Below are positions 1 to 64,000 of a stretch of 64,000 nucleotides of DNA, piece by piece (the stretch's first letter is position 1; the number at the start of each line of letters is the position of its first letter). The stretch is taken from positions 109,976 to 173,975 of the forward strand of contig CALXTE010000001.1 in assembly GCA_944391345.1 (NCBI GenBank). The letters are read 5' to 3'. The notes below the pieces were generated by a model, which searched no databases, was not told the origin of the DNA, and saw only the letters and a list, made by a program, of their open reading frames with translations. Origin of the DNA: an uncultured Alphaproteobacteria bacterium (GTDB lineage Bacteria; Pseudomonadota; Alphaproteobacteria; RF32; CAG-239). The translations under genes were made by a program, and so were the position numbers.

Positions 1-1
1 A

Positions 2-1954
2 GAAAAACTCGGAGAAGAAGGCTACAATTCATTTTTAGGTGTTCCTTTGATGAGACGCCACCGCGCAATAGGCGTCTTGGTTGCTGAAACAAAATCTGCG
101 CACGAGTTTAGTCGCCAAGAGCAAGAAACATTAGAAACGATTGCCATGTTTTTGTCTGACGTTGTTTCTTCTGATGAAATGACCGAGTATAAAAATAATT
201 TAATAAAATCCCGTGGCATTGTCACCAAAGAGAGAATTAAGGGCTTGAGCCTAAGCAAGGGTTATGGCATTGGGCTCGCTGTTTTGCACCGCCGCCGCCA
301 TGCCGTGACCAAAATTTTTTCAGAGGATAAGGATAAGGAGCTGGAGCGCTTAACCCTTGCTCATCAGCAAATGAATGATGACCTGGAAGCCAAGTTTAAT
401 ACAACCAAGCTTGGCATTGGCGAACACATGGATATTTTAGACGCTTATCTGATGTTTGCCCAAGACAAAGGCTGGTTCAAAAAAATTGCCGATAATGTAT
501 TAAGTGGCTTAACGGCAGAGGCAGCGGTTGAGCGCGCCTATGAAGATATGTGGAACCGCCTATCAGCCACAAAAGATAATTACCTAAAAGAGCGCCTTCA
601 TGATTTAAGAGATGTTTCTGACCGCTTGCAAGGCTATTTAAGCGGGGACTTTGGCGAGAGTATATCAGTAGCTTCAGAAAGCAAAGATGTCATCATTATT
701 GCTCAGGCAATGGGGCCGGCCGAATTAATGGATTATGATTATACCAAGATTCGCGGCTTGATTATCGAAGAAGGCACGCCGACAATGCACGTTGCTATTG
801 TAGCAAAGGCGCTAAACATTCCGGTCATTGCCAAAATCAAAGGACTTTTTGATGAAGTAAAAAGCGGCGAGCTGATAGCTGTTGACGGTAATGAAGGCTA
901 TGTCTACCTGCGACCGAGCGAAGATACTCAGCGCAAGTTCCGCCAAAAGCTAGAGGAAAAAGAACGCTTGCAGGCCAAGCTGGCAGAACTTAAAGACAAA
1001 CCTTCCTGCACATTAGACGGCGTCAGAATAGGCCATTATATCAATGTCGGTTTGTCTTTTGACTTAGATTATCTAAAAAGTACAAACTGCGACGGCATCG
1101 GATTATACCGCACGGAAATTCCGTTTATGTCATCCATGTCAATGCCCGATGTTGAGGAACAAAAAGTTTATTATCAAGAGCTGATGGACAAGGCCGAAGA
1201 CAGAAAAGTCATCTTCCGCAGTTTGGATGTCGGTTCAGATAAACTACTGCCATACTGGGCTGGGCTGAACGAAGGCAATCCGGCAATCGGCTGGCGCTCG
1301 ATTCGCATCACATTGGACAGACGCGCGATCCTCCGCAAGCAAATAAAAGCATTTTTGGAAGCCGCCGCCGGCAAAGAGCTTAACGTGATGTTTCCGATGA
1401 TATCAAATTTGGCAGAGTTTGAAGAAGCCAAAGAAACACTTATGCTGGAGCTTGAAAAAGAAAAACGCTTCAAACGTCCGATTCCCAAAAAAGTAAATGT
1501 CGGATTGATGGTTGAAGTCCCGTCAATTGTTTTTCAGCTTGATGAAATTTTGGAAAAGGCTGATTTTATTTCCATCGGCACAAATGACTTGGCACAGTTC
1601 TTTTTCGCCTGTGACCGAGGCAATCCGCGCTTAACCGAACGCTATGATGTGTTATCAGCACCGTTTTTGCGCATGATGCATACGATTGTAAAAAAAGCCG
1701 ACAAACACAAGGTTTATTGCTCTGTCTGCGGAGAAATGGCCTCAAATCCGATAGAGGCAATGGCCTTAATCGGATTGGGATACAGAAATTTATCTTCGTC
1801 GGGATCAACCTTTTGCCGTGTCAAAAGCATGATACGCAGCCTAAGGGTAGACGACATAAGCGACTATATGCAGCTGTTGTTAAATTCAAAAAACAAGACG
1901 CTACGGCCGCAATTAGTTGCGTATGCAAATGATCACAATATTGAAATCTTTTAA
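2..1954 (+). CDS. ptsP: Phosphoenolpyruvate-protein phosphotransferase PtsP (EI-Ntr type), 5' end cut by window edge
   Basis: Frame is open from nt 2. First residues EGYNSFLGVPLMRRHRAIGVLVAE look like the end of a GAF domain. PEP-utilising enzyme regions follow (GLYRTEIPF, ISIGTNDLAQF, SVCGEMAS). Confidence 0.85.
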   Translation, partial: EKLGEEGYNSFLGVPLMRRHRAIGVLVAETKSAHEFSRQEQETLETIAMFLSDVVSSDEMTEYKNNLIKSRGIVTKERIKGLSLSKGYGIGLAVLHRRRHAVTKIFSEDKDKELERLTLAHQQMNDDLEAKFNTTKLGIGEHMDILDAYLMFAQDKGWFKKIADNVLSGLTAEAAVERAYEDMWNRLSATKDNYLKERLHDLRDVSDRLQGYLSGDFGESISVASESKDVIIIAQAMGPAELMDYDYTKIRGLIIEEGTPTMHVAIVAKALNIPVIAKIKGLFDEVKSGELIAVDGNEGYVYLRPSEDTQRKFRQKLEEKERLQAKLAELKDKPSCTLDGVRIGHYINVGLSFDLDYLKSTNCDGIGLYRTEIPFMSSMSMPDVEEQKVYYQELMDKAEDRKVIFRSLDVGSDKLLPYWAGLNEGNPAIGWRSIRITLDRRAILRKQIKAFLEAAAGKELNVMFPMISNLAEFEEAKETLMLELEKEKRFKRPIPKKVNVGLMVEVPSIVFQLDEILEKADFISIGTNDLAQFFFACDRGNPRLTERYDVLSAPFLRMMHTIVKKADKHKVYCSVCGEMASNPIEAMALIGLGYRNLSSSGSTFCRVKSMIRSLRVDDISDYMQLLLNSKNKTLRPQLVAYANDHNIEIF

Positions 1955-2005
1955 AAACTATGTTTAACTAAGCAAAACTCAACCTATATTAAGAAGGAAA
2001 AAACC

Positions 2006-3130
2006 GTGAAAAAAGAAAGCAAGGACACCGCCGCCAAAAGCAAAAAATCTGAAGCGATTGATAGTAAAAAAATCGAAAAAGAGGAAAATGCGGCAAGCAA
2101 AGTTGAAGAAGATAAAACTTTGGATAACGACGGTCGTGTCGGTACAATGCTGAGAGAAACCCGCCTAAAAAAAGGCGAAGAGGTTGAAGAAATCGCAGAA
2201 AAATTAAAAATCAGAGCCTTCTATCTAAGGGCGATTGAAGACAGTAAATATGATGAAATCCCCGAAGCGCCTTATGGCCCCGGATTTGTTCGCTCCTATG
2301 CAGATTACTTGGGGCTAAACGCCATTCGCATGGCTCAGTTATATAAAGAAGAAACCGAAGCCCACGAAAATAAAGGAAACTATTATGTATTAGAACCACA
2401 GGCAGAAGGTACTGCCCCTGGGGGAAAATATATTGTCATAAGTCTACTGGCTTTGGTTTTGGTTTATGCCGGTTGGAGCTACTACACATCAATCCAAGAA
2501 AATCTAACGGTCGAAAAACCGGCTCCTGTTGCTGAAAATGCAGCCGTAGACTATCCGCTTCAGGTTGAGAGCTTTGAACAAACAACGGAAGAGATTTCTT
2601 CTCCGGCTGACGAAGCTTTGCCTTTGATTAATGTCGATTCGAGCGCAGAGCAGGGAACACCTCAGGTCGTAATGACGGAATCAAGCTTTGTTGAAGAACC
2701 GGCAAAAGCTGAAGCGGTAAAGCCGGAAACAACCGAGCCGACAAAACAAGAAGCTCCGAAAGAGGAAGTCAAAAAAGAAGAACCTAAGGTAGAGCCGGTT
2801 AAAACAGAAACTTCTGAAAAAAAAGAAGTTGAAAAGAAAGAAGAGGTAAAACCATCTGAACCAGAGATTGATACCGACGTTCCGGTTGTGGTAAAAATCA
2901 AAAAAGAAACATGGTTTGAAGCTAAAGATAACGAAACCTTGTACATCAGCAAAGTCGTTGATAACGGATTCGTTTACAATGTGCCTGAAAAAGAAGGCAT
3001 GATAATTTCTGTCGGTCGTGTTGATGCTGCAGACGTTTACGTAAACGGCAAATTAACAACAGTCTTTACAGCAAAGAAAAAAACTGGTATTAAGGTTGAC
3101 GACGTATTAGAAGAAGCCGACAACCGGTAG
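2006..3130 (+). CDS. rodZ: RodZ-like cytoskeleton/HTH membrane protein
   Basis: GTG start with SD aagga about 8 nt upstream. N-terminal HTH (VGTMLRETRLKKGEEVEEIAEKLKIRAFYLRAIE...GFVRSYADYLGL), one TM (YIVISLLALVLVYAGW), a Lys/Glu/Pro-rich linker and a C-terminal beta domain. Sits upstream of ispG-hisS as in the rodZ-ispG-hisS cluster. Confidence 0.7.
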   Translation: MKKESKDTAAKSKKSEAIDSKKIEKEENAASKVEEDKTLDNDGRVGTMLRETRLKKGEEVEEIAEKLKIRAFYLRAIEDSKYDEIPEAPYGPGFVRSYADYLGLNAIRMAQLYKEETEAHENKGNYYVLEPQAEGTAPGGKYIVISLLALVLVYAGWSYYTSIQENLTVEKPAPVAENAAVDYPLQVESFEQTTEEISSPADEALPLINVDSSAEQGTPQVVMTESSFVEEPAKAEAVKPETTEPTKQEAPKEEVKKEEPKVEPVKTETSEKKEVEKKEEVKPSEPEIDTDVPVVVKIKKETWFEAKDNETLYISKVVDNGFVYNVPEKEGMIISVGRVDAADVYVNGKLTTVFTAKKKTGIKVDDVLEEADNR

Positions 3131-3148
3131 CAAATTTTTTTGACAAGA

Positions 3149-3184
3149 AGAAAATAGCAGGTTAAAGGCTTGCTATTTTCTTTT
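3149..3184 (+). terminator. Rho-independent terminator after rodZ
   Basis: Perfect 11-bp stem agaaaatagca / tgctattttct followed by a T-run. Confidence 0.6.
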
Positions 3185-3203
3185 GTTATAAAAGGAGAGA
3201 AAA

Positions 3204-4271
3204 ATGGAAAAAATCATTCGCCGCAAGAGCCGTCAGATTATGGTCGGAAAAGTTGCCGTCGGGGGCAATGCTCCGATAAGTGTTCAGTCGATGACCAATA
3301 CCTTGACCTCAGATGTAAAGGCCACGGTTGAGCAGATAAAAAGACAAGAAGCCGTTGGCTGCGATATCACCCGCTGTTCTTGTCCGGATAAAGATTCGGC
3401 TTATGCATTAAAGGAAATTACCAAACAGGTTAATATTCCGATTGTGGCGGATATCCATTTTGATTATCGCTTAGGAATTTTGGCGGCTGAAAACGGAGCC
3501 GCTTGTTTGAGAATAAACCCTGGAAATATAGGCTCAAGCGATAGAGTTAAAGAGGTTGTTAAGGCGGCAAAAGATTATGGCTGTTCGATTCGTATTGGCG
3601 TAAACGGTGGTTCTTTGGATAAAAGATTGTTAGAAAAATATGGAGAACCTTGTGCCGATGCTATGGTTGAGAGCGCTTTGGAACAAGCCAAAATGCTTGA
3701 GGACAACGACTTTAGAGAGTTTAAGATTAGTGTAAAGTCCTCAAATACTTTGATGATGATAGACGCTTATCGCAAACTGGCGGCGGCTTGTGATTATCCT
3801 TTGCATTTGGGTGTGACTGAAGCCGGAGGTTTAAGAACAGGAACTGTTAAGTCTGCTTTGGGAATTGGCGCGTTGCTGATGGACGGCATTGGTGATACCT
3901 TGCGCGTTTCGCTAACTGCTGATGTTGAAGAGGAAGTAAAAGTCGGTTACGAGATTTTGAAGGCGCTGGATTTACGACACCGTGGGGTTAGGATAATTTC
4001 TTGCCCAACCTGCGCCCGCCGTGGTTATGATGTTCAAAAGACGGTTGAAGAATTAGAACGCCGCTTGTCTCATGTCAGCCAGCCGCTGACCTTGGCGGTT
4101 ATGGGCTGCGTGGTTAACGGACCGGGGGAGGCCGCACACGCCGACTTTGGCGTTTGTGGTGGTCATGATGAAAATATGCTCTTTATCAAGGGCAAACCGG
4201 CAAGAAAAGTCAAAGATGAAGATATTGTCGATGAATTAGTAAAGTTAGTTGAAGAAAAAATATCAGCTTAG
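3204..4271 (+). CDS. ispG: 4-hydroxy-3-methylbut-2-en-1-yl diphosphate synthase (GcpE)
   Basis: [17 protein letters not shown] and GCVVNGPGE motifs (Fe-S cysteines); length typical of the family. Confidence 0.95.
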
Positions 4272-4286
4272 GAAAGAAAAGTTAAG

Positions 4287-5522
4287 ATGAATAAAGTACA
4301 AAGTGTTCGCGGAACCTATGATTTATATGGTGAGAATAAAAGAAAAGCCAAAAGAGTGGTGGCGGTCGGCAGCCGTATTGTCGAGAAATATGGCTTTGAA
4401 GAAATTGAAACCCCGATATTTGAGTTTACGGAAGTTTTTTCAAGAAACTTGGGCGATACGTCGGATATCGTTACCAAGGAAATGTATTGCTTTGAGGACA
4501 GGGGCGGCGAGAGCTTAACCCTGCGTCCGGAAGGAACAGCCGGCGTGGTCAGAGCCTTTATTTCCGAAGGAATGCAGCAAAATCTGCCGGTCAAGCTGTA
4601 TTATACCGGCCCGATGTTCCGTTATGAACGCCCGCAAAAAGGACGTCAGCGCCAGTTTACGCAGTTTGGCGTCGAGTTACTTGGCGTAGAAACGCCGCAA
4701 GCCGATATCGAGGTTATCGCCATGGCCTATGAGTTTATCGAGAGCTTGGGGCTTGCCGGAACGGTTACGGTTGAGATAAATTCTTTGGGCGATAAAGAAA
4801 GCCGCGACGCTTACCGCGAAAAACTTGTTGCATATTTAAAAGAAAATTATGATAAGCTTTCAGAAGATTCAAAATCTCGTCTGGAGAGAAATCCGCTACG
4901 CGTTTTGGATTCGAAGGAAGAATGTGATAAGGCCGTTGTGGCAAACGCCCCGCTTTATCAAGACAGCTTGAACGAAGCCTCAAAAACATTTTTTGAAACG
5001 GTTTTGAAAGGACTGGATAACTTAGGAATTAAATACCGCTTGAACAATCGCTTGGTTCGCGGTTTGGACTATTATTCACACACGGTTTTTGAGCTGGTAA
5101 CCGACAAGCTCGGCGCGCAAGGAACGGTTTTAGCCGGTGGCCGCTATGACGGCTTGGTTGAACAAATGGGCGGCGGCAAGGTTTCGGGTATCGGCTGGGC
5201 CTGCGGCGTTGAAAGATTGTCTATGTTGCTGGAAGAAGATGTGTCTTTACCGCGCCCGATAGCCGTTATTCCGGTTGGCGAAGAGGCTGAGGAAAAAGCC
5301 TTGGCTATTGCTTATGATTTAAGAAAGACAGGCTTCCGCGTTGAGCAGGCTTATAGCGGAAATTTGAAAAAGAGAATGATGAAGGCCAATAAGGTCAATG
5401 CGGTTAAAGCCGTTATTATCGGCACAGATGAGCTGGCTGAAGGCAAAGTCACGATAAAAGATTTGGATGAAGGCAGCCAAAAAACCGTCGCTTTGGCTGA
5501 TGTAAAAGAGGAATTAAACTAA
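4287..5522 (+). CDS. hisS: Histidine--tRNA ligase
   Basis: Class II aaRS motifs [21 protein letters not shown] and GGRYD, plus an anticodon-binding C-domain. Confidence 0.95.
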
Positions 5523-6595
5523 TGGAGTTAGCAGAAAAATTATCCAATGTTGTTAACCGCTATGATGAGATAAACGCGCTGATTTCATCACCGGATTGCA
5601 CGCCGGAAAACATGGTTAAGATGAATAAAGAGCTGGCGGAGTTAACGCCGGTGGTTGACGCGATAAAAAATTATCAGCATGTTGAACAAAACTTCAACGA
5701 CGCCAAAGCCATGATGGAAGATTCGTCGCTTGATAAAGAAATGCGCGACATGGCCGAAGCCGAATATTATGAGTTAAAAGAAAAACTTCCGGCCATGGAA
5801 AGAGAGATAAAAATTTTGCTCCTTCCGAAAAATGAAGAAGATGAGAAAAACGCGATTCTCGAAGTCCGCGCCGGAACGGGTGGCGATGAAGCGGCTTTGT
5901 TTGCGGCGGTATTGTTTGAAATGTATCAAAGATATTCGCAAAAACAAGGCTGGAAGTTTGAGGTTATTGACGCCGATGAAAACGGCTTGGGCGGATATAA
6001 AGAGGCTTCGGCCAAGATTACCGGCAAAGATGTTTTTTCAAAACTAAAATTTGAGTCGGGCGCCCACCGAGTCCAGCGTGTGCCGATAACGGAATCACAA
6101 GGCCGCGTCCATACCTCGGCGGCAACGGTAGCAGTTCTGCCTGAGATTGAAGAAGTTGATATGTATATCAATCCGGCGGATTTGAAAATTGATGTTTACC
6201 GCGCTTCGGGTGCCGGCGGACAACACGTCAACCGTACGGAATCCGCAGTCAGAATTACCCATATCCCGACCGGAATCGTTGTCCAATGCCAAGACGACCG
6301 CTCACAGTATAAAAACAAAGAAAAAGCAATGAACCACTTGCGCGCAAAACTGTATGATGCCCAAAAATCAGCGATTGACGCCGAATATTCGGAACGCCGA
6401 AAATTACAAGTCGGCTCAGGGGATAGAAGCGAGCGCATTCGCACTTATAACTACCCGCAAGGCCGCGTCACCGACCACCGCATTAATTTGACTTTGTATA
6501 AGTTAGATGAAGTTGTCTCCGGCGACGCTCTGGGCGAAATTATCGATGCATTGATAATGGAAGACCAAGCCCAACGCCTCGCCGAAATGGATTAA
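5522..6595 (+). CDS. prfA: Peptide chain release factor 1
   Basis: PxT tripeptide in [11 protein letters not shown] and GGQ motif in SGAGGQHVN. The ATG overlaps the hisS stop by 1 nt. Confidence 0.95.
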
Positions 6596-6620
6596 TCCGA
6601 CACGGAATAAAAAATAAAAA

Positions 6621-6645
6621 CTCCATCAACCCCGATGGAGTTTTT
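6621..6645 (+). terminator. Rho-independent terminator after prfA
   Basis: Stem ctccatc / gatggag, 6-nt loop, then ttttt. Confidence 0.6.
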
Positions 6646-6714
6646 GTTAAGTAAAGCAATATTAAATCAATATTAAAGTGTTGTCGTTTACCATCTTTTT
6701 ATGGAGAGGGTAAA

Positions 6715-7617
6715 ATGCAATATTTAACACAAGAAAATGCTGAAGATTTGGATTCTATCAAGCAAATCTTAAATAAAAACGGTTTTCAAAAGATTAAAAA
6801 CATCGTTCCTTTGAAAAGTGGTTCTCGTTCGGTTGCATATTATGCAGATGACTATATCGTGCGTTTTCCGAAAGCCGAGATTATTTGGCAGACAATGAAA
6901 CGGGAGAAAAGCATTATTGATATGATTTACCCGCATTTAACACCAACATTCGCAGATAAAATTCATAAAATAGATTTAATCGAAAACGAATATTCATTCT
7001 CCATATCTGAGCGATTTATCGGCAAAATTTGCGATGGTCGCCCCGAAAGCGAATATGCCGTGCTTTATCAAAATTTAACACCTATACAACAAGAGAACTT
7101 AGCGTGTGATTTAGCTTTATTTTTCCATAAATTACATCAAATTGATTATAAGAAACTAAATATTTCGGAGCCAACGGAAGCCATTGATAATTGGGATGTT
7201 ACAACAGAAAATAATTTTGACTTTGAACAAGTGCAAAAAATCTTATCACGTTATAAAATTAATATAAATGATTATATGGTCAAAACGCCCAATACGGCAA
7301 CAGCCTTGTGTCACAATGACTTAAGCGGAAGCAATATTTTATTAAACCCAGAAAAAGAGGATGTCCTTGTCGGAATTATTGATTTTGGCAATGTTATGAT
7401 TATGCCGAAATATCAAGATTTTTTTCCGTTATATAAAATCCACCGCAAATTGGCGATTGATACACTTAAAGAATATAACAAATTAACCTCATCCCCCATA
7501 GAACAAAAACAAATCGATTGTATGGCATTATTATATACTGGTTGGGGATTAGCGCGAACCCAAAATCCGTCTTCTCCGTATTTTATGAAATTATTAAAAC
7601 CATTTTTAGAGGAATAA
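6715..7617 (+). CDS. APH/choline-kinase-fold phosphotransferase
   Basis: Catalytic loop and metal site CHNDLSGSNILL...VGIIDFGN; AT-rich relative to neighbours. Confidence 0.7.
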   Translation: MQYLTQENAEDLDSIKQILNKNGFQKIKNIVPLKSGSRSVAYYADDYIVRFPKAEIIWQTMKREKSIIDMIYPHLTPTFADKIHKIDLIENEYSFSISERFIGKICDGRPESEYAVLYQNLTPIQQENLACDLALFFHKLHQIDYKKLNISEPTEAIDNWDVTTENNFDFEQVQKILSRYKININDYMVKTPNTATALCHNDLSGSNILLNPEKEDVLVGIIDFGNVMIMPKYQDFFPLYKIHRKLAIDTLKEYNKLTSSPIEQKQIDCMALLYTGWGLARTQNPSSPYFMKLLKPFLEE

Positions 7618-7620
7618 AAA

Positions 7621-8475
7621 TTGTCTGAGCTAGATTGTTATGATTTACCTTTTGCCACGGATAACGCCGAATTATTACCCGGCGGCTCTCGTTCTCGCGG
7701 ATACAAGATAAATGGTTGGATAGTAAGAGTTCCTACAAAAAAAGAATTTTTACTTGAACAACAACGTGAAGCAGCCATTTCTAGTGTACTACATCAAGCA
7801 TTACTCGAAAAATTAAAAAATAAAGTTACCTATATTCATTTTAACGGAAAATGCTCTTTTCATAAAGAAATTATGGGTGAATCTTTGCATAAGGTTTATA
7901 AAGATATGAGTACAGAGCAACGAAAAGATTTAGCCAAAGATATTGCTGAATTATTATGTGCAATTCATAATATTTCTCTCCCTAAAATAAATAAGGCGCT
8001 AGAACAATATCCAAAGAAATGTCGTAATGAAAATAAAACCAATTTAACGGATTTTAATTACAACATAGCAAAAGAGCAGCTTCTTGCATGTAGCTCGGGA
8101 AGAATCAATCTGGATAATTTCAAAACGACGATTCCTACGGACGGATTGGCATTATGCCATAATGACTTGCATGATGAAAATATAATCATTAATAATGAAG
8201 GCAAACTTTCAGGTTTTATTGACTTTGGAGAAGCAGGTATTAATCCAAGAATCACGGATTTTTTCCATATCTATCGACTGGATAGAAAGCTAATGATAAA
8301 TATTATTAACGAGTATAATAAAATTTCTGATTATAAAATTGATGTGCAAGCCACGGATTATCAATTTTTGAGTAACACCGGATATACTTTAGAACAACGC
8401 AAAAACAGACCTACATTTAAACCTGAAGTGATCAGAGTTTTGCAGAATAATGCTTTTTTCTTAAACATCCGATAA
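7621..8475 (+). CDS. APH/choline-kinase-fold phosphotransferase, second tandem copy
   Basis: TTG start with SD gagga 7 nt upstream. CHNDLHDENIIIN...GFIDFGEAG. Confidence 0.65.
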   Translation: MSELDCYDLPFATDNAELLPGGSRSRGYKINGWIVRVPTKKEFLLEQQREAAISSVLHQALLEKLKNKVTYIHFNGKCSFHKEIMGESLHKVYKDMSTEQRKDLAKDIAELLCAIHNISLPKINKALEQYPKKCRNENKTNLTDFNYNIAKEQLLACSSGRINLDNFKTTIPTDGLALCHNDLHDENIIINNEGKLSGFIDFGEAGINPRITDFFHIYRLDRKLMINIINEYNKISDYKIDVQATDYQFLSNTGYTLEQRKNRPTFKPEVIRVLQNNAFFLNIR

Positions 8476-8538
8476 CAACAGTTAATAATTAAACAACACA
8501 AAACCCCACATTTACCACAAAAATAATAAAAATATAGC

Positions 8539-8653
8539 AAGATATACGAATAACAACCGCAACTTTTCTATTGAGTCTGAGGACGGAAGTGTTTATCATA
8601 AACAAAAAGTTAAGAAGAAATAAAAGAAAGCGAAATGCCGGCACCAAAATTTG
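8539..8653. repeat. Left copy of a 115-bp perfect direct repeat (dnaE promoter, 5'UTR and first 19 nt)
   Basis: Letter-for-letter identical to 11948-12062 when compared by eye. Contains atgccggcaccaaaatttg, the dnaE start. Confidence 0.95.
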
Positions 8654-8658
8654 CTTAG

Positions 8659-9492
8659 CTATCGTTCAAAATCTTTATTTTGAGTCAAAATTTTAGAAGG
8701 GGGATTATCCTTCTGATAGTTTAAGAAATTTTGATGATGATATTCATCAACTTGTTCGTCTTTTATTTTGATTGTTCCGAGCTTGGCTTTTTTCATCGGA
8801 TTTTCGGCTTCTAACAATCTTTTGCAAACTTCGGTAGAAACAATACCGCAAACACCTTGTCTTCGGCAAATCGGTTTATCATTTTGAAAAGTGTCAACCT
8901 CGACGCCAAAGGGCTTAAAGAAATCTTTTAAATAAGACAATGTCATACTTATTTCTTCCGAATAATCGAGCTTTTCCGAATAATTCGGGTCTTTTTTATC
9001 CCTTTGAGCGTGTTGTTCTAAAATCATAATATCAACATGATTTTTTTCTTTTTGAGAGTCAATACATAAAGCCACGCCATGCGCTTCTTTCCCCTCACTT
9101 ATTATTGTCAGGGGTGTAACCAATCTTTGTTGGTCAACATCAATATCTTTTCTTGCTAATGTTTGGCTTGTTATACCTAAAATATTTGTAAGGATAGAAT
9201 ATTGATTTTCTTTAGGAACGATAGCAATTTCACCGGTCATCATTTTACGACCGTTGCAACACTCATCTATTAAATAATCATCAGCTTTATCGCCATCTTC
9301 TGAACATAAGAGCGCATATTTTCCTGTGTCTAAAAAGGAACAATCCTCTTGAGATTGAGCTATTTTGGAAGCGATGTAATTAGTTGCTTGCCAATTATAA
9401 CCCTCTTTCGGAATATCTAAGGTAATGTTAGGTTTCCGTGTAAGATTTTCATGGGCATTTTTATCTAACGTCAAATAAGGTTTATGTGCCAT
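8659..9492 (-). CDS. Hypothetical protein, candidate CE-clan (Ulp1/ChlaDUB-like) cysteine protease
   Basis: AHGVALCIDSQKEKNHVDIMIL ... FQNDKPIC gives H138, D154, Q203 and C209. The spacing (16/49/6) resembles Ulp1 H514-D531-Q574-C580 as recalled. No search was run. Confidence 0.45.
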   Translation of the reverse strand: MAHKPYLTLDKNAHENLTRKPNITLDIPKEGYNWQATNYIASKIAQSQEDCSFLDTGKYALLCSEDGDKADDYLIDECCNGRKMMTGEIAIVPKENQYSILTNILGITSQTLARKDIDVDQQRLVTPLTIISEGKEAHGVALCIDSQKEKNHVDIMILEQHAQRDKKDPNYSEKLDYSEEISMTLSYLKDFFKPFGVEVDTFQNDKPICRRQGVCGIVSTEVCKRLLEAENPMKKAKLGTIKIKDEQVDEYHHQNFLNYQKDNPPSKILTQNKDFER

Positions 9493-9516
9493 GTAGCTTC
9501 CTCAATATTCTAAAAA

Positions 9517-10050
9517 TTACTTCTTTACCAAGGTTAAATACTTAGGCGGAATTATACCACCTTTAACAACGACTAAATAATAAGGAACAACGGAAAAACG
9601 TAATCCGAGTTTTTCATCGCAAACAGTCCAATCCACAGGGGATGTATCAATATCATTGACGGAATCTAATTTTATCAACTGCTCATCCACATCTTTAAGC
9701 AGTTCTTTATCAAGATTAGGTCTGAGAGCCGGAGATACGTAAACGGCTTCAACTAAGCCGTCTGAATCTAAAGCAGAAACATCAATGGCAAACAAATCCG
9801 CACCCTCAATAAAATCTTTAAACATTTTTTCGCTTTTTTCAGTCCATTGAATAGGTTCAGAAAAACCTCTGATTGCACGGCTTCTCCCTTTGAAACAACT
9901 TTCCATCCATTTTACAACACCTTCGTGCGTTGTTTCTCCACCGGTCCGTTTGTAATAATAACTTAAATCAGCCTTTGGATTTGCGGCTAAAGATAAAATT
10001 CCTTCGGTTAGGGCTGTATTCCCTTTGGTAATATAATGATACAGTATCAT
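9517..10050 (-). CDS. Hypothetical protein (177 aa)
   Basis: Long ORF; its start overlaps the stop of the upstream ORF by 4 nt. No domain recognised. Confidence 0.6.
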   Translation of the reverse strand: MILYHYITKGNTALTEGILSLAANPKADLSYYYKRTGGETTHEGVVKWMESCFKGRSRAIRGFSEPIQWTEKSEKMFKDFIEGADLFAIDVSALDSDGLVEAVYVSPALRPNLDKELLKDVDEQLIKLDSVNDIDTSPVDWTVCDEKLGLRFSVVPYYLVVVKGGIIPPKYLTLVKK

Positions 10051-19533: not shown

Positions 19534-19578
19534 ACAATATATAGATTGTTTACTTTTATTTAACGCAATATATTGTAT
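19534..19578 (+). promoter_or_regulatory. Two candidate NrdR boxes upstream of nrdD
   Basis: acaatatatagattgt (19534-19549, 7 of 8 palindromic pairs) and a second site centred on the perfect palindrome caatatattg (19566-19575). Centres are 29 bp apart, about 75-115 nt upstream of the nrdD start. Confidence 0.4.
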
Positions 19579-19652
19579 AAGTGTTGTCAGAATCAATGAC
19601 ATCAAACTAATGGATTGAAACTAAAGATTAAATAAAGGAAAGCTTGTTCGAA

Positions 19653-21710
19653 ATGTCTGAAACTAACTACTCTGTCCCTCCGGTCGCAAATAAGGAGATA
19701 AAAATAGAAAGCGTCACCAAACGCGATGGCACACTGGCACCGTTTGACAGCAATAAGATTTATAATGCAATATTAAAAGCCGGTACCTCAACCGGAGAAT
19801 TTACTGAGCAAGAATCATGGTTATTAACGGCTCAGGTTTTAAAAGTTCTTGAGCACAAATTTGCAGAGTCTCTTCCGTCAATAGAAAATATACAAGATAT
19901 AGTAGAACAAGTTTTAATTTCCGCCAACTATTTTGCAACAGCAAAAGCTTATATTTTATATCGTGACCAGCGTCAACGCACCAGAAATGACAAGAAAGTC
20001 ATGGTCGATGTCGAAAGCTCAATCAACGAATATCTTGAAAGATTGGACTGGCGCGTTAATGCCAATGCCAACCAAGGTTATTCAAACGGCGGCTTGATTT
20101 TGAATGTTTCGGGCAAAGTCACCGCAAACTATTGGCTCAGCCATGTTTATCCGTCAAATGTCGGTGAAGCGCACCGCAATGGCGATATTCATATTCACGA
20201 TTTAGATATGTTAGCCGCTTATTGCGCCGGATGGTCTTTGAAAAACTTGTTGCACGAAGGTTTCAACGGCGTCCCCGGAAAAACCGAAGCCGGTCCGGCC
20301 AAGCACTTGTCTTCAGCCGTCGGCCAAATGGTCAACTTCATGGGAACCCTGCAAAACGAATGGGCCGGCGCTCAGGCTTTTTCTTCGGTAGATACCTATC
20401 TTGCCCCTTATATTCGCAAAGACCACATGTCTTATGATGAGGTTGAACAATGCATTCAGGAATTGATTTATAACTTAAACATTCCGTCACGTTGGGGCTC
20501 ACAAACACCATTTACTAACTTCACTTTTGACTGGGTATGCCCTGAAGATTTGCGCGACAAACATCCTTTGATTGCCGGTGAGGAACAGCCTTTCACTTAT
20601 GGTGACTTGAAGGACGAAATGCACATGATTAATAAAGCCTACATCACGGTAATGATGAAAGGCGATATTAAAGGCCGCCCATTCACCTTCCCGATTCCGA
20701 CTTATAACATGACACCGGACTTCCCTTGGGAAGATGACAATACAGAATTGTTGTTTGAAATGACCGCCAAATACGGCTTGCCTTATTTCCAAAACTTCAT
20801 CAATTCAGTTTTGAAACCGGGACAGATTCGCTCAATGTGCTGCCGCTTACAGCTTGACTTAAGAGAGCTCTTGGCCAGAGGAAACGGCTTGTTTGGCTCT
20901 GCCGAACAAACAGGCTCTATCGGCGTCGTTACGATTAACTGCGCACGTCTGGGTTATGTTTACAAAGGCAACGAAGCCGGATTATATGCCCGTGTTGATG
21001 AATTGATGGACATTGCACGCACATCTCTTGAAATTAAGAGAAAAGTCATTCAGCGTTTGATTGATGGCGGCTTGTTCCCCTTCACCAAGAGATATTTAGG
21101 CACTTTGAGAAACCACTTCTCAACCATTGGCGTCAACGGCATCAACGAGATGATTCGCAACTTCACCAATGATGAGCACAATATTGCCGATGCTTGGGGA
21201 CAAGACTTTGCAGTTAAGTTCTTAGACTACATCCGCGCCAAATTGGTCAAGATTCAGGAAGAAACAGGAAATATGTACAATCTTGAAGCCACGCCGGCTG
21301 AGAGTGCGACCACCCGTTTTGCCCGTGAAGACAAGAAAAGATTCAAAGACATTATTCAAGCCGGAACCAAAGAGAATCCGTACTATACCAACTCTTCGCA
21401 ACTTCCGGTCGGATATACCGATGACCCGTTTGAAGCCCTTGACCTCCAGTCAACCTTACAAACAAAATATACAGGCGGAACAGTACTTCACCTGTATATG
21501 GGCCAGAGAATTTCATCAGCGAAAGTTTGCCGCGACTTGGTAAGAAGAGTTTTAACAAACTATCGTTTACCCTATATCACGATAACTCCGACTTTCTCCA
21601 TTTGCCCAAAGCATGGATATATCTCCGGAGAACACAAATTCTGCCCGATTTGCGATGAAGAAAAGAAGGCAGAAAAAAGACTGGCCGCATCCAGAAAAGA
21701 TGTTGCCTAA
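19653..21710 (+). CDS. nrdD: Anaerobic ribonucleoside-triphosphate reductase, large polypeptide lacking the glycyl-radical loop
   Basis: ATP-cone (VTKRDGTLAPFDSNKI), class III RNR body, ends ITITPTFSICPKHGYISGEHKFCPIC...*. ATG 19653 is preferred over TTG 19644 (aggaa lies 12 nt upstream). Confidence 0.85.
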   Translation: MSETNYSVPPVANKEIKIESVTKRDGTLAPFDSNKIYNAILKAGTSTGEFTEQESWLLTAQVLKVLEHKFAESLPSIENIQDIVEQVLISANYFATAKAYILYRDQRQRTRNDKKVMVDVESSINEYLERLDWRVNANANQGYSNGGLILNVSGKVTANYWLSHVYPSNVGEAHRNGDIHIHDLDMLAAYCAGWSLKNLLHEGFNGVPGKTEAGPAKHLSSAVGQMVNFMGTLQNEWAGAQAFSSVDTYLAPYIRKDHMSYDEVEQCIQELIYNLNIPSRWGSQTPFTNFTFDWVCPEDLRDKHPLIAGEEQPFTYGDLKDEMHMINKAYITVMMKGDIKGRPFTFPIPTYNMTPDFPWEDDNTELLFEMTAKYGLPYFQNFINSVLKPGQIRSMCCRLQLDLRELLARGNGLFGSAEQTGSIGVVTINCARLGYVYKGNEAGLYARVDELMDIARTSLEIKRKVIQRLIDGGLFPFTKRYLGTLRNHFSTIGVNGINEMIRNFTNDEHNIADAWGQDFAVKFLDYIRAKLVKIQEETGNMYNLEATPAESATTRFAREDKKRFKDIIQAGTKENPYYTNSSQLPVGYTDDPFEALDLQSTLQTKYTGGTVLHLYMGQRISSAKVCRDLVRRVLTNYRLPYITITPTFSICPKHGYISGEHKFCPICDEEKKAEKRLAASRKDVA

Positions 21711-21747
21711 AAAACAAGGTTAATTAATTTATTTTTGGAGAACAGAA

Positions 21748-21948
21748 ATGACAACTATCAATTTTGATGATATAAAATTAAGCGACGAAGAAAGACAGCC
21801 TTGCGAAGTATGGACCAGAGTAATGGGATATTTTCGTCCGGTATCTGAGTTCAACGTCGGCAAAAAATCAGAGTTTTATTCTCGTAAATGTTTCTGCGAA
21901 AGCAAAGCCGTGATTAACCTTGAAAGCTACGACATCGCAGCAGAATAA
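21748..21948 (+). CDS. Stand-alone NrdD glycyl-radical domain (66 aa)
   Basis: QPCEVWTRVMGYFRPVSEFNVGKKSEF matches the C-terminal RV.GY glycyl-radical signature of NrdD. Own SD ggag at 21737-21740. Confidence 0.7.
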   Translation: MTTINFDDIKLSDEERQPCEVWTRVMGYFRPVSEFNVGKKSEFYSRKCFCESKAVINLESYDIAAE

Positions 21949-21970
21949 TCCTTTAGTAAAAAAAAATAGG

Positions 21971-22000
21971 CCGGATTACAAAAACTGTAATCCGGTTTTT
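21971..22000 (+). terminator. Hairpin/terminator between the nrdD small ORF and nrdG
   Basis: Stem ccggattaca / tgtaatccgg followed by ttttt. Confidence 0.55.
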
Positions 22001-22019
22001 CATTAGCTGGGAGAAAGAG

Positions 22020-22715
22020 ATGATAAACATAGCCGGTGTAGAAACTTTTAGCATGGTTGATTACCCAGGGCAGATGAGCGCCGTTGTGTTCATGCAGGGC
22101 TGCCCGTGGCGCTGCCCCTTTTGTCATAACGGAGAACTGCAAAAAATAGGCAAAGAGAGCGGATTCGAGTGGACAAGATTTGTAAAATTTTTAGAAGAAA
22201 GAAAAGGCAAATTAGACGCCGTCGTATTTAGCGGCGGAGAACCTTTGGTACAAGAAAATGTGACAGAGGCAATAAGAGAGGTTAAGGCAATCGGCGGCTA
22301 TAAAATAGGCCTGCACACCGGCGGCTACCGCCCAAAAGTTTTTGAAAAAGTTTTGCCTGAGGTCAACTGGGTTGGCTTTGATATAAAAGCGCCGTTAGAA
22401 AAAGAAAAATATCAGGCAATCACCGGACCGGATAATTTGGAACAAGTTAAAGAAAGCCTGCAAATGCTGATTAATTCGGGCAAAAATTTTGAATGCCGCA
22501 CCACCTGCGACCCGCGCTATTTAAGCCTTGAAGATATCAGAAAGATAGGTGATTCTTTGGCACAAATGGGGGTTAAGGAATATTATTTGCAAAAATATCG
22601 CCCGATAGAAAGCGATAAGACCACCAGCGACAGCGCCTGTGAGCTTTTTTTTGAAGATAAAGAACTTATCTCTCGCTTAAAAGGCCAGTTTGAAAAGTTT
22701 GACATCCGAAAATAG
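22020..22715 (+). CDS. nrdG: Anaerobic ribonucleotide reductase activating protein (radical SAM)
   Basis: Cluster motif GCPWRCPFCHN; located downstream of nrdD. Confidence 0.85.
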   Translation: MINIAGVETFSMVDYPGQMSAVVFMQGCPWRCPFCHNGELQKIGKESGFEWTRFVKFLEERKGKLDAVVFSGGEPLVQENVTEAIREVKAIGGYKIGLHTGGYRPKVFEKVLPEVNWVGFDIKAPLEKEKYQAITGPDNLEQVKESLQMLINSGKNFECRTTCDPRYLSLEDIRKIGDSLAQMGVKEYYLQKYRPIESDKTTSDSACELFFEDKELISRLKGQFEKFDIRK

Positions 22716-22727
22716 ATAAAAACAAAA

Positions 22728-22756
22728 AAGCTTAGGTGAAAACCTAAGCTTTTTTC
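22728..22756. terminator. Bidirectional terminator between convergent nrdG and the flavin reductase gene
   Basis: Stem aagcttaggt / acctaagctt flanked by an A-run and a T-run. Confidence 0.6.
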
Positions 22757-23562
22757 TTAAAAGAACGCTTTTTTGCAAAAGATGACGGTAGCGGCGCCTC
22801 ATTTCCGCGAGCTTTGCTAAACTTTTTCTTGCCGTCAAATTTTTTCTGAGAAGAATGAGCTTCGGCAGACTTAATTTTCCGAGCAAATTTTGATGGCTTG
22901 CTGACCGGACGCGCTTCGGATTCGGCGCGATCTTCAAGCAAAACAGCCTTGCGTGCTTTAACCATAACATCAACCTTGTCCATTTTTTTCATAGCAGCAA
23001 GACGCGCCTTGTTGACCGAGAATCCAAAACTTCCGAGATTGCGCCCGAGTGTGTAATAATGCCCGTGAGCAAAAGCGATAAGGCCGGTTTTCTCCAGCCA
23101 AAACTTGCCGGATGCATCAATATATTTATCATCAACATCAACAGCCACAATTTCAGCCAAAAACATATCATGTGAACCATAGGGCTTAATCTCAAGAACA
23201 CGACATTCAACCGAAATCGGACATTCTTCGATTTGCGGCGCCTCGATGTGCGATGATGCAATCGGGGTTAAGCCGGTTTCTTTAAACTTATCCGTATCAC
23301 AACCGGATTTTACGCCGCAAAAATCTACGGCGGAAACCATATTCAGTGTCGGCAGATTAATCACAAAATTTTTTGTTTTGGAGATAATTTCGTGAGAAAG
23401 CCGAGAAGGGCGAATAGAAACATAAGTCATCGGCGGTTCAGAATTGATGATTCCGGTCCAAGCTGCCGTCATCACATTTGGTTTTTCAACCGTTCCGCAA
23501 GAAATAAGCGCCGGCGGCACCGGATAAACCATCGTTCCGGCCTTCCAAGAAATCTTAGCCAT
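22744..23562 (-). CDS. Flavin reductase-like (FMN-binding split barrel) protein with Lys-rich C-terminal tail
   Basis: YPVPPALISCG...NVMTAAWTG... is typical of the Flavin_Reduct domain. The last ~80 aa are basic and low complexity. Confidence 0.7.
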   Translation of the reverse strand: MAKISWKAGTMVYPVPPALISCGTVEKPNVMTAAWTGIINSEPPMTYVSIRPSRLSHEIISKTKNFVINLPTLNMVSAVDFCGVKSGCDTDKFKETGLTPIASSHIEAPQIEECPISVECRVLEIKPYGSHDMFLAEIVAVDVDDKYIDASGKFWLEKTGLIAFAHGHYYTLGRNLGSFGFSVNKARLAAMKKMDKVDVMVKARKAVLLEDRAESEARPVSKPSKFARKIKSAEAHSSQKKFDGKKKFSKARGNEAPLPSSFAKKRSFKKKA

Positions 23563-23643
23563 AACAAAAAATCCTTTTCTTCTGAAATTAATAATAGGAA
23601 AGTATAACCAAACAAGGTTTTTATTTTGTTAAGAAAAACAAAA

Positions 23644-24144
23644 TTAAATCGGATAATGATAAAACCAAGCGCTTATAACAAGGAGCAAGCCAAGCGGTAA
23701 TACAACTTTTTCAAAAGGAAAGTGGGCATGACCGCCGTTGCGCAACTTCATCCATTGATAAAATTTTTGCGAATAAATATAAATCAACATACCGAGAATG
23801 GCGCTGAATAAAATAGGATCAAGATAAAACACATTCCAAATAATCACCGGAGAATAGGGCGTTTCAGACAGATAGATAAACCCAATCATTCCGACAGAAG
23901 TAGCAATAAGCCAAAAGTCGCGAGCAAAAAAATTCCAATGCCGCTTTTCACAAAATAGAATAGACCAGTATCCGAGCAAAGTGAGCAACGCACCGGCCCA
24001 AAGCCCAACGATTGCGTCAGGAACGCCAAGCTTACGAGCAACCCCGAGCGACGCCCCGATAGCAATAGTGCAAACGCTGCACGCCGGATTCGCATAAGCT
24101 GAAAAAGAAAAAACAAAACACAAGAATAAAATAAGGAAAAACAT
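23644..24144 (-). CDS. Integral membrane protein, unknown function
   Basis: Signal-like N-terminus plus several TM segments. Confidence 0.55.
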   Translation of the reverse strand: MFFLILFLCFVFSFSAYANPACSVCTIAIGASLGVARKLGVPDAIVGLWAGALLTLLGYWSILFCEKRHWNFFARDFWLIATSVGMIGFIYLSETPYSPVIIWNVFYLDPILFSAILGMLIYIYSQKFYQWMKLRNGGHAHFPFEKVVLPLGLLLVISAWFYHYPI

Positions 24145-24256
24145 ATTACGACTCCAATATATGTAATAAACTATATGTAGTATAAATTATATATATTGAA
24201 ATTGTCAAATATTATTTTACTGAAACTGCTTTTGAAGTTAAATTTAGACAAAATAT

Positions 24257-24285
24257 TTGACTTTTTTATAATTTCAGTTTATAAA
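24257..24285 (+). promoter_or_regulatory. Candidate sigma70 promoter
   Basis: TTGACT, 17-nt spacer, TATAAA, about 45 nt upstream of the 24329 ATG. Confidence 0.4.
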
Positions 24286-24328
24286 GAAACTAAACGAACT
24301 ATTATTGTTAAATTAAAAATAAAAAATC

Positions 24329-24781
24329 ATGGAAACATTAAAACAAATCCGCGAGAATTATGAAAGAGTGTATGGCAAAACCTGTCCGGTAGCCGAATTT
24401 AGCATGTTGCAGCCCAAATATATTCATTATATTCCAGAATACAAGGGCTGCAGCTTGAGTGGCAATAAGATAACCTTCATGTTTGCCGCACCTTTATCAG
24501 GAGATATAAATAACCTGATAGAAATGCAATTCCGCAATCGGCTCTCACGTAAGATTACTTTTTTGTCAGGAGAGAGCAAGCTTACGGTTTTCATCAGTGA
24601 CAATCCGGAAGAGCGGGGCGAATATTTAACCTCTGCAATGATTCTGGACACTTACTTCCGGCGAGAAAAACCTTCGACGAGAACTATTGCCGAATACAGA
24701 GTCTTCGCAGCCGGCAAAGATTGGCGTAACCCTGCGCTGGTTGAACAAGAGCTCAAAAAAATTTATGAAAGCAACGCATAA
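24329..24781 (+). CDS. Hypothetical protein (150 aa)
   Basis: ORF bracketed by a candidate promoter and a terminator. Confidence 0.6.
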   Translation: METLKQIRENYERVYGKTCPVAEFSMLQPKYIHYIPEYKGCSLSGNKITFMFAAPLSGDINNLIEMQFRNRLSRKITFLSGESKLTVFISDNPEERGEYLTSAMILDTYFRREKPSTRTIAEYRVFAAGKDWRNPALVEQELKKIYESNA

Positions 24782-24797
24782 GCTTTAATAACTTTTT

Positions 24798-24828
24798 ACC
24801 CCGTATCACATTGATTCGGGGTTTTTTT
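24798..24828 (+). terminator. Rho-independent terminator
   Basis: Stem accccg / cggggt followed by ttttttt. Confidence 0.55.
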
Positions 24829-24938
24829 ATGCTTATGCGGCACAATAGCCTCTGTGGGTTGTTATTTGTCGGGGTTGATTTTTTATCAAGAACGGAGTAG
24901 CTTTCTATCATAAACGTACTTTATCGAAAGATATTTCT

Positions 24939-25913
24939 ATGAAAAAAATTTCTCTTATCGGCTGCGGCCGCTGGGGAACCTTCCTCGGATGGTATGCAGC
25001 AAAATATTGCGGTTATGATGTCGATATGTATGATATCCCGACATCACCAAACTTTATTGAACTGCGCGATACGCGCAAAAATCCTTATCTGACCTTGTTG
25101 GATAATATGGAGCTGCACGACAACCTTCCGGCGGTTTTGAAAAATGATACAATAATCATTTCAATCGGTTGCCAATATTTTAGGGGCCTTTGCAAAGAGC
25201 TTAATCAGTATAACTTGAGCGGAAAATATTTTCTGCTGGCCATGAAGGGCTTGGAAGAAGACAGCGCCAAATATATGCATCAGATTATGCGCGAAGAGAT
25301 TAAACAGCCGATTCATATCGCAGTTTTGGCCGGCCCCGGTCATGTTCAGGACTATACGAAAGGCGTTCCGTCCTGCGTGGTTGTCGATTCTGACGAGCCT
25401 GAAACCAAGGACTATTTCATCAAAAATCTTTCGAGCGAACTTATCCGCTTTTACTATGGCGCGGACTTAATCGGAAACCAAATCGGCGCCGCCATGAAAA
25501 ATGTAATCGGTATTGCCGCCGGCATTCTTGACGGATTGGAATGGTATGGCTTAAAAGGCGCTTTAATGGCGCGTGCACCGATTGAAGTCGGGCGCTTTAT
25601 CAAGCATTTTCACGGCAATCCACAAACGGCATACGGCTTGGCGCATTTGGGTGACTATGAGGCAACTTTGTTTTCAAAATACAGCCATAACCGTACCTTT
25701 GGTGAAAAATTTGCCCGCGGTGAAGACTTTGGCAAACTGGCCGAAGGCGTGCCAACCTTAAAAGCGGTTAAAATTATTGCCGATAAAGAAAACATTGATA
25801 TGCCGATTTGTCAGGCACTATATAAAGTTGTTTATGAACACGCCGACATCAAAGAAACGATTCGCCAGATGTTCTCACGCAATATCAAACAAGAATTTGA
25901 AAATTGGGATTAA
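24939..25913 (+). CDS. Divergent NAD(P)H-dependent glycerol-3-phosphate dehydrogenase paralogue
   Basis: ISLIGCGRWGT Rossmann start, GPGHVQD, KNVIGIAAGILDG, and a C-terminal GpsA-like helical domain. Confidence 0.65.
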   Translation: MKKISLIGCGRWGTFLGWYAAKYCGYDVDMYDIPTSPNFIELRDTRKNPYLTLLDNMELHDNLPAVLKNDTIIISIGCQYFRGLCKELNQYNLSGKYFLLAMKGLEEDSAKYMHQIMREEIKQPIHIAVLAGPGHVQDYTKGVPSCVVVDSDEPETKDYFIKNLSSELIRFYYGADLIGNQIGAAMKNVIGIAAGILDGLEWYGLKGALMARAPIEVGRFIKHFHGNPQTAYGLAHLGDYEATLFSKYSHNRTFGEKFARGEDFGKLAEGVPTLKAVKIIADKENIDMPICQALYKVVYEHADIKETIRQMFSRNIKQEFENWD

Positions 25914-25919
25914 TAAAAG

Positions 25920-26408
25920 ATGACACAGATTCTCAGCCGACTTATCGCAACTGTCTTTGGCGTCGGATATGCGCCCAAAGCTTCCGGAACCTTCGGATCA
26001 CTAGTGGCTCTGCCAATTATCTGGGTGTTGTATTATTATCATGCCGATGCTTATACAATGTTGGCTTTTGCCATAATCATCTTTTTTGCCGGTGTCTGGG
26101 CCACCCATAAAATCATTGCCAATCAAAAAGATAAAGATCCGTCCATCGTGGTGGTTGATGAAGTTGTCGGACAAATGATAAGCTTCGGACTGGTGTGGTC
26201 TCATTTGGGCGCTCCTTTTGCGCCGGCACTTTATTTTTGCGCCTTTGTCCTGTTTCGCTTGTTTGATATTTTCAAAATTGGGCCGGTAAAGTTTTTTGAC
26301 CGCAAAGTGCATAATGCTTGGGGGGTTATGCTTGATGATGTGTTTGCCGGAATCATTGCTGCCGCGGTGCTCTACTTAGGGCTAACGGCAGTTTTAGCAC
26401 TGAGATAA
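25920..26408 (+). CDS. pgpA: Phosphatidylglycerophosphatase A
   Basis: FGVGYAPKASGTFGSL and VVDEVVGQ motifs. Confidence 0.85.
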   Translation: MTQILSRLIATVFGVGYAPKASGTFGSLVALPIIWVLYYYHADAYTMLAFAIIIFFAGVWATHKIIANQKDKDPSIVVVDEVVGQMISFGLVWSHLGAPFAPALYFCAFVLFRLFDIFKIGPVKFFDRKVHNAWGVMLDDVFAGIIAAAVLYLGLTAVLALR

Positions 26409-27191
26409 CAGCGTTGTCTGCTCCAGTAGAATATGCGGAATAAGTCGCTCGGCAATAAGCTGCGCCTGCGGATTGATTTTGCTGACAAAAAAGCGCTGTT
26501 TTTGATGCTTGCCGAGTTTTGATTCGATTTCAGGATGGCGCCTTAGATAATCCGCCAGCTTTTCGCCCATAAATTCATCTTGGGAGATGATATGGCAGTT
26601 TGGCAAAATCTTTCGGGCGTAGTCTTTGATTAACGGATAATGCGTACAGCCCAAAATCAGACTTTCAACATTTTTTAAGGGCAGCAGATAGTCTTCCAAA
26701 ACTTTTTCCATATCAGAAAAATCATTAGATTCGATAAGCGGCACAATCTGCGGCGTCGCTTGCTCGGCAACCGAGATGTTCGGATTTATTTTTTTCAGCT
26801 CGGTTTGATAAATATGAGATTCTACCGTTGCCTTAGTTGCAATCACGCCGATATGTTTTTCCCCGCCGGCAAGAGCCACCTCCACCGTTGGGATAACCAC
26901 ACCGAGAACTTTAACATCAGGCGCTTCTGCGGGAATAAATTTTTGTTGAATATAGCGCAAACAAATCGAGGTTGCGGTATTGCAGGCAATAATAATCAAT
27001 TTGCAGTCATGCTTAATCAACCACTTCATGGCATCCAGCGTATATTTCAGGATTCTGCCCGATGTTTTTTCGCCATAAGGCAAATGAGCCGTGTCGCCTA
27101 AATATAGATAATCATATTGGGGCAGGGTGTCGATAAATGCTTTTGTAATCACCAAGCCCCCAAGGCCGGAATCAAAAACACCGATTTTCAT
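26394..27191 (-). CDS. murI: Glutamate racemase
   Basis: IGVFDSGLGGL, IACNTAT and GCTHYP motifs. Confidence 0.92.
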   Translation of the reverse strand: MKIGVFDSGLGGLVITKAFIDTLPQYDYLYLGDTAHLPYGEKTSGRILKYTLDAMKWLIKHDCKLIIIACNTATSICLRYIQQKFIPAEAPDVKVLGVVIPTVEVALAGGEKHIGVIATKATVESHIYQTELKKINPNISVAEQATPQIVPLIESNDFSDMEKVLEDYLLPLKNVESLILGCTHYPLIKDYARKILPNCHIISQDEFMGEKLADYLRRHPEIESKLGKHQKQRFFVSKINPQAQLIAERLIPHILLEQTTLLSQC

Positions 27192-27297
27192 GCTTTTTCC
27201 TCAAAATTTCAAACCTTTTGCGATTTAATCATAAACAATTTTTGTTTGCAAGAGCAAAGCCAAAACAAAAAAAAGAACAAAACATGAACTTTTGTTC

Positions 27298-27326
27298 TTG
27301 ACTTTAAATTCTGAGGTTGTTATAAA
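27298..27326 (+). promoter_or_regulatory. Candidate sigma70 promoter for the 22-codon ORF
   Basis: TTGACT, 17-nt spacer, TATAAA. Confidence 0.4.
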
Positions 27327-27366
27327 GAACGCATAAGAACAAAATAAGTACAAAACGGAGGCTATC

Positions 27367-27435
27367 ATGCGTAAAATCAACATCATTCTTTACTTTGTCT
27401 TATACGGAACAACCTCACTCGCCGTCTGCCTTTAA
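27367..27435 (+). CDS. Candidate 22-aa hydrophobic peptide MRKINIILYFVLYGTTSLAVCL
   Basis: SD ggagg lies 5 nt upstream of the ATG and a promoter-like element about 40 nt further upstream. Below the ORF-track length cutoff. Confidence 0.3.
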   Translation: MRKINIILYFVLYGTTSLAVCL

Positions 27436-27506
27436 TAAAAAATCACGCTATTGAAAAAAAGTGCTTGCATTTGTCTTGAAAATAAGATAGAAAAGTTTTG
27501 CACTTT

Positions 27507-27583
<77 letters not shown>

Positions 27584-27588
27584 ATTTC

Positions 27589-27617
27589 AAGCCGTTTCAT
27601 TTTGAAACGGCTTTTTT
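27589..27617 (+). terminator. Rho-independent terminator after tRNA-Val
   Basis: Stem aagccgtttc / gaaacggctt followed by tttttt. Confidence 0.7.
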
Positions 27618-27637
27618 GTGATATAACAATAAAACAC

Positions 27638-27662
27638 TTCAAAACATCTTTATTGAATTTTA
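27638..27662. repeat. Left copy of a 25-bp direct repeat (24/25 identity, 21 bp perfect core)
   Basis: ttcaaaacatctttattgaatttta versus ttccaaacatctttattgaatttta at 29374-29398. Confidence 0.85.
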
Positions 27663-27843
27663 TGTATGTGGAGGCATTGTCTGTCCGGATACGTTATCCC
27701 CAGAAAAATTTTGCATTTATTCACAAAAACAAGGCTTTTCCACAGGTCGCGGTTTGCGTTAAATATCAAAATATGCTAATATAACCCCTGAGACTACTGG
27801 ACTATGACTTTAATTTTGTAATTTTTTCATAGAGGTGCAGTCA

Positions 27844-28160
27844 ATGGATATGTATAATAAATTTCAGTCGCCGTTAGGATATCAGGCGACAGATAGTCAG
27901 ATTGACAGCTATGGCGTCGATCACAGCGGCTTTTCTTTCGCGAGATGAATTGGAATATCAATTTGCAAGACAAAACAAAACTTAATTCAAGCTCCGAGAA
28001 CACGTATCTGAGCAACGCGACTTCTTGTCCCAATCAGAAAACAGCCAAGTGATGCCCGCGGGGGCTCCCCGCTCCTCAACAAGGCACTAACTTTTGGGGC
28101 TCATCACCAGAGAATAACTATGGTTTCGGCTCTTCAAACATTCACGACAATATTGAGAAC
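27844..28160 (+). pseudogene. Frame-broken 5' remnant apparently belonging to the downstream lysozyme-like gene
   Basis: Short coding-like runs in three frames (MDMYNKFQSPLGYQATDSQIDSYGVDHSGFSFAR*, SSENTYLSNATSCPNQKTAK*). An in-frame open stretch from 28053 (…QQGTNFWGSSPENNYGFGSSNIHDNIEN) runs straight into the 28161 ATG. Confidence 0.3.
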
Positions 28161-28748
28161 ATGAATAATAATGAAATATCAAATATTAGTATGAATATCA
28201 CTCAAAATCCCTCTTCTGTTCCTAACCCTCCTTATATTTTTTCAGATGAAATGAGAAATCGCTTAGGATTTTTGGAATCTCGAGGAGATTATCATGCACA
28301 CAATACAAGCGGCGGAGGTATTGGAGCTTTGGGAAAATATCAAATAAGGAGAGATGGACTTATTGATGCCGGATATATTAATTCGAATAATCAATGGTTG
28401 GGAAAAAATGCTATTTATTCTCAAGATGATTTTTTTAATAATCCAGATAAGCAAGAACAAGTCTTAAATGATTATTTAAAATCAAATTATCGACAGCTAC
28501 AGAATAAAGGGGCTCTTAATTATTTAGGAAATCGAGTAGAGGGGATTGCCGGTGTTTTTGATATAACAGATACAGGCCTATTGGCAGCCAGCCATCGGGA
28601 AGGAGCTGGTGCTGTTAATCGATATTTAAATAATCTTGAAAAAAATCAGGATAATAATTATTATATGAACTATAATAAAATAACGAATCCTAATCTTATT
28701 CAGATGTTTAAACGAATAGAAACAAGGTTACGAAAATTTGAAAAATAG
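28161..28748 (+). CDS. Lysozyme-like / lytic-transglycosylase-like domain protein without a signal peptide
   Basis: FLESRGDYHAHNTSGGGIGALGKYQ fits the E-S ... GA.G.YQ pattern of GH23-like phage-tail and effector muramidases. Confidence 0.5.
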   Translation: MNNNEISNISMNITQNPSSVPNPPYIFSDEMRNRLGFLESRGDYHAHNTSGGGIGALGKYQIRRDGLIDAGYINSNNQWLGKNAIYSQDDFFNNPDKQEQVLNDYLKSNYRQLQNKGALNYLGNRVEGIAGVFDITDTGLLAASHREGAGAVNRYLNNLEKNQDNNYYMNYNKITNPNLIQMFKRIETRLRKFEK

Positions 28749-29337
28749 ATATTTGTTTTTCTTCTGTGCTGTTTTTGCTTGTGGCAAAGCAAATGCTTTG
28801 CCACAAGATTGGTCTTGTGATGAAATTGATTTAAATATTGTTGCTAACGGTAGCGAATGGGGGCACAAGTTTCAGGGTAATAACGGTTTATTTGAAATTA
28901 CGATTGATAATTTTGATGAGAATAAGCCTTATGTTTATAGTTGCGGAAATTCCGGATGTTGGGGAACTATAAAAAATCTTAAAACCGGTGAGCATGAAGA
29001 TATGCGTTTTGATTGTTTGTATGATACTCAACAAAAATCTTTGCGCTGTTATCGGATTGATGGCGATGAATATTTACTTACTAAAGTATCTGGTGATAAA
29101 TATCAGGTTCAATTGTGTGAAAGTTATTATAAATCTCTTAATATAAGTCAATGTTTGGGGTGTAAATGTGTGTTGCGAGATTCCAGAGGAAAACAAGCAG
29201 CTTCAGATATAAAAATGAATTGTATGCGTGAAAATAATACCTCAATACGTTGTTTTTCTTATGATGGTTATGAAAAATGGCGTAATTTTGAAAATAAAGA
29301 TGGCGATTTTGAACGCTGTATAGGCTTAGGTATTTAG
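28738..29337 (+). CDS. Secreted Cys-rich protein (candidate cognate immunity/partner)
   Basis: Sec signal MKNRYLFFFCAVFACGKANA, about a dozen Cys in the mature part, and an 11-nt overlap with the upstream ORF. Confidence 0.55.
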   Translation: MKNRYLFFFCAVFACGKANALPQDWSCDEIDLNIVANGSEWGHKFQGNNGLFEITIDNFDENKPYVYSCGNSGCWGTIKNLKTGEHEDMRFDCLYDTQQKSLRCYRIDGDEYLLTKVSGDKYQVQLCESYYKSLNISQCLGCKCVLRDSRGKQAASDIKMNCMRENNTSIRCFSYDGYEKWRNFENKDGDFERCIGLGI

Positions 29338-29373
29338 TTTGAAAATACGGTGAATACCTTTGGGCAGATTCAT

Positions 29374-29398
29374 TTCCAAACATCTTTATTGAATTTTA
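29374..29398. repeat. Right copy of the 25-bp direct repeat
   Basis: See 27638-27662. Confidence 0.85.
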
Positions 29399-29439
29399 AG
29401 AAAAATCATTTATATTGAAAGTTAGGCGTGGGTTAAGAG

Positions 29440-29678
29440 CCTGCGTTTAGCACTGTGAGAGCGGTGCGGGACTTTGAACAGTCCTTTATTTTGAGCGGAA
29501 AGATGTGCCCGTTAGGCATTTTTGTATGCCACATCAACCTCGACCTGTGGTCGGGGAGCTTGTGGTGTATGTCCAAAAGCTAACTGTATAGTGGTTTGAA
29601 AGGCCACAAGAGTCATTTCTCAAAATATGATTGTTCAACTTCCCGACCGCTTTTGCAAAAAAAAGTGGTCTTTTTTTT
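29440..29678 (+). ncRNA. Candidate structured leader or small RNA ending in an intrinsic terminator
   Basis: GC-enriched non-coding stretch with consecutive hairpins: gatgtg..ggcat/atgcc..cacatc, cctcgacc/ggtcgggg and cttgtgg/ccacaag. The terminator at 29645-29678 follows. No family recognised. Confidence 0.25.
29645..29678 (+). terminator. Intrinsic terminator/attenuator immediately upstream of the XRE ORF's RBS
   Basis: 10-bp stem gaccgctttt / aaaagtggtc (one G-U pair) followed by tttttttt. Confidence 0.55.
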
Positions 29679-29702
29679 GTTTTTAATAATCGGGGAGAAA
29701 TC

Positions 29703-29879
29703 ATGGATATGTCTTGTAAAAAATCTCGTGGACGGATGGCTAACGGTGAGCCTAACCCAATTGATGTTTATGTCGGCAAGCGTATGCGTCTGCGCCGTCA
29801 AATGCTCTGCCTATCTCAAGAAAGATTAGCCGCCGCACACCGCGCCCTCCGCGACCTCATCGTCGCGCTGTCGGCTTAG
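29703..29879 (+). pseudogene. Truncated XRE-family HTH regulator (58 codons)
   Basis: NPIDVYVGKRMRLRRQMLCLSQERLA matches the N-terminus of alphaproteobacterial XRE regulators. It then runs into an unrelated GC-rich 47-nt patch and a stop before the HTH is complete. Confidence 0.5.
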
Positions 29880-29942
29880 AGTTAGGCCTTGAAGAAAATT
29901 TTAGTGCTTTTTGTATTAACCATAGCAGTTAAAAACGCAAAA

Positions 29943-29971
29943 TTGACATAGTCCTTAACTTATGATAAGAT
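29943..29971 (+). promoter_or_regulatory. Candidate sigma70 promoter
   Basis: TTGACA, 17-nt spacer, TAAGAT. Confidence 0.4.
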
Positions 29972-30001
29972 AATCTAATGAGAGCAAGGGAGTATAGGGA
30001 C

Positions 30002-30187
30002 ATGACCAATAAAACAAAACCTGCACAACAAAAAATCACCACGGAAGATTTGAAAGATACATTAAATCGCGTAAGACTGGCTTTAGCTATCAGCGGCTTA
30101 ATGGGCGGAAGCATTGTCGGCGCAAATGCCAAGAAAAATACGCAAGAAGACAATGACGATATAGAAAATAAAGAGACAACGGAATAA
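30002..30187 (+). CDS. Hypothetical small protein (61 aa)
   Basis: ATG downstream of the candidate promoter, with aagggag about 9 nt upstream. The track's 29978 start would sit at the predicted transcription start. Confidence 0.35.
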   Translation: MTNKTKPAQQKITTEDLKDTLNRVRLALAISGLMGGSIVGANAKKNTQEDNDDIENKETTE

Positions 30188-30207
30188 ACATCTAACGCAG
30201 GTTTTCT

Positions 30208-30762
30208 ATGGATAACGAAAAAAAAGGAAAAGTTCTGGCCAGTTCATACTTGTTTAACGAGCCTTGGCTGACGGTCAGAAAAGACAAAGTTGAACTAGCC
30301 AATGGCGTTATCATTCCTAACTATTACGTTTTAGAATATCCCAATTGGGTTAATATCTTGGCCATCACAAAGGATAAAAAGTTTTTGATGATACGCCAAT
30401 ATCGCCACGGCACCGGCACCACAAATTTTGAACTTTGCGGGGGCTGTGTTGATGCAGAAGACGCCTCGCCGCTTGAGGCTGCCAAGCGAGAATTACTTGA
30501 AGAAACCGGATATGGCAATGGTCACTGGCGGCAAAACCTCAAACTCTCGGCCAATCCCAGCACCTCAAATAACTGGACCTATAACTTTATCGCCGAAGAT
30601 GTTGAGCTGATTTCGACCCAGCACTTAGACGGCGGAGAAGATATTTCTGTTCATCTCCTTGACTTGGATGAAGTAATAAAACTTTTGAAAAACAATGAGA
30701 TAATCCAGTCTATCCATGCCTGTGCAATTTGGAAATATCTGGCAGAAAACCACCTGATTTAG
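30208..30762 (+). CDS. NUDIX hydrolase (ADP-ribose pyrophosphatase-like)
   Basis: Nudix box GGCVDAEDASPLEAAKRELLEETGY. Confidence 0.8.
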   Translation: MDNEKKGKVLASSYLFNEPWLTVRKDKVELANGVIIPNYYVLEYPNWVNILAITKDKKFLMIRQYRHGTGTTNFELCGGCVDAEDASPLEAAKRELLEETGYGNGHWRQNLKLSANPSTSNNWTYNFIAEDVELISTQHLDGGEDISVHLLDLDEVIKLLKNNEIIQSIHACAIWKYLAENHLI

Positions 30763-30850
30763 AACCCGCAAACTTTTTTATTAAAATTTAATATTTTGTA
30801 TTATATAATGAGCACTCGAAAACGTTTTTTTGTTGCACAGGAGTTTTACC

Positions 30851-31738
30851 GTGGCTGAAAACAAAATTAACTTTAAGGTTAATTATAAAAAGCTTGAAAT
30901 TTATAAAGAATATAATACCAAAAACATTCTTTATCCGCTATTGTTGACATCGCCGCATAGCGGGCAGATCTTTCCGCACGAGTTTCTGGAATCTGTAAAA
31001 ATGACGGAATCCGAGCTCCGCAGCAATGAAGATTCTTTTGTCGATGAGCTTTTTATGCCTGCCTCGGATAGCGGGATTCCAATGCTGGCGATGAACATAT
31101 CCCGCGCATTTATTGACGCTAATCGTGATAAAATCGAGATTGATCCGCAGATGTATTACAATTTTCCGCCGACATCAGATATTCAGGCGGGGATTCGCTG
31201 CCGTGTCGGGTTGGGCGTTGTTCATCGCATTAATGCCGAAAGAAAAAATATCTACGATGGTTTGCTCAATTATGATGAAGTTAAAGAACGCATTTCATCG
31301 GTTTATGATGTTTACCACAAACGGCTTAATCAGTTGATTGCCGCCATTTCGCAAAAGTTTGGTTTTTGCTTTGTTCTGGATTGTCACTCTATGCCGTCAA
31401 AAATCTGCTCGGTCATGCAAGAAGATGAGCCGATAAAATTCTGCATCGGCACGTTGTTTGACCAAAGTTGTCCGCCGGAAGTAAGCGCTTTTCTTGAAAA
31501 ATTGTTGTCACAGCGTGGATATAAGGTCGTTATGAACTGCCCATATTCCGGCGCATACACAACCTTTAACTATTGCCAGCCCAGAAAAAACATCTTTACA
31601 TTGCAATTGGAGATAAATCGCGGCATTTATATGGAAGAATCTGTGCACAAAAAAAACAATAATTTTCATGCTGTTAGTAGTGATTTGTGCGCCTCGGTAA
31701 GCGCCTTTGCAAAATTTTTACTGGATTTTAAAAAATAA
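30851..31738 (+). CDS. N-formylglutamate amidohydrolase family protein
   Basis: SPHSG, IDANRD and LDCHSMPS motifs. GTG 30851 is preferred (SD aggag 7 nt upstream) over TTG 30830. Confidence 0.7.
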   Translation: MAENKINFKVNYKKLEIYKEYNTKNILYPLLLTSPHSGQIFPHEFLESVKMTESELRSNEDSFVDELFMPASDSGIPMLAMNISRAFIDANRDKIEIDPQMYYNFPPTSDIQAGIRCRVGLGVVHRINAERKNIYDGLLNYDEVKERISSVYDVYHKRLNQLIAAISQKFGFCFVLDCHSMPSKICSVMQEDEPIKFCIGTLFDQSCPPEVSAFLEKLLSQRGYKVVMNCPYSGAYTTFNYCQPRKNIFTLQLEINRGIYMEESVHKKNNNFHAVSSDLCASVSAFAKFLLDFKK

Positions 31739-31944
31739 ATATGTTATAACCTTACTCGAATTGTTAATAAACAGTTAAGAATAACTGTTGACATGGGTTG
31801 CCTTGATAGATATTTTGACAGCCTGTTGTGTAAACCTAACCCCGGTTTTATCTGGAGTTTTTAGAATTTAAGCCGTTAAGCAAATTGAAATTGGCATTAA
31901 GATTGCATAAGGGATGTTTGTGGCTTAACCGGGGGAACAGAGGG

Positions 31945-32676
31945 ATGCGACATTTCGTATCAAAATTTTTTATGTTATTACTTTTGCTGCTGCTGTTGAT
32001 TCAGCCGGTTCAGGCAAAGCCCTTTGTGGGCATTGATGAAGCGTTTATCTGCCAGACTGCCGCCGAAAAGTTTGAAAAAGAATATCAAATCAAGGAGCAC
32101 CTGTTAGAAACCATCACTACCGTAGAAACCGGTCGCTGGAATCAAGAGCACAAACAGACTTTGGCTTGGCCATGGACTGTAAACGCTTTGGGTAAAGGAT
32201 ATTACTATTCCTCAAAGGCTGAGGCGGTTAAGGCGGTTAAAGACCTGCAGGCAAAAGGCGTTAAAAGCATTGACGTCGGCTGTATGCAAATTAACCTGAT
32301 GTACCACGGCAAAGAGTTTAAATCTGTTGAAGAAGCGCTTGACCCTTACAAAAATGTAGAATATGGGGCAAAGTTCTTAAAACAGCTTTATAAAAGACGC
32401 GGAAACGATTGGTTCAAAGCCGCCATGGCTTACCACTCCGGTGTTTTGAAAAAGGCGCTTCGTTACAAAAAGAAAATCGTTGTCGCTTATGACAAAGTTA
32501 AGAAGAATGCTCAGCTTGCATCGCTTAAGGCCGATGAGGTTCAGGTAGCCAAGTCAACCAGGCTTGAGGCACAGGCTTTAATCTCCGCTCAGAATGATAA
32601 AGCAACCGCTGCCGACAAAGCTAATGCTTGGAGAGAGAGCAAACTGTCTGATTATCGAAACAGAAAGGTTCAATAA
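31945..32676 (+). CDS. Secreted lytic transglycosylase (SLT domain)
   Basis: Signal MRHFVSKFFMLLLLLLLLIQPVQA; ETGRW...WPWTVN...IDVGCMQIN. Confidence 0.75.
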   Translation: MRHFVSKFFMLLLLLLLLIQPVQAKPFVGIDEAFICQTAAEKFEKEYQIKEHLLETITTVETGRWNQEHKQTLAWPWTVNALGKGYYYSSKAEAVKAVKDLQAKGVKSIDVGCMQINLMYHGKEFKSVEEALDPYKNVEYGAKFLKQLYKRRGNDWFKAAMAYHSGVLKKALRYKKKIVVAYDKVKKNAQLASLKADEVQVAKSTRLEAQALISAQNDKATAADKANAWRESKLSDYRNRKVQ

Positions 32677-32707
32677 TCAAAATAAGATAGAAAGTTCCGC
32701 ATAGCTG

Positions 32708-34213
32708 ATGAGAGAGGCTTTTAAGAAAATAGGTCTTTACTGGCAGCCGCTTGGCGGCAATAATCCGGATCAAATCAGCGGACATTGCTATCGTTATACG
32801 GATATCCGCTCTGCCGGCAAAAACGGGCAAAAATCGTCCACTTCTTTGCTGGTAGATTTAGGGAAATTTGATAATTACAAAGCTCTGGGAGTAAAAAATG
32901 CTGCCGCCGCCGTTCCCGACATCAGGGATATCTTGGCAGACAAGAAAAACGCTCCCGGAGCTTTACTTTTAACCCATTCCCACCCCGATCATTTGAATGG
33001 AATACCTCATTATATCAAAGCCGGCTACACTCTTCCACCGGTTTATGGCGGCAAATATACCTTAATGATTCTCTATGACTTACTGACCGAATTTAACATT
33101 CCGCGGCGCCTGTGGCCAAAGTTTAATGTCATCAAGAACGGTGATAAACTGAAGCTCGGAACATTAAACATAGAGGTTGTGCCGGCGTCGCACACTTGCT
33201 TTGATAGCTTTGGCTTTATAATCTCTTCGGCAGACACTTGCGTTTATCACACCGGCGACATGAAAATAGATCAAGCCGCCTGTTTTCGCAAACCGACAGA
33301 CCTCAAAAGGCTGCAAGAACTAGCTGCAAAGATAGATTATGTCGTCGTTGACTTTTATGGCATAAGTTCGGATGGCTTTGCTGTCAGTGAAATCACCACT
33401 TATCTTCGACTGGTTTCACTGATAAAAGAGTCTAAAAAGAACAAGATTTTTCTGCCGGTATATCCCACGCATCCGGAGATGTATCTGATAGCCTTTATGG
33501 CCGCGCTCAAATGCAAGAAAAACGTTGTTTTTTATGGCAATGTTGATTTCTTCGGTTATCTCAAACTCTTGTCCGAATATGGCATTTCCTTTGAAAAAAT
33601 GGCCAAAGATAGGATAAAAGTTTCATATTCTCATGATACAGAGGCTCTATTGCCGCTTGAAAACAACTATGTTGTTATCGGCACGTTTAACGATGTACCC
33701 GATGTTTTTGATGCTGACAGAAAAAATGCTTTTGGCATAATAACCGCCTCAACTTTTTTTAATCCGCTTAAAGGACAATTTAACCTTCATAATATAAAAT
33801 TTGTAACGGTTGATGATTACCCCGAGCTCCAAGGCTATGGCCATGCCTTTTGGGGAGATATCGAAAAGCTGAACCAAACACTGGCACAAAGACCGTGTTT
33901 TATCCCGACGCATTGTCCGATTTTTATGATTGACGATGTGCGAAATCTGGCAGATTTTTGCAAAGTAAGGCTGATAGACAAGACACCGCGCAATAACCAG
34001 ATTTTTCGTCTGGAAAAAAATAAGGCGCAGCTGGTGTCTGAACGACCGGCAAAATGGCTGACTGTTGTTTATAATTCTCCCGATAGCGCCTATTTTGTTG
34101 AGGTTTTGCAACAGCCGACATCGGGCAAAGGCTTTTTGAAAAGAACCATCAGCCAAAGACGAAGCCAAAGAAAGTTTAAGGCTTATATGCTTAAAAGAAA
34201 AAGAAACGGATAA
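32708..34213 (+). CDS. Metallo-beta-lactamase-fold hydrolase, possibly RNase J/beta-CASP-like
   Basis: HxHxDH motif in LLLTHSHPDHLNG, N-terminal PLGG, about 500 aa, basic C-terminal tail. Confidence 0.5.
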   Translation: MREAFKKIGLYWQPLGGNNPDQISGHCYRYTDIRSAGKNGQKSSTSLLVDLGKFDNYKALGVKNAAAAVPDIRDILADKKNAPGALLLTHSHPDHLNGIPHYIKAGYTLPPVYGGKYTLMILYDLLTEFNIPRRLWPKFNVIKNGDKLKLGTLNIEVVPASHTCFDSFGFIISSADTCVYHTGDMKIDQAACFRKPTDLKRLQELAAKIDYVVVDFYGISSDGFAVSEITTYLRLVSLIKESKKNKIFLPVYPTHPEMYLIAFMAALKCKKNVVFYGNVDFFGYLKLLSEYGISFEKMAKDRIKVSYSHDTEALLPLENNYVVIGTFNDVPDVFDADRKNAFGIITASTFFNPLKGQFNLHNIKFVTVDDYPELQGYGHAFWGDIEKLNQTLAQRPCFIPTHCPIFMIDDVRNLADFCKVRLIDKTPRNNQIFRLEKNKAQLVSERPAKWLTVVYNSPDSAYFVEVLQQPTSGKGFLKRTISQRRSQRKFKAYMLKRKRNG

Positions 34214-34223
34214 AGAGGAAATT

Positions 34224-34958
34224 ATGGAAAAATATGTGAAAGAATATTCGCTCCGCAGCTATGAATGCGACCGCAATAAAAGCCTGCGATTGGTAACTTT
34301 AATGAATATTTTTCAAGATATAGCAGACGAACACGCCACACGCATGGGGCTGGGAATAGCTTATTGTCTGGAGCACGGATTCGCATGGGTCGGCAGCAAT
34401 TACCATATTTTCATCAAACAAAAACCAAAAATACACGAAAAGATAAAACTTATGACCTGGCCGGCAGAAGCCAAAAGATTGGCCGCAATCAGAGATTTTG
34501 AACTCTTTGGAGAGGATGGACAATCTTTAATCAAAGCCGCCAGCCAGTGGGTTTTGGTTAATATTGAGAGCAAACGTCCGGTACCTTTGCTCGAAAATTT
34601 GCCGCAGTATGAGGCCCTGAACGAAAATGTCGTCGCGCCTGAATTTGCCAAAATACCGGATTTAGAATATGTCGATTTGGAAACACGGTTTAAGATTCGC
34701 TTTGATGACATTGACTTTAATAAGCATGTAAATAATTCGATTTATCCGCTATGGGCCAGTGAGTCTGTTCCCGAGGAATGGTCATTAAAGAAAACGATTT
34801 CCGAGATAGAAATTTCGTTCAAAAAAGAGGGCTTGTTTGGCGAAAATGTAAAAGTCCAGACTCAGCTTATGCATGATGAAATTTCGCTGCACAGCATACG
34901 CTCAACGATTGATGACCGCGAATTGGCAAAAGTTCGGATTCGCTGGACCGAGGCCTAA
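34224..34958 (+). CDS. Acyl-ACP thioesterase family protein
   Basis: Double hot-dog pattern: YSLRSYECD...LMNIFQDIADEH and RFDDIDFNKHVNNSIY. Confidence 0.7.
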   Translation: MEKYVKEYSLRSYECDRNKSLRLVTLMNIFQDIADEHATRMGLGIAYCLEHGFAWVGSNYHIFIKQKPKIHEKIKLMTWPAEAKRLAAIRDFELFGEDGQSLIKAASQWVLVNIESKRPVPLLENLPQYEALNENVVAPEFAKIPDLEYVDLETRFKIRFDDIDFNKHVNNSIYPLWASESVPEEWSLKKTISEIEISFKKEGLFGENVKVQTQLMHDEISLHSIRSTIDDRELAKVRIRWTEA

Positions 34959-35524
34959 GCCGCCACAAACAGATGTTCAATTAATACCTTGCACCCGAGC
35001 AAAATTAGGATAAGGCCGGAAATTATCTCCATATATTTTATCGGCACTTTTTTAAACATACGACAGAAGTTAAAACCGATAGTCGCGTTGATAAAGGTTA
35101 TAATCCCGATAAGCAAAGCGCTGGACCAAACCGGCGCCTTCATAAAATAGAGCATCGAGCCGGAAACAAAGGCATCAATCGAGGTCGCCAGACCGATAAA
35201 AAACAAAACCTTTAGGCTAAGGAGCTTAGATAATTTTGGCGCGCAGTCCCCTTCTTTAAAAGCTTCGGCAATAATTTTAATGCCGAGAACCAAAAACACA
35301 AAAAAAGCAATCCAGTGGTCAATCGCCTCAATATGCTGATAAATAGAGCGAGCGCCATACCAACCGAGAACCGGCATAATAAATTGCCCAAGACCGGTCG
35401 CCGTACCTAATTTAAGGGCGGCTTTGCCTTTTCCTTTTTTGATAATGAGCCCATAAGAAAAAGAGACGACAAACGCATCAACCGATAACGCCAAAGCCAA
35501 AAGAAAAATATCAAAAAAATTCAT
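34955..35524 (-). CDS. mntP: Manganese efflux pump MntP
   Basis: Two DUF204 repeats, LALSVDAF and LATSIDAF; six TM segments. Confidence 0.8.
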   Translation of the reverse strand: MNFFDIFLLALALSVDAFVVSFSYGLIIKKGKGKAALKLGTATGLGQFIMPVLGWYGARSIYQHIEAIDHWIAFFVFLVLGIKIIAEAFKEGDCAPKLSKLLSLKVLFFIGLATSIDAFVSGSMLYFMKAPVWSSALLIGIITFINATIGFNFCRMFKKVPIKYMEIISGLILILLGCKVLIEHLFVAA

Positions 35525-35643
35525 GATACCTCCGTATTAACAGTTGCGTTTTAACGAAAGAGAGCACAATTGTCAATCTCAATTTATTTTGTTGACAGCA
35601 AAGAGATGTTCTTATATTTTACTCTCCGAAAATTTTATTATTA

Positions 35644-36219
35644 ATGCTAAATATTATGGATAAACTAGAACGATTAGATGCGTTTGTCTCCGAATTGGGG
35701 CTTTCGCAGCAAGAACTGGAAAATTGGGTCATTTCTCGGATTAAAACCTCTCATGAAACGCTGATTCCGACGGCTTTACCGATTGTTTATAAGCGCCTGC
35801 AAGAGTTTTATGTCTTGAGTGGTTTGGACATGACGCGCAAAGAAGATGTTTGGGGCTGGCTACTGCCATCAAATATTGTTATGAAAAAAGCCAGAGGCGC
35901 TGATTCAGAACAAGAAATGATGTCATGGTATGGCGTTAAGGACTATGCCGAGAGTCATATATTTAATGGAAAAACCGGACATCTGCCATATTCTGACCAA
36001 CTTATCAAAATTTGGTTGCCCGAAATCGAGGTCAAAGCCCGTTCGACGGCTGCCACGCTGAACGAAAACGGCATAACTGCAGAAGATGAAAGCATGAATG
36101 CCTGCTGGTGCGCTGAAGAAAAAATGAGCAATTGCGCTCAAACTTTTATGCTTTATAGCAGCCAAATCAGCCTAGGCTATAAACCCTATGATATGGACCG
36201 CATTCTGCTCCAGTTCTAA
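35644..36219 (+). CDS. Hypothetical protein (191 aa)
   Basis: Long ORF with a terminator downstream; no motif recognised. Confidence 0.55.
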   Translation: MLNIMDKLERLDAFVSELGLSQQELENWVISRIKTSHETLIPTALPIVYKRLQEFYVLSGLDMTRKEDVWGWLLPSNIVMKKARGADSEQEMMSWYGVKDYAESHIFNGKTGHLPYSDQLIKIWLPEIEVKARSTAATLNENGITAEDESMNACWCAEEKMSNCAQTFMLYSSQISLGYKPYDMDRILLQF

Positions 36220-36230
36220 GAAAACAAAAA

Positions 36231-36250
36231 CCGACGAAACCGTCGGTTTT
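36231..36250. terminator. Bidirectional terminator
   Basis: ccgacg-aaac-cgtcgg flanked by an A-run and a T-run, between convergent genes. Confidence 0.55.
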
Positions 36251-36256
36251 TGTTTT

Positions 36257-37252
36257 TTAAATCCCTTCGCCTTTATACGGACGAGATAAAAGTTTTTCTA
36301 ATGCAGAATTAAGCGGTAGATTTTCAAACAAAATATGATTCATCATTTCACAAATCGGCATTTCTACGCCAAGAGTTTGGGCACGCTTAACCACAGCTTT
36401 GGCGGTAGCAATACCTTCGACAGTGCGTTTGTTTTCTTGAAGTGGCTTTTCGGCACTGCCGCAAACCCCGATTTCATAACCAAAACTAAAATTGCGCGAC
36501 TGCATACAGTTTGCGGTTAAGACCAAGTCACCCAAGCCGCACATTCCCATAAGCGACTGAAAATCACCACCCATAGCTTTGGATAAGCGTGCCATTTCGG
36601 CAAATCCGCGTGTAATCAGCGCCGCTCGTGCACTGTCGCCCAATGCCGCCCCTTCAACAATACCCGAGGCAATAGCAATCACATTTTTGACACTTCCTCC
36701 GATTTGCGGAGAGATAATATCTGACGTGGTATAAGGACGAAAATAAGTCGTTCCGAGCTGCTTGGTTAAAGCCGTTGCCACCGACAAATCTTGACAACCG
36801 ATTGTGACGGACACAAATTTTCTTTGCGCCAAATCAAGCGCAAACCCAGGGCCGGATAAAATCGCCGTGATTGTATTAGGAGCTTCTTCTTGCACGACTT
36901 CGGAAAGGAGCTTTCCGCTCTCAGCCTCAATTCCTTTGGCGCAAAGCACTAAAACCGTGTTTGTTTTCAGGTAAAGTTTCATTTGTTGCAAAACCGAACG
37001 TGTGGCTTGAGCCGAAGTTGTAAGCAGCACCACATCGGCAAATTCAAAAACCTCTTGCGGATTTTCGGTTGCTTTGATTGCATCCGGCAGAGGAATGTTT
37101 GGCAAATAAGCCTTGTTCAGATGAAAATGATTGATTGAATCAATCACATCTTTTTTGCGCGCCCAGCCCAAGACCTCATTTCCGGCGCGTGCCGCCGTCA
37201 GCGCCAAAGCCGTTCCCCAAATTCCGGTTCCGATTATTCCGATTTTTTGCAT
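36257..37252 (-). CDS. gpsA: NAD(P)H-dependent glycerol-3-phosphate dehydrogenase
   Basis: IGIIGTGIWGTALA, GPGFA, KNVIAIASGIVEG. Confidence 0.92.
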   Translation of the reverse strand: MQKIGIIGTGIWGTALALTAARAGNEVLGWARKKDVIDSINHFHLNKAYLPNIPLPDAIKATENPQEVFEFADVVLLTTSAQATRSVLQQMKLYLKTNTVLVLCAKGIEAESGKLLSEVVQEEAPNTITAILSGPGFALDLAQRKFVSVTIGCQDLSVATALTKQLGTTYFRPYTTSDIISPQIGGSVKNVIAIASGIVEGAALGDSARAALITRGFAEMARLSKAMGGDFQSLMGMCGLGDLVLTANCMQSRNFSFGYEIGVCGSAEKPLQENKRTVEGIATAKAVVKRAQTLGVEMPICEMMNHILFENLPLNSALEKLLSRPYKGEGI

Positions 37253-37327
37253 AATAACCCCGTCTTTTTAGTAAATAATAAACTATAATAAACCGAAAGA
37301 GCAGAAAAGCAACAAATTAATCATAAG

Positions 37328-37356
37328 CAAAAAGGCATCACGGTTTAGGTGATGCC
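37328..37356 (-). terminator. Rho-independent terminator for the 89-aa ORF
   Basis: Stem ggcatcac / gtgatgcc; T-run on the minus strand. Confidence 0.55.
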
Positions 37357-37408
37357 TTTTCTTAAAGCCAAAAATTTAGGTTATTGAATATAAAACGAGG
37401 AGCTGTGC

Positions 37409-37678
37409 TTAAGAGGCCGGAGAAATCTGCCTCGGACGCTCTAAAAAGTGGATTGCGCGCTCAGCTAAAGCCAACACCTTTGCCGAAGCCGCTTTTTCTT
37501 TATCAATCACTTTCCAGACCAACAACTTGCAGCGGAACAAAAAGTCCAAATCTCTGTTACGCTGAGGATTACCGGCAAAAACCTGAAACTTTTCTTTTAA
37601 CACCGCCGGCGTAACACTCTTTTGATTCTGCACAAAACTCAAAACATTAAATAACGAAATTCTTGTTTCCATAATCAT
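37409..37678 (-). CDS. Hypothetical small protein (89 aa)
   Basis: ORF followed by its own terminator; no motif recognised. Confidence 0.45.
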   Translation of the reverse strand: MIMETRISLFNVLSFVQNQKSVTPAVLKEKFQVFAGNPQRNRDLDFLFRCKLLVWKVIDKEKAASAKVLALAERAIHFLERPRQISPAS

Positions 37679-37806
37679 ATAAATTTAAAGTAAGACATAA
37701 AAATACAAATGTCTTATCTTTATAAAAGATTTTGTTAAAAAGTCAATTTGTTTTTTGTCGAATAATGCCAACCATTACTTGCCAAGCAGACAAGGTGAAA
37801 TAAGAC

Positions 37807-38568
37807 TTATTTTAATGTTCTTTTACCGCGGAATGAACCGATTTCAAATCCGCCGTCACAATCTAAAACATAGTCATAAAGCACTTTAACCGCAGCAAGT
37901 TTTTGCTTTTTACTTTTAGCCTCAAAACAAAGCATTAATTTATCACAAAAATCTTTTTCGGGCATTTTTGTGATATGATATCTTTCGGCAAAATCTTTAT
38001 CGGTCAAAATCGGCTCAATTTTGCTGTGCGGAACATGGGGCAGATTGCAAAAATCATAATAAGCGGATATTAATGCATCAACCAAAAGCCAATATTGCAG
38101 GTCAATATGAAGCTTTTTGTGATAAAGAGATTTCAGCTCGTCATACCTATCCCACAAATAATATTTAATAAAGCTTTTATCATAATCAGAAAGCGGTTCA
38201 AAAGGTTTTTGAATCTGAGCTAAGGCTTTTTTCTGAAGTTTTTTAATTTCACCATGACAATCAAAAAGAATTTTACCGTAAAAAATTAAATTTTGCGAGG
38301 TGTGACTATGCTCTTTAAATGATTCGTCCATATATTTTTCAAAACGCCAAATCGGATTGATAATATATTCAATAAGAAAGCCATCAACAAAGCAGTTAGA
38401 TTTTTCTTGCCAGTTTATGTCATTAGAAGCAATGATTGTCACATCAATGTCCGAAAATTTATTTTGGTTTCCGCTGGCATAACTTCCGGACAACAAAGCC
38501 CCCTCAAACCACGGTTGATGAATATAGCGTTCCAAAAACTTATCAAGCGCGACCTTCCATTGTTTCAT
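37807..38568 (-). CDS. Nucleotidyltransferase-fold protein (KNTase/ANT-like, NTase plus helical C-domain)
   Basis: GALLSGSYASGNQNKFSDIDVTII is the G-S...D-x-D pol-beta NTase motif. ATG 38568 is preferred (SD ggag 8 nt upstream). Confidence 0.65.
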   Translation of the reverse strand: MKQWKVALDKFLERYIHQPWFEGALLSGSYASGNQNKFSDIDVTIIASNDINWQEKSNCFVDGFLIEYIINPIWRFEKYMDESFKEHSHTSQNLIFYGKILFDCHGEIKKLQKKALAQIQKPFEPLSDYDKSFIKYYLWDRYDELKSLYHKKLHIDLQYWLLVDALISAYYDFCNLPHVPHSKIEPILTDKDFAERYHITKMPEKDFCDKLMLCFEAKSKKQKLAAVKVLYDYVLDCDGGFEIGSFRGKRTLK

Positions 38569-38641
38569 TTTTAAACTCCGAATAACAAATATTATAAAAA
38601 ATATTGCCATAAGATAAGTCTAAACACAAGAGAATAAACAC

Positions 38642-40729
38642 ATGCGACAGAAAATGACGCATAAGAGCTTTATAATAAAAACATCAAACCAACAGGAGAT
38701 GTTTTTTATTATGGAAAAATTTGAACAATTTAAGTTTTTGACCTATCTGCATAATGTTTTAAAAAACAAAAGATTTTTTAAGGAGCATTTGGCAGATATT
38801 TTTGACTGGCACGATTCTCAAGGAAAAGACATCATTGCTTATTCTTGGACAACACAGGCTGAAATAGATCAATGCCTTGATTTTAAAGATATTATAAGAA
38901 TGCAAAAAAAGGAGGCCTTTCTCCGCGGGGAAAAATTCATAGAGAAAATAAATAAAAAAATAATATCTTTGAGCAAAAGCCCAAGCTCAAACTTTGAAAA
39001 ACGCCTGTACCATGTTGCCAAACTTCTGGCGCTGACCGAAACCGAACAAAAAATCTATGGTCTGTTGACCAGAATCAAAATGGATGATGATTTTGAGGCC
39101 CTTAGCCGCGAAATTTTTGGCCGCAATAACAAGCTCAAACAAAATATGTCTGCTTTTTTAGAGATAAAACAGCGAGACATAGATGTGGCTTTAGACAAGC
39201 AGTCATCTTTATTAAAATATGGTCTGATAGAAAATGACTTTTCCGGAGACATATCAGCCACGGATTTTAGTGTTAAATTGCTGTCACAAAATATAAAAAG
39301 TGTGTCAGATGTTAAAAAAGCAATTTTGGGAACACCGCGCGCTGCAAGCTTAGAATGGGATGATTTTTCGTATCTTGAAGAAAAAGATTTTTGCGCCAAG
39401 ATATTTACCAAAGCGGTTAAGAACAAAGAAAAAGGCATAAATCTGCTGTTTTACGGTGCCCCTGGAACCGGAAAAACCGAATTTGCCAAAACACTGGCTA
39501 AAAAAATAAAAGCAGAACTATACGCAATCGGAGAAATGTTTGAGGAAGATTCTCGCAAAGAAAGCCTGAACTTAGCACATTCTGTTTTGGCCAAAAATAA
39601 AAATGTTTGCTTGCTGATAGATGAGGCTGATGACTTTTTAGAACAAGAAATGGCGCTGTTTTTCCGCAGAAAAGAAAACAATAAACTTTATGTCAATCGC
39701 ATGCTTGAAAATAATCCAACGCCGACAATCTGGATTATAAATTCAATCAACGAAGCCGATAAAGCATATTTGCGTCGCTTTACTTTTGCCCTAAATTTCA
39801 GTAAGCCAAACTTACAAACCAGAATAGAAATGTGGCAAAAAAGTCTGAAAGCGCATAATCTTCCGTCAGATAAAAAAACAGCCGAAGAATTTGCCGTGCA
39901 ATATAAGCTTTCACCGTCATTTATCAGCACTGCGGTCAGAACGGCAAAGCTGGCAGATGGTGGCCTCCAAGAGGTTAAACAAAGCTTGACCTCTTTGCAA
40001 AAAGCTTATAATAACGGGCGTTTGCTGCAACCAATAAATAATAATAAAACGAACTTTAATCCAAAATTATTAAATACGGATACAGATTTAAGCCTATTAT
40101 CTGAAAGAATAAAAACGCTTCCTCAGCGTAATTTTTCTTTATGTTTGTATGGCGCGTCCGGCACGGGAAAGTCTGCCTATGGAGAATATCTGGCCCAAGA
40201 ACTTGAAATGCCGGTTATTAAGAAAAAATGCTCTGATTTATTGTCAATGTGGGTAGGGGGAACGGAGCAAAATATTGCCGAGGCTTTTAACGAGGGCAGA
40301 GAAAATCAAGCAGTTTTAATTTTTGATGAAGCCGATAGCTTTTTGCAGGATAGGAGCAATGCTGTTCGCTCGTGGGAAGTAACTCAGGTTAATGAGATGC
40401 TGACGCAAATGGAAAGCTACCCTTATCCGTTTGTTTGCACCACAAATTTAATGGAAAGCTTAGACAAAGCTAGCCTGCGACGCTTTACGTTCAAAGTCGG
40501 CTATGACTATATGACGCCCGAGCAGTCAAGCCTTGCTTTTAAGCATTTTTTTAATATTGCGAATATAGACTTGTCATATCTCAATTCACTAGCTCCCGGA
40601 GATTTTGTGGTCGTAAAGCAAAAAGCCGAGATTTTGGGACTATTAAATAATCCCGAAGAATTGATAAAAATGCTGGAGGCCGAGCAACAAAACAAAGCCC
40701 CCGTTCAGCACAAAATCGGCTTTTTGTAA
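38642..40729 (+). CDS. Tandem AAA+ ATPase with unrecognised ~260-aa N-terminal domain
   Basis: Module 1: GAPGTGKT, LLIDEADDF, AYLRRFTF. Module 2: GASGTGKS, LIFDEADSF, ASLRRFTF. The start is uncertain (38642, 38699 or 38711). Confidence 0.8.
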   Translation: MRQKMTHKSFIIKTSNQQEMFFIMEKFEQFKFLTYLHNVLKNKRFFKEHLADIFDWHDSQGKDIIAYSWTTQAEIDQCLDFKDIIRMQKKEAFLRGEKFIEKINKKIISLSKSPSSNFEKRLYHVAKLLALTETEQKIYGLLTRIKMDDDFEALSREIFGRNNKLKQNMSAFLEIKQRDIDVALDKQSSLLKYGLIENDFSGDISATDFSVKLLSQNIKSVSDVKKAILGTPRAASLEWDDFSYLEEKDFCAKIFTKAVKNKEKGINLLFYGAPGTGKTEFAKTLAKKIKAELYAIGEMFEEDSRKESLNLAHSVLAKNKNVCLLIDEADDFLEQEMALFFRRKENNKLYVNRMLENNPTPTIWIINSINEADKAYLRRFTFALNFSKPNLQTRIEMWQKSLKAHNLPSDKKTAEEFAVQYKLSPSFISTAVRTAKLADGGLQEVKQSLTSLQKAYNNGRLLQPINNNKTNFNPKLLNTDTDLSLLSERIKTLPQRNFSLCLYGASGTGKSAYGEYLAQELEMPVIKKKCSDLLSMWVGGTEQNIAEAFNEGRENQAVLIFDEADSFLQDRSNAVRSWEVTQVNEMLTQMESYPYPFVCTTNLMESLDKASLRRFTFKVGYDYMTPEQSSLAFKHFFNIANIDLSYLNSLAPGDFVVVKQKAEILGLLNNPEELIKMLEAEQQNKAPVQHKIGFL

Positions 40730-40742
40730 GGAATAAGAGCCT

Positions 40743-41561
40743 ATGGAAAATATAGAAAAGATAGAACTTCTTCAGTCTTGGTTTGATAATGGAAATTTTC
40801 AACCGCCATCAGATGCGTTTGAATCTATTCAAAATATATATTATGAACAAAATAAGATAGCAAAATTTATAAGAGATAATACTGATTTTATCGACCTGTG
40901 TCTCTCCCAAAAAAATGATTTTGATATATTAAAAAATCATCCGATTTTAGGAAATTGCGATAAAAGACATGCATTTTTTGATATTCCGTTATACCGACAT
41001 ATTAAAGTAACGGAGCCGCAATTTACCATAGCTCTGGCAGAATTTTTTAATGAAAAACAAAACCAAATAATTTGTAAAACCTTTGTTCAGTCCATTTTTA
41101 AAATCTTGCATAAAGAGGCAAACATCAATGGCACGATTATGTGCAAGTCAGAAATAAAAACAATAGATGTCCAGAACAAGAAAAACAAAAAAAGAATAGA
41201 TAATATTTTTATTTGGGACGAAAACATGCTTTGCTTGGAAGTCAAGTTTGACGCGCAGCTCTCCAACAGTCTGGAGATATATCAGGAAGAATGCCAAGCC
41301 ATAGCAAATAAACAAAATATCAAAAACATTGAATACATTGTGATAAGCAAAAAAAATCTGCAAGAAAAAATAAATAATTATATTCAAACAAAGAATAATA
41401 AACGCAAAAAAAATAAATTAAAAATTTGGTGCAATTTATTGTGGCAAGATGTTCTAAAAATATGGGAAGAAGAAATTATCAAACAAAACATTAATGAAGA
41501 TTCGGATATCAAAAGATACAGAACTTCACTATGGTATAAAGTATTAAACAAGGAGGCATAA
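40743..41561 (+). CDS. Putative PD-(D/E)xK nuclease-fold protein
   Basis: KRIDNIFIWDENMLCLEVKFDAQLSNSLEIYQ gives a D ... E-x-K ... QL..Y pattern. Confidence 0.45.
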   Translation: MENIEKIELLQSWFDNGNFQPPSDAFESIQNIYYEQNKIAKFIRDNTDFIDLCLSQKNDFDILKNHPILGNCDKRHAFFDIPLYRHIKVTEPQFTIALAEFFNEKQNQIICKTFVQSIFKILHKEANINGTIMCKSEIKTIDVQNKKNKKRIDNIFIWDENMLCLEVKFDAQLSNSLEIYQEECQAIANKQNIKNIEYIVISKKNLQEKINNYIQTKNNKRKKNKLKIWCNLLWQDVLKIWEEEIIKQNINEDSDIKRYRTSLWYKVLNKEA

Positions 41562-41563
41562 AG

Positions 41564-42139
41564 ATGTCAATCAACATACCTGAAACGGTAAAAAAATATT
41601 ATGAAACGGAAGAAAACGGCAAAGCAATAAATTTGTTGAGAGAAAACAATTTGATTGGAAAAACATTAAAAGAAAAAGAACAATGCTATAAAGCCAACTT
41701 ATTTGTTGAACATTTTTTATTTGATATGTGGAATTTTAGATACCAAATTTTCAAAGAAGTATGGAGCCCTTTGCTGGAAGAAAATCAAATAAAAGAATAT
41801 GAATGCGATATTGAAGACGCAGACTACTATTTTGTAGTGAAATACGAAATAAAAGAAAATATATATTATTTTGGAATATGCAATTTAGCCCCGGGAGATG
41901 ATAAATTATTTATGGTAGCCTCTCATATTAACGAAGACGGACAAGAAGAAAATTTAGGGGACGAAAAACAAGTTAAAGCCTATGCTCTCCAAAACAGAGA
42001 ATATGATGAAGAAGAAGGATCTTGCACCTGTGGCGAAGAAATTTCACTAAAAAACAAAACAGAAATAACGGATGAAGAAATTGAAAAATTTAAAACTGAT
42101 GCCAAAAATATGATAAATTTTATAAAAAATAAAAGATAA
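41564..42139 (+). CDS. Hypothetical acidic protein (191 aa)
   Basis: Strong SD aggagg 7 nt upstream; starts 2 nt after the preceding stop. Confidence 0.6.
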   Translation: MSINIPETVKKYYETEENGKAINLLRENNLIGKTLKEKEQCYKANLFVEHFLFDMWNFRYQIFKEVWSPLLEENQIKEYECDIEDADYYFVVKYEIKENIYYFGICNLAPGDDKLFMVASHINEDGQEENLGDEKQVKAYALQNREYDEEEGSCTCGEEISLKNKTEITDEEIEKFKTDAKNMINFIKNKR

Positions 42140-42170
42140 ACAGGGCGATAATAAAAATCGGAGACCATGA

Positions 42171-43145
42171 ATGGCATACGAAAAAACATACGATTTACTT
42201 GATTTGGCAATATGGATGCAATCAAACCGTGAAGGCGTCAGCTTAAATGATATTGCTGAAAAATACCATGTTTCGCGCCGCACGGCGGAGCGTATGCGTG
42301 ATATGATTATCACTCGATTTCCGCAAGCCGAAGAAATTATTTGCGAAAACAATCAAAAACGCTGGTACATCCCGCAAGGGACATTAAAGGATTTGATAAA
42401 CTTTTCTGCCGAAGAATTATCGGCATTAGAAACAGCTAAAGAGTTGTTTGAAAATAAGCAAATGACCGAAAAACAGTTTGTTCTTGATAAAGTTATAGCA
42501 AAAATTAAAGCTTGTATAAAACCCGATGTAATCAGACGGATTGAACCCGATACCGAAGCTTTGCTTGAAGCTGAAGGCTTTATTTGCCGCCCCGGACCAA
42601 GACTTGTGATAGATGAAAAGATTATCGCTACGATTCGCCAAGCCATTTTGGAATGTCGGAAGATTAAAATTAAATATTACAATAAGAACAGCGGAAAAAT
42701 TAGTACCAATACTCTTAACCCTTATGGTTTTCTTTATGGTGAGCGCAATCACTACTTGGTTGCTCATCATGCCGATGGATATTTTGGAAATGAAGTTCAT
42801 AACTTTATTTTGAGCAATATTCGAGAAGTGGAAATATTAAACAGTGTAATTGAAAACTTGCCTGATTTTAACTTGCAGAAATATGCTGAAGAATCATTTG
42901 GTGCTTATCACGAAGAGCCTTTCGAAGTTGAATGGTTGTTTGATAAAGAAGTATCGGAAGAAGCATCTCACTATATTTTTCACCCCACACAAACCATAAC
43001 TAAAAATCCGGACGGAACATTAACCGTTAAATTCAGAGCCGGCGGTAGATTAGAAATGGATTGGCATCTTTATACATGGGGCAATCATGTAAAAATCATC
43101 AAACCGGAGAATTGGTATAAGAAAAAAATAAAGGACATAAGATAA
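42171..43145 (+). CDS. HTH-WYL-WCX transcriptional regulator (BrxR/CapW/PafBC-like architecture)
   Basis: N-terminal HTH GVSLNDIAEKYHVSRRTAERMRDMI. WYL-type core IKIKYYNKNSGKISTNTLNPYGFLYGERNHYLVAHH. C-terminal WHLYTWGNHVKIIKPENW. Confidence 0.75.
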   Translation: MAYEKTYDLLDLAIWMQSNREGVSLNDIAEKYHVSRRTAERMRDMIITRFPQAEEIICENNQKRWYIPQGTLKDLINFSAEELSALETAKELFENKQMTEKQFVLDKVIAKIKACIKPDVIRRIEPDTEALLEAEGFICRPGPRLVIDEKIIATIRQAILECRKIKIKYYNKNSGKISTNTLNPYGFLYGERNHYLVAHHADGYFGNEVHNFILSNIREVEILNSVIENLPDFNLQKYAEESFGAYHEEPFEVEWLFDKEVSEEASHYIFHPTQTITKNPDGTLTVKFRAGGRLEMDWHLYTWGNHVKIIKPENWYKKKIKDIR

Positions 43146-43245
43146 AGAAAAACAAATCCGAAGCAAGATAACCAACATATTAATTAAAGCTTTGGGCGCA
43201 ATATGTAGTGTCACCAAACTAAAATCAAATAGAAAGGAGAATAAA

Positions 43246-44259
43246 ATGGAGATACATTACTTTCAAAGATATCATTCACAAGAAAATGTTAGTACAGCAA
43301 ATACTATGTTGTTATTTTCAAGACTCTATAGCCATTCTTCTTCCAAATTTTACAATTTAATAGAGAATATATTAGAAGAAGAATATGAACCCTTAAATTT
43401 TGAATTAAGTATTAAATTACAAGAAAAATCAAAAGACAGTGTGCCTGATGCGGTCATTTTTCAGCCGAGTTTTAAGATAGTTATTGAGACAAAACTTTAT
43501 AACAATTTTGGAATCAAACAACTGGAACATCATTTATCTTCTTTTCAAAACGATGGAGAAAAAATTCTCCTAACCTTAGACCCGCAAGAATTGAAAAAAG
43601 AGAAAAAACAAGCAATCAAGAATATGATTAAAACTAAAAATCCGGAAATAAAACATATTCACCTAACTTTTGAAAAACTTATTGAACTAGTTAAAAATAT
43701 AATTGATCCCAATGATGATTTTTTGGATATTGTAGAAGACTATGAAAATTATTGTTACGACGATAGCCTTATCAGCGATATGGATAAGAAATTAGATGTA
43801 CGTTTGTGCGGAACAACATATGACACAAATAAAGCACTAAATTTATATTATTGTCCAGAATCTCGCAGATATCAAAAATGCAAGTATCTAGGGTTATATA
43901 AACAAAAAGCCGTTCGTAATATAGGAGAGATTATAGCCATTGCCGTCGTAGAAGCAAAAAATGGCGACATTAATAAATTAGAATTTAGTTCAGTAGAAGG
44001 AACGCTAACAGAAGAAATGCAAGCAAATGCCAAAAAAGCATTCCAAGATGCTTCTCAATATGGCTATGATTTGACGAGATGTCCGCATCGTTTCTTTTTT
44101 GTAGACCAATTTTACGAAACATCTTATCAAAAGAAGACACCTCGCGCCCCTCAGGGTAAAAGAATTTTTAATTTACAGAAAATTTTGGAATTTGAAAATA
44201 AGACCAAACTTCCCTCGACCGCAGAAATTGCTGAATTACTAAAAACAAAAGAATGGTAA
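43246..44259 (+). CDS. PD-(D/E)xK nuclease-fold N-domain fused to an unrecognised C-domain
   Basis: VPDAVIFQPSFKIVIETKLYNNFGIKQLEHHL is a textbook PD...E-x-K. ATG 43246 is preferred (SD aaggaga 5 nt upstream) over TTG 43192. Confidence 0.6.
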   Translation: MEIHYFQRYHSQENVSTANTMLLFSRLYSHSSSKFYNLIENILEEEYEPLNFELSIKLQEKSKDSVPDAVIFQPSFKIVIETKLYNNFGIKQLEHHLSSFQNDGEKILLTLDPQELKKEKKQAIKNMIKTKNPEIKHIHLTFEKLIELVKNIIDPNDDFLDIVEDYENYCYDDSLISDMDKKLDVRLCGTTYDTNKALNLYYCPESRRYQKCKYLGLYKQKAVRNIGEIIAIAVVEAKNGDINKLEFSSVEGTLTEEMQANAKKAFQDASQYGYDLTRCPHRFFFVDQFYETSYQKKTPRAPQGKRIFNLQKILEFENKTKLPSTAEIAELLKTKEW

Positions 44260-44293
44260 TAACAAATAATACAAACAAGAAATCGATAAAACT

Positions 44294-44554
44294 ATGAATA
44301 ACGATCAAATACTTAACAAAGAACAATTTAAGAGGCTGTGTGAACATCACAAGCTGGTTCGTATTTTAACTGATGGTAAGACACTTTATGCTTGGAATGC
44401 AGAAGAAGCAGAGCATAAAGAAATCAGATCTAAGTTACATTTAAGTGACGCGTTTGTCAGTTTTTTGTTTGAAAAGGGCGTGTTATACAGCTCTATTAAT
44501 GCAGTAGGAAGTCAAAACATAAAAGAAAACCTGATAAAAAATTGGTTATCTTGA
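44294..44554 (+). CDS. Hypothetical small protein (86 aa)
   Basis: Last ORF of the same-strand cassette; weak SD. Confidence 0.45.
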   Translation: MNNDQILNKEQFKRLCEHHKLVRILTDGKTLYAWNAEEAEHKEIRSKLHLSDAFVSFLFEKGVLYSSINAVGSQNIKENLIKNWLS

Positions 44555-44674
44555 GTAATTATCCATACCAAATAAGCTAAAATCACCATAAAACACACAA
44601 CAAAGACACCTAAAATACTCTAAAAAAGTGGGACTATGGTGGGATAAATTTAAGCAAATTGATACTACAAAAAA

Positions 44675-44697
44675 GCACCCCCGAAGGGTGCTTTTTT
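44675..44697. terminator. Bidirectional terminator between the cassette and tRNA-Leu
   Basis: gcaccc-ccgaa-gggtgc flanked by an A-run and a T-run. Confidence 0.6.
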
Positions 44698-44699
44698 AA

Positions 44700-44786
44700 T
44701 GGTGCGCTAGGCCGGAATCGAACCGGCACGGGATTGCTCCCAACAGATTTTAAGTCTGCAGCGTCTACCTGTTCCGCCACAAGCGC
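44700..44786 (-). tRNA. tRNA-Leu (anticodon UAA), type II long variable arm, CCA encoded
   Basis: Hand-folded: anticodon stem-loop gcaga-ctTAAaa-tctgt, variable arm tgggagcaatcccgt, T-arm gccgg-ttcgatt-ccggc. One T-T mismatch in the acceptor stem. Confidence 0.85.
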
Positions 44787-44973
44787 AAAATCATCAACAA
44801 CAAATTTATACATACAAAATTTTATAAATGCAATATAAAACTTGTAATTTTTTCAAAAAGTCTTACTCTCTAAGAGTAAAACGTTTTAATTTGCTTCGGC
44901 AGCAGAGGCTTTGCGGCAGTTGACAGCGTCACGGCAAGCTTTCTCTCCGAGGCTTTGATAAAAGGATAAAATT

Positions 44974-45681
44974 ATGAAAACAATAGATATTTCTTGGCGC
45001 AGATACCTTTTGCCCAATATCCATAACGAAGGTTGGAAGTTTGTCGGCCTGTTTGTTGCCGTTACGGCCTTGCTTGCTTTAATCTGGGCTCCGCTTGGCT
45101 GGATTGGCTGCATTTTAACCGTATGGTGCTATTTCTTTTTCCGCGATCCGGAGCGCATTACGCCAGAGATAAAAGATGTGGTTGTATCTCCGGCAGATGG
45201 TATTGTTCAAATGATTACCGAGGTAGAAGGCCCTGAAGAGCTCGGCTTGGAAAAAGAAAAATTTAACCGCGTAAGCGTGTTTATGAGCGTATTTAATGTA
45301 CATGTAAACCGCGCACCAGCCGAAGGCAAAATCACCAAAGCCGTTTATGTCCCCGGCAAGTTTTTTAATGCCACTTTGGATAAAGCCAGCAAGGATAACG
45401 AACGCCAGCTCTTGGCTATGAAAACCTCTTGCGGCAAAGAAATAGCTTTTGTTCAAATCGCCGGTTTGGTTGCACGCCGCATTGTCTGCGATGCCGCTGC
45501 CGGTCAAGAATACAAAGCCGGAGAGCGATTCGGCATGATTCGCTTTGGCTCAAGACTTGATGTATATTTACCGCTTGATGTAGAGTCGCAAGTTGTTGTT
45601 GGTCAAACCATGATTGCCGGTGAAACGGTTATTGCGAATTTGACCGCACCTGCCACAAAATTAGAAGGAGTCATCCGCTAA
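44974..45681 (+). CDS. psd: Phosphatidylserine decarboxylase proenzyme (short form)
   Basis: Short-form length (235 aa); candidate self-cleavage site in MIRFGSRLDV. Confidence 0.85.
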   Translation: MKTIDISWRRYLLPNIHNEGWKFVGLFVAVTALLALIWAPLGWIGCILTVWCYFFFRDPERITPEIKDVVVSPADGIVQMITEVEGPEELGLEKEKFNRVSVFMSVFNVHVNRAPAEGKITKAVYVPGKFFNATLDKASKDNERQLLAMKTSCGKEIAFVQIAGLVARRIVCDAAAGQEYKAGERFGMIRFGSRLDVYLPLDVESQVVVGQTMIAGETVIANLTAPATKLEGVIR

Positions 45682-46472
45682 TGGAAAAGCTGCAAAAGCA
45701 CTTGAAACAGCAGCACCAAAAGCTAAAAGGTCTGCCGTTTCGCAAGATTGCGCCAAACATCGTGACCATGTTGGCTCTCTGTGCCGGCGTAACCTCGATT
45801 CGCTATTCTGTTCAGGCTGAATGGGTAAAAGCGGTTATCTGCATTTTTCTGGCTGCTTTTTTCGATGGTTTGGATGGTCGCGTGGCCCGCATGCTCAAAG
45901 GCTCTACCAAATTTGGTGCCGAGCTTGATTCTTTGTCAGACTTCGTCAGCTTTGGTGTTGCTCCGGCGATTCTGATGTATCAGTGGACGCTTTTTGACCT
46001 GCCTCGTTTTGGCTGGTTTTTCTGCCTGATGTTTGCTTGCGGCATGGCCATGCGTTTGGCACGGTTTAATACCATGCTTGACGGAGAAGAGCCTCCCGAA
46101 TACTGGCATCATTTCTTTGTCGGAGTTCCGGCACCGGCCGCTGCCGCCTTAGGGATAATGCCTGTTTTGCTCTCGTTTGATAATCCGGAATTGCTCTGGC
46201 TCAAAGACAACACTTATTGCGCAATTTTGATGGCAGTTGTCACTTTTTTGATGGTCAGCCGCATTCCGACAATCTCAACCAAGAAATGGCGCGTACCGGA
46301 CTATATGTTCATTCCGCTGATGATAATTGTGATATTTTTTGTCAGCTTAATGATAACCAATCCGTGGCTAACCTTAGGGACAATGGTTGCGCTTTATGCC
46401 TTGTCGATTCCTGTAGGTGTAGTCGTTTTTCTAAAATTCCGCAGGGAATATCAAGAGCGAGCCAAAGCCTAA
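45681..46472 (+). CDS. pssA: CDP-diacylglycerol--serine O-phosphatidyltransferase
   Basis: CDP-alcohol phosphatidyltransferase motif DGLDGRVARMLKGSTKFGAELDSLSD. The ATG overlaps the psd stop. Confidence 0.88.
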   Translation: MEKLQKHLKQQHQKLKGLPFRKIAPNIVTMLALCAGVTSIRYSVQAEWVKAVICIFLAAFFDGLDGRVARMLKGSTKFGAELDSLSDFVSFGVAPAILMYQWTLFDLPRFGWFFCLMFACGMAMRLARFNTMLDGEEPPEYWHHFFVGVPAPAAAALGIMPVLLSFDNPELLWLKDNTYCAILMAVVTFLMVSRIPTISTKKWRVPDYMFIPLMIIVIFFVSLMITNPWLTLGTMVALYALSIPVGVVVFLKFRREYQERAKA

Positions 46473-46473
46473 C

Positions 46474-46510
46474 AAAAAAGGTGTTGGAACAAAGTCTAAC
46501 ACCTTTTTTT
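46474..46510. terminator. Bidirectional terminator
   Basis: aggtgtt / aacacct stem flanked by an A-run and a T-run. Confidence 0.55.
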
Positions 46511-47178
46511 CACTTTTTCAAAACCACATGCATCAAGCTAAAAATGCCTTTTCTTGTAATCAGACGATAATCGTTATTCAGCCTTTCTCCCACCGTAAAG
46601 GTTTTCAAAATTTGCTTGACCGGAAATGTCAGAGCCTCGCCTCCGCTGATATTAATGCCATAGGCCAAACCATTTTTGATGACTACCCAGTAATACCTTT
46701 TTCCTTTTTTGAAAAAACGCATAACCAAGCAAACATCGCGAATATCAGCATCTAAATCATTAAAGGCTTTGTTCAAAGCATCGCGCGCTTCGGCAGCATT
46801 TCTGGTCCGAACCAAAACCGTAATTCGCGGCAGCCCCATAATCGTATGCTCAAGCCGAGTAAACGGATCAATAAAATCGCTGTCTTCAAATTTTTTGATA
46901 ATCTGAGCTTCGGAAAAAGAAACAAACACGCCGGAAGAAATACGCCCCCCATCAATCCGTCGGCCGGAGCGAATCAACACACCGCCATAACGAGAATCAG
47001 AAATCTTCACAGCCCACACCGACAGTCCATAGCGGCTTTTTCCGTTAGAAACAAAAACATTTTGCACAAGATAAACTTGCGGAGCATTGTCAGCAATCAT
47101 TTTGGCGGCAGGATAATGTTGATACAAAATTTCAGCGGCCAAACACTGTGTTTCGATTAACAAATTTTTGGTGTCCAT
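46510..47178 (-). CDS. Hypothetical protein (222 aa)
   Basis: Long ORF; no motif recognised. Confidence 0.55.
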   Translation of the reverse strand: MDTKNLLIETQCLAAEILYQHYPAAKMIADNAPQVYLVQNVFVSNGKSRYGLSVWAVKISDSRYGGVLIRSGRRIDGGRISSGVFVSFSEAQIIKKFEDSDFIDPFTRLEHTIMGLPRITVLVRTRNAAEARDALNKAFNDLDADIRDVCLVMRFFKKGKRYYWVVIKNGLAYGINISGGEALTFPVKQILKTFTVGERLNNDYRLITRKGIFSLMHVVLKK

Positions 47179-47238
47179 AATAGTAAAGATAATAAGTTAT
47201 ATTAAATTCACTATAAAACATCAGAAACAAAAATCAAA

Positions 47239-48651
47239 CTAATTTTTTTTATTGGCATAAGGGTTACCGGTTTTTCGCACCGTAATGCGCAGAGGAATCC
47301 CCCACATATCAAAAGTTTCGCGCAGACTATTGGTCAAATAGCGCAAATAAGAATCAGGCAGCCCTTCAGGATTGCTGGAAAAAATATAAAATGCGGGTGG
47401 TCTAGTCTTGGCTTGAGTAATATAACGCAGTTTAATGCGACGCTTATTTTTTCCGAGCGGAGGAGGGCAATTCTCCATCATATCCTGAAACCAGTTATTA
47501 AGCGGTGCAGTCGGCACACGCATATTCCAGCGGTCATAAACCTTAAAAATGGCCGACATCAGCTTGTCCAACCCTTCTTTTTTGAGCGCAGAAATCGTGA
47601 CAGTCGGCACGCCTTCTGCCTGAGCCAAAGAAGTTTTGAGCTTGTAGTTAAGCTTATCAAGCGCTTCTTTTCGATTCGCAATATCCCACTTATTAACGGC
47701 AATTACCAGAGCACGCCCTTCGTCAAGAATTTTGCGCGCAATGGTCAAGTCCTGTTTATCCAGCACGGCATCGGCATCCAGCACCAAAACCGCAACTTGT
47801 GCCATAAAGGCCGCATGCTTGGTGCTGGCGGCAGAAAGCTTTTCCAAAGAAGAATCAACTTTAGAAGCACGGCGCAAACCGGCAGTATCAACCAGTTTAA
47901 GCTTTCTTCCCTTCCATTCCCAATCCGTTGAAATCGCATCACGTGTAACGCCGGCTTCCGGCCCTGTCAGCATTCTCTCATCATTGAGCAACGCATTTAC
48001 AAGGGTAGACTTACCGACATTAGGCCGCCCGACGAAGGCAATCTGAATTGGCCGTTTACGATATTCTTCATCAATTTTTGCCTCAACTTCTTCCGCAGAA
48101 AGGTCTTCATTTTCGGCGCGAATAGCATCATCTTGCTCTTCGAATGAGGTGTCTTCTTTTTTATCAAAGGGGAGTAATGCTTGGTAGAGAATATCCAGTC
48201 CCAAACCATGCTCTGCCGAAAATGGAATAGGTTGCCCCAATCCAAGCTTATAAGCTTCATGAATACTGTCTTCTTGTTCTTTTCCTTCACATTTATTAGC
48301 CAAAAGAACAACCGGTTTACGGCTGGCGCGAACCAATCCTGCCAGATGTTCGTCATAAGGATGAAGTCCGGCTCTGGCATCAAACAAAAAGAGGCAAACA
48401 TCGGCATCTTCAATCGCTTTTTGCGTCTGTTTCCACATCCGTTGCTCAAGATTGTCTTGAGTAGAAAATTCATATCCGGCGGTATCAACAATCGTCAGCT
48501 TCAGGTCATAAAGCTTTCCTTCGGTAATTTTTCGGTCACGCGTAACGCCGGGGTGGTCATGCACAATCGCAACTTTCCGACCGGCGAGGCGGTTAAAAAG
48601 CGTAGACTTACCGACATTAGGTCTTCCGATGATAGCCGCTTTGATACTCAT
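47239..48651 (-). CDS. der: Ribosome-associated GTPase Der (EngA)
   Basis: Two G-domains (both GRPNVGKST) and a KH-like C-domain. Confidence 0.95.
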   Translation of the reverse strand: MSIKAAIIGRPNVGKSTLFNRLAGRKVAIVHDHPGVTRDRKITEGKLYDLKLTIVDTAGYEFSTQDNLEQRMWKQTQKAIEDADVCLFLFDARAGLHPYDEHLAGLVRASRKPVVLLANKCEGKEQEDSIHEAYKLGLGQPIPFSAEHGLGLDILYQALLPFDKKEDTSFEEQDDAIRAENEDLSAEEVEAKIDEEYRKRPIQIAFVGRPNVGKSTLVNALLNDERMLTGPEAGVTRDAISTDWEWKGRKLKLVDTAGLRRASKVDSSLEKLSAASTKHAAFMAQVAVLVLDADAVLDKQDLTIARKILDEGRALVIAVNKWDIANRKEALDKLNYKLKTSLAQAEGVPTVTISALKKEGLDKLMSAIFKVYDRWNMRVPTAPLNNWFQDMMENCPPPLGKNKRRIKLRYITQAKTRPPAFYIFSSNPEGLPDSYLRYLTNSLRETFDMWGIPLRITVRKTGNPYANKKN

Positions 48652-48672
48652 ATTCTTTCGCCTTCCTTTTGA

Positions 48673-50007
48673 TTATTTATAAGCCACAAGGTCAGCATCA
48701 TTTGTGGTGAAAAAGACGGTATTTTCAGCCACAACCGGCGCAACGGAAGCATCTTCGTCAAGGTCGATAAAGCCGAGTATTTTTCCGCTGAACGGCGAAA
48801 TTGCAAAAGCATAACCTTGAGAAGTTGTAACAATCAAACGATAACCTGTCAAAACCGGTCCGGTAGCAAAAGCACCGCTCAGCTCTGACGTTTTTTCGCC
48901 GAGAGGAATTTTGGTGTTCCAAACAATACGACCGGAGGCTTTTTCAATCGCCATAAGCTCAGCCTCGTTAGAGAGAACATAAATCACTTTGCCGGCAACC
49001 CAAGGCTGGTTAACGGCGCTGATTTCTCTTTCCCAAATCGGCATTCCCGTACGCAAATCAATTGCCATCATGATGTGGTTGTTGCCGACGGCATACACAA
49101 TACCGTTGTCAATAATCGGGTTGGCTTTAATGGTGTTAATTGAGGACAGAGAGTTCAGTCTTTTTCTCGAAACCATCAGAACAGACCACAGCGGTGTACC
49201 GGTGCTGGCTTTCAAGGCACGCAACTCTCCGTTTGAAAAAGCGGCAACCACAACGTCTAAATCAGCATCATAAGCCGGACTGGCACCCCCGACCAGAGTT
49301 GTATTTTCCTGAACGGAGCGATAACGCCACAGTTCCGCACCGGTTTGTGCATTAAGCGCATAGAGCGTATTATCCATTGTTTGAGCAAATACAAAATTAT
49401 TGGCAACGGTCGGTGCGATTCTGAAAGGCATATTCGCCTCAAAGCGCCAGAGCTCTTCACCGGAATTAATATCAAGGGCAAAAACACTTCCAAATCCGGT
49501 TGTTGCATAAACACGATTAAAGTCAACAGCCAAGCCCGCCCCTTTCATGGAAGAGTCGCTATCTGCCTCAATTTTAGGCTCTAGCTCATGCTCCCAAATA
49601 TCCTCTCCTTCATTGATGTTAAAGGCCGAAACGGTAGCGTCGGCATCAATGGTAAAAACTGTTTTGTTAAAGACAACCGGCGTCGCCAGCATAATCTCGC
49701 GTTTAGAGCTGCCTGTGCCAAAGTCAACATCCCAAGCCTCATTTAACACATCTGCGCTGTCCAGATGTCCCATATCATGCAGTGGATTACCGCCGCTCTG
49801 CGTCCAAGATGAATTCATCAAAGGCGCCGGAATCTGAATTTTAACCGTTCCGGGCTTAAAGTCGGGTTGAAGCAAGCTTTCGCCGTCAAGAAATGCGATT
49901 CTATCCCCTTCAACGGTCACTTTGTCCTTAGAAAAAAGACCGCAGCCGGCAAGAGAGCAACAAGCCAATACAAAAGCAAATGTCTTAAAATGTTTAGCAG
50001 CAACCAT
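48673..50007 (-). CDS. bamB: Outer membrane protein assembly factor BamB
   Basis: Start at MVAAKH (SD gggag 7 nt upstream), lipobox LAGC, PQQ-like beta-propeller repeats. Positioned between the yfgM-like gene and der. Confidence 0.8.
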   Translation of the reverse strand: MVAAKHFKTFAFVLACCSLAGCGLFSKDKVTVEGDRIAFLDGESLLQPDFKPGTVKIQIPAPLMNSSWTQSGGNPLHDMGHLDSADVLNEAWDVDFGTGSSKREIMLATPVVFNKTVFTIDADATVSAFNINEGEDIWEHELEPKIEADSDSSMKGAGLAVDFNRVYATTGFGSVFALDINSGEELWRFEANMPFRIAPTVANNFVFAQTMDNTLYALNAQTGAELWRYRSVQENTTLVGGASPAYDADLDVVVAAFSNGELRALKASTGTPLWSVLMVSRKRLNSLSSINTIKANPIIDNGIVYAVGNNHIMMAIDLRTGMPIWEREISAVNQPWVAGKVIYVLSNEAELMAIEKASGRIVWNTKIPLGEKTSELSGAFATGPVLTGYRLIVTTSQGYAFAISPFSGKILGFIDLDEDASVAPVVAENTVFFTTNDADLVAYK

Positions 50008-50050
50008 AGAACACTCCCACAAAAGGTTAAACGAGAAAGAGAGAAGATAT

Positions 50051-50746
50051 TTATTGAGCCGTTTGCTCATTCAAAACAGCAATCATATCCTGCGCGCGGG
50101 TTTTCATACCTTCCTGCAGATTATCCGGATTATTAAGGATTTCAAGATAAAGCTGTTTTGCAGATTGAAAATCATTTTCACGAATGGCAAGCATGGCTTT
50201 AAGCTCTTTTGCAATATTGAACCACGGCCCTTTTTCGATAAGCAAAGGCTCAACCAAAGCATTAATCTGATCAGCCGGAGCGCTCTCTAACAAATAAGAA
50301 GCCAGCTTAACCCGAGCGGCATCACGCAAACTTTGATCAGCGTCATCATCATTTACAAAGTCTTGCAAAGCTTTCACCCCTTCGCTGATATTATCTTGTT
50401 CAAGATAGGCGTTAGCAATCTGAATACGTGCCAAATCCTTAAAAATACCATTATTTTTATCGGCAATATCCTCAAAAACGGCAATACTTTTATCAAAATC
50501 GCCTTGCACCTGCAGGTTAAAGGCATAAGCATAAGCCTCGGACCATGTCTGCGCTTTTTTGTTTTTCCAAGCGATAATGCTTTCATAGCTAACGGCAAGA
50601 GTCAAAGCCACGACCACAACCAGCATGGCATAAAGGCCATACTTTTTCCCAAAGTTCATCATTTTTTCTTGTTTTAGCTCATCATCAATTTCCTGAAACA
50701 AAACATCAGTGCTGTCAAAAGGCGCCTTATTTTTAACCATAATCAA
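50051..50746 (-). CDS. YfgM-like TPR membrane protein
   Basis: Single N-terminal TM plus a TPR-like helical domain; conserved position upstream of bamB-der. Confidence 0.6.
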   Translation of the reverse strand: MIMVKNKAPFDSTDVLFQEIDDELKQEKMMNFGKKYGLYAMLVVVVALTLAVSYESIIAWKNKKAQTWSEAYAYAFNLQVQGDFDKSIAVFEDIADKNNGIFKDLARIQIANAYLEQDNISEGVKALQDFVNDDDADQSLRDAARVKLASYLLESAPADQINALVEPLLIEKGPWFNIAKELKAMLAIRENDFQSAKQLYLEILNNPDNLQEGMKTRAQDMIAVLNEQTAQ

Positions 50747-50827
50747 AACCTCATCAAATAGATAGCAATAAATTTAGAATAGTTATAATCGAAAAAGAGG
50801 AATATTCCAAGCAAAATTTAACAAATA

Positions 50828-52027
50828 TCACTTGATAACATCATTGATCAAAAAGGCTCTCACCCATTGCAAATCCTGCAAGGGAAGTTTTTTCCCGAAA
50901 ATAACCATTTTAGAATTAGAAAAGATTGAGAGGAAAAATCTACCCGTGGCCGGATTCTCGGTAATTTCGATAGCCTCAATATCTTTTTTGAACAACTCAT
51001 CGTTTTTGAAGTTGCGCAATGGAAATTTATGAACAATCACAAGCTTGTCTTTTTTAACGGCGATTTTGTCGCGTCTAAAATGCAAGATTGTCAACCACAA
51101 CAGCAATGCAGCCACAACGATGGCGGATATGGAGCAGATTCGCCCACTTAAAACAAAAGCAATCAACCCGCACCAAAGCATCAGCAAAAAGGCCAGAAGA
51201 ATAAAGTTATAAGCATCCCAAATAACATGACTGACTTTAATCACTTTTTTATCGCGCTTACGAACCAAAATAGTTTCTTTAGGCAACGGAGAATTAATGT
51301 CAAAATTATTAGCTATTTTGCCTTCTTTGGCAAGGGTTTGCAGCGTTTTATCAAGGTCTTCGACATCTATTTTGGTAATCTCGCCGTTTTTGAATATTAT
51401 GGCCGGCAGATTAAGTTTTTTAGCATAATCTTTCCAGATTTTGCGAATATTGCGCCCATTCATAGAGATATACAGCGGCGCCACTTTGTGCAAATTTTTG
51501 TGGCGTAATTCAATGATGTAGCGATTTCTGTTCCAAAATCCAAATTGAAAAAACTCGATTCTCAGCTGCACGCCTTCATAATTTTCAAGCTTTTCTTTAT
51601 AGGTTGTTTTTTTGCCGCCGAATGCACGGTCAACAATGGTGATATTACCTCCGTCAAAAAATATTTTTCGATAACATAAATATGTCGCAAACAGCTTAAA
51701 GACAATTCCGATACCGACAGCCAAAATCACCAAATCAAACAAAATGGGAGAAAACCAAGTGTCAACACTTTGCTGAGAAAAGGAAAGGGCGCTGTTTTCC
51801 TCAGGAAAATAAGCCGAAAATAAATCAAAAACGCCAAGTGCCGCCAACAGCAAGCCAAACAATATTCCGGGATAAAGAATGCGCAAAGCGATTCTGTCAG
51901 AGTTCTTTGTCGGCAGTTGATCAATTTTTAATGCAAAGGAATGACTGTAATGTTGTGCTGTTTTAAGATTGGAACGCATTAAAACCTCATAAGTATATTG
52001 AAAAAAACTTCTACATCCATAAATCAT
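50828..52027 (-). CDS. Membrane protein, unknown function
   Basis: Several TM segments; the start codon is uncertain. Confidence 0.55.
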   Translation of the reverse strand: MIYGCRSFFQYTYEVLMRSNLKTAQHYSHSFALKIDQLPTKNSDRIALRILYPGILFGLLLAALGVFDLFSAYFPEENSALSFSQQSVDTWFSPILFDLVILAVGIGIVFKLFATYLCYRKIFFDGGNITIVDRAFGGKKTTYKEKLENYEGVQLRIEFFQFGFWNRNRYIIELRHKNLHKVAPLYISMNGRNIRKIWKDYAKKLNLPAIIFKNGEITKIDVEDLDKTLQTLAKEGKIANNFDINSPLPKETILVRKRDKKVIKVSHVIWDAYNFILLAFLLMLWCGLIAFVLSGRICSISAIVVAALLLWLTILHFRRDKIAVKKDKLVIVHKFPLRNFKNDELFKKDIEAIEITENPATGRFFLSIFSNSKMVIFGKKLPLQDLQWVRAFLINDVIK

Positions 52028-52148
52028 GCTATAATATTTTTTAATAAAAATCCATCTATAAATTTTTCAAAATAAAAATTACTTTTTAAGTTATATTAAT
52101 AAAATTAGGATACAGTAAAAACAAAAACACGATATAGGAAGAAATCGG

Positions 52149-53882
52149 ATGGGAAACATAGAAATTTTTGCACAAACTTCAAACTGGATAATAACGGTAT
52201 TATCATTGGTTATTTTTTCAATAACCACTTTGGCGATTCGCCAAGGAAAATTGCCGGCCAAAGAAGGATTAAGTTATATTTATCTCGGCTTGTTGCTTGA
52301 GTTTATGACCATCTATACAACGCATTTGATGACGGTTGAATATGCGCGCGGACAAGAGATTGATTGGCTGGTATTTGCACAGCTGTTTTTATTGCTGATA
52401 TCCATGCTGTTTTTGGCCGAAGGCGCCTTAAAACTCATGATGGGAAACATATCATCCACGCTGATAATTGTCGGTTTGGGAATAATAGGCTTTATTGCCT
52501 CAGCCTATTTTGTATTTTTCTTTCCGGATAATAACGTGATTTCGAACATGCAGACAATTTTTACCATTGCGGGATTCTTGACCATCACGATTGCCTTCTG
52601 GTCACAAACGCATCTGCGCCATGCCACCGGCTATTTAACGGCGGCATTAAGCAGTAGCTTTGTGCTGGGGATAATTATATTAAAAAATTTTTCAGCAACG
52701 GCAGGCTGGATTTTAGTTGACAGTTGGTATATTACCCCTCTGTTTTACAATGTGATGGCTGTTGCCTATATTGCAATAAATGCCGATTTCCTCGCCAGCC
52801 GCTTAGAAAATGCTAAGCGCGAGATAATCAAATACAACCGCCGAATTGAAGAAATTATCAAGTCATCACCTTTCCCGATAATCTTGTCGCGCATCAGTGA
52901 TGATAAAATCATTTTAGCCAATAATAATGCCATAAAACTTTTCGGAATAGATGAAAGAGAGCTTGATCATTACAGGCTCAAAGACTTTTTTGCCGATGCC
53001 GAGAACCGAACTTTGTTGACCGAACGTCTGGAAGAAGAAAAAGAAGTCAAAGACTTTGAGGTTTTGGTTAAGAGTTATAACGGCGATACGCCGTTTTGGC
53101 TGCTAACCTCAGCCACCACGATTGATTATAACTATGATGTGGTGCTATACACCGCTTTTCAAGATATCACATCACGCAAAAACCGTGAAGCCTTGCTGAA
53201 AAATCAGGCCATCAGAGATCCTCTGACATCATTATACAATCGTCGTTATTTTGAAGATGAAGTCAAAAAAAGAATTGACCAAGCCAGAAAAACCAATCGA
53301 GTTTATAGTGTATTAATGAGTGATGTCGACTTGTTCAAACGCGTCAACGACACTTATGGTCACAAAACCGGCGATAAGGTTTTGATAGAACTTGCCGCTG
53401 CCAGTGAAAGAGCGTTAAGAGACGGTGATATTGTCGCCCGCTACGGTGGCGAAGAATTCGTTATCTATCTGGCCGATGTCGATGCCGAAAAAGCCAAGGT
53501 CGTTGCCGAAAGATTAAGAACAACCATTTCTGAACTTGAGATTCCCTCAGATGACGGACGCATTGTCAAATTCACAATCAGCATCGGCATATCCTCATCA
53601 AAAGTATCTGATAATATCGACACTTTGATAAAAACGGCGGATGAGGCTCTGTATAAAGCCAAACAAAATGGCCGCAATCGGGTCGAAATTTTCAATCCGG
53701 AAGAATTAAAGCATATTGACATGGCCAATAAAGCGCTTCATAAAGATGAAACCGCCAACCGTCATCCCATTTTTGAAAAAGAGGATAAGGAAGAAATTTC
53801 TTTGCTTGACGGGATTGTTGAAAATAAAATAATGGATAAAGCAACCACAATAGAACAACCCAACAAAGAGCCAAAGGAGTAA
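52149..53882 (+). CDS. Membrane-anchored PAS-GGDEF diguanylate cyclase
   Basis: Multi-TM N-domain. GGDEF domain with RYGGEEFVIYL and an RxxD I-site (RDGD) five residues upstream. Confidence 0.85.
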   Translation: MGNIEIFAQTSNWIITVLSLVIFSITTLAIRQGKLPAKEGLSYIYLGLLLEFMTIYTTHLMTVEYARGQEIDWLVFAQLFLLLISMLFLAEGALKLMMGNISSTLIIVGLGIIGFIASAYFVFFFPDNNVISNMQTIFTIAGFLTITIAFWSQTHLRHATGYLTAALSSSFVLGIIILKNFSATAGWILVDSWYITPLFYNVMAVAYIAINADFLASRLENAKREIIKYNRRIEEIIKSSPFPIILSRISDDKIILANNNAIKLFGIDERELDHYRLKDFFADAENRTLLTERLEEEKEVKDFEVLVKSYNGDTPFWLLTSATTIDYNYDVVLYTAFQDITSRKNREALLKNQAIRDPLTSLYNRRYFEDEVKKRIDQARKTNRVYSVLMSDVDLFKRVNDTYGHKTGDKVLIELAAASERALRDGDIVARYGGEEFVIYLADVDAEKAKVVAERLRTTISELEIPSDDGRIVKFTISIGISSSKVSDNIDTLIKTADEALYKAKQNGRNRVEIFNPEELKHIDMANKALHKDETANRHPIFEKEDKEEISLLDGIVENKIMDKATTIEQPNKEPKE

Positions 53883-53884
53883 TT

Positions 53885-55039
53885 ATGGAATGTCCCTATG
53901 CCGCAATCTGTGGCGGCTGTCGGTACCGAAATTTAAGCCAAGACGCTTATCAAGAGCTGAAAGAAACTGAGTTCAAGCGCCAACTTTCGGGATTAATGGA
54001 TTCGCCCAAAGAATACGGACGCCCGATATTTATAGAAGACGGCCGGCGTCGGCGTGCATCTTTAGCTTTTGCCCGAAAAAAAGGACAATTCATTTTGGGG
54101 TTTAATGTCCACCACAGCAAAGAGATTGTCGATATAGAGGCTTGTGCACTATTAACGCCGCAACTCAATCAGGTTTTATTGCCGATAAAAAATCTGCTCA
54201 ATACCCTTTTTACGGAGCCGCAATCACCGCTTAAAGGCCGCGCCGGAAAGAAAAAAACACAAAAATCACCGATTCTCGGCGGTGATATCTGGTTAACTCA
54301 AGCCGATAATGGGATTGATATGGTTATAGAAACGCCGGCAGAATTTAGCTTACCCCAAAGAGAAGCCATATCAGACTTTTTGCAACAAGAGCATAATATC
54401 ATACGCATATCGCACCGCGATGGCCCTAATTCTGCCGCCGAAACACTGTTAGAAAAAACGCAACCCAAAATCACAATGGGCGGCGTAGATGTATATATTC
54501 CGGCCGGCACCTTTCTTCAGGCCTCAAAATCGGCTGAAACGGCCATGATAAACTTGGTCCAGAGCTATATTGGCGAAGACAGCGGCTTAATAGCGGATTT
54601 GTTTTGTGGGGTCGGAACTTTTTCTTATCCGCTTTCCCGCCGCAAAGAAAACAAGATTTTAGCAGTCGATTCGAATGCCGAGGCTCTGAAAGCCTTTGCC
54701 CATACTGTCAATAAAAACGAAATCAGTAATATCAAAATCCTTGAAAAAAACTTGTTTAAATATCCGCTTGATAAAGAAGAACTAAAAGGATTCGACATCA
54801 TAATTTTTGACCCGCCACGTGCCGGAGCCAAAGCTCAAATCAAAGAAATTGCAAATATGGATAATGCTAACAAACCACGGAAAATCATCGGAATTTCTTG
54901 CAATCCGACCAGCTTTGTTGCCGATGCCAACGTTCTGATAAAAAGCGGCTATAAATTGCAAACGGTAACAATGGTCGACCAGTTCACTTATTCTCAGCAT
55001 ACGGAGCTGACATCTCTTTTTATAAGGAATGATAAATGA
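53885..55039 (+). CDS. TrmA/RumA-family RNA (uracil-5-)-methyltransferase
   Basis: N-terminal Cys cluster CPYAAICGGC; SAM motifs DLFCGVGTF and FDPPRAGA. Confidence 0.75.
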   Translation: MECPYAAICGGCRYRNLSQDAYQELKETEFKRQLSGLMDSPKEYGRPIFIEDGRRRRASLAFARKKGQFILGFNVHHSKEIVDIEACALLTPQLNQVLLPIKNLLNTLFTEPQSPLKGRAGKKKTQKSPILGGDIWLTQADNGIDMVIETPAEFSLPQREAISDFLQQEHNIIRISHRDGPNSAAETLLEKTQPKITMGGVDVYIPAGTFLQASKSAETAMINLVQSYIGEDSGLIADLFCGVGTFSYPLSRRKENKILAVDSNAEALKAFAHTVNKNEISNIKILEKNLFKYPLDKEELKGFDIIIFDPPRAGAKAQIKEIANMDNANKPRKIIGISCNPTSFVADANVLIKSGYKLQTVTMVDQFTYSQHTELTSLFIRNDK

Positions 55040-55632
55040 TACAGAAAAACACATATGGCAAAGTCTTGCTTTTGGCCTGCTTGTTTGGGCTTTCTGCTTG
55101 CGGACTTTTTGACAAGCCGCGCCGCCCCAGCCCCGAAAATCCAAGCTTTTACGAACTCGGATATAAAGGTTCGGTAGAACCAACCTCAAAAAAAGATGAA
55201 AAGCAACCGGTGATTATATGTCCGGCCGTCAGCTTAGAAAATACGTCTTATTCAAAACTGATATTGAACGGAAACGATTATCAGGTTAATCTGGTTCGAG
55301 ATGAAAGCTATTGCCATATTTCACAACAGGTTAATCATAGCTATATTGAAGTAAAACCGATATTTCAGTTAAGACAAAACAAATTAGAACAAGTTGAAAG
55401 AAAAATTCCGTTTTCTTATTACATCAGAACGCCGGATGGTCGCACAAGAGTATTCAAGCAAGAAGCTTATATTCCGAAAATGAAGACTGAGATATGCCAC
55501 AGCGGCAAATCAACCAAAATTGATATTCCCGAGAAGGAAAAGTTCTTTTATCCAATAACCATAGGACTGATAATTGAACAGCAAGAGCTGGAATATAATA
55601 ATAAATATTTTAACTATCATTACGAAAAATAA
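55036..55632 (+). CDS. Lipoprotein, unknown function
   Basis: Lipobox LSACG after a hydrophobic signal. Confidence 0.55.
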   Translation: MIQKNTYGKVLLLACLFGLSACGLFDKPRRPSPENPSFYELGYKGSVEPTSKKDEKQPVIICPAVSLENTSYSKLILNGNDYQVNLVRDESYCHISQQVNHSYIEVKPIFQLRQNKLEQVERKIPFSYYIRTPDGRTRVFKQEAYIPKMKTEICHSGKSTKIDIPEKEKFFYPITIGLIIEQQELEYNNKYFNYHYEK

Positions 55633-55644
55633 AAGGAGAAAAGC

Positions 55645-64000: not shown

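Follow-up and report, generated by a model that had tools for sequence, protein, structure and literature searches.

A DriD-like WYL regulator and a predicted Cdc48-like ATPase as the backbone of a low-GC island with exchangeable nuclease genes beside tRNA-Leu(UAA)

Introduction

The WYL-domain proteins DriD and PafBC are activators of DNA-damage responses. The promoter motif of PafBC includes a TGTCG half-site about 11 nt ahead of TAnnnT. DriD sites lie at a fixed distance from the -10 element in promoters without good -35 elements (PMC13004042), and the published motif of DdaA has the consensus CGWCA-N5-TGWCG (PMC12392091). The pafBC genes are found in the Pup-proteasome locus, and the proteasome clears repair proteins after damage (PMC6789036). 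Here we compare with these systems an alphaproteobacterial locus in which a regulator gene of the DriD type accompanies a gene encoding a AAA+ protein. No description of this pairing was found in the literature searched, and the terms 'AAA' and 'ATPase' appear nowhere in the main texts of the DriD and DdaA publications searched.

Results

The window, the whole 64-kb stretch of DNA analysed, contains an island between gpsA (36257-37252; the same gene in sister contigs carries its Pfam families) and a tRNA-Leu(UAA) gene (44700-44786, minus strand), which forms the right border. Six plus-strand ORFs, here called A to F, are separated by gaps of 13, 2, 31, 100 and 34 nt in the ORF list, as the initial annotation stated, and ARAGORN confirms that the 3' end of the tRNA faces them. 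The block is indeed low in GC, adjoins a tRNA gene and differs in gene content between strains. At 33.8% GC, against 40.8% for the whole window, it is the lowest-GC 7-kb stretch of the window, about 3 SD under the mean; the contrast is nevertheless moderate, the 17% and 60% given previously being values of single lines. A bidirectional terminator-like hairpin (44669-44697; A6-stem-loop-stem-U6, free energy -18.9 kcal/mol, z -4.2) lies between F and the tRNA gene. The same tRNA-Leu borders islands containing A and a WYL gene in L011, L024 and L093; in L021 it is found about 2.8 kb upstream of A.

Position 37807, previously taken as the left edge of the block, belongs instead to a seventh gene, absent from the earlier description. 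This minus-strand gene (37807-38568/38610; 253 aa by the sister-contig call) encodes a nucleotidyltransferase-fold protein matching Pfam NTP_transf_2 (6.4e-05) and Polbeta (2.1e-05), with weak matches to MntA and PDC-S09. The slot upstream of A that it occupies is variable: L001 has three other genes there, one of them encoding an HD-domain protein. DNA alignment to L001 shows conservation reaching to about 37760. Further out, an 89-aa basic ORF (37409-37678, minus strand), which gave no match in a Pfam search, is kept beside the island in sister strains, with an 89% identical copy in L001 and the same gene called in L093-L096; its membership of the island is uncertain.

D (42171-43145, plus strand) encodes a 324-aa protein with the Pfam domains HTH_11, WYL and WCX, the architecture originally assigned to it. 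Its likening to BrxR and CapW did not hold: at E <= 1, the PDB matches of D are DriD and, faintly, PafBC (E 0.01-0.9), with no BrxR or CapW chain among them. The match to Caulobacter DriD (8tp8) is full-length (E 1.7e-53), and the recognition helix, RRTAERMRD, is identical to that of DriD. In the WYL pocket, three residues that contact ssDNA in DriD are changed in the alignment (K202 to E, R204 to H and W206 to F), and the ligand of D may therefore differ from that of DriD.

Upstream of A lies a predicted DdaA/DriD-type operator, GCGACAGAAAATGACGC (38644-38660, plus strand), whose core, CGWCA-N5-TGWCG, has this one exact match in the window. A -10 hexamer, TATAAT (38671-38676, plus strand), follows exactly 11 nt after the operator core, and the promoter has no -35 hexamer. 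In relatives the operator is kept about 47 nt ahead of the A start. The box architecture is present upstream of A at 25 of the 80 loci surveyed, with 26 boxes where 0.33 would be expected (an approximately 80-fold enrichment), while Elusimicrobia and several other loci have no box by the pattern used. TAnnnT stands at offset 11 from the box in 57 of 179 box orientations, compared with counts of 4-12 for other offsets. A is the gene most probably controlled by D. The window scan found no box ahead of E, so its co-regulation is only assumed.

The A ORF (38642/38711-40729, plus strand) had been read as a 695-aa protein with two AAA modules behind an N-domain. The modules stand, but the start does not: ATG 38642 falls inside the operator, whereas a start at 38711, preceded by a ribosome-binding site, gives the 672 aa found in homologues. 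Pfam AAA matches two stretches of the protein (6.3e-37). Both modules retain Walker A/B motifs and arginine fingers without variation across the family, and the two pore loops (YAxG and WVG) are likewise conserved. The AF2 model (pLDDT 85.3) aligns with p97/Cdc48/Rix7/NVL over 520-580 columns at about 20% identity (Foldseek E ~4e-19). The N-domain had no match in a family search; the model shows it as helical and wHTH-like, and it is confined to the A family. A is therefore predicted to be an active-looking Cdc48/p97-like double-ring AAA+ protein unfoldase.

B (40743-41561, plus strand) encodes a 272-aa divergent PDDEXK_4-type predicted nuclease. The motif recognised earlier, D153/E166/K168, is invariant in the B family, and PF14281 (PDDEXK_4) is matched by 5 of 10 family members (best 7.9e-10). 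C (41564-42139, plus strand) encodes a 191-aa protein that is acidic as described (pI 4.64), has no family or PDB match and no recognised fold. C accompanies B in every locus seen: homologues of C follow B in L010, L013 and L017, and at the C position L105 and L110 encode proteins of 201 and 206 aa. The B-C pair has been seen only adjoining A and a WYL gene. Among strains of the same species, L094 and L096 carry B-C, while L093 and L095 have a 333-aa protein and an MBL-RMMBL protein in that slot. B-C is thus an exchangeable two-gene insert between A and D.

E (43246-44259, plus strand) is a cargo gene for a 337-aa protein that combines a PD-(D/E)xK-type motif at its N-terminus with a beta-rich C-domain. 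The motif reported before, D68/E81/K83/Q92, is invariant in 36 sequences, and the AF2 model (pLDDT 87.9) has the order alpha-beta-beta-beta-alpha-beta; a PDB fold search gave no significant match. Homologues of E are solitary elsewhere. F (44294-44554, plus strand; 86 aa) follows E in sister strains as well. Its sole other similarity, 35% over 65% of F, is to the C-terminus of the protein following A in L002, and F is an orphan.

The initial annotation took the six genes for a candidate new dedicated defence system under the control of a BrxR/CapW-like repressor. They lie tightly spaced on one strand, and, as first suggested, neither PADLOC-DB v2 nor NCBIfam assigns them to a named system. The synteny survey nevertheless contradicts a single unit: all six genes co-occur only in strains of this one species, B-C is replaced in sister strains, E stands alone elsewhere and F has one weak relative, leaving only A and D conserved together. 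With a DriD-like D and a site placed where activators of the DriD family bind, we regard this reading as highly improbable. The broader theme of a AAA+ ATPase with PD-(D/E)xK-type and WYL proteins does recur in relatives. A WYL gene lies within 5 kb of A at 52 of 80 loci from many phyla, and at 30 of the 48 loci with full flanks; the pairing spans Alpha-, Gamma- and Deltaproteobacteria, Planctomycetes, Nitrospirae and others, and is also found on plasmids and at 6 of 16 loci of a viral collection. Candidate homologous pairs in cultured bacteria are B6K69_RS17550/17555 of Fuscovulum blasticum and PQ457_RS22070/22075 of Novosphingobium humi. Around the pair, other loci carry PDDEXK_4, DUF2779/Cas4-like, MBL-RMMBL, HNH and GIY-YIG proteins. 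The backbone of the island is a two-gene unit: a WYL activator of the DriD type and the Cdc48-like ATPase that is its predicted target, with nucleases swapped around them.

The island could be the remnant of an integrative mobile element, with the WYL regulator and A serving the life cycle of the element (its induction when host DNA is damaged, for example, or its replication or take-over) and the other genes as cargo. Consistent with this, an integrase and a PrimPol/DUF3987 gene flank the pair in L002 and L105-L109, boxes also precede DnaB_C/AAA_25, DUF3768, ADP-ribosylglycohydrolase and MBL genes in L002 and L010, islands adjoin tRNA-Leu, tRNA-Met or tRNA-Pro, and A matches phrog_10401 (1.1e-95). 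However, the window contains no integrase or att-like repeat, as originally noted, and no replication gene; most of the 80 loci lack an integrase, and viral contigs seldom carry A (16 loci among 2.9 million contigs, compared with at least 563 among 185,579 genomes). We therefore consider such an origin unlikely.

Discussion

Neighbours of the pair include conflict-type genes encoding GmrSD, reverse transcriptases, SIR2, HEPN, HipA, PLD, GIY-YIG, integrases and PrimPol. On balance, we favour the interpretation that the island is an ssDNA-inducible, D-activated unfoldase and nuclease unit, probably acting against mobile elements. The promoter architecture and gene linkage are observed, and from homology we infer the following course. 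ssDNA, whether arising at breaks or supplied by phage or plasmid replication, would bind the WYL domain of D, which would then occupy the CGWCA-N5-TGWCG box standing in for the -35 element of the A promoter. D would turn on A-B-C-D, with E-F probably expressed by read-through; because D itself lies in the A-B-C-D operon, positive feedback would be expected. Hexamers of A may unravel a DNA-bound or regulatory protein, the PD-(D/E)xK proteins B and E may cleave nucleic acid, and the acidic C may restrain or adapt B.

In the main alternative, which we consider less likely, the island would serve an accessory, SOS-independent response to DNA damage instead of defence. D would sense ssDNA at breaks and the nucleases would process DNA ends, while A would be a segregase that either frees DNA of trapped or spent proteins or resets the response. 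DriD and DdaA, the closest characterised relatives of D, activate repair genes, and DriD strongly induces the nuclease gene bapE. AddAB-like pairs, RecB-like proteins and Cas4-like DUF2779 proteins are often neighbours, and the proteasomal linkage of pafBC fits the same picture. The initial annotation had named conserved synteny in relatives as an argument against its proposal, and such synteny is found in part: A and D lie between gpsA and tRNA-Leu/psd in several related species, a chromosomal position that also suits a damage response. Set against this are the exchange of nuclease cassettes between strains, the low GC of the island, copies on integrase-flanked elements and plasmids, and SIR2, HEPN, GmrSD and reverse transcriptase neighbours atypical of housekeeping repair. 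Several observations count against an anti-mobile-element role: the known DriD, DdaA and PafBC regulons are mainly DNA-repair, recognised defence genes account for just a few per cent of the gene clusters neighbouring A, and the pair occupies a fixed chromosomal site in several species of the lineage. The changed ssDNA contacts of D, the lack of a box ahead of E and the loci without a box by the pattern used also weigh against the proposed course.

Compared with described regulators, D shares the HTH-WYL-WCX architecture of DriD (Caulobacter crescentus) and DdaA (Acinetobacter/Moraxellaceae). The operator consensus ahead of A is identical to that of DdaA, and the fixed distance from site to -10 and the promoter without a -35 are shared with DriD. 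D differs in being encoded in a low-GC island beside a AAA+ gene of which the DriD and DdaA publications searched make no mention. DdaA also regulates CRISPR-Cas and R-M genes (PMC12392091). In the actinobacterial PafBC and Pup-proteasome/Mpa locus, too, a WYL damage-response activator is genomically linked to a AAA+ unfolding machine. However, PafBC is a heterodimer or fusion, Mpa is single-ring and works with a protease, and the recurrent neighbours of A include no conspicuous protease or Pup-type gene. The BrxR/CapW repressors belong to the same wHTH-WYL-WCX domain class and also lie beside variable conflict-type genes, but the site geometry of D is that of an activator, and D is constantly partnered by a single ATPase family, not by diverse whole systems.

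Like the type II AAA+ unfoldases Cdc48/p97, Rix7 and NVL, A stacks two classical AAA modules, each of which contains Walker A/B motifs, arginine fingers and aromatic pore loops. The N-domain of Cdc48 is a double-psi barrel, whereas that of A is modelled as helical and wHTH-like. In Iet, the AAA+ ATPase IetA is paired with the protease IetS. IetA models are the best PADLOC match of the second module of A (4.5e-34), but this match spans one AAA module only, while A has two and an unrelated N-domain; A scores 100 with the NCBIfam IteA model, for which the cut-off is 510, and a Pfam/PADLOC search of neighbours found no IetS-like protease near A. Finally, P2/P4 elements reportedly carry variable defence hotspots between conserved genes. 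Conserved flanks and strain-to-strain swaps of short nuclease-type cassettes are shared with the present island. Here, however, the site is chromosomal and tRNA-adjacent, and its flanks are formed by a regulator with its predicted target ATPase instead of phage or satellite core genes; one cassette at least, B-C, is confined to the A-D backbone.

Layout and borders of the island

The low-GC island between gpsA and a tRNA-Leu(taa) gene (44700-44786, minus strand) carries six plus-strand ORFs, A to F, separated by intergenic gaps of 13, 2, 31, 100, and 34 nt, as the initial annotation had described. The position at which that annotation began the island, 37807, belongs to a seventh gene that it did not describe, a minus-strand nucleotidyltransferase gene (NTase; 37807-38610). 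With a GC content of 33.8%, compared with 40.8% for the whole window, the block lies about 3 SD under the mean and is the lowest-GC 7-kb stretch in the window. The low GC first noticed is therefore real, although the contrast is far smaller than the single-line figures originally quoted for it. Likewise, the reported absence of an integrase and of att-like repeats was confirmed: the island ORFs include no integrase, and a direct-repeat and att search across the island returned repeats at chance level only. A generic promoter and terminator scan was uninformative, yielding 27 sites against 28 expected. At the right border, a strong hairpin (44669-44697; A6-stem-loop-U6, with a perfect 12-bp stem) is separated by 2 nt from the tRNA-Leu 3' end and could act as a terminator for the island operon as well as for the tRNA transcript. 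The possibility of a prophage was considered and rejected, as the island ORFs match no integrase or phage structural family and relatives of gene A are rare in viral contigs.

An unfoldase-like ATPase and its DriD-type regulator

The gene A (38711-40729) encodes a tandem AAA+ ATPase with the features of type II (double-ring) classical AAA+ unfoldases: two classical AAA modules, each with Walker A and Walker B motifs, paired arginine fingers, and an aromatic pore loop. The invariant residues are G249-T256, D304/E305, and R355/R356 in module 1, with the pore loop Y271-A-x-G, and G481-S488, D539/E540, and R590/R591 in module 2, with the pore loop W-V-G516. An AF2 model of the protein (pLDDT 85.3) matched substrate-engaged p97/Cdc48, Rix7, and NVL by Foldseek with E values of ~4e-19 over 520-580 columns. 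By homology, protein A is therefore predicted to unfold proteins. Residues 1-215 are modelled as a helical domain containing a wHTH-like unit, and in a search of 1.8 billion representatives this N-domain was confined to the A family and occurred in no other domain architecture. The family has more than 1,200 members, mostly of 672 aa, and phrog_10401 matches A over its full length.

The gene D (42171-43145) encodes a protein with the domain order of DriD and DdaA, namely an N-terminal HTH, a WYL domain, and a C-terminal WCX dimerisation domain in ~320-335 aa (Pfam HTH_11; WYL, 2.3e-10; WCX, 5.5e-07). Its residues 1-317 align to Caulobacter DriD (8tp8) with an E value of 1.7e-53, and the recognition helix RRTAERMRD is identical. 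The regulator had initially been likened to BrxR and CapW, but a phmmer search of D against all PDB chains returned only DriD-type and PafB/PafC chains at E ≤ 1, the match to PafB/PafC being faint. Among the ssDNA-binding residues of the WYL pocket, D retains the (N/H)YL tyrosine and has E, H, and F at the positions aligned with K202, R204, and W206 of DriD. In both DNA repair and phage defence, a role for WYL regulators as alarms triggered by ssDNA is emerging, and their targets are known mainly from a few model species. DriD, when activated by ssDNA, switches on a damage response that is independent of SOS (PMC13004042), and by homology D may also respond to ssDNA.

The genes A and D are linked well beyond this genome. 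When genomes were scanned, one per species, 563 relatives of A were confirmed, from which 80 loci with flanks were retained and their ORFs clustered. In 52 of the 80 loci, A has a D-type WYL gene no more than 5 kb away, and the same holds for 30 of the 48 loci whose flanks reach 5 kb or more on either side. The WYL gene usually follows A directly or is divergent from it. Such loci are found in Alpha-, Gamma-, and Deltaproteobacteria, Planctomycetes, Nitrospirae, Binatia, Chitinispirillales, and one Clostridium MAG. The two genes are also adjacent on annotated plasmids of Fuscovulum and Novosphingobium, and in six of 16 matches from a viral collection. A DriD/DdaA-type regulator thus has a constant partner across phyla, a p97-like double-ring unfoldase. 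The second commonest neighbour of A is a Cas4-like DUF2779 protein (23 loci), and on plasmids the neighbours include AddAB-like pairs, HEPN proteins, and ADP-ribosylglycohydrolases.

Several of the loci have features of their own. One record labelled as phage (MT835507.1, 'UNVERIFIED: Bacteriophage sp.') contains a row of genes encoding a PLD-like protein (minus strand), A, WYL-WCX, GIY-YIG, SIR2 (minus strand), and an AddB-like PDDEXK_1 protein, a stretch that looks like a defence island. An Elusimicrobia subtype (L031, L033, L035-L039, L043, L044, L053, and L057) has, beside A and the WYL gene, a conserved PAD_porph-type (agmatine/peptidyl-arginine deiminase-like) protein of ~290 aa and the small conserved proteins of neighbour-ORF clusters c14 (~205 aa) and c17 (62 aa). 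Locus L026 has one A at 2132-4150, a second on the minus strand near 12900, and a second WYL gene, while L088 has two copies of A, each with a DnaB_C/AAA_25 gene. The two copies suggest duplication or tandem acquisition of the module.

Operator and promoter phasing

When the sequences preceding A were aligned for 16 loci, a palindrome emerged, ACGWCA-N5-TGWCGT. In the window this corresponds to a predicted DdaA/DriD-type operator before A, GCGACAGAAAATGACGC (38644-38660; core 38645-38659), which is the sole exact match in 64 kb. Its core is identical to the DdaA motif, published as CGWCA-N5-TGWCG alongside CGAC-N7-GTCG for DriD (PMC12392091). Of the 80 loci, 25 have such boxes in the 130 nt preceding A, 26 boxes in all, where 0.33 would be expected. 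The search pattern has no match in the Elusimicrobia loci, and L026 has a box before its second A.

The operator also bears on the start of A. A longer, 695-aa ORF (extended by 38642-38710) opens at an ATG that is part of the operator; the true start is accordingly 38711, which is backed by a ribosome-binding site (AGGAGAT) and by 672-aa homologues. The 695-aa form has no database record, and gene calls in all relatives give the 672-aa form.

The promoter of A in the window consists of the box, 11 nt, and TATAAT. Across loci, TAnnnT occurs exactly 11 nt after the box in 57 of 179 box orientations, compared with 4-12 at other offsets. DriD promoters are described as having a fixed distance between the site and the -10 element and no good -35 (PMC13004042); the phasing at A agrees with this description and has the geometry of an activator site. 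The promoter architecture of the A-D pair is thus both conserved and precisely phased, and the box, its spacing, and the proposed inducer make for a concrete and testable regulatory prediction.

In the window, neither D nor E has a box before it. Elsewhere, boxes are additionally found ahead of the WYL gene itself and of genes for MBL, DUF2779, DnaB_C/AAA_25, DUF3768, and ADP-ribosylglycohydrolase proteins, which indicates a local multi-promoter regulon. Two integrase-flanked elements, L002 (boxes at 7641, 7788, 9940, and 16025) and L010 (9448, 15709, and 17393), have four boxes per ~10 kb, placed before ADP-ribosylglycohydrolase, DnaB_C/AAA_25, DUF3768, A, MBL, and WYL-operon genes; in these elements the entire island appears to be under the control of the regulator. 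Within gpsA (36782-36796), CGACAAATCTTGACA differs from the box by one mismatch and has no TAnnnT 11 nt after it. It is probably a chance match, since shuffled sequences give ~3 one-mismatch matches per window.

Exchangeable genes for predicted nucleases

The remaining genes, B (40743-41561), C (41564-42139), E (43246-44259), and F (44294-44554), have no family match in Pfam, PADLOC, NCBIfam, or PHROGs, and PDB sequence searches with B, C, and E (as single sequences, and with a profile of E) returned nothing significant. B belongs to a tiny family of 10 clusters among 5.8 billion sequences, in which D153, E166, and K168 are invariant. Five of the ten members match PF14281 (PDDEXK_4; best 7.9e-10), B itself not being among them. 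As hhalign of B and E against PDDEXK_4 neighbour clusters gave probabilities below 50%, the tentative assignment of B to PDDEXK_4 rests on these family members. Three of the 80 loci have both B and C, and wherever B was found, A and a WYL gene were present too, with a gene in the C position immediately after B. B and C thus depend on the A-D backbone. One of these contexts is a common human-gut integrase-flanked element with the order int-DUF3768-A-B-C-c22-MBL-WYL, c22 being another neighbour-ORF cluster.

E is found in none of the 80 loci. Its family (~335 aa, well conserved) is present in Firmicutes and Gastranaerophilales, where its members are solitary in unrelated contexts, some near type I R-M genes, and are not accompanied by A, a WYL gene, or F. 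The suggestion that D, E, and F might travel as a unit is therefore not upheld. Residues D68, E81, K83, and Q92 are invariant, and the alpha-beta-beta-beta-alpha-beta order of the AF2 model (pLDDT 87.9) fits a PD-(D/E)xK core, a fold expected to have D on strand 2 and E-x-K on strand 3. By homology, both B and E are putative nucleases. Foldseek of the E model against the PDB gave no match under an E value of 0.016, and the restriction enzyme EcoT38I reached a probability of only 0.47. For the beta-rich C-terminal half of E (~182-310), the best, non-significant fold match is TTHA0113 (2dp9, E 0.016), which we take to be a PUA/ASCH-like protein. If this likeness holds, E could join a nuclease to a reader of modified bases or RNA, in the manner of type IV restriction enzymes. 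Over 65% of its length, F shows 35% identity with the C-terminal end of an otherwise unrelated 265-aa protein encoded directly after A in L002 (11964-12845).

Comparison of strains revealed that the nuclease-type genes between A and D are exchanged. Contigs encoding a protein identical to E derive from the same species and have identical flanks (gpsA, an 89-aa gene, NTase, A, D, E, F, tRNA-Leu, and psd). The A-D slot is filled by B-C in two of them (L094 and L096) and by a 333-aa protein with a minus-strand MBL-RMMBL protein in two others (L093 and L095). We assign the 333-aa protein to cluster c22, of which the L023 member has a D...E-L-K motif. In other species, slots hold PDDEXK_4 proteins, MBL-RMMBL, or HNH_3. 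Another slot, on the upstream side of A, varies as well: in L001, a near-identical strain whose A is 96% identical, the NTase is replaced by three genes, for proteins of 326 and 94 aa and for a 211-aa HD-domain protein. The same region of L001 (6417-9871, compared with 37250-38610 in the window) also has an extra lysine-rich gene of 346-361 aa between gpsA and the 89-aa gene. The island is thus a natural scaffold for nuclease-cassette exchange among strains of a human-gut alphaproteobacterium, and should be useful for discovering new effectors.

Proposed function

We regard the locus as a WYL-controlled damage or defence island with a real chance of representing a new modular system. A conflict or defence role is favoured by the swapping of cassettes, the low GC, the tRNA-side location, and the copies on integrative elements and plasmids, as well as by GmrSD, reverse transcriptase, SIR2, HEPN, and HipA neighbours. 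Set against these are the precedents of DriD, DdaA, and PafBC, the repair-type nucleases, and a fixed chromosomal position in several species, all of which would suit an accessory damage response, a role we consider the less likely of the two. We tentatively propose, as a possibility short of an even chance, that A and D form an undescribed, phylum-spanning modular conflict system, in which an ssDNA-sensing activator would switch on a Cdc48-like unfoldase that works with interchangeable nucleases against phage or plasmid DNA-protein complexes. The candidate effectors acting alongside the unfoldase would be B-C, PDDEXK_4, DUF2779, MBL, HNH, and other proteins. Such a conflict system would count as the first 'segregase plus nuclease' immune module of bacteria, and would give a bacterial p97-like ATPase its first defined job in nucleic-acid conflict or repair. 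Cultured carriers (Fuscovulum, Novosphingobium, and Pseudomonas luteola plasmids) make experiments feasible.

Comparison with known systems

The initial annotation could not place the gene set in a named system, and PADLOC-DB v2.0.0 also assigns none: it recognises A as generic AAA parts and D by generic WYL models, has no match for B, C, E, or F, and finds no full-length component matches to the models of any one system. The best PADLOC and NCBIfam matches of A (IetA/IteA, TRIP13, DolB, and mad8) each span just one AAA module, with scores well under the curated thresholds. For Iet, NCBIfam IteA gives A 100 bits against a cut-off of 510, with one AAA module covered; the partner protease IetS is missing and the island has no protease gene. 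Iet, Dodola (DolB), MADS (mad8), and TRIP13/CBASS were accordingly rejected for A, the partial matches being to the AAA module only. A literature search of incomplete coverage retrieved no account of this family of ATPases, or of DriD-type regulators paired with it.

Eukaryotes use Cdc48/p97 for stripping proteins off damaged chromatin. Protein A lacks a Cdc48-type N-domain and so is not a Cdc48 orthologue, but it is a candidate bacterial counterpart of this chromatin role. For the link between a WYL regulator and an unfoldase, the PafBC/Pup-proteasome locus provides a parallel (PMC6789036).
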